From Bdellovibrionia bacterium (lineage in GTDB: Bacteria; Bdellovibrionota; UBA1018): a stretch of 44,755 bases of DNA. The position numbers and the translations under genes were made by a program. The stretch is from assembly GCA_044347055.1 (NCBI GenBank), contig JBIIXZ010000002.1, positions 1 to 44,755 of the forward strand, read 5' to 3'. Positions 1-44,755 of this stretch are shown here, in pieces (position 1 is the first letter of the stretch; every line of letters begins with the position of its first letter). Under the pieces are notes generated by a model. That model saw only the letters and a program-made list of their open reading frames with translations, made no database searches and was not told where the DNA came from.

Positions 1-99
1 CTCTCGGCGCTGGCTCTCTCGGCGCTGGCTCTCTCGGCGCTGGCTCTCTCGGCGCTGGCTCTCTCGGCGCTGGCTCTCTCGGCGCTGGCTCTCTCGGCG
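1..99. repeat. Tandem array of 15-bp unit CTCTCGGCGCTGGCT (6 perfect copies plus a diverging 7th), cut by the window edge
   Basis: Read directly. Units start at 1, 16, 31, 46, 61 and 76. The copy starting at 91 diverges (ctctcggcgtgcggcg). There are no spacers. Frame 1 would read (LSALA)n and stays open to a TAG at 199-201, so a coding repeat of an upstream gene cannot be excluded. Confidence 0.9.
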
Positions 100-208
100 T
101 GCGGCGAATCTCCTCCATCCACCACAAACAAAACACGGAAATCATTCAAAAAATCATTTAAAAACCATTGCCCCGTTTCGATTTCTCTAATAGAAAAATA
201 GCGTTCCA

Positions 209-805
209 ATGAACTCCCGCACGCCTACCCCAGCAAGCAAACCGCGTCGCCCCCGGCAACTATCACTACTTCCGAGGATGGCCGATCACCTCGGCTCTTC
301 ACGACATGGCGGCGGCGTGAACCGTGGAATGCGCAAACAGCGCCGCCCGCTCGACACTCGCCGGCCAATCCACCTGACGATGAGATCGAGTCGCGCCCGC
401 GGAGCCTGGAGCCTGCTCCACCCGCGGCACGTGCGACTGCTCGACGCTTTCGTGGCACGCACCGCGAGAAAGTGGCGCATTCGAATCCACGAGCGCGCGA
501 ATGTCGGCAACCACCTCCACCTGCTGATTCGAGCGCGGTCTCGACGCGACTTTCAGGGTTTTTTGCGCGAACTTGCAGGTGGAATTGCCATGCGCGTGAC
601 TGGAGCACGCAAGTCGGCCGAGCTGGCGGGCGGCCACTTCTGGGACGATCTCGCCTTCACACGAGTCGTTCACTGGGGACGTGACCTCCAGCGAACCGTC
701 CAGTACATCGTGACGAATGCCTTCGAGGCGGCAGGCCTTCTCTCCAGCTCCGAGAAGGCTGCGGGAATTCGAGCGGTCAACGCGCGCTTCGCTGACTCGA
801 GCTGA
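209..805 (+). CDS. IS200/IS605-type Y1 (HUH) transposase-like protein, REP-associated tyrosine transposase (RAYT)-like
   Basis: HUH motif NHLHLLI (H102, H104). GHFWDDLAF block. Candidate catalytic Tyr in VQYIVTNAFE (Y166). N-terminal RRPIHLTMRS block typical of the family. The true start may be M24 or M41. Confidence 0.7.
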   Translation: MNSRTPTPASKPRRPRQLSLLPRMADHLGSSRHGGGVNRGMRKQRRPLDTRRPIHLTMRSSRARGAWSLLHPRHVRLLDAFVARTARKWRIRIHERANVGNHLHLLIRARSRRDFQGFLRELAGGIAMRVTGARKSAELAGGHFWDDLAFTRVVHWGRDLQRTVQYIVTNAFEAAGLLSSSEKAAGIRAVNARFADSS

Positions 806-953
806 CTCGAGCCGAGCGAAAAAGGCCACTACGAGAAACTGACCGCATCACCACGCATGCGCTGGACAGCCGAAGGCTGAACACGACCCACGATCCAGCA
901 CCGAGAGCGATCACTACACTGGCTGGACTGATCCGCCCCTCTCCACAAACGGA

Positions 954-1466
954 TCAATGCTGTCCGAAGCGACCCTTGATGTAACGAATCAATCCGCCCA
1001 CCACAGGAATGCGCTCATAGATGAACTCACCCATGTCGAAGTAATCGCGGTGATAGAGCGCCTGGCCGGTGGTCGGATCGAACCGGAAGTGCGAGTTCCC
1101 GATGACGCGAACTTCCTTGCCGCCATTCAGCGACTTCGCCTTCAGCACCATCGTCCACATCGACACCTGCTCGTCGCCCTGCTTCACGTGGCCGGAGAAC
1201 TCAAACCGGATGGACTCCACGTTCTGGTAAAGGTTTTCATAATACTTGCGGACCGCGGCACTTCCGCGCAAATCGACCACCGGATCCAGAAAGTGCGCAT
1301 TCGGAGCATAAAAGCGCTCGACGAGCGGCATCGTGTTCTTGCTGAGTCCGTTGAAGAATTCTTCGACGCTTGGTGCCTTCATGGTGTCTCCCGGTGCGGC
1401 CAGGGCTACGCTGCCAGCCATCATGGCGGTCATCAGCACCGCCGCTGCAAATTTTAGTGTGCTCAT
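954..1466 (-). CDS. Secreted NTF2/SnoaL-like domain protein
   Basis: ATG start. Signal peptide MSTLKFAAAVLMTAMMAGSVALA. About 140-aa alpha+beta domain with a SnoaL-like pattern (FYAPNAHFLDP...YYENLY). The family call is by eye only. Confidence 0.55.
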   Translation of the reverse strand: MSTLKFAAAVLMTAMMAGSVALAAPGDTMKAPSVEEFFNGLSKNTMPLVERFYAPNAHFLDPVVDLRGSAAVRKYYENLYQNVESIRFEFSGHVKQGDEQVSMWTMVLKAKSLNGGKEVRVIGNSHFRFDPTTGQALYHRDYFDMGEFIYERIPVVGGLIRYIKGRFGQH

Positions 1467-1525
1467 GAAAGGATCGTTCCACCCCTCGCTGCGCGGTTCA
1501 AGCCCTGATATGGTGGGGACGAACC

Positions 1526-2506
1526 ATGAACTGCATTTTCCGCATCAGCTCCATCACCTCTGCCCTGTTTTTAGTCTGTGCCCCGTGGGGTGTTCTGCCG
1601 AGTTTCGCGGGCAACGGTTCGGACCGAATCTCGGCGACAGCCTCCAACCCAAAAACTACCCCGGTAGCGCCGACTCAAGCGACAGCCTCCAACCCCAAAA
1701 CTACCCCGGCAGCGCCGGCTCAAGCGATAGGCTCCAACCCCAAAGCTACCGCGGCAGCGCAGCCGCATTCATCCCTCGACGCCGCTAGTCCGCCCGCGCC
1801 GCCGGCAGCCCAAGAAGCTGGACAGACATCCACCGAGCCCGCTCCCCTTCGCATCCTCGCACTCGGAGATTCTTTGACCGAAGGCTACGGCGTTCCGCTG
1901 AGCGACGCGTATCCCGCCAGGCTTCAAGAAAATCTCAGAAAACGGTTCGCATCCGCGCAGCGGAAGATCGAGGTCCTCAACGCCGGCATCGGAGGCTCGA
2001 CCTCGGCATCAGGATTCAATCGCCTGCGCTGGCATCTTCGCGCCCGCCCGGATCTTATCCTGCTGGCACTTGGCGCCAATGACATGCTCCGGGGGCTGCC
2101 TCCCGAGTCCACGGAAGAGAACCTGCGGAAGACCTTGAAGCTTGCCGCCGACCATCGGGTGCCGGTGATCCTCGCCGGAATGAAGGTGCCCCCGAATTAC
2201 GGACCGGAGTACCGGAAGCGCTTTGAGTCCATTTATCCTCGGCTCGCGCGTGAGTTCCGAATTCCCCTGATTCCCTTCCTCCTCGACGGCATCGCCGGCA
2301 TTCGAGAGCTGAACCTCGAAGACGGCATCCACCCCAACGAAAAGGGACAGGAGAAGATCGCACGGCTAGTGGAACCCCCGGTTGCCGCCTGGATTTCACG
2401 CGACCTCCGAGATCGCGATCGACATGCACACGCACAGCACGGCGAATCACGCCCGCACGAGCCGGGGCAACCTCCCGAGCCACGCCCAACCGAGGAAAAA
2501 AAATGA
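1526..2506 (+). CDS. tesA: SGNH/GDSL hydrolase, TesA-like thioesterase/lysophospholipase, with N-terminal signal and Pro/Thr-rich repeat linker
   Basis: GDSLTEGYG block I, GGSTS block II, GANDMLRG block III and DGIHPN block V, collinear with E. coli TesA. Its stop overlaps the next ATG (ATGA at 2503-2506). Confidence 0.75.
   Translation: MNCIFRISSITSALFLVCAPWGVLPSFAGNGSDRISATASNPKTTPVAPTQATASNPKTTPAAPAQAIGSNPKATAAAQPHSSLDAASPPAPPAAQEAGQTSTEPAPLRILALGDSLTEGYGVPLSDAYPARLQENLRKRFASAQRKIEVLNAGIGGSTSASGFNRLRWHLRARPDLILLALGANDMLRGLPPESTEENLRKTLKLAADHRVPVILAGMKVPPNYGPEYRKRFESIYPRLAREFRIPLIPFLLDGIAGIRELNLEDGIHPNEKGQEKIARLVEPPVAAWISRDLRDRDRHAHAQHGESRPHEPGQPPEPRPTEEKK
1634..1762 (+). repeat. 45-bp tandem repeat (2 full units plus a partial third) encoding 15-aa units ATASNPKTTP(V/A)AP(T/A)Q
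   Basis: Units at 1634-1678, 1679-1723 and 1724-1762 (third unit degenerate). In frame within the TesA-like gene. Confidence 0.85.
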
Positions 2507-3222
2507 GCGCCGTCACCCCCGCCTTCGAGCTCCGGCAGATTCGCCATCGCTTTGAAACACCCGGCAGCACTCCGCTCGAGATTCTCTCCGGCGTCGAGCT
2601 GATCGTGAAGCGCGGCGAACGCGTCGCCATCCTCGGCCCCTCCGGCAGCGGAAAGTCCACCCTGCTCTCGATCATCGCAGGCCTTCAGCGCCCGAGCTCG
2701 GGAGAAGTCCTTTGGAATGGCCGTGAGGTCAGCCGAATGGCTGAACGCGAGCTCGCGCCACTTCGCGCTGGATCGATCGCGCTCGTCTTCCAGCAGTTCC
2801 TGCTCATTCCGCACCTGACTGCACTCGAAAACGTCAGCCTGCCACTCGAGCTTCAGGGGCGCTCCAGGACCGAGTCTCGCCGGCACGCCCTCGCCCTGCT
2901 CTCGGAGCTGGGCCTTGCCGAACGCGCCGGACATTTTCCGCGGATGCTCAGCGGTGGCGAATGCCAGCGTGTTGCGATTGCACGCGCCATGGTCGTCGAG
3001 CCCACGCTGCTTCTCGCCGACGAGCCGACTGGAAACCTCGACCCGCGCACCTCCGAGAGCGTTTTCGAGATGCTGCTCGACCTGCCTCGTCACGGAAAAG
3101 TCGGGGCACTGGTGCTGGTGACCCACAATGAGGAGCTCGCACGGCGCTGCGACCGCAGGCTCAGGCTGCTGAACGGGCTGCTCGTCGAGGATTCCAAGCC
3201 CGAGGCCGGAGCCCACGCATGA
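2503..3222 (+). CDS. ybbA: ABC transporter ATP-binding protein, YbbA/LolD (MacB-type) family
   Basis: Walker [10 protein letters not shown], signature [14 protein letters not shown], Walker [13 protein letters not shown] overlaps with both neighbours. Confidence 0.85.
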
Positions 3223-5756
3223 GCTCAGGCCAGTCCAAGAATCGCCTCTGGCTGGCCACGCTGCTGACCGGACTGCTCGGCTTCGTGCTGCTGTCGACCC
3301 TCGAGGAGAATATCCGATCCGCCCTCCAGTCGCGGTCGCGCGAGCTGCTCGGCGGAGATTTCGCCATCTCCGCGAGGCGCTGGCCGGATGCCACCGAGGT
3401 CCAGGCGGTTCGCGACGAGCTCCGGAAGCTCGGTGCCGTGCGAGAGACCGAGGTGCTCGAGTTCTTTTCGATGGTTTCGAGCACGGCATCGACTCCGGTG
3501 CTCGTGGAGCTCATGGCCGTCGAGCCGCAGTACCCGCTCGTCGGAAAGCTCGACCGCGAGCCTTCCGACTGCGAAACCACCGACGCGCTTTGTGCGTGGT
3601 CCGATCCGGCGCTTCAGATTCGCTGGAATCTTCTCCCCGGCGAATCCCGCCTCAGCATCGGCGAGGCCTCGTTGCGCTGGGGTGGCCGCATTGAGCGCGA
3701 CACGAGCCGAAGCCTTCGCGGAAGCAGCTTCGCACCCCGCGTGATCCTCTCGCGCGCAAGCCTTCCGAAGACCGGACTTCTGCGCGCCGGCGCCACGGTC
3801 ACGGTGAGGCGACTCTTTGTCGTCGACCCTCCACCTTCCGCCGCCGCACTGGCCGAGGCGGCCACTCGCCTCGATCGCCGGCTCAAGGATCCCGGAATCC
3901 AGCTCCAGACCCCGCGCGACGCCTCGGAGGACGAAGGCCGGCTCCTGAGAAATGTCGCCGATTACCTCGGACTCTCGTCGCTCGTCGGGCTTCTTCTGGC
4001 CTTCCTGGGTTGCGCCTGGCTGCTCCGCCGCGAAATCACGCAGCAGGCCCGGAACTGGGCGATCCGCCGCGTCCTCTCGCCACGTCCATCGCAGGCCGAT
4101 CTTCCGTTCTGGAGCCAGGCATTTCTGGTGTCTCTGGCTGCAGCCGGAGCCTCGCTCGCCATTGCTCAGGGGGCCTGGTGGCTTCTGGGTCCGAAGCTCT
4201 CGCAGCTGCTCTTTCTGGAGGACTTTCTTCCAACGAGTCTCTCCCTCCGAACAACCATCCTCACGCTTCTGATCGCGGCGGGAACGTCGACCTTTGCCCT
4301 TTGGCCCTCGCTCCGATTCCTGAAGCGGCAGAATCTTTCCGAGCTGCTCAAAAACCCCGAAATCCTGGCGCAAAAGACGGCCACGCGTCCCCTGGAGTTC
4401 CTGCTTTTCACCCTGCTCCTGCTGCTCATGTCGCGATGGATCTCGAGCTCCTGGCGCGTCTCGCTGCTTTTTCTCGGCACGCTCGGAGCCAGTGCCGCCG
4501 TCATCGTGCTCGTCGGCTGGCTGGCTCTTCGAGCGCTCGGGCGGACGCAGGGTCGATTCCAGTCGCCGGTGCTTCGATGGAGTTCGCTTTCCACGAGCCG
4601 GCTGCAGGTCAGCTCGCTTCTGGTCTGGCTCACGCTTTCGCTCGGCGCACTGCTCCTGACGCTGATGCCGGTGCTCGAGTCCAGCTTCCGCAAACAGCTG
4701 GATGACCCACGTATCGGCGGCCCGGTGCCGTCGCTGTTTCTGTTCGACATCCAGGAAGAGCAGCTGCCGGAACTCCAGCGCTGGGCCGGCGCTCAAGGCA
4801 CCGAGCTTCAATTCGTCACTCCGCTGATTCGAGGAAGGCTGCTCCGAGTGAACGGGCAGCCCTTCGAAAAGCTGGGGCGGGTTCAGTCGACCCGCGAGGA
4901 GGAGCGCGAAGCGCGCTTCCGAAATCGCGGCATCAACCTGACCATTCGAGATCAGCTCACGCCTTCGGAGTCGCTGGTTTCCGGAAAGCCCCTTTCCGAG
5001 CTGCCCCCACCTCCGCCTGAGGGCCCTGAAGCATTGAGTGTCGAGAGGCGCTATGCCGAACGCCTCGGAATGAAGATCGGTGACCGACTGGATTTTGAAA
5101 TCCAAGGCGTGCCGATCACGGGTCGGATCGAGAACCTGAGGCGCGTGCAGTGGACGAGCTTTCAGCCGAATTTCTTCATCACCTTCAAGCCGGGAGCGCT
5201 CGACGATGCACCCAAGAGCTATCTTGCCTCACTTCCAGGCGCGGACGGCGCGCAGCGCGAGAAGTGGCAGGCGGGAATCTTCCAGCGATTTCCAAACGTC
5301 TCGACGATCGACGTGACCCGCCTCATGGAGACGCTCCTCGAGGGGTTCGCGCAGATCAGCGCAGCACTCCGGATTATGGCCATCCTCGCTGGAGCATCCG
5401 GAATGGCGGCGGTCTTTTCGGTGCTCCGTCTGCGGGCGCGTGAGCGGCAATCCGAGCTTCAACTTCTGAAAATTCTCGGCGCATCGCCGCGATCACTGGT
5501 GCGCGCCGTGGCGCTCGAGGCCGGCACGCTCTCAGCGGCGGCCGCCGCCTTCGGAGTCGTGCTCTCGCTCCTGGTAGGAGCGGCGTTGTCGATCTGGATT
5601 TTTGATTCACCGCCGGCGGTTCCGCCGATCACGCTGATCCTGCTCATTCCGGCGCTCTTTGGACTGGCCGGCGGCTGGCTCGGCATGCTTGCAGCTCGTG
5701 ATGTGCTGCTCAGCAAGCCGCAAGAATGGCTGAGATCGATCCAGGAAGGAGCCTGA
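3219..5756 (+). CDS. ybbP: FtsX-like ABC permease, YbbP family (845 aa, two FtsX-type TM modules)
   Basis: Size and hydrophobic-segment layout fit the family. It sits directly after the ybbA-like gene, which is the conserved tesA/ybbA/ybbP neighbourhood. Confidence 0.75.
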   Translation: MSSGQSKNRLWLATLLTGLLGFVLLSTLEENIRSALQSRSRELLGGDFAISARRWPDATEVQAVRDELRKLGAVRETEVLEFFSMVSSTASTPVLVELMAVEPQYPLVGKLDREPSDCETTDALCAWSDPALQIRWNLLPGESRLSIGEASLRWGGRIERDTSRSLRGSSFAPRVILSRASLPKTGLLRAGATVTVRRLFVVDPPPSAAALAEAATRLDRRLKDPGIQLQTPRDASEDEGRLLRNVADYLGLSSLVGLLLAFLGCAWLLRREITQQARNWAIRRVLSPRPSQADLPFWSQAFLVSLAAAGASLAIAQGAWWLLGPKLSQLLFLEDFLPTSLSLRTTILTLLIAAGTSTFALWPSLRFLKRQNLSELLKNPEILAQKTATRPLEFLLFTLLLLLMSRWISSSWRVSLLFLGTLGASAAVIVLVGWLALRALGRTQGRFQSPVLRWSSLSTSRLQVSSLLVWLTLSLGALLLTLMPVLESSFRKQLDDPRIGGPVPSLFLFDIQEEQLPELQRWAGAQGTELQFVTPLIRGRLLRVNGQPFEKLGRVQSTREEEREARFRNRGINLTIRDQLTPSESLVSGKPLSELPPPPPEGPEALSVERRYAERLGMKIGDRLDFEIQGVPITGRIENLRRVQWTSFQPNFFITFKPGALDDAPKSYLASLPGADGAQREKWQAGIFQRFPNVSTIDVTRLMETLLEGFAQISAALRIMAILAGASGMAAVFSVLRLRARERQSELQLLKILGASPRSLVRAVALEAGTLSAAAAAFGVVLSLLVGAALSIWIFDSPPAVPPITLILLIPALFGLAGGWLGMLAARDVLLSKPQEWLRSIQEGA

Positions 5757-6485
5757 TCACCACGAGAGTCCGAAGACGAGCCCAAAGCCGCCCAAAGGAA
5801 GCATGGAGAGATTGGCGAGGTTCGTGGTCATGCCACGCATCTGGATCTCTGCGAAGGCCCGGCGGCTGAGCCTGACGCCCGTGAAGAATTGTGTTCCCAT
5901 CGCCATTCCGGTGCTGAGCGGATGAATCGTGGAGGACGCTGGAACTTCGGCAAGCTTCAGAAACTGAAATCCGAGGACGCCCGCGGCTCCGACATACGGC
6001 GCGAACCAGTCGAAATCTCCCGGTAGCAGATGCATCCTCACACCCAGGACCGCTTCGCCGGAGACCAGCGTGAACTCCGTCGAGCCGGTGTAACCGTCCA
6101 GCATCGTCGTGCCCGAGGCGCGGAGAAAACGAACCTTGCCCATGAGGTCGAACCAGTCACCACCCCGGTAATTGCCAAACTCCACGCCGAGCCCACGAGC
6201 CATTCCGGATGCACCCAGCCCGGAGCCGGGAGAGCCTGAAAAGTAGACGTACCCCACCCCCATGTCCTGTCCACGAGTCGTGAAGAACGGTTCTTCTTCC
6301 TGGCGAACCGGTTCTGCTGAAGCCGGCGAAGCAACAGGGGCAGGCTCAGCGGGCGTGGTTGAAGCCGCCGGAACGGGATCCTGCGTGGCGGGAACACGAA
6401 CGAGGCGCGACTCAAACGCCCCAGCCGTCGACGACGCGGCGAGTACCAGCGCAGCCACAAATTTTGTTCCTGTCGTGAAAGCCAC
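5757..6485 (-). CDS. Outer-membrane beta-barrel protein (hypothetical)
   Basis: GTG start. Signal peptide AFTTGTKFVAALVLAASSTAGA. P/A-rich linker, alternating hydrophobic strands, C-terminal FGLSW aromatic terminus. Confidence 0.55.
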   Translation of the reverse strand: MAFTTGTKFVAALVLAASSTAGAFESRLVRVPATQDPVPAASTTPAEPAPVASPASAEPVRQEEEPFFTTRGQDMGVGYVYFSGSPGSGLGASGMARGLGVEFGNYRGGDWFDLMGKVRFLRASGTTMLDGYTGSTEFTLVSGEAVLGVRMHLLPGDFDWFAPYVGAAGVLGFQFLKLAEVPASSTIHPLSTGMAMGTQFFTGVRLSRRAFAEIQMRGMTTNLANLSMLPLGGFGLVFGLSW

Positions 6486-6618
6486 GCAATCTGTTCGGAA
6501 ACGAGCGTCAATTTCTTGAGTTCGGTGAGTACTGCAAGGCCGTTCCGGGTCTCTTGAGACACATCTGTTCAGCCGGAATCGAGTTCGTCATGCTGGATCT
6601 GGGAATCGGGGGTGCTTC

Positions 6619-7104
6619 ATGGCCAACCACTGGGTCGTTTCAAGGTGGCTCCTGCTGGCAGTTCTGGCTGCACCCTCGGCCGCGCTGCCGCATCACAAGC
6701 TCGACTGCACGACCGGTCTGCTGGAGACGTTCGGTGTCAGCAGCAGTCCTTCCACCACCTACCGGGGACGAACCGGCATGGGTTTCAGCTTCAATGACTC
6801 GGCCTTCATGAAGTCGGGCTCGGCGCAGATCGAGGTCGAGAACCCCTCGCCATCGAGCTCCGAAACGTTTCCAGGAAAGCGCCCCGATCGCGCAATGGCT
6901 GCTGCCTCGAGCCCGAAGCTCAGCACGCCGACCCGAGCGCCAGCTTCGATCCCGGAGTCGAAACCCGAAAGATCCGAGCGCCCTCATCACGAGCGCAAGC
7001 TCCCGGACCCTCCTCGTCTTCCCGAGCCGCCTCGCATCGCTCGAGAGCCCGAAAAAAAGCCGAACGACGGCGAGGATGGATCGATCACGCAGAGGCTGCT
7101 CTGA
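6619..7104 (+). CDS. Hypothetical exported Pro/Ser-rich protein
   Basis: ATG start with signal-like WLLLAVLAAPSAA. GC3-rich codons. Low-complexity P/E/R-rich C-terminus. No recognisable domain. Confidence 0.45.
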   Translation: MANHWVVSRWLLLAVLAAPSAALPHHKLDCTTGLLETFGVSSSPSTTYRGRTGMGFSFNDSAFMKSGSAQIEVENPSPSSSETFPGKRPDRAMAAASSPKLSTPTRAPASIPESKPERSERPHHERKLPDPPRLPEPPRIAREPEKKPNDGEDGSITQRLL

Positions 7105-7173
7105 ACGAACGCTTCATCAATTCTTGATAACTGAATGCTTCACCGGACCGGGCGAGACTCCGAGAAATGAGGC

Positions 7174-7575
7174 ATGAAGGACGCAACTCGACGATGGAGC
7201 ACCTGGAGCCTGGGCGTTTTTGCCCTCGTCGCCCTTACCGGCTGGCGCAGCGACACCGAGCTGATGATGAGCGAAGGCGCCCCCTATCGAGCTCCGGCAA
7301 CCGAGCTTGAGTTTCATAAAATGTCTCCCCCACTTCACTCGGATTCGGCTTCCTCGCACACCTCTGCCGTCGGAGGCGGATTGATTCTCCTGCTCTCGAT
7401 GGGAATGGTTCGGAGCGCGAGGGCGAGGAACGAAAAGCGACGGTCCGAATCCAAACGTCTCGTTCCCGCCCCTGTCGTGGACCTTCGGAATAAGCCAGAG
7501 CCCCTTCCTGAAGAATTCCAGGCCCTGATCGCGGAGCTGAACGAGATGGCCGAGTCCTTCAAGGACGCCTCCTAG
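7174..7575 (+). CDS. Hypothetical small membrane protein (two hydrophobic segments, basic loop, acidic helical tail)
   Basis: Hydrophobic segments WSLGVFALVALTGW and GGGLILLLSMGMV. GC3-rich codons. Lies 42 bp upstream of the Fic gene. Confidence 0.4.
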   Translation: MKDATRRWSTWSLGVFALVALTGWRSDTELMMSEGAPYRAPATELEFHKMSPPLHSDSASSHTSAVGGGLILLLSMGMVRSARARNEKRRSESKRLVPAPVVDLRNKPEPLPEEFQALIAELNEMAESFKDAS

Positions 7576-7616
7576 CCCGTCGTCAAGTTTTCGCCACCAC
7601 GACCGATCAGTGATTC

Positions 7617-19409: not shown

Positions 19410-20759
19410 ATGCACTCTCATCTTCGCGGACACCCCGCTCTGATCCAGGCAGCCGACGCCCTGAGCCGCCTCGGCGCACGGAAATTCGAAATCTACTTCC
19501 AACGCAAGGCATCCACTCGAATCGAGGCGAAGGGCCAAAAAATTGACAACCTCGCCCGCTCCGAAGACGCCGGCCTTTCATTCCGGATCCTCCGTGAAGG
19601 ACGAATCGGCTTCAGCTACACCACGTCACTCGATCGCGAAGCCATCGATCGCGCGATCCGGTCCGCATGGGAGATTGCGGGCTTCATGCCTGAGGATCCT
19701 CATCACGACCTACTGTCCTTCTGCGAGACTCCGTACCCTTCCCTCGATCGCCTGGACTCAGGGGGCCTCGCCCTGCCGGTCGAGCACAAGATCGCCCGAG
19801 CACTCGAGCTCGAAGCGTCCTGCCTGGCCGCCGATCCACGGATACGGGCCGTTCGCAAGGCGTCGCTCTCCGAGACCCGCTATGAAATCAGCCTGATCGA
19901 CTCCTCCGGCGAGCAGCTCTGGCATGAAGGCTCGATGTATTCGGCCGCCATCTCCTGCCGCGCCGAGAGCGGGGGCGACAACCAGATGGGCCATGCCTCC
20001 GCCCATGCCACGCATTTCGAGGAGCTCAACGTCGCTGATGTCGCCCGGAAGGCTGCGATCGATGCGGCTGAAAAACTCGATGCCACGACCGCCTCCACGC
20101 GGACCTGCCCTGCGGTGATACGGCGCGATGCCATGGCCGACCTGGTCTCGTTCCTCTCGTCGTCATTTTCAGCCGAACAGGTCGACAAGGGACGAAGCAT
20201 GCTGAGCGGGCGGCTCGGAGAGCGCATTTTCAGCGAAAAGGTGAATCTGGTCGACGATGGCCTTCTTGCAGGAGGTGCGGCCAGCTCGCCCTTCGATGGA
20301 GAAGGAACGCCCTGCCGGCGAACCACTCTGGTGGACGGCGGAACGCTGAGCTCTCTGCTTTACGACAGCTACCATGCGAGGAAACACGGTCGCGCCTCCA
20401 CCGGCAGTGCGGGCCGAAGCATCAAATCTCCGCCGGGAATCGGCTCGACGAATCTCTATCTGGAACCGGGTCGACTGCCGATCGAACGCCTCATCGAAGC
20501 TGCCGGAGACGGCGTCGTCATCACGGATCTGATGGGAGTCCATACTGCCAATCCGGTGACAGGCGACTTTTCGCTGGGAGCCTCGGGTTTCCTGATCAAG
20601 AATGGAAGAATCGGTCGCGCCATCAGGGGCTTCGCGGTTGCGGGCAATCTCCGGAACCTATTTGGGTCCATTGCGGAGCTCGGAAGCGACCTCGAATTTT
20701 TCGGTTCTGTCGGCGCGCCGAGCGCCCTCGTGCCGGAGCTTTCCGTGGGAGGAAGCTGA
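19410..20759 (+). CDS. TldD/PmbA family metallopeptidase component
   Basis: Family blocks GLSFRILREGRIGFSYT, PFDGEG and GDFSLGASGFLIKNG. The start is taken at the ATG at 19410. Confidence 0.75.
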   Translation: MHSHLRGHPALIQAADALSRLGARKFEIYFQRKASTRIEAKGQKIDNLARSEDAGLSFRILREGRIGFSYTTSLDREAIDRAIRSAWEIAGFMPEDPHHDLLSFCETPYPSLDRLDSGGLALPVEHKIARALELEASCLAADPRIRAVRKASLSETRYEISLIDSSGEQLWHEGSMYSAAISCRAESGGDNQMGHASAHATHFEELNVADVARKAAIDAAEKLDATTASTRTCPAVIRRDAMADLVSFLSSSFSAEQVDKGRSMLSGRLGERIFSEKVNLVDDGLLAGGAASSPFDGEGTPCRRTTLVDGGTLSSLLYDSYHARKHGRASTGSAGRSIKSPPGIGSTNLYLEPGRLPIERLIEAAGDGVVITDLMGVHTANPVTGDFSLGASGFLIKNGRIGRAIRGFAVAGNLRNLFGSIAELGSDLEFFGSVGAPSALVPELSVGGS

Positions 20760-20765
20760 GTTTTC

Positions 20766-21512
20766 ATGACGAAGGTCCGTTCGATTTTCATCACGGATGT
20801 GGGCTCGAAGCGCGCCAAGAACCAGGACAACGGCCTGGCCTCCCCCGAGTACGGCTTCTGCGTGATCGCAGACGGCATGGGCGGCCACCGTGGCGGAGAA
20901 ACCGCGAGCCGCATCGCCGTCGAAAAGCAGAGCGAATCGCTGATCCGTCCCTCGCAAGGAAAGCCGTTGCCCGACCGCATGATCGAGGGCCTGAGGCAGG
21001 CGCACGACAGCATTTACCAGATGTCGCAGGAAAATGAGTCGCTCCGAGGCATGGGCACCACCTCGACCTTCCTGGCCCTGGATGACTCCAAGAATCCCAG
21101 CGAAGCCTGGATCACCCACGTCGGAGACTCCCGCTGCTATCTCGTGAAACCCGGAGCCATCTGGCAGCTCACCCGCGATCACTCGATGGTCCAGGAGAAG
21201 CTTCGTGCGGGACTCATCACGCGCGAGCAGCTCAAGACCGACGTCATGCGGAACGTCATCACGCGCTCCGTCGGTTTCGAGCTCCAGCTCGATCCGGACC
21301 TCTACCACCTCGAGGTTTCGAGCAATGATCTTTTCCTGCTTTGCTCGGACGGGCTCACAGGCCAGCTGGAAGACCTCGAAATCCTGGCGGTCGTCGATGA
21401 GTGCCGGCCATCGAGGGACTGGGAAGAGTGCGCACGGCGACTGATCGCCCTCGCCAATGAACGCGGCGGCGACGACAACATCAGCGTCGGCATTCTCGAT
21501 ATCGGAGACTGA
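20766..21512 (+). CDS. PP2C-family Ser/Thr protein phosphatase (Stp-like)
   Basis: Motifs ADGMGGHRGGE, THVGDSRCY, LCSDGL and GGDDNISV. Confidence 0.85.
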   Translation: MTKVRSIFITDVGSKRAKNQDNGLASPEYGFCVIADGMGGHRGGETASRIAVEKQSESLIRPSQGKPLPDRMIEGLRQAHDSIYQMSQENESLRGMGTTSTFLALDDSKNPSEAWITHVGDSRCYLVKPGAIWQLTRDHSMVQEKLRAGLITREQLKTDVMRNVITRSVGFELQLDPDLYHLEVSSNDLFLLCSDGLTGQLEDLEILAVVDECRPSRDWEECARRLIALANERGGDDNISVGILDIGD

Positions 21513-21513
21513 A

Positions 21514-22467
21514 ATGGGACGACCGAACCGCTACTACACGCTGCTCGTCATTCCGGAACACACTTCCGCGGTCCGACGCTGGATCATTCCCAACTGGGTG
21601 GTCCGAACGGCAGGCGTTGCAGGACTTTTCGTGGTGACGATCGGGATCATCATGATCCTCGACTACTGGTACGTCATGGGCCAGATCTCCGAAAACAAGG
21701 AGCTGCGGGTCGAGAATCGACAGCTGCGCCAGCAGGTGCAGGTCTTCGAGAACAAGATTGCCACCATCGAGGAGACGATGGAGCGGATCAGGACCTTCAG
21801 CACTCGCCTGAAGGTGATCACGAACATCGAAGACCGGAACAAGCTGATCGAGTCGCTCAACGAAAACCTTCCGGACGCCTCGACCAACATCGAAACGAAG
21901 TTTGCCCTTCGTTCGGCCGGCGGCAGTGCGGCAAACCCGGAAGAGCTCCGCCTGGCTCGGAACCAGGCGGACTGGGAGCTCCGGTTCAGCCAGATCTCTC
22001 AGCAGAGTTCGCTTCTGGAGCAGCAGCTTCATGACCAATACGAGCTGCTCTCCGACCAGCGCGCCTTTCTCGACGCGACGCCGACCCGCAAGCCTGCCGT
22101 GGGCTATTTCACTTCCGGTTTCGGCGTCCGCAAATCACCGTATGGCGGCCGAGAAAAGATGCATGAGGGCCTGGATATCGCCAATTATCCGGGCACCGCG
22201 ATCCGAGCTCCGGCCGATGGCACCGTGACCTTCGCGGGCAGCAAGGCCGGATACGGCCAGACGCTGATCATCGACCATGGGTACCGCCTCGAAACCTGGT
22301 ACGCCCACAACAGCAAGATCCTGGTTCGAGTCGGGCAGCGCGTGCGGCGCGGCGACCCCATCGCCCGCCTCGGAAACAGCGGCCGCAGCACCGGTCCGCA
22401 CCTGCATTACGAGGTGCGTATTAATGGCACTCCCGTCGATCCGCTCTCGTACATTTTAGAAAACTGA
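21514..22467 (+). CDS. M23 family metallopeptidase (murein endopeptidase-like) with N-terminal TM anchor and coiled coil
   Basis: Motifs HEGLDIA and [10 protein letters not shown] segment [17 protein letters not shown]. The start lies 1 nt after the PP2C stop. Confidence 0.85.
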
Positions 22468-22481
22468 TTTATCGTTCCGGC

Positions 22482-25340
<2,859 letters not shown>

Positions 25341-25355
25341 TCCACACTGAGAGGG

Positions 25356-26294
25356 ATGACCTCGGAAAAGTGGTTCGACTGGGACACTTCCGACAGCCCT
25401 GGGGCGGAGGCTTCCGCACCCGCGGTGTCGCCTGAAGTTTCCTCTGATGCGGGAACTCCCCTCCCGGAGGGCGGCGGGGTGGTGCCACCCGCGGCTCTGG
25501 ACGAGTTTCAGCCCCTGGAGGCGATGCCGGTCGAGCCGATGGCCGGCGAGCCTGCGGAGTCTCCAGCACCAGCCCTTTCGGATGCGCTTTCAGATCCGCC
25601 TGCGGATGCCCGCTTCGACCAGCAGGAGCAGCGGACTGCGACAGCCCTGAAGCAGTTGAATGTGCCTGCTCCGCCCGCGGTCGTGGATGCGGCGCGCCCG
25701 TTTCACCTCTGGATCACCGGAGCGCTTCGAAACCATGAGAAGGAACGCCTGGTCGAGCTGATTGCCCGAGAGAACTTCGGAATCCGCGAAGTCGATCTTG
25801 AAATTCAGTTCGAGGCCGGTCGGATCCTGCTGCCACGGATCAGCGAATTTTGCGTCGTCCTCGTGGCGCAAACGCTTCGCGGGGCGGCCGTTGAATTGAA
25901 GCTCGAACCGAGCGAGCATGCCACCGCCCCACACTCTCCCGATGGGTTTCAAGCCCGGCTGAACCCCGCCTCGGCGCAATCGAAGAGCGCGCCCCATCCT
26001 GCAGAGGATCTTCCGGTCACCGACCAGCCCCTGTTCGCGGGACGTGGCGAGCACGAGGCCCTCGATGTCCTCATGGCCACCGGAATGATCCAGGAGCCGG
26101 AATGGCGAGCCGAGACGAGCGATGCCTTCTCTGAAATGGTCGAATCGCTGAAGCGCGAGCTTCGCTTCAAGGCACACTTGAAGGGAGCCGACGGGCTCGT
26201 GAACTACGAGGCGAAGGTCATGAATAGTCCCTGGATCACCGAATCCGAATGCCGCATCCAGGTGACCGCGACTGCCGTACGATTTCGGAAGTGA
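25356..26294 (+). CDS. Hypothetical protein (acidic/Pro-rich N-terminus, two globular segments)
   Basis: RBS GAGGG precedes the ATG. GC3-rich codons. No motif recognised. Confidence 0.5.
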   Translation: MTSEKWFDWDTSDSPGAEASAPAVSPEVSSDAGTPLPEGGGVVPPAALDEFQPLEAMPVEPMAGEPAESPAPALSDALSDPPADARFDQQEQRTATALKQLNVPAPPAVVDAARPFHLWITGALRNHEKERLVELIARENFGIREVDLEIQFEAGRILLPRISEFCVVLVAQTLRGAAVELKLEPSEHATAPHSPDGFQARLNPASAQSKSAPHPAEDLPVTDQPLFAGRGEHEALDVLMATGMIQEPEWRAETSDAFSEMVESLKRELRFKAHLKGADGLVNYEAKVMNSPWITESECRIQVTATAVRFRK

Positions 26295-27998
26295 TCACGG
26301 CTGAAGGCAGATTCGCCCTTCGCGACACGCCGACTCCAGCGCTGCGCTGAGCGCCTCCTCCTCTTCGCGGGACATCTGAACGAACGAAACTCCCATTCGG
26401 CTCAAAGCCCTTCCGGTCCATCGCACCTGGCAGATGAACTCCCTCACTTTCGAACCCAGCTCCGCCTCCAGCGGGGTTCCACGAAACGAGGTGCGTAGTG
26501 AAAATACGGTTCCCACCGGCGCCAGATGTTCCGACTCGATCATCATTCCTTCAGTGGACAAGTCCAGGACCCGGCCGCGCGACTGCAGGCAAGACTCACG
26601 GTGTAGCACGTCGTTATGCCGGAACTCGAGATCCATGGCGCTGCCGAAGGCATAACGAGCGAATCGACGCCGAACAGAAGGATCGACAAACTCCTGTCCC
26701 TCATCAATGCCACGCTTGAAGAACCCTTCTTCGGGCCTGACCTTCAGGAAATACCGGCAGCGCCTGACGTATTCCATTGCTACGGCATCCTGGGGATAGA
26801 CTGCCAGGCAGTGCCGGAACCGCTCGAGAGCCTCGACGAACTTTCGCTCGGAGTAGGCCTCGATGCCCGAGAGGAAGGTTCGACGGATCTCGAGCTTTTT
26901 TCGCAGGATCGGCTCCGGATCTCCCGAGAACAGCTCGAAAACCTGGACAGGCTGCGACCGCCCGCGAACCCGAAGGTTGTCGACCAGCCTGCAGGCCGAC
27001 TCGCGCGTCACCGGGTCCAGGCGATCATGGGTGCTCGCAGAAATCAGCACCTGCGAGTGGAACGACTTGGTGAGCTTCTCGATCCGCGCCGAAAGATTCA
27101 CATGGTCTCCCATGACGGTGCTGGTCATGCGCTCCTGTGAACCGATCGCGGCGTACACGACCGGCCCCGTATTGATGCCGATTCCGACGCGAAGATGCTC
27201 GAAGTCCGCGCTCGATTTTTCCGCAAGCCGTGAAAGGATCCACCTCTGCACTTGCACCGCTGCAGCCGCCGCCTTGATGGACGATTCCTCTCCTTCAAAA
27301 ACGGCCATGAAGGAATCGCCGCTGAAATTGTCGATGTATCCATCGTGGGCGGAGATCATCGGAACGAGGTTCTGAAAGAGCTCGCCCAGGATCTTCACGC
27401 TCGTCTCGGAGCCGAGGCGCTCCGCGAGGCTCGTGAATCCGCGAACGTCCAGGAAAAGTACGGTCACCTCGTCGTCATCGTAGATGCCGGGCTCGACCCG
27501 CAGCGTCGTCCGAATGCGCTCCTGGAATTTTCGGGGAACAAACTGCAGGAAGAGCTCATTGAGCTTTGCCAGCTCGGCGGTGCGTTCGCGGACTCGAAGC
27601 TCCAGCTGGTCATTCACGCGCATCAGAAGAGATCGATTTTCCAAGGCCTTTCGCTGGATGCGGATTCGCGCACGGATCAGCGCGGGCGAGCACGGCTTGG
27701 CGATAAAATCGGCAACGCCTTGCTCCAGTGATGCCTCGGCATTCGATCCTTCGGAAATGACGATGACCGGAGTGTCGAACTCATCCGTGATTCCAAGGAC
27801 AGCTTCGAGGACGCCATTTTCAACCGCTCCGGGATCCACGAGCATGAGATCGGGCCTCTCGGAAAGCAGGGCCGTGCGCCAATCGCCATCGGTCGACAGG
27901 ATGATGGGTTCAAAGCTCCACTCCTGAAGCCAGCGCGCCAGCGCCGTTCGCCATGCCCCATCGTCGTCCCAGACCGCCACCCGAAACCGAGCTGCCAT
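26295..27998 (-). CDS. Response-regulator receiver - class III adenylate/guanylate cyclase - PilZ domain fusion protein
   Basis: REC: D11-D13, D55 (LMLVD), S82, K101-P. Cyclase: FLDVRGFT (D184), GDSFMAVF (D228), VNLSAR (N301, R305). PilZ: RRRFAR (443-448) and DLSTEG (479-484). Confidence 0.8.
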   Translation of the reverse strand: MAARFRVAVWDDDGAWRTALARWLQEWSFEPIILSTDGDWRTALLSERPDLMLVDPGAVENGVLEAVLGITDEFDTPVIVISEGSNAEASLEQGVADFIAKPCSPALIRARIRIQRKALENRSLLMRVNDQLELRVRERTAELAKLNELFLQFVPRKFQERIRTTLRVEPGIYDDDEVTVLFLDVRGFTSLAERLGSETSVKILGELFQNLVPMISAHDGYIDNFSGDSFMAVFEGEESSIKAAAAAVQVQRWILSRLAEKSSADFEHLRVGIGINTGPVVYAAIGSQERMTSTVMGDHVNLSARIEKLTKSFHSQVLISASTHDRLDPVTRESACRLVDNLRVRGRSQPVQVFELFSGDPEPILRKKLEIRRTFLSGIEAYSERKFVEALERFRHCLAVYPQDAVAMEYVRRCRYFLKVRPEEGFFKRGIDEGQEFVDPSVRRRFARYAFGSAMDLEFRHNDVLHRESCLQSRGRVLDLSTEGMMIESEHLAPVGTVFSLRTSFRGTPLEAELGSKVREFICQVRWTGRALSRMGVSFVQMSREEEEALSAALESACREGRICLQP

Positions 27999-28038
27999 TA
28001 CTCTTGAGGGTACCCGAGCGCAGGCCTAGAGTGAAGCC

Positions 28039-28764
28039 ATGTGCGGCCGTTTCGTGCTGAAGACAGACCTTGCCCGGCTCCTCGACACCTTCCGTGCGAG
28101 CGTGCTTGAGCCCCACGAATTCCGACCTCGCTACAACATCGCACCATCGCAGGAGATTCCGGTGGTTGTGTCCGTGGCGACCGGGGACCGCAGTGTGCAG
28201 TGGATGAAGTGGGGCCTCATTCCTTCCTGGTCCGGCGACAAATCGATGGCCTCCAGCCTGATCAACGCGCGAGCGGAGACGGCGGCGGAGAAGCCTTCAT
28301 TTCGAGCCCCATTTCGGAGTCGCAGGTGCATCGTTCCGGCCACGGGCTTTTACGAATGGAAAAGCGGCGGAGGAAAACGAAAGGTTCCGCACCTCATTGA
28401 AGTGGATGGCCAGCCCCTCTTTGCGATGGCGGGATTATGGGATCGTTGGGAAGTCCGCGACCTCTCCGGAAATAAGAGCGGCGAAATCATCGAGACCTTT
28501 TCCATTCTCACCGTGGACGCCATTCCGGAACTTCAATGGCTCCATCATCGAATGCCACGCATCGTCTCGGGAGCGGAGCTCGAGCAGTGGCTCGATCCCG
28601 CCTCCGATCCTGCCGAGCTGACGGAATGGATTGCTCGCCCACCCGAAGTCCGCATCCGCCACCGGGCCGTGACTCGCGACGTGAACTCGCCACAGAATGA
28701 TTCTCCGGAGCTGCTGGACACTCCGCCTGAAACCGATCTCTTTGGAAACTGGATCGAGGACTGA
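28039..28764 (+). CDS. SOS-response-associated peptidase (SRAP/YedK), abasic-site processing protein
   Basis: N-terminal MCGRF with catalytic Cys2. Family blocks PRYNIAPSQ, GFYEW and HHRMPRIV. Confidence 0.85.
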   Translation: MCGRFVLKTDLARLLDTFRASVLEPHEFRPRYNIAPSQEIPVVVSVATGDRSVQWMKWGLIPSWSGDKSMASSLINARAETAAEKPSFRAPFRSRRCIVPATGFYEWKSGGGKRKVPHLIEVDGQPLFAMAGLWDRWEVRDLSGNKSGEIIETFSILTVDAIPELQWLHHRMPRIVSGAELEQWLDPASDPAELTEWIARPPEVRIRHRAVTRDVNSPQNDSPELLDTPPETDLFGNWIED

Positions 28765-28774
28765 GCCTGGAGGA

Positions 28775-29536
28775 TCAGGCCGGGCCCGCAAGGAGCTTCT
28801 GCAGCAGAGGGTGCTCCGGAAAGCTGCCTCCTGTTTCGAGGATCTGCCGAAGCTCCGCGTAGCTTCCTCTCCATGCGGGAGCCTTCATGCCATCCAGCAT
28901 GAGGGGAGACACTCTGCGGTATTTTCCGACGATGTAGACCGGCATTCCGATTCGCGTTGCAGGAAGGTCCATGCGGACATCATCTCCGATCAGCAGCGTG
29001 GTCGCCGCCTGGAAGCCTTCCTGCTCGAGCACCTCGGTATAGTACTCAGGAGCGGGCTTGCAGGCCTTCATCCTTCGCACGTGCGTGATGGAACGAAACG
29101 TGGCGACATCGATTCCCGCCCACTGAAGCCGAAGATGGGCGATTTCCTCGGGCCATACCGGATTCGTCGCGAGCACCATCGGATAGCGTGTCTTCGCCCA
29201 TTCCAGGAATTCCTTGGCACCCTGGATCGGATAAAAGTGCCGCGAGAGCGCAGGAAAAATCTGGAATATCCCCGCTCGAAGGATCTGCCGTGCCTCCTCC
29301 ATCGTGACATCCAGCTTGTCGGCCATCAGCGTGACCACCCGCATGTCATTGGTGAACTCGCGATCCGGACGATCGAAGGCCTTCTTGATGTCGATCAATG
29401 CACGGAGTGAATTCCGAACGCCGAGGCGCGGACGGAGCCCCGCCACCGCTCTCGCAATAAAGTCGAGAGACAGGAGCCATCCGTTGTTTCCGAGCAGCGT
29501 GCCATCGAGGTCGACGAGGAGCGATTCGATCTTCAT
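28775..29536 (-). CDS. HAD-superfamily hydrolase
   Basis: Motif I VDLDGTLL at the N-terminus and GDDVRMD near the C-terminus. ATG at 29536. The 643-aa track ORF is an upstream over-extension. Confidence 0.75.
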   Translation of the reverse strand: MKIESLLVDLDGTLLGNNGWLLSLDFIARAVAGLRPRLGVRNSLRALIDIKKAFDRPDREFTNDMRVVTLMADKLDVTMEEARQILRAGIFQIFPALSRHFYPIQGAKEFLEWAKTRYPMVLATNPVWPEEIAHLRLQWAGIDVATFRSITHVRRMKACKPAPEYYTEVLEQEGFQAATTLLIGDDVRMDLPATRIGMPVYIVGKYRRVSPLMLDGMKAPAWRGSYAELRQILETGGSFPEHPLLQKLLAGPA

Positions 29537-29578
29537 GACGAAATTCAGGGTAGCAGAACACCTCGAAGCCTTGCCAGA

Positions 29579-30772
29579 ATGGAGGTCATCGCCATGAAGA
29601 TTTCGCCTGCGAACCGGCGCACCCAAACCGGATCCGGAGTCCTGCTGGAGCTGCGAAAGCCGAAAACCTTGAACGCGCTGGACCTGGACGATTTCGTCGA
29701 GATCGAACGGGTGCTCGATGACGCCGAGCGCGACTCGAATGTCCGTTTTCTGGCGATTTGGGCGCCCCTGGATGCCTCGCCCCGAGCCTTCTGCGCGGGA
29801 GGAGACGTCCGGCGCCTTCATGACGAGTACCGCCGCTCCGGCACCCTCGACCACGGCTCGCGGTTTTTTCAGGCGGAGTATCGAGTCGACCAGCGAATCT
29901 GGAATTTTCCGAAGCCGGTCATCGCGCTCACCCACGGCATCACCATGGGTGGTGGAATCGGGCTGATTCGTGGCGCATCGATCCGCATCGCCTGTGAAAC
30001 TTCCATCTGGGCCATGCCCGAGATCTCGATCGGACTTTATCCTGACGTGGGTGCGACGTACTTTTTTTCTCGACTGCCGGAAACCTGGGCTGCTTTCCTG
30101 GCGCTGACCGGCGCGAGGATTGGAATTGCCGACACCCTGCGGCTCGGACTTGCCACGCATCGCTGCCGGCAGGAGGATCTTCCACGAATCATCGACCAGC
30201 TCGATCGACTCACCGCCGAGAGCGTCGGCGCGCTCGACTTCCGGGACGAGTCGATCCTGAAGGCAGTCGGAGCCCTGCTCTCGACTGAATCGCCGGATAC
30301 CCCAGCACCTACCGCTGCAGCCATCCGCTCGTGGAATCACGATTGGCCGGCCATCGAATCCCTTTTCGGAGATCTTGCGCTCCAGCGCAATGAGCAGGCC
30401 GCAACGGCAACCGCCCTTTGGCAGGATGCCCGGCAACTTCGGGACGATCCTTCGACCGGCCCCGAGCTCCGCGAGGCGCTCGACACCCTGCTGTCGGGCT
30501 CTCCCGCGTCCGTGCGGCTGATCCTCGAGCAGCTTCGAATCAGCCGAGCCCATCGAGGCCGGGGCCTCGAGGCGCTGCCCTCCGCCTTCGAGTGGGAATA
30601 CTCGGCATCGATGAATTGCATGAAGCACGGAGACTTTTTCGAAGGGGTTCGATCCAGGCTGGTCGACAAGGACTTTCGTGAACCCGGTCGTCCCCGCTGG
30701 AAACACCGCTCGCCGGAGGAGCTCGATCCGGAAGAAATCTCAGTGCTTCTTCCCGGCAAGGTTCCAAGCTAA
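29579..30772 (+). CDS. Enoyl-CoA hydratase/isomerase family protein, 3-hydroxyisobutyryl-CoA hydrolase-like
   Basis: Motifs FCAGGDVR, KPVIALTHGITMGGGIGL, MPEISIGLYPDVGATYFFSRLP and FEGVRSRLVDKD. Confidence 0.75.
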   Translation: MEVIAMKISPANRRTQTGSGVLLELRKPKTLNALDLDDFVEIERVLDDAERDSNVRFLAIWAPLDASPRAFCAGGDVRRLHDEYRRSGTLDHGSRFFQAEYRVDQRIWNFPKPVIALTHGITMGGGIGLIRGASIRIACETSIWAMPEISIGLYPDVGATYFFSRLPETWAAFLALTGARIGIADTLRLGLATHRCRQEDLPRIIDQLDRLTAESVGALDFRDESILKAVGALLSTESPDTPAPTAAAIRSWNHDWPAIESLFGDLALQRNEQAATATALWQDARQLRDDPSTGPELREALDTLLSGSPASVRLILEQLRISRAHRGRGLEALPSAFEWEYSASMNCMKHGDFFEGVRSRLVDKDFREPGRPRWKHRSPEELDPEEISVLLPGKVPS

Positions 30773-30784
30773 ACAGGAGTGGTC

Positions 30785-31186
30785 ATGGAAAAACGATCCG
30801 TCATCGAGCTGATCCGCACCCACCTCGAGGAAGAGCTGGCCGAGCTTCGCTCAGCGGACAGCATTTCGAGCCAACCCGATCCTCGGATCCAGGAGCTCGA
30901 ACGGGCGCTGCTGATGTATCGGTTCCTGCCCATCCGTGACTTTGACGCAGGCGACGTGGTCGCTCCGGCAAGCCTGTCCGAGCTCGAGCTCTCCGGCAGG
31001 AAAATGTGGGTGCTTCTCGTTCCGCAGCACGGTGGCCTCGTCACGCAGTTCGCGGGACAACCTGTTCAGGTCGTGACACCGAACTCTCCGCTGGGCGAAG
31101 CCATGCTCGGAAAAAAGCAGGGAGAGTCGTTCCGGGTCCAGGCCGGAACAGGAACGCGCGACTATCGAATTCTCCGGATCCTCTAG
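30785..31186 (+). CDS. GreA/GreB-family (Rnk-like) C-terminal domain protein
   Basis: AGGAG RBS lies 5 nt upstream. NSPLGEAMLGKKQGESFRV matches the Gre C-terminal domain signature. Confidence 0.65.
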   Translation: MEKRSVIELIRTHLEEELAELRSADSISSQPDPRIQELERALLMYRFLPIRDFDAGDVVAPASLSELELSGRKMWVLLVPQHGGLVTQFAGQPVQVVTPNSPLGEAMLGKKQGESFRVQAGTGTRDYRILRIL

Positions 31187-31214
31187 CTTCCGATAGGCCG
31201 GAACGAAAAGCCCG

Positions 31215-32282
31215 CTAGCGCTTGAGATTTTTCAAGAGCGTCTCGATCGTGCCCCGCTGCCCCTTGGCCATGTCATCCAGGGTTCGATGCGGAGAATCGA
31301 TCTCCTCGTAAAGCGTGATCTCGGTTTTTGACGGGCCCAGCCTCCGCATGGCCATCCAGCCGCAGAAGTGCTTGAGCTTCTCCTCGCCGCCACCCTTGCG
31401 GTAGCCGATTCGAATCTCATGGCCGCCCGCGGAATCCTGCCTCTCCCAGAGCTCCTGCCAGTCCACACTGATGAACACGAAGGGACGGACGTTCACCTCG
31501 ACCTTCTTGGCGCGATGACCGGGTTTCTCCGAGGCGATCTCCTCGATCTTGAGTCGAGTGTTGCGGGGATTCTTCAGGTTGACCGGATTCCAGAGCTGCT
31601 CGGCGACCTGCTCGATCGAATATTCCACCGTAGTCTGACGGGCCGAAAAAATTCCACCGCCCGAGCGCGCACCGCGAATGACCCTTGTTCCGGCAGCAAC
31701 ACCGTTTTCCGCCACGTTCATCCAGCCCGACTCGATCTTCTGAAGGCATTCATGTGCCTTTGCGGGCGACAAACCCACCTCGGAAGCGTGGACAACCGGA
31801 ACGAGCGGCGGAAGCTGCCCGACGAGTTTCTTCAAGGCCCCGCGCACGATGTCCAGGATCGATGGGCGAGCCTCCACGTCGATCACCAGGCGAGGACGCT
31901 GCTTCACGACAAAGGGTTCCAGCTCGGAATCCGGAACGATCTCAAAATAGCGCTGCCCGGGCTCGCGCTCCTGGAGCTCGAGCTTCCTGAAGAAGGCCTG
32001 CCGCTTGCGGCTGTAGTAGAGAATGCCGATGTAGCGAACGAACTGTCCATCCTGCCCCACCTGCACGAGGTTCCATTTGGACGCCCCCTCTTCGGTGGAG
32101 GCGTCACGAATCCGGGCACGAACTTCGACTTTCTTTGCATCGTGGACGTAGACCAGAGTCTCATCGGCTTCGATCGCTTCGAGGACCCCTTCGGCTCGAG
32201 CAGGCGCCGCCCCCAGGCCAAGCATGCCAAGCAGGGCAAGCACTCCGAGCACTCTTCCGAATTTCCAGCGATAGGGCGTCAT
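31215..32282 (-). CDS. Hypothetical secreted protein, possibly with a START/SRPBCC-like C-terminal half
   Basis: Signal peptide VLGVLALLGMLGLGAAPARA. The domain guess is by eye only. Confidence 0.5.
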   Translation of the reverse strand: MTPYRWKFGRVLGVLALLGMLGLGAAPARAEGVLEAIEADETLVYVHDAKKVEVRARIRDASTEEGASKWNLVQVGQDGQFVRYIGILYYSRKRQAFFRKLELQEREPGQRYFEIVPDSELEPFVVKQRPRLVIDVEARPSILDIVRGALKKLVGQLPPLVPVVHASEVGLSPAKAHECLQKIESGWMNVAENGVAAGTRVIRGARSGGGIFSARQTTVEYSIEQVAEQLWNPVNLKNPRNTRLKIEEIASEKPGHRAKKVEVNVRPFVFISVDWQELWERQDSAGGHEIRIGYRKGGGEEKLKHFCGWMAMRRLGPSKTEITLYEEIDSPHRTLDDMAKGQRGTIETLLKNLKR

Positions 32283-32338
32283 GGAGTCCTGTCTACCAAG
32301 CTGTTCACAGTTTCTCCACCCCGTGTCAGGATGGGGCC

Positions 32339-32653
32339 ATGCCGAAGACTTACGATGCCCACCTCTTCATCTGCACCAATCGCAAGGGACCGGGCCCGGA
32401 CGGAAAACCGCGGGCCTGCTGCGCCGCCAAGGACGCCGAACAGCTTCGTGACCGAGTCAAGGCAGAGGCGTCTCGTCGTTTTTCAGGCCAGTCCATTCGC
32501 GTGAATGCCTCCGGGTGCCTCGGCGCCTGCGAGGAGGGAATCGCCGCCGTCTGCTACAGCGCCTCGGGAGGCCACTGGCAGGTAAACCTCGAGAACACTC
32601 CGGAGTCCTCCGAAGTCCTGCTCCGAACCATCGAAGAGGCACTGGACTCGTGA
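32339..32653 (+). CDS. Thioredoxin-like [2Fe-2S] ferredoxin family protein
   Basis: HLFICTNRK ... ACC ... SGCLGAC Cys pattern. The start is taken at the ATG at 32339. Confidence 0.7.
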   Translation: MPKTYDAHLFICTNRKGPGPDGKPRACCAAKDAEQLRDRVKAEASRRFSGQSIRVNASGCLGACEEGIAAVCYSASGGHWQVNLENTPESSEVLLRTIEEALDS

Positions 32654-32841
32654 GCCTTCTGCTCGAACACCAGGATTCCTGCCCGTTCTGCAACGAGCCG
32701 GTCCTCTTCTTCATTGATCCGAGCCAGGACGAACAGATCTACATCGAGGACTGCACCGTGTGCTGCCGTCCCATCGAGGTCACGGCGCAGTGCGATCCGG
32801 ATTCAGGAGAGCTGCTCGCCGTCCAGATCCGGCGCTCGTGA
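32650..32841 (+). CDS. CPXCG-motif cysteine-rich small protein
   Basis: CPFCNEP ... CTVCCRPIEV. The GTG start overlaps the upstream stop (GTGA at 32650-32653). Confidence 0.6.
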   Translation: MSLLLEHQDSCPFCNEPVLFFIDPSQDEQIYIEDCTVCCRPIEVTAQCDPDSGELLAVQIRRS

Positions 32842-33828
32842 GAGAGACCCTGCCGTGCCGTGAAGGTAGTGCTGCAGCTCTTCGAGCGTCTCGAGACGCT
32901 TGACCTCGTCAAACCACTCCAGCCCGCGATGGCGATGAGCCATCCGAATCCACTGCTTGCAGCGCGAAAGCACCGCGGAGGGCACTGGAAAGTACTCGAG
33001 CGAAATCTCGATGAACCGATCCACGAGCGGAGCCCACGCTTCGCGCGTCAGCGGAGTCGACTCGCTCGCAGAGTCCGCTGGAAGACCGAGCTCGCGAGCC
33101 ACCCGATGAACCAGATCCGGATCAGCAAGCGCTCCCCGTCCCATCATGAAGTGCTCGCAGCCCGTTTCGTCCCGACACCTCAAAAAGTCCTCGAAGGTCC
33201 AGATATCGCCATTTGCCACCAGCGGCACTCCCACGAGCGCGCTCCGGACCTTTCCAATCTGGGACCAGAAGACAGGTGGCTGATAGGCCGCCATGCGAGT
33301 GCGCGCATGGATGGTAATCCAGGAGGCTCCGCCCTCTGCCGCCATTCCCGCATTTTCAAAAATGGCCTCAATGCCATCCCAGCCGAGGCGCATCTTGGCC
33401 GAAACCGGAAGGTGCGCGGGAACAGCCCTGCGAACCGTCTCGACGATGGTGCGGATCCTCGAGGGGTGCTTCAGCAGGGTGGCGCCCCCGTCGTGTCGAT
33501 TCACGGTGGGAGCCGGGCACCCGAAATTCAGGTCGACGCCGGGCGAGCCCATTTCACAGGCCCTGACGGCCGCTTCAGCGAGCTTCTCCGGATCACCGCC
33601 GAGGAGCTGAAGCTGCACGAGCGTCCCCGAGGGCGTGCGCGAACCGTTTTCCAGCTCCGGAAGAAACTCGCGGAACGTTTTTCGGGGAGGAACCTCCTGG
33701 CTCACGCGCAGGAACTCGGACACGCAATGGGTCAACCCTCCCCGCTCGGTCATGAACCGGCGCATGGGGTAGTCCGTCACGCCCTCCATGGGGGCAAGAA
33801 CGAGTGAGGGTTTTCCAGGTTGAATCAC
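32803..33828 (-). CDS. dusC: tRNA-dihydrouridine synthase, DusC-like
   Basis: LAPMEGVTD, SRTPSGTLVQLQLLGG, GGATLLK and AVPAHLPVSAKMRLGWD are collinear with E. coli DusC. GTG start at 33828. Confidence 0.8.
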   Translation of the reverse strand: MIQPGKPSLVLAPMEGVTDYPMRRFMTERGGLTHCVSEFLRVSQEVPPRKTFREFLPELENGSRTPSGTLVQLQLLGGDPEKLAEAAVRACEMGSPGVDLNFGCPAPTVNRHDGGATLLKHPSRIRTIVETVRRAVPAHLPVSAKMRLGWDGIEAIFENAGMAAEGGASWITIHARTRMAAYQPPVFWSQIGKVRSALVGVPLVANGDIWTFEDFLRCRDETGCEHFMMGRGALADPDLVHRVARELGLPADSASESTPLTREAWAPLVDRFIEISLEYFPVPSAVLSRCKQWIRMAHRHRGLEWFDEVKRLETLEELQHYLHGTAGSLSRAPDLDGEQLS

Positions 33829-33873
33829 GTGCGCTGGGGTACCATAACGTGTGCCTGGCCGACACCCGCTGAT

Positions 33874-34773
33874 TCAAGTTCGAATCGTTTCCAGGTATTC
33901 CACCCATTTGATCGCTTCGTCACGCATCGGATCGTTCTCGCCGAACAGCTCTCCCAGGGCGCTGATTCGGGCCAGAGCCTCCGCAAAGTTCCGCTTGAGG
34001 CGTACCTCGCCGAGCAGGGTCCAGAATTCCCATCGAATCTGCTCACGAGCCAGGGCCTTCCACGGTTCCGGACCACTGGACAGGAGCCCCTTGGTGCGAA
34101 CGCGTTTTTCGAGGGCCGACAGCATCCATCGTTGCGGCCTCAGGTACCGCTCGTCAGTCAGGTCCTCCACCTGGGCAAGCTTTCGAAGCTGCCCCTCCAC
34201 CTGGTCGATCAAAGCGGGAAACTGAAACGCAAGCGGTTGCCGGAGCCCACGCGCTACGGCCCTCTGGTGGTACTCCCACTTCTGCCGCCTCACGCTTAGG
34301 GCATCTCCAGAAAGCCGCGAGAGCCATCGGTCGGACTCGCGCAGTCGCATCCAGTAGACCAGAGCCTCCACGGCCGTGGGTGAGCGTGCCTCGCGGACCA
34401 GGGCTTTCCACAGAAGGGGGTCACGCCCCAGCTCGAAACGATTGGCAGCGTCCAGGACCCAGCGGTCCGGACGCTGGTAGAACCGCCACTTTCCCCAACG
34501 ACGAAAAAATCGAGCAAGCGAGATCACTGCAGGCACAGGGGGACGTCCGCCGAGCGAGTAGACCGTGACCTCGAGGTCGGTGAGCGGGCCGGCATAGCCC
34601 AGCGCCAGCCCATTCCGGGCCCAGGCCAGGCATTTGCGCGACGAAAACAGGTAGACCAGAAACCGCGCCATCCGAAGGAGCAGGAAGGTGCGAAGCCGCA
34701 CGAACCAGTTCCGCGATTCCTTGCTCGTCGAAGCGGCGAGTGCCGCAGATGCCTCCGTGCCTGCAGTCTGCAT
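33874..34773 (-). CDS. Hypothetical Trp/Arg-rich protein
   Basis: ATG follows an AGGAGA RBS. GC3-rich codons. 14 Trp in 299 aa, counted by eye. No motif recognised. Confidence 0.5.
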   Translation of the reverse strand: MQTAGTEASAALAASTSKESRNWFVRLRTFLLLRMARFLVYLFSSRKCLAWARNGLALGYAGPLTDLEVTVYSLGGRPPVPAVISLARFFRRWGKWRFYQRPDRWVLDAANRFELGRDPLLWKALVREARSPTAVEALVYWMRLRESDRWLSRLSGDALSVRRQKWEYHQRAVARGLRQPLAFQFPALIDQVEGQLRKLAQVEDLTDERYLRPQRWMLSALEKRVRTKGLLSSGPEPWKALAREQIRWEFWTLLGEVRLKRNFAEALARISALGELFGENDPMRDEAIKWVEYLETIRT

Positions 34774-34866
34774 TCTCCTTCAGCGTAACAGCGGCAGCGA
34801 CTGATGACAAACGGAGGGGCCTCTTTGCAATTGAACCCCGCGCGTTCCGCGTCCATAACCTCAGGC

Positions 34867-35196
34867 ATGAGTGAATCTCGTCGAATCGTGTTCGTCAGAC
34901 CGGAAGGCCGTTTCGAAGTGGATTTCTGCGAGGCTCAGCTGAATCTGCTCGCGCACGCGCAGGCCATCGAGCTGGACGTCGGCAGCCGCTGCGGTGGACA
35001 CGGCATCTGCGGAGGCGACCGCGTCAAGATCGAGCTCTCGCCCGAGGAGAGAGAGGCTCGCCTGTCGCGAGTGACCGCCGATGAACTCGAGCACCTGACG
35101 GAAGAGGAGCTCCGAGAGGGCTGGCGGCTGGCCTGCCAGTGCTTTCCTCAGCCGGGCACCACTTCGCTCGTGGCTCAGGCCCCGCACGGACGCTGA
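34867..35196 (+). CDS. Plant-type [2Fe-2S] ferredoxin-like small protein with an altered ligand motif
   Basis: CGGHGICGGDRV and RLACQC resemble the CGGxGxCGxCxV / LACQ pattern, but Asp51 sits where the third Cys is expected. Confidence 0.55.
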   Translation: MSESRRIVFVRPEGRFEVDFCEAQLNLLAHAQAIELDVGSRCGGHGICGGDRVKIELSPEEREARLSRVTADELEHLTEEELREGWRLACQCFPQPGTTSLVAQAPHGR

Positions 35197-35200
35197 AAAG

Positions 35201-35238
35201 AAAAAGGCCCTGCAGGATTGCTCCGACAGGGCCTTTTC
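35201..35238. terminator. Bidirectional rho-independent terminator between convergent genes
   Basis: Stem ggccctg (35206-35212) pairs with cagggcc (35227-35233). An A-run lies upstream and TTTT downstream, so the hairpin is followed by a T-tract on both strands. Confidence 0.7.
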
Positions 35239-35256
35239 ACAGGTCAGGCTGGTAAA

Positions 35257-35973
35257 TTAGTTCTGGATCGCGAGCGTGAAGCCGGAATTCCGGGCATCGT
35301 TTTCAGACAGGAAGAAAACCCGATCGCACACCGGCACACTCTTGTAATCCTTCGGCTGCACATACTGTTTGGTGCGGTAGTTGCCGACAAACTTGTCGGG
35401 GCTCCGCTTCTGATGCTTCAGGCGGAACTCGAAAGGCATCTCACGGAGCGGATTGGCAGGATCAAAGACTCCAATGCCGGCATTCTGAGCGGATTTGCAG
35501 GCTGACATGATTTCTTCGGCGTGAAGCTCTTCGAAGTGTTCTTCGGTGCATCCGCCGACTTCGCAGATGAGGTAGCTGATGGCCTGGCCCTGGCGGACCT
35601 GCTCGATATTGGTGTTGGTACCGTTGATGACCACGTGGCCCAGCGTGCGGCCGTACTTGTCCCGGCCGAAATCCTCGAGCTCCACGCGGTCGCCCTTCCT
35701 GAGGAGATTTTGGAGCGACGTGGAGGCATCCTTACCCCAGGGAAGCTGGGCGACCGGCCCGCGGTCCGTGATCAGGTGCGATTCAGGAGAGTCGATGCCC
35801 TGCATGCGGATCTTGACGATCTGGTTCTTGGCATCTTTTGCGTGAACCGTATCTCCGTCGACCACCTTCTCGATGGTCACTGCACGAATCTGAACTGCAG
35901 CAATTGCAGTCGTGAAAAACGAACCCGTCATCAGCACTACTGCGGCGGCAACTCCAGCGAGCGTCTTGATCAT
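35257..35973 (-). CDS. Secreted thermonuclease (staphylococcal nuclease, SNase) family protein with C-terminal extension
   Basis: Motifs VVDGDTV, IRMQGIDSPE, DKYGRTLGHV and AQNAGIGVF. Signal peptide follows the ATG at 35973, which is preceded by an AGGGGA RBS. Confidence 0.8.
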   Translation of the reverse strand: MIKTLAGVAAAVVLMTGSFFTTAIAAVQIRAVTIEKVVDGDTVHAKDAKNQIVKIRMQGIDSPESHLITDRGPVAQLPWGKDASTSLQNLLRKGDRVELEDFGRDKYGRTLGHVVINGTNTNIEQVRQGQAISYLICEVGGCTEEHFEELHAEEIMSACKSAQNAGIGVFDPANPLREMPFEFRLKHQKRSPDKFVGNYRTKQYVQPKDYKSVPVCDRVFFLSENDARNSGFTLAIQN

Positions 35974-36130
35974 CGTCTTTTCCCCTATACCGGGCACCCT
36001 ATGACGCCGAACGCATTCTTTCCAACTAAGAAATTAAACTTGCCCAAATGGAATAATTACGCCTTCAGAGCGCCGTGTTTCTGACACAAGGCGAGCTTTA
36101 TTTGGCCCGCGATTTGGAGTCTTTCAGAGC

Positions 36131-36565
36131 ATGAAGAGCACCCTTGCCATGGGCCGATTCGGGCTCGGTCTGATCTTTCTGATCTCCGGAATTTCCAAGG
36201 TCCTCAACTATGACTCGACCCTTCAACTGATGGTAGATCAAGGGGTTGGCGGTGCGTCGATCCTGCTGCCGGTAGCCACCGGAATGGAGATCCTCGGCTC
36301 GATCGCCCTGATCCTGGGATACCGCATCCAGCTGGCCTCACTGCTTCTGGCGGCCTACCTCGTCCCGGTGACGCTGATGTTCCACCGGTTCTGGGCGCTC
36401 ACTGGAGACGCGCGTCAAATCCAGACGATTCAATTCCTGAAGAACCTCTCGATCCTGGGTGGACTCGTCCTGACCTACGCCTATCAGCGCATTCTCGACT
36501 CCTTCACTGCAGGAACCCTGACCACCATCCGACGCGACACCTACGAACGCCGCCGCGCGGGCTAA
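36131..36565 (+). CDS. DoxX family membrane protein
   Basis: Four hydrophobic helices. FLISGISKV and MFHRFW blocks typical of DoxX. Confidence 0.7.
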   Translation: MKSTLAMGRFGLGLIFLISGISKVLNYDSTLQLMVDQGVGGASILLPVATGMEILGSIALILGYRIQLASLLLAAYLVPVTLMFHRFWALTGDARQIQTIQFLKNLSILGGLVLTYAYQRILDSFTAGTLTTIRRDTYERRRAG

Positions 36566-36653
36566 ATGGTCGGGCCCACCTTTTGGTTCAAATCTGCGTC
36601 AAAATTTTGGGGAACTCCTCGCGTTTCAGTTCAAGAGACCCTAAACTCGGGGC

Positions 36654-37259
36654 ATGAATACTCCCGCATGGATGCATCTGACGGAGTGGGGAGCACGCCT
36701 CACTCTCCTGGCACTCGTAGTCCTTTCCATTCTTTCGATTGCCATCATCCTGGATCGTCGAAAGCTCTTGAGATCGCGAGTGGAGCCGGCGGCCCTTGCT
36801 GACCTGAAGGCGGCGATCCGAAACGGAAAACCCGCAGCGACCAGCTCCAGAGACTCCGTTGTCTCGCGTTACCTGACCCTGCTCGGCAGCTCGCTGGGAC
36901 AGGCCCCCACCGAGGCTGTTGACCGCGCGACACGAAGCTTCCTGGCCGAGGAACGACAGCAGCTCGAGCGCGGCCTGACCTTCCTGGCCACGATTGGCTC
37001 CAACGCGCCTTTCATCGGTCTCTTCGGAACGGTGCTCGGCATCATCCAGGCCTTCGGCGAGCTGTCCTCGCAGCAGTCCGGATCGGCTTCCGTGATGTCC
37101 GCCATTTCCGAAGCGCTGGTCGCGACGGCAGTGGGCCTGCTCGTGGCCATACCGGCAGTGGTGGCCTTCAACCTTTTCCAGCGCCGGATCCGTGAAATTC
37201 TGGTTCCCTGCGAGATCCTTCGAGACGAGTTCCTCGCCCATCGCGGCCGAAAGGATTGA
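36654..37259 (+). CDS. exbB: MotA/TolQ/ExbB proton-channel protein
   Basis: LATIGSNAPFIGLFGTVLGII and ALVATAVGLLVAIPAVVAFN signature. Confidence 0.85.
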   Translation: MNTPAWMHLTEWGARLTLLALVVLSILSIAIILDRRKLLRSRVEPAALADLKAAIRNGKPAATSSRDSVVSRYLTLLGSSLGQAPTEAVDRATRSFLAEERQQLERGLTFLATIGSNAPFIGLFGTVLGIIQAFGELSSQQSGSASVMSAISEALVATAVGLLVAIPAVVAFNLFQRRIREILVPCEILRDEFLAHRGRKD

Positions 37260-37262
37260 GCC

Positions 37263-37709
37263 ATGGCGGCCGAACTTCCGCAGGGAGATTTCGCGGATGA
37301 AGGATCAGCTCCGATCAGCGCGATCAACGTCACTCCGTTCGTCGACGTCGTTCTCGTCCTGCTGGTGATCTTCATGATCACGGCTCCGGCGATGATGCGA
37401 GAGACGCTGGGCATCCGGCTTCCGAAGGCATCGAGCACGGAAGGCGCGCAGCCCCAGACGCTTGCGATTGCCATCAATGAGCAGGGACAGATCCTGCTCA
37501 ACGGAAAGCTCTCGAGCAGCGAAGAGCTTCAGCTCGAGGCAGAATCCGCGATCAAGGCCAATCCCTCCGTGCAGGCACTGATCGCTGCCGACGAAAACTC
37601 GAAGCACTCCGCGCTCGTGTCCGTCGTCGATGCTCTGAAAACGGTCGGGCTGGAGCGTTTTGCCATCCAGGTGGCGAGGCCTGAAAGAAAGCCGGAGAGC
37701 CAGCGCTGA
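37263..37709 (+). CDS. exbD: ExbD/TolR biopolymer transport protein
   Basis: INVTPFVDVVLVLLVIFMITAP TM segment with the conserved Asp. Confidence 0.85.
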   Translation: MAAELPQGDFADEGSAPISAINVTPFVDVVLVLLVIFMITAPAMMRETLGIRLPKASSTEGAQPQTLAIAINEQGQILLNGKLSSSEELQLEAESAIKANPSVQALIAADENSKHSALVSVVDALKTVGLERFAIQVARPERKPESQR

Positions 37710-38368
37710 TGTCGCAGCACTCCGCAACGATCGATGGATTGGATTCGAGAGCCCTTCGCGGTTCGATCCTGATCCATGCAGGAATCGCGGCGCTGTATCT
37801 TCTTGCCGTCGTGCTGCCTCGCCTCGTTTCAGATCGCGGGCCACTCGAAAAGATCGACTTCGACGTGATCGACGCTCCGAAGGTGGCGCCCCAGCCGCTG
37901 GAAGCTGCGCCGCCGAAGCCGAAACAGGAGGCCGCCAAGCCGCGCTCGGTCTTCGGCCTTTCTCGGAAAGCGATCACCGGCTCGGACTCATCGGCCCCCT
38001 CCAGCAAGGCAGGAAACACGCTGGCCAAGGAGCAGGACCAGGAAAAGCTGCGTGACGACGACGCCGACTCGCTTCCGATTCCGACGGACGAGTACCTCGT
38101 GAGCCAGATGCCGGTCCTCCTTTCCGACTTTCGCGTGCCCTACCCTCCTGATGCCCGAAAGGCCGGAGTCCAGGGCGCGGTCATTCTCGATCTGCTGATC
38201 GACGGCGAAGGACGCGTGCGCCAGGCCGCCGTGGCACAGAAGCTTTTTCCTTCGCTCGATGAAGCCGCCCTGAAGGCGGCATCGGGCCTGAAGTTCAAAC
38301 CGGCGCGAGTCGCCGAAAAAACCGTCGCCGTAAGGATTCGCTATGCGTACCGATTCGTCCTGGAGTGA
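37709..38368 (+). CDS. tonB: Energy transducer TonB (TM anchor, Pro-rich spacer, TonB C-terminal domain)
   Basis: 1-nt overlap with exbD (TGATG). Spacer APQPLEAAPPKPKQE. C-terminal VPYPPDARKAGVQGAVILDLLIDGEGRV. Confidence 0.8.
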   Translation: MSQHSATIDGLDSRALRGSILIHAGIAALYLLAVVLPRLVSDRGPLEKIDFDVIDAPKVAPQPLEAAPPKPKQEAAKPRSVFGLSRKAITGSDSSAPSSKAGNTLAKEQDQEKLRDDDADSLPIPTDEYLVSQMPVLLSDFRVPYPPDARKAGVQGAVILDLLIDGEGRVRQAAVAQKLFPSLDEAALKAASGLKFKPARVAEKTVAVRIRYAYRFVLE

Positions 38369-38411
38369 TCCCATCTTTCCGACGCTCGCGTGCCCTCGTG
38401 CCGGAGCGGCA

Positions 38412-39245
38412 ATGGTCTTGGCTCTCGCCTCTCTGCTTCTTGGCGGTTGCGGAAACGACAACCTGGATGAGTCTCAGCAGCTGGGTCCTCTTCGCGTGCT
38501 GGCACTTGTGGCCGATCGCCCGGAGGTGACCATTGATGACGCGACTCCGGTGAGCATCACGGCATGGATCAGCGATTACGACAAGGGAGGCCAGCCGGGC
38601 CGGAGTCTGCAGTATGACTATGCCGTCTGTCCGGATCCAGGAATTGCGTACGGAGTGGAGCCGAGATGCCCGACCGCCACACGGTTATCCTTCGGAGACA
38701 GTGTTCCCATTGACGTCAGCCCCATGACCTCGCTCAACGCTTACACCGCCGCCTTATTCACGCAGGCCGTGATCATTCCCACAACCGCAGTTGCTCCGTG
38801 GAACCTGTACTGGTCCAGCAAGACTGCAGCCGAAAAATCCAATGGTGTCGCCCTCCTCGTGACCTTCAGGATCAGCTCCGGCAGCGAAGAAACCACGGCC
38901 TTTCGTCGAATCACCATCACCACCCGCTCCGGCGCGGCACTCAACCAGAATTCGCTGGCGATTACTGGCATCACCCCTTCCAGCCTGCCGACCAGCGAAG
39001 GCAAGGTCAGCCCCAATCTTGCGGCAACCGCGGACAATTACACCATCACCACCAGTGACGGAACGGTCGTGAATCGAACCGAGAAACTGACCGTGAGCTG
39101 GTACACCACTGCCGGCGAATTCAAGTTCAATCGTACGGACGGCGGCTCCGCCAACACGTGGACGCCGCCGACCAGTGGCACCGCCAAAGTGTTTTTGTTC
39201 CTGCGCGATGACCGAGGAGGAGTGAGCGATGCGTTTTCACTCTAA
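38412..39245 (+). CDS. Hypothetical lipoprotein
   Basis: Lipobox LLLGGC after the ATG at 38412. Overlaps the receptor gene by 17 nt. Confidence 0.55.
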   Translation: MVLALASLLLGGCGNDNLDESQQLGPLRVLALVADRPEVTIDDATPVSITAWISDYDKGGQPGRSLQYDYAVCPDPGIAYGVEPRCPTATRLSFGDSVPIDVSPMTSLNAYTAALFTQAVIIPTTAVAPWNLYWSSKTAAEKSNGVALLVTFRISSGSEETTAFRRITITTRSGAALNQNSLAITGITPSSLPTSEGKVSPNLAATADNYTITTSDGTVVNRTEKLTVSWYTTAGEFKFNRTDGGSANTWTPPTSGTAKVFLFLRDDRGGVSDAFSL

Positions 39246-41553
39246 GCTCTCTTCCATCCGCAGGCTCTCCAGCTCGCTCGCACTCGGCGGCGCCCTCATG
39301 GGCGGCAGCCTGATCTCGGCCAGCACTACTGAAGCGGCTCCACTCGAAGGCATTCTGCGCGAACGCGGCACCCGTAATCCGCTGGCCGACGTTTCGGTAT
39401 TCGTGCTTCCTCACAAGCTCAAGGCCACGACCGACGCGCAGGGGCGATTTCGCTTCGAAGATGTGCCGGAGGGCCCGATCAGCTTCGTCGTGAATGCAGC
39501 GGGCTTCTTGAAACTCGAGGAGCAGGACTTCGCCGCCGCGCCTACCGTGGCGGGAGCCGACTCCAGGGCGCTGCGCGAGCTCTTCGTCGAGCGCACCGCC
39601 TACGGCACCTACGAAACCACGGTGACGGGACGGGCGGATCGGCGTGATGACTCGCGCCGAACGCTGAAGGCATCGCAGGTGAAGACGCTGCCCGGAGCCG
39701 GAGGTGATCCGCTCAAGGCCATCCAGAATCTTCCGGGCGTGAACCGCCCCGCGCCGTTCAGTTCGCAGGTCATCATCCAGGGGGCAGCCCCACGCGATAC
39801 CCGCTACCTGATCAACGGACACGAAGTGCCGATCATCTTCCACTTCGGCGGCCTGAGCTCGGTCGTCCTGCCGGATGCACTCGATCGTGTGGATTACCTC
39901 ACTGCAGGCTATGGCCCCGAATACGGACGTGCGCTCGGCGGCCTCGTCGGAGTCTGGACGCGAAGCCCGCGAACCGACCGCGTGCACGGAATGGCTTTCG
40001 TCGACCTGATCAACGCAGGCGGATACGTCGAAGGCCCTGCCGGAGAAAAGGGACGCTTCCTGATCGGCGCGCGCCAGAGCTACATTGGCGCCATCCTGGG
40101 CGCAGTGGCCGGCGACAACGATGCCTTCAACTTCACCCTGGCCCCGACCTTCGGCGATGTGGTCGGCATCTACGAACGCCCGCTCACCGACCGCGATGAG
40201 TTCAAGATCGTCACGGTCGGCTCGAGCGACAATCTGTCCTTCGTGCTCAAGCAGCCGGTGGGCACGGACCCGAGCCTTCGTGGAAACTTCAACACGACCA
40301 CCCGGTTCTTCCGCATCATCCCCGAACTCCAGCACACCCACAGCTCGCGAACCCGCTCGCGCTGGTCGCTCGGAATCGGCCGCGACTGGATCAAGTTCAA
40401 CACGAGCGAAAACAACTTCAAGATCTTCACCTGGTCACTGACGACGCGCGGAGAGGTCGAACGCGAAATGTCCGACCGCTGGACGGCGCACTGGGGCTTC
40501 GACAACGCCTATACCTGGGCTCGAGTCGACATCCTGCTTCGCGACGTCTTCTTCGACGGCGGCGTAGGAAACCCCTTCAGCAGCGGCGAACTTCGAAACG
40601 CCGGCGTGGACAACAAGCAGGTGCGAATCGGTGCCTACTGGCGCAACGAAGTGCGGATGACACCGTACTGGACCCTGCTTCCTTCGGTTCGTCTCGAGAC
40701 CATCCGAAGCAACTCGAACAACGTTCGCGAAGTCTTTCCGCTCGCACGACTGGCTTCACGCTACGCGCTCAGCGATTCGCTCACGCTTCGAGCGGCCACA
40801 GGACGCTATGTCCAGGCTCCACAGCCGCAGGAAATTGATCCGACCTTCGGCAATCCGGACGTACGCTCGCCGACCTCGTGGCATGGCTCGCTGGGGTTTG
40901 AAAAAGACTTCCGACAAGGAAGCTCCACGGGCTGGCGCTGGAGCGGCGGAGCCTTTTACCGAGACTTCAACAGCCTCGTCGTCCCCTCCGCCACGGCCGT
41001 GGTGCGCAATGGACAGACGGTTCCGGAGAACTTCAACAACGCGGGCGAAGGACGCGCCTATGGCGTCGAAAATCTCCTGCAGATGGATTTCGCACCGTGG
41101 ACGGGATGGCTCTCGTACACTGCGGCTCGCAGCACGCGCCGGCAGCCGGGACAGATCGAATATCCCTTCCAGTTCGATCAAACCCACCTGCTGACGGCGA
41201 TCGCTGCAGTGGATCTGCCTCGAAACTGGAGGATCAGCTCGCGCATTCGATACGCCACCGGAAATCCGACCACACCCATCGTCGGCGCCACCTACGACGC
41301 CGACAATGACGTCTACTTTCCGAATCGCGGAGGATTTTACTCGGAGCGTCTCCAGCCGTTTCTCCAGCTCGACATGCGCTTCGACAAGAAGTGGATCTAC
41401 AAGACCTGGATTCTCTCCGGCTATCTCGACATTCAGAACGTGACGAACCGGAAGAACCTCGAAGCCGTGCAGTACTCGTACAACTTCCAGCAGCGCGACG
41501 TGGTCGGCGGCCTGCCGATCATTCCGACGCTCGGGGTGCAGGCGGAGTTCTAG
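39229..41553 (+). CDS. TonB-dependent receptor with N-terminal carboxypeptidase-regulatory-like domain
   Basis: Signal peptide. VFVLPHKLKATTDAQGRFRFEDVPEG (CarbopepD_reg-like). Plug segment LPGVNRP. C-terminal GVQAEF. Confidence 0.8.
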   Translation: MRFHSKLSSIRRLSSSLALGGALMGGSLISASTTEAAPLEGILRERGTRNPLADVSVFVLPHKLKATTDAQGRFRFEDVPEGPISFVVNAAGFLKLEEQDFAAAPTVAGADSRALRELFVERTAYGTYETTVTGRADRRDDSRRTLKASQVKTLPGAGGDPLKAIQNLPGVNRPAPFSSQVIIQGAAPRDTRYLINGHEVPIIFHFGGLSSVVLPDALDRVDYLTAGYGPEYGRALGGLVGVWTRSPRTDRVHGMAFVDLINAGGYVEGPAGEKGRFLIGARQSYIGAILGAVAGDNDAFNFTLAPTFGDVVGIYERPLTDRDEFKIVTVGSSDNLSFVLKQPVGTDPSLRGNFNTTTRFFRIIPELQHTHSSRTRSRWSLGIGRDWIKFNTSENNFKIFTWSLTTRGEVEREMSDRWTAHWGFDNAYTWARVDILLRDVFFDGGVGNPFSSGELRNAGVDNKQVRIGAYWRNEVRMTPYWTLLPSVRLETIRSNSNNVREVFPLARLASRYALSDSLTLRAATGRYVQAPQPQEIDPTFGNPDVRSPTSWHGSLGFEKDFRQGSSTGWRWSGGAFYRDFNSLVVPSATAVVRNGQTVPENFNNAGEGRAYGVENLLQMDFAPWTGWLSYTAARSTRRQPGQIEYPFQFDQTHLLTAIAAVDLPRNWRISSRIRYATGNPTTPIVGATYDADNDVYFPNRGGFYSERLQPFLQLDMRFDKKWIYKTWILSGYLDIQNVTNRKNLEAVQYSYNFQQRDVVGGLPIIPTLGVQAEF

Positions 41554-41585
41554 TCAAGACACGGCGGCCAGTGCTAAATGGTCTC

Positions 41586-43295
41586 ATGCCGCACAACCTC
41601 GACTTGATTCTGACGCTCACGGGAGGCCTCACGGCGGCCCTGGCATTCGGCTTCATCACCCAGTGGCTCCGACTCTCTCCGATTGTCGGTTATCTTCTCG
41701 CCGGCATCGTCGTCGGGCCTTTCACTCCCGGATTCGTGGCGAACCAGAACATTGCATCCCAGAGCGCCGAGATCGGCGTCATTCTCCTGATGTTCGGCGT
41801 CGGCCTGCATTTCCGTATTGATGACCTGCTGGCCGTACGGAAGGTCGCCATCCCGGGTGCGCTCGTGCAGATCGTCTCTGCGACTGCACTAGGCGCCATG
41901 GCGACACTCGGCCTCGGCTGGTCCTGGAGCGCCGGGATCGTCTTTGGGATGGCGATCTCGGTAGCGAGCACCGTCGTGCTCACGCGAGTCCTGACCGACA
42001 ATCGCGAGCTGCATACCCCCACGGGCCACATTGCCGTTGGATGGCTGATCGTCGAAGACCTGTTCACGGTGCTGGTCCTCGTGATGCTGCCGGCGCTGGT
42101 CGGCAAGGATCCGGACACTGCCGGCACCAGCGTGACCATGACCCTCGGCATTGCCGTGCTGAAGCTCGCGGTGCTCGTGCTGGTCACCTTCATGCTGGGC
42201 GGCCGCATGATTCCGCGCCTTCTCGGATACGTCGCCCGAACCGGATCTCGCGAGCTTTTCACGCTGACCGTCCTTGTCCTGGCTCTCGGAATCGCCGTCG
42301 GCTCGGCCAAGCTTTTTGGAGCTTCGATGGCGCTGGGAGCATTCCTTGCCGGGATGATCGTCGGACAATCCGATTACGGGGCAAGAGCGGCATCGGACGC
42401 ATTGCCCATGCGTGATGCCTTTGCCGTTCTGTTTTTTGTCTCCGTGGGGATGCTCTTCGATCCGTCGACGATCCGCACCGGCTGGCCCCTGATGCTGTTT
42501 ACTCTGGCGATCATCCTCATCGGCAAACCGGTGGCTGCACTCGTGGTGATGTGGGTGCTGAAGAAGCCCCTGCGCTCTTCGCTGGCTGTGGCCGTGTCTC
42601 TTGCCCAGATCGGCGAATTCTCGTTCATCCTTGCCGTGCTCGCGAGCTCGCTGGGCATCCTGCCGCCTGAGGCATTGAATGCGCTGGTGGTAGGCTCGAT
42701 CCTCTCCATCACCTTGAATCCAGTCCTCTACCAAAGAATTGATCCGACCCTGCGCCGGCTCGAAAAATGGGGACTCCTTCCTTCGAAAAGGCTCGACCAG
42801 TCCACGGTGCCGGAGCAGACGCCCGGCGACTCGGACAGAGTCGTGGTGGTCGGCTTCGGCCCCGTGGGTCAGACCATCGGCAGGATCCTGCGAGAGAACG
42901 GCTTTGAAGTCGTGGTCATTGAAATGAACATCGACACGGTCCAATCGCTTCACGGCTCAGGACAACAGGCAATCTATGGAGATGCTTCACAGCGAGAGAT
43001 CCTTCATCATGCGGGCGTCGAAACCGCCGCGGGCCTGATCATTTCCGCCTCGGAAGTGGACGCGACGGAGGTGGTCCGAGCTGCGCGAGAGCTCAATCCG
43101 AAAATCCGAATCCTCACGCGCTCGCGGTACCTGAAGGAAACGGAATCTCTGCGACGCTCGGGCGCCGACGCCATTTTTTCGAGCGAAGGAGAGATCGCCC
43201 TGTCCATGGCCGGATATTTGATGGAGCAGCTCGGCGCAACCGATGAGCAGATCGAACGCGAACGCGACCGGGTTCGAGAGGAGCTCTTCCAGTAG
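41586..43295 (+). CDS. ybaL: CPA2 cation:proton antiporter with C-terminal RCK/TrkA-N domain, YbaL-like
   Basis: LSPIVGYLLAGIVVGPFTPGFV and EIGVILLMFGVGLHF are collinear with E. coli YbaL. Rossmann motif VVVGFGPVGQ. The track ORF starting at 41391 is over-extended. Confidence 0.85.
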   Translation: MPHNLDLILTLTGGLTAALAFGFITQWLRLSPIVGYLLAGIVVGPFTPGFVANQNIASQSAEIGVILLMFGVGLHFRIDDLLAVRKVAIPGALVQIVSATALGAMATLGLGWSWSAGIVFGMAISVASTVVLTRVLTDNRELHTPTGHIAVGWLIVEDLFTVLVLVMLPALVGKDPDTAGTSVTMTLGIAVLKLAVLVLVTFMLGGRMIPRLLGYVARTGSRELFTLTVLVLALGIAVGSAKLFGASMALGAFLAGMIVGQSDYGARAASDALPMRDAFAVLFFVSVGMLFDPSTIRTGWPLMLFTLAIILIGKPVAALVVMWVLKKPLRSSLAVAVSLAQIGEFSFILAVLASSLGILPPEALNALVVGSILSITLNPVLYQRIDPTLRRLEKWGLLPSKRLDQSTVPEQTPGDSDRVVVVGFGPVGQTIGRILRENGFEVVVIEMNIDTVQSLHGSGQQAIYGDASQREILHHAGVETAAGLIISASEVDATEVVRAARELNPKIRILTRSRYLKETESLRRSGADAIFSSEGEIALSMAGYLMEQLGATDEQIERERDRVREELFQ

Positions 43296-43320
43296 GAACG
43301 GATTTTGAACCGCGGCTCAC

Positions 43321-43340
43321 GCGCCTCGATGACGAGGCGC
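43321..43340 (+). other. Perfect 8-bp stem / 4-nt loop hairpin (gcgcctcg atga cgaggcgc)
   Basis: Read directly, 26 nt after the ybaL stop. No T-tract follows it. Confidence 0.6.
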
Positions 43341-43356
43341 AATTGGAGCCCGATAT

Positions 43357-44755
43357 ATGCCCTTTGAATCACGCACCCTGTTGTCCACTGTTCTATTTGC
43401 AACGATCTTCTCGTGCGCGGGTCGCGCCGGAGCCGTGCAAGTTGAGATCACCCCGGATGGCTACTCGATCGAAGAAGTCGAGCTGCTGAAATCGATCGCT
43501 CTCGAGAGCCCGGAGCTTCAAAAAAAGATCGGCAAAAATCGCTTCCGAATCCTCGAAACCCACGAGGCCTCCAACCAGGCCCCGAAGGAAGTGGAGCTCG
43601 ATCCCGGTGACGTCCGATTCATCGGCTATGACTACGATTCGAATCGCACGCTCGAGATCCGGATGGCTCGCGGAGGGGTAATTGTCCAGGAGGCCGAGGA
43701 GCTCGACCATGTCGAGCCGCCCTACCCCAGTCCGGAAGAAATTGACGATGCCATTGCGCTCATCAGGAACGACCCGTACTTCGGCCCGCTTGCGGCTGAC
43801 TGGCGTCCGTACGAGGCCATGCCTCCCCTGGTTCCGAATACTCCCGAGCTTGGCGAAGATCGCATCATCTCGATCGGCCTGCTGCCGGAACAGCATGCTC
43901 CGCACTCTCTCGCGCATGAAATCGTCGGCGTGAATCTGTCACGCCGAACCATCGTGCGCTTTCCGACCGGCGCGCCTCCGACAGCCTTGGTCGGTCCAAA
44001 GGTCTGCGCGCCCCGCAATGCCGGCCAGGCCAACACCGCTCGAGGCGTGGGTGGCTCCGCGACGCTGAACATTCGCGATGATGCCGGAGATTCGATCTGG
44101 AGCTTCCAAGTCCTTCGTCCCTCCGTCAGCAGCGGCACGCGCGGTTCGGGGCTCGATCTTCGCACGATCCGTTACCGCGGAAGACTCGTGGCCTCGCAGA
44201 TCCACACTCCGATCGTGAACGTCCAGTATGCCCGCAATGTCTGCGGGCCCTATCGCGACTGGCAGTATTCAGAGAACCCATTCCTGGCCAAGGGCACGCT
44301 CATCGCGCCGGGAATCCTGCGCGCCGAGGGGCATCCGACGACCATTCTCGAGTCGTTCCGCGACTATGGAAATTATCGCGGAGTCGCAGTCTCCACTGAA
44401 GGAAATGTCACTCGACTGGTCACCGAAATCGCCGCAGGCTGGTATCGCTACCAGGTCGAGTACCTGTTCCATCCCGATGGCCGGATCCAGCCGCGCTGGG
44501 GATTTGCCGCGATCCAGGACAGCTGCACCTGCAACCTTCACTTCCATCACGCCTACTGGAGAATGGACTTCGATCTCGACGAGGACACCGGCGATCGAAT
44601 CGAGATCGGCGATGGCTCACGCTGGCAGCTCATCAGCCGCGAATCGAAGCTGCTGCGCCGTCCGGGACAGGAGCTGCTCCGAGTGCTCAACCTGAAGTCC
44701 GGACTGCAGGCCATCATCGAACCTGGAGAGCGTGACGGCACTGCCGATCTTTTCG
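43357..44755 (+). CDS. Copper amine oxidase-like protein, divergent, 3'-truncated by the window end (absent from the ORF track)
   Basis: Own translation from the ATG at 43357 gives an open frame to the window end. Signal-like LLSTVLFATIFSCAG. HFHHAYWRMDFDLDED resembles the CuAO HxHxxxxRxDxxxD copper site. GWYRYQVEYLFHPDGRI resembles the NY(D/E)Y...W.F.QDG.I region. Confidence 0.5.
   Translation, partial: MPFESRTLLSTVLFATIFSCAGRAGAVQVEITPDGYSIEEVELLKSIALESPELQKKIGKNRFRILETHEASNQAPKEVELDPGDVRFIGYDYDSNRTLEIRMARGGVIVQEAEELDHVEPPYPSPEEIDDAIALIRNDPYFGPLAADWRPYEAMPPLVPNTPELGEDRIISIGLLPEQHAPHSLAHEIVGVNLSRRTIVRFPTGAPPTALVGPKVCAPRNAGQANTARGVGGSATLNIRDDAGDSIWSFQVLRPSVSSGTRGSGLDLRTIRYRGRLVASQIHTPIVNVQYARNVCGPYRDWQYSENPFLAKGTLIAPGILRAEGHPTTILESFRDYGNYRGVAVSTEGNVTRLVTEIAAGWYRYQVEYLFHPDGRIQPRWGFAAIQDSCTCNLHFHHAYWRMDFDLDEDTGDRIEIGDGSRWQLISRESKLLRRPGQELLRVLNLKSGLQAIIEPGERDGTADLF

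Follow-up and report, generated by a model that had tools for sequence, protein, structure and literature searches.

A receiver, class III nucleotidyl cyclase and PilZ domain in one protein of a Bdellovibrionia bacterium: a predicted two-input enzyme for phosphorelay and c-di-GMP signals

The locus and its product

The gene lies on the reverse strand of the window, which is the whole 44.7 kb stretch (44,755 nucleotides) of a Bdellovibrionia contig that was analysed. Its product consists of 567 amino acids followed by a stop codon, and a separate gene call on the source contig yielded the identical 567-aa product. Full-length homologues share 46-85% identity with it. The DNA runs that contain the gene are lake and freshwater metagenomes, and the source organism is a freshwater predatory-type bacterium. 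The sequencing-run search found no RNA runs with the gene, and a scan of its surroundings found no promoter or terminator. The features of the gene and its product are listed in Table 1.

Table 1. Coordinates of the gene and of the features of its product in the window
Feature	Coordinates	Strand	Basis
Whole gene (REC, helical linker, class III cyclase, TPR-like hairpin, Arg-rich linker, PilZ)	26295..27998	-	ORF, ATG start
REC domain, residues 5-118	27645..27986	-	D11-D12-D13, D55, S82, F98, K101-P102; profiles, alignments, model
D55 codon, predicted phospho-acceptor	27834..27836	-	Aligned with phospho-Asp of CpxR and MtrA; invariant in clade
Helical linker, residues 119-170	27489..27644	-	Long helix running on from REC alpha-5
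E138-R139-T140 of linker	27579-27587	-	Invariant columns
F150-L-Q-F-V-P155 of linker	27534-27551	-	Invariant columns
Class III cyclase catalytic domain, residues 171-358	26925..27488	-	Pfam, PDB and fold matches
N224 codon; Lys in adenylate cyclases, Glu488 in guanylate cyclase Cya2	27327..27329	-	Alignment
A283 codon; Gly in relatives	27150..27152	-	Changes together with S183L, A229S, I230F
TPR-like helical hairpin, residues 359-421	26736..26924	-	Models, invariant columns
Predicted-flexible linker, residues 422-448	26655..26735	-	pLDDT below 50 in both models
R443-R444-R445-F-A-R448, RRxxxR c-di-GMP motif	26655-26672	-	Ends linker
PilZ beta-barrel plus C-terminal helix, residues 449-560	26319..26654	-	Pfam, models, Foldseek
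D479-L-S-T-E-G484, [D/N]xSxxG motif	26547-26564	-	Sequence

Nearby genes in the window encode SecA, an unknown ORF, SRAP and HAD. The neighbourhood TldD-PP2C-M23-SecA-ORF on one side of the gene and SRAP on the other is retained down to 46% identity in the four related loci compared. The gene is vertically inherited and has a fixed housekeeping neighbourhood. No histidine kinase was found among the approximately 40 ORFs of the window or in the four syntenic loci, and the same regions contained no GGDEF, EAL or HD-GYP protein, no cNMP-binding protein or receptor, and no conserved partner gene. An assembly chimera was ruled out because the same architecture is present in many independent assemblies and in two phyla.

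Conserved residues and folds of the receiver, cyclase and PilZ domains

The initial annotation had read a phospho-receiver from the residues D11-D12-D13, D55, S82 and K101, and all of them are found at these positions. Together with the aromatic switch residue F98 and P102, they align to the receivers of CpxR, MtrA and RstA, where D55 corresponds to the phospho-acceptor Asp, S82 to Thr, and K101 to Lys. These three receiver structures match at E about 1e-6 (phmmer, PDB), and 39 PDB receiver sequences match the domain at E below 0.01. The expectation that profile searches would confirm the domains held for the cyclase and PilZ (84.6 and 31.3 bits) and only in part for the receiver, whose Response_reg match (PF00072, residues 7-113; 25.8 bits, E 1.3e-5) stays below the Pfam cut-off of 30.2, whereas NCBIfam VirG matches at 43.7 bits (E 2.6e-11). 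The model comprises five strand-helix units with pLDDT of about 80-94. Clade-wide, D13, D55 and K101-P102 are invariant and S/T82 is kept in 10 of 11 members, while half of the clade (P0006-P0011) has a [DE]-x-D acidic pocket in which position 12 is occupied by G, P or V. Judged by its sequence, this is a divergent receiver, and with no cognate kinase in the window or the four syntenic loci it would count as an orphan; orphan response regulators are common.

The linker that follows is modelled as a helix spanning residues 105-150; confidence is low over 145-175, which is no surprise when a dimeric coil is modelled as a monomer. ERT is a signature of S-helices, and we read residues 119-170 as a putative signalling helix plus cyclase transducer element (CTE). 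The CTE concept and the FGRY motif of CTEs have been described previously (PMC5995499).

The catalytic domain matches Guanylate_cyc (PF00211) over residues 175-351 with an E value of 8.6e-24, far above the cut-off of 21.9 bits. The closest solved catalytic domains are those of Synechocystis Cya2 (PDB 2w01, 81 bits; 30-32% identity in Foldseek) and P. aeruginosa CyaB (3r5g, 70 bits; 26%), and the fold search with the full-length model retrieved CyaC, Cya2 and CyaB with TM scores of 0.72-0.78 on the target. The metal residues D184 and D228 and the transition-state residues N301 and R305, named in the initial annotation, are correctly placed and align to identical residues in Cya2 and CyaB, both of which also possess a CTE. 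These four residues are invariant across 12 clade members, as are N224 and T294. Profile, residues and predicted fold thus support the assignment as a class III nucleotidyl cyclase. A GGDEF diguanylate cyclase was rejected, since the match of 20.6 bits is below the 23.8 cut-off and the GG[DE]EF motif is absent from the sequence. Class III cyclases and GGDEF domains share a fold, which the weak GGDEF match reflects.

The base-specifying pair of the nucleotide pocket, Asn224-Thr294, fits neither the Lys plus Asp/Thr pair of ATP-specific enzymes nor the Glu plus Cys/Ser/Gly pair of GTP-specific ones; Cya2 has Glu-Gly (GTP) and CyaB has Lys-Thr (ATP). Around position 224 the alignment reads IDNFSGD, compared with IDEFMGD in 2w01, IDKFMGD in 6fht (the E488K variant) and IDKFVGD in 3r5g. 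The single substitution E488K turns Cya2 from GTP to ATP (PMC5995499). Asn at position 224 is confined to the clade in a set of 131 sequences and in a second, partly overlapping set of 165. All 153 relatives compared outside the clade have Gly at position 283, where the clade has Ala. Four changes, S183L, A229S, I230F and G283A, adjoin catalytic residues and are all invariant in the clade; Asn224 and Ala283 were never found outside it. The Lys-to-Asn change and the loss of the invariant Gly could lower or alter catalysis. An output of cAMP or cGMP, as originally proposed, agrees with the conserved catalytic residues but is insecure given Asn224, which had been overlooked, and the four remodelled residues. 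cAMP is the probable product, since Thr294 matches the Lys-Thr pair of adenylate cyclases and the nearest relatives all belong to that type. This assignment is uncertain because Asn224 takes the place of the Lys and the pocket has been remodelled; with Lys changed to Asn and four flanking residues altered, cAMP is therefore not to be assumed.

The region after the cyclase had been described as a TPR-like helix pair. It is indeed a helical hairpin, but both models predict three helices (362-383, 387-400 and 405-420), and its resemblance to TPRs stays below threshold: no TPR profile matches the protein at E up to 1, the C-terminal part matches the designed TPR 2wqh with a sub-threshold E of 0.019, and the homologues' hairpins score 16.6-23.9 bits on Pfam TPR_2, below the cut-off of 27. 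The hairpin contains the strongly conserved motif FPQDxVxxEYVRRCRYFxK and is invariant across clade members. It also occurs in cyclases without PilZ.

Between the hairpin and the barrel, the predicted-flexible linker conserves F426, F427, R429, G430, E433, G434, D439, P440 and the RRRxxR motif. The PilZ profile (PF07238) matches residues 443-554 with an E value of 2.6e-7 (gathering cut-off 22.5). At 31 bits this score is modest. Both c-di-GMP motifs of the initial annotation, RRRFAR (443-448) and DLSTEG (479-484), are in place, and all 11 clade members whose sequence extends to this region retain RRRxxR plus DxSxxG. Its RxxxR pair was misnumbered as R443/R447: residue 447 is Ala, and the pair is R444-x-x-x-R448, preceded by R443 and followed by Y-A-F. 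R444-R448 fits the RxxxRhxh definition that Galperin and Chou give, with [D/N]hSxxG, in their preprint. The models place six strands (449-541) and a helix (544-559) at pLDDT 80-94. When the C-terminal 209 aa were compared with PDB sequences, no PilZ structure was retrieved; only the fold search retrieved any. Cyclase matches swamped the fold search with the full-length model. With a separate model of the C-terminus, the best 39 matches were all PilZ domains, headed by Alg44 with c-di-GMP (TM 0.77 on target); BcsA was matched too. Profile, motifs and fold point to a PilZ domain predicted to be of the canonical c-di-GMP receptor type.

Recurrence of the cyclase-PilZ module and comparison with known systems

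A census of the architecture, called for by the initial annotation, gave at least about 25-30 clusters of cyclase-PilZ proteins behind REC, PAS, GAF or NIT sensors, and the clusters with a taxon label belong to Bdellovibrionota or SAR324 MAGs. Nearly all carry the TPR-like hairpin in between, and both c-di-GMP motifs are mostly kept. The wider family was seen with the full profile search; a word-indexed protein search returned 12 members only. We classified 165 sequences (162 library proteins plus 5 SAR324/TL4 ORFs extracted from loci), among which 30 are REC-cyclase-hairpin-PilZ proteins and 10 are cyclase-hairpin-PilZ proteins behind other N-termini. Sensors confirmed by Pfam before the module are REC, REC-PAS, GAF, NIT-PAS and sCache-HAMP, and PilZ scores 32-52 bits in these proteins; across relatives the range is 30-52 bits. 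The architecture is thus not a one-off, and the cyclase-PilZ module recurs in a second phylum. The repeated retention of a PilZ domain with intact ligand motifs behind different sensors argues that it serves the cyclase.

The closest counterparts are REC-cyclase-TPR-PilZ proteins of the SAR324 cluster (loci L007, L008, L009 and L011; P0123-P0136), which have the same full-length domain order at 32-35% identity. They share the ERT linker, the hairpin motif (FPQDxxxxxYIKRCRYF) and the RRxxxR plus [DN]xSxxG pair. Unlike the window protein, they combine a receiver of canonical type (84-91 bits) with the canonical Lys-Thr pair of adenylate cyclases, and some add a C-terminal STAS domain. Receiver-linked class III cyclases also occur without PilZ, with 73 REC-cyclase-hairpin representatives. 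As here, a helical linker and CTE lead into a class IIIb-type core, and a TPR-like tail often follows, but the Lys-Thr pair is present in 110 of 125 sequences without PilZ, compared with Asn-Thr in the window protein. Cyanobacterial CyaC-type enzymes are response-regulator class III cyclases of this PilZ-less kind. Neither Cya2 nor CyaB carries a PilZ domain; the sensor of CyaB is membrane-bound. Cya2 senses through CHASE2, and removal of its 118-aa C-terminal tail, which alters linker-CTE dynamics, nearly abolishes activity (PMC5995499). This activity-stimulating tail may serve, by analogy only, as a precedent for a C-terminal extension controlling such a core; no homology to the hairpin was detected, the hairpin HMM matching 0 of 13 Cya2-like (Glu-Gly) cyclases.

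For the PilZ domain, the nearest parallels are BcsA and Alg44, in which, as here, a C-terminal PilZ with an RxxxR linker resides in the enzyme's own polypeptide or serves an enzyme, and c-di-GMP activates; in structure, the PilZ of the window protein comes nearest to Alg44. In BcsA, a membrane glycosyltransferase, c-di-GMP frees a gating loop. The window protein differs in being a predicted soluble, dimeric nucleotidyl cyclase with a TPR-like spacer before PilZ. Within the same phylum, Bd1971 of Bdellovibrio bacteriovorus is a cAMP-sensing EAL c-di-GMP phosphodiesterase activated by cAMP (PMC6717892). It likewise links cAMP and c-di-GMP signalling in one polypeptide, but with cNMP-binding and EAL domains and in the opposite direction, taking cAMP in and breaking c-di-GMP down.

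Our literature survey (full-text searches, a PilZ census preprint and reviews) found no report of a cyclase-PilZ protein, in agreement with the initial annotation, which knew of no characterised example. Bd1971 was the sole direct single-protein link between cAMP and c-di-GMP that this survey found, and it runs the opposite way. In the reviews consulted, the link from c-di-GMP to cAMP is transcriptional, through c-di-GMP/FleQ acting on cyaA (PMC11139211).

A proposed two-input mechanism and its alternatives

We propose, with a probability of roughly 0.55, that the protein is a two-input dimeric cyclase in which phosphorylation of D55, acting through the helical linker, and c-di-GMP, acting through PilZ, set the output of a cyclic mononucleotide. 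The enzyme would work as a soluble homodimer of class III nucleotidyl cyclase subunits, with a regulatory module on either side of the catalytic dimer. The orphan receiver would be phosphorylated on Asp55 by a histidine kinase whose gene lies elsewhere, and the long helix with its ERT signature and CTE-like motif would couple the receiver to the catalytic core, so that altered coiled-coil packing may change the geometry of both active sites, which would lie where the two subunits meet. On the other side, the TPR-like hairpin would pack beside the core, followed by the conserved, predicted-flexible linker and a PilZ barrel of canonical type. The RRxxxR linker and the DxSxxG face of the barrel would close around c-di-GMP, ordering the linker and pulling the barrel against the hairpin or core, or pairing the two barrels of the dimer; this movement would raise or lower catalysis. 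In this way the enzyme would translate both a phosphorelay signal and the level of c-di-GMP into cyclic mononucleotide output. Receiver, cyclase and PilZ parts are each modelled with confidence, and the monomer models show no docked PilZ-cyclase interface to inspect. We infer c-di-GMP binding, phosphorylation, allosteric coupling and the sign of that coupling, and the effect of c-di-GMP on catalysis and its direction are read from the architecture. Activation, guessed by analogy with BcsA, has little better than even odds. The dual input suggested by the initial annotation fits everything computed, with the reservation that the receiver is divergent and the window has no kinase.

Each of the two inputs can be read otherwise. 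Like YcgR on the flagellar motor or MapZ on CheR1, the PilZ domain might dock the cyclase in a c-di-GMP-dependent manner onto another protein or site, with no control of catalysis in cis, so that c-di-GMP would set where the cyclic nucleotide is made and not how much. The best PilZ fold matches do include the adaptor types YcgR, MapZ-CheR1 and MotI, and in some relatives PilZ is followed by STAS, another partner-binding domain. However, no conserved partner gene lies nearby, and the hairpin and linker rank with the best-conserved regions of the protein, as an intramolecular interface would lead one to expect; we consider docking unlikely. The same weight goes to a pseudo-receiver, in which the N-terminal domain would be a constitutive dimerisation module that is never phosphorylated, leaving c-di-GMP as the sole real input. 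Such a role would suit the sub-threshold Pfam score, the [DE]-x-D pocket of P0006-P0011, the missing kinase in the window and four related loci, and the Pro that directly follows D55 in place of the usual hydrophobic-x-Met-Pro. It accounts less well for the presence in the window protein of all five canonical positions, aligned with phosphorylatable receivers, and for the clade-wide conservation of D13, D55, S/T82 (10 of 11 members) and K101-P102; orphan response regulators are also common.

Other alternatives concern the product. The remodelled pocket (K224N, G283A, S183L, A229S and I230F) might yield cGMP, a cAMP/cGMP mix or a pyrimidine cyclic nucleotide, which we judge improbable. Position 224 decides between ATP and GTP in the closest solved homologue (Cya2 E488K), the Asn and its four flanking changes are clade-invariant, Asn and Ala283 never being seen outside the clade, and four of the five changes bring bulkier side chains. 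Thr294 and the rest of the pocket are nevertheless as in Lys-Thr adenylate cyclases, and the matches to PycC models are non-specific. Moreover, the mycobacterial enzymes Rv1900c (Asn-His) and Rv0386 (Gln-Asn), with non-canonical pairs, reportedly still prefer ATP. A more particular form, in which a pocket rebuilt with bulkier residues beside both metal Asps makes either a cyclic nucleotide with a pyrimidine base or, by design, a mixture of purine ones as a housekeeping signal and not as a phage-defence alarm, is a little more speculative still. The loss of the substrate Lys and of a Gly kept in 153 of 153 relatives might instead mark a crippled cyclase that works as a scaffold or nucleotide-binding pseudo-enzyme dependent on c-di-GMP and phosphorylation. 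We think this very unlikely, as members down to 46% identity all retain both metal Asps together with the transition-state Asn and Arg, which is hard to explain without catalysis. As for a Pycsar-type anti-phage cyclase (PycC), PADLOC PycC models match at up to 80 bits, but the two best-scoring of these models give 61-104 bits for ordinary sensor-linked Lys-Thr cyclases as well, and the match therefore reflects the shared fold only. There is no adjacent effector gene, the housekeeping neighbourhood is conserved across the clade, and the solved cyclase 7r65, which we take to be PycC, scores 26.8 bits compared with 81 bits for Cya2. We therefore regard a defence cyclase as effectively refuted.

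The clade-specific Asn pocket raises a separate question, namely how class III cyclases choose their substrate. If the two-input reading is true, the PilZ domain would provide a second example, after the polysaccharide synthases, of a PilZ controlling an enzyme in cis, and the cyclase's own PilZ would add the direct arrow, missing so far, that leads from c-di-GMP to a cyclic mononucleotide. Predatory bacteria are known for their very large c-di-GMP networks, and in them such a cyclase, paired with a Bd1971-like enzyme, could close a feedback loop between both messengers.

Domain assignments and predicted structure

The cyclase gene and associated features are listed in the table below, and gene prediction run independently on the 78.8 kb source contig gave the same product. 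The initial annotation proposed that a phospho-receiver, a class III cyclase and a c-di-GMP-type PilZ domain are combined in one polypeptide, and all residues it named were found where it had put them: DDD 11-13, D55, S82 and K101 in the receiver, D184, D228, N301 and R305 in the cyclase, RRRFAR (443-448) and DLSTEG (479-484) in the PilZ domain. In Pfam searches, the cyclase and PilZ domains both scored above threshold (Guanylate_cyc at residues 175-351, 84.6 bits, E 8.6e-24; PilZ at residues 443-554, 31.3 bits with a gathering cut-off of 22.5). The receiver match at residues 7-113 (25.8 bits) fell under the Pfam cut-off of 30.2, but the domain was also matched by NCBIfam response-regulator models (VirG, 43.7 bits, E 2.6e-11) and matches 39 receiver sequences from solved structures. 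D55 aligns with the phospho-acceptor Asp of CpxR and MtrA, S82 with Thr and K101 with Lys. The metal and transition-state residues of the cyclase are present as claimed, but the Asn at the base-specifying position 224 had been overlooked. The numbering of the suggested mutant R443A/R447A is off: the two arginines of RxxxR are R444 and R448, and position 447 holds Ala. The TPR-like label for the hairpin between cyclase core and PilZ is reasonable and weakly backed by sequence. A weak GGDEF match reflects the shared fold only, and the GG[DE]EF motif is absent.

Features of the cyclase gene, its product (AlphaFold2 model) and its borders
Feature	Position	Strand	Remarks
Cyclase gene	26295..27998	minus	ATG start, 567 codons
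Receiver	residues 6-104		five-stranded alpha/beta
Single long helix	residues 105-150		
Cyclase core	residues 177-356		
Hairpin	residues 362-420		three helices
Low-confidence stretch	residues 421-448		includes RRRFAR
Beta-barrel and terminal helix	residues 449-541 and 544-559		
312-aa ORF	25356-26294	plus	downstream of SecA
Divergent intergenic gap, cyclase gene / SRAP gene (YedK-like, MCGRF...)	27999-28038		40 bp between start codons

The full-length AlphaFold2 model, with 12 homologues as input, has a mean pLDDT of 77 and resembles the class III cyclases Spirulina CyaC, Cya2 and CyaB (TM 0.72-0.78 on the target). When the C-terminal 211 residues were modelled separately (pLDDT 81), the best 39 fold matches were all PilZ domains, led by Alg44 with bound c-di-GMP (TM 0.77 on the target) and followed by YcgR, MapZ, PP4397, BcsA and MotI. 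Canonical PilZ domains combine the motifs RxxxRhxh and [D/N]hSxxG with a barrel-plus-helix fold (Galperin and Chou preprint). The motifs R444-xxx-R448-Y-A-F and D-L-S-x-x-G and the predicted barrel-plus-helix fold fit this pattern.

Distribution and gene neighbourhood

A word-indexed search returned only 12 full-length relatives (46-85% identity), after which the score fell from 525 to 165 bits. MAG labels on the genome matches are Bacteriovorax, Oligoflexia and Bdellovibrionales, and DNA of the cyclase gene occurs in lake and freshwater metagenomes. Pipelines annotate the relatives as 'class 3 adenylate cyclase / CheY-like' and nothing more.

The comparison was extended by profile searching across 1.84 billion protein representatives, and 165 sequences were classified locally (162 library proteins, namely 150 listed matches and the remaining clade members, and 5 SAR324/TL4 locus ORFs). 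This census, envisaged in the initial annotation, gave at least 30 proteins with the order REC-cyclase-hairpin-PilZ, at least 10 with cyclase-hairpin-PilZ behind another N-terminus, and 73 with REC-cyclase-hairpin lacking PilZ by a clade-specific HMM. The PilZ counts are lower bounds, because the Pfam-detected PilZ of one library protein (P0135) escaped that HMM. Pfam-confirmed sensors preceding cyclase-PilZ are REC, REC-PAS, GAF and NIT-PAS. In some SAR324-type relatives (locus L007, 7995-10043; P0127; P0135), a STAS (anti-sigma-antagonist-like) domain follows, giving REC-cyclase-hairpin-PilZ-STAS. The named members of the wider family are SAR324-cluster MAGs, and both c-di-GMP motifs are intact in the SAR324 ORFs inspected by eye. 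A 590-aa metagenomic protein (P0050; sCache-HAMP-cyclase-PilZ) carries PilZ directly after the cyclase core without the hairpin and may be an independent fusion. The cyclase-PilZ proteins form a genuine, if small, family that spans two or more phyla.

The cyclase gene is monocistronic and flanked by plus-strand genes. On the upstream side in window coordinates lie TldD/PmbA, a PP2C phosphatase, an M23 peptidase, SecA and the 312-aa ORF, and on the other side the divergent SRAP gene followed by HAD, enoyl-CoA hydratase, a GreA-like protein and Dus. The 312-aa ORF, without Pfam or PADLOC match, converges on the cyclase gene with abutting stop codons and zero gap. All four syntenic relatives have a 277-323-aa ORF at the equivalent place, overlapping the 3' end of the cyclase gene by about 10-23 nt in three (L059, L060, L061). 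Scanning of 25900-28500 revealed no sigma-70-like promoter, so the cyclase and SRAP promoters would sit inside coding regions or belong to a different type. No promoter-like or terminator-like sites were found around the cyclase gene, nor any RNA runs containing it. The neighbourhood is conserved in relatives at 72%, 56%, 51% and 46% identity, and conservation down to 46% marks the cyclase gene as a vertically inherited core gene. None of the genes in the 44.7 kb window encodes a histidine kinase, a GGDEF/EAL/HD-GYP protein or a cNMP-binding protein. A Pycsar defence cyclase was rejected: PADLOC PycC scored 80 bits versus 61-104 for ordinary sensor cyclases with the same two models, no effector gene is adjacent, and the synteny is housekeeping.

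The PP2C phosphatase and M23 peptidase genes (20766-22467, plus strand), whose ORF calls overlap by 56 nt, also directly precede secA in all relatives examined (L058-L061). Elsewhere in the window, PrkA, DUF444 (YeaH-like) and SpoVR form a conserved stress or starvation operon (14522-19289, minus strand) with GC3 of 0.86 versus about 0.7 in its neighbours. An 837-aa protein (7617-10130, plus strand) has a C-terminal Fic/DOC domain (residues 698-785) as its sole recognisable part, its large N-terminal region having no family match. A cluster at 37263-41553 (plus strand) encodes ExbD, TonB, an unknown 300-aa ORF and a TonB-dependent receptor with an N-terminal carboxypeptidase-regulatory-like domain, and a weak IS200-like Y1 transposase match (24.9 bits) lies near the left end (209-805, plus strand).

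The nucleotide pocket

The pocket was aligned to Cya2, the closest solved homologue. N224 aligns with Glu488 of Cya2 and with Lys in both its engineered adenylate-cyclase version (6fht) and P. aeruginosa CyaB, and T294 aligns with Gly of Cya2 and Thr of CyaB. The Cya2 residue aligned with N224 sets base specificity, and E488K alone switches Cya2 from GTP to ATP (Etzl et al., PMC5995499). Among 131 cyclase domains, the Asn-Thr pair is exclusive to the clade (17 of 17 members); Lys-Thr is the norm (73), and Glu-Gly occurs in 13. In the locally classified set, the remaining PilZ-bearing relatives are all Lys-Thr or Lys-Ser. In a column-by-column comparison, K224N is accompanied by S183L, adjoining the metal residue Asp184, by A229S and I230F, adjoining the metal residue Asp228, and by G283A, at a position that is Gly in all 153 sequences from beyond the clade.

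Two rival readings concern this domain: that it is a pseudo-enzyme, or that it makes an altered product. D184, D228, N224, T294, N301 and R305 are all invariant in the clade alignment. The catalytic residues are kept while K224N travels with four further changes, and base recognition therefore appears to have been rebuilt around intact catalytic machinery. Rv1900c (Asn-His) and Rv0386 (Gln-Asn) are adenylate cyclases despite such pairs. The product may still be cAMP, which sequence alone cannot tell.

Proposed two-input regulation

In class III cyclases, two subunits pair and the active sites lie between them. The last receiver helix is predicted to extend into a coiled-coil-type linker with the ERT signature, reportedly described by Anantharaman et al. 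in 2006. E138-R139-T140 and F150/F153-V-P155 of this linker are invariant in the clade, and its motif F-L-[QRK]-F-V-P resembles the FGRY motif of the cyclase transducer element (CTE). In relatives, sensors act via a coiled-coil linker and the CTE (PMC5995499), and a phosphorylation signal from D55 would be expected to travel through the helical linker/CTE-like segment. The cyclase core is followed by the conserved hairpin, much of it invariant in the clade (FPQDxVxxEYVRRCRYFxK), a conserved flexible Arg-rich linker and the canonical PilZ domain. RRRxxR and DxSxxG are kept in 11 of 11 clade members extending that far. The RxxxR segment of other PilZ proteins lacks order before it wraps round c-di-GMP, and the wrapping re-orients the barrel; in BcsA, this re-orientation lifts auto-inhibition of the fused enzyme. 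Cya2 requires a 118-aa tail behind its core for good activity, and the tail alters linker-CTE dynamics (PMC5995499), which shows by analogy that this face of the core can be regulatory. Homology of the tail to the hairpin was looked for and could not be shown.

Given the linker/CTE path on the N-terminal side, the hairpin-linker-PilZ unit behind the core and the BcsA and Cya2 precedents, our preferred reading is an enzyme with two inputs, whose cyclase activity would be set jointly by c-di-GMP binding to PilZ and by D55 phosphorylation. Alternatively, the PilZ domain could be a c-di-GMP-dependent docking module and not an allosteric switch. The receiver, in turn, could be an unphosphorylated dimerisation module. 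Position 12 varies (D, E, G, P or V), which makes the acidic pocket atypical in half the clade members; D13, D55 and K101-P102 never change, and 10 of 11 members have Ser or Thr at position 82. For the preferred two-input enzyme, activation is the slightly favoured effect, and the product is probably cAMP.

No PilZ-bearing class III cyclase was reported in the full-text literature searched or in two reviews of nucleotide signalling, and the word 'cyclase' is absent from the PilZ census preprint of Galperin and Chou, in line with the initial statement that no characterised example was known. The known link from c-di-GMP to cAMP is transcriptional, through FleQ on cyaA (PMC11139211), and the known direct single-protein link, Bd1971, is opposite in direction (PMC6717892). 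The individual domains belong to types already known, and their modular arrangement follows a familiar logic. Separately from the domain order, the Asn pocket restricted to this clade is of interest in its own right, and the REC-cyclase-PilZ design is directly testable.
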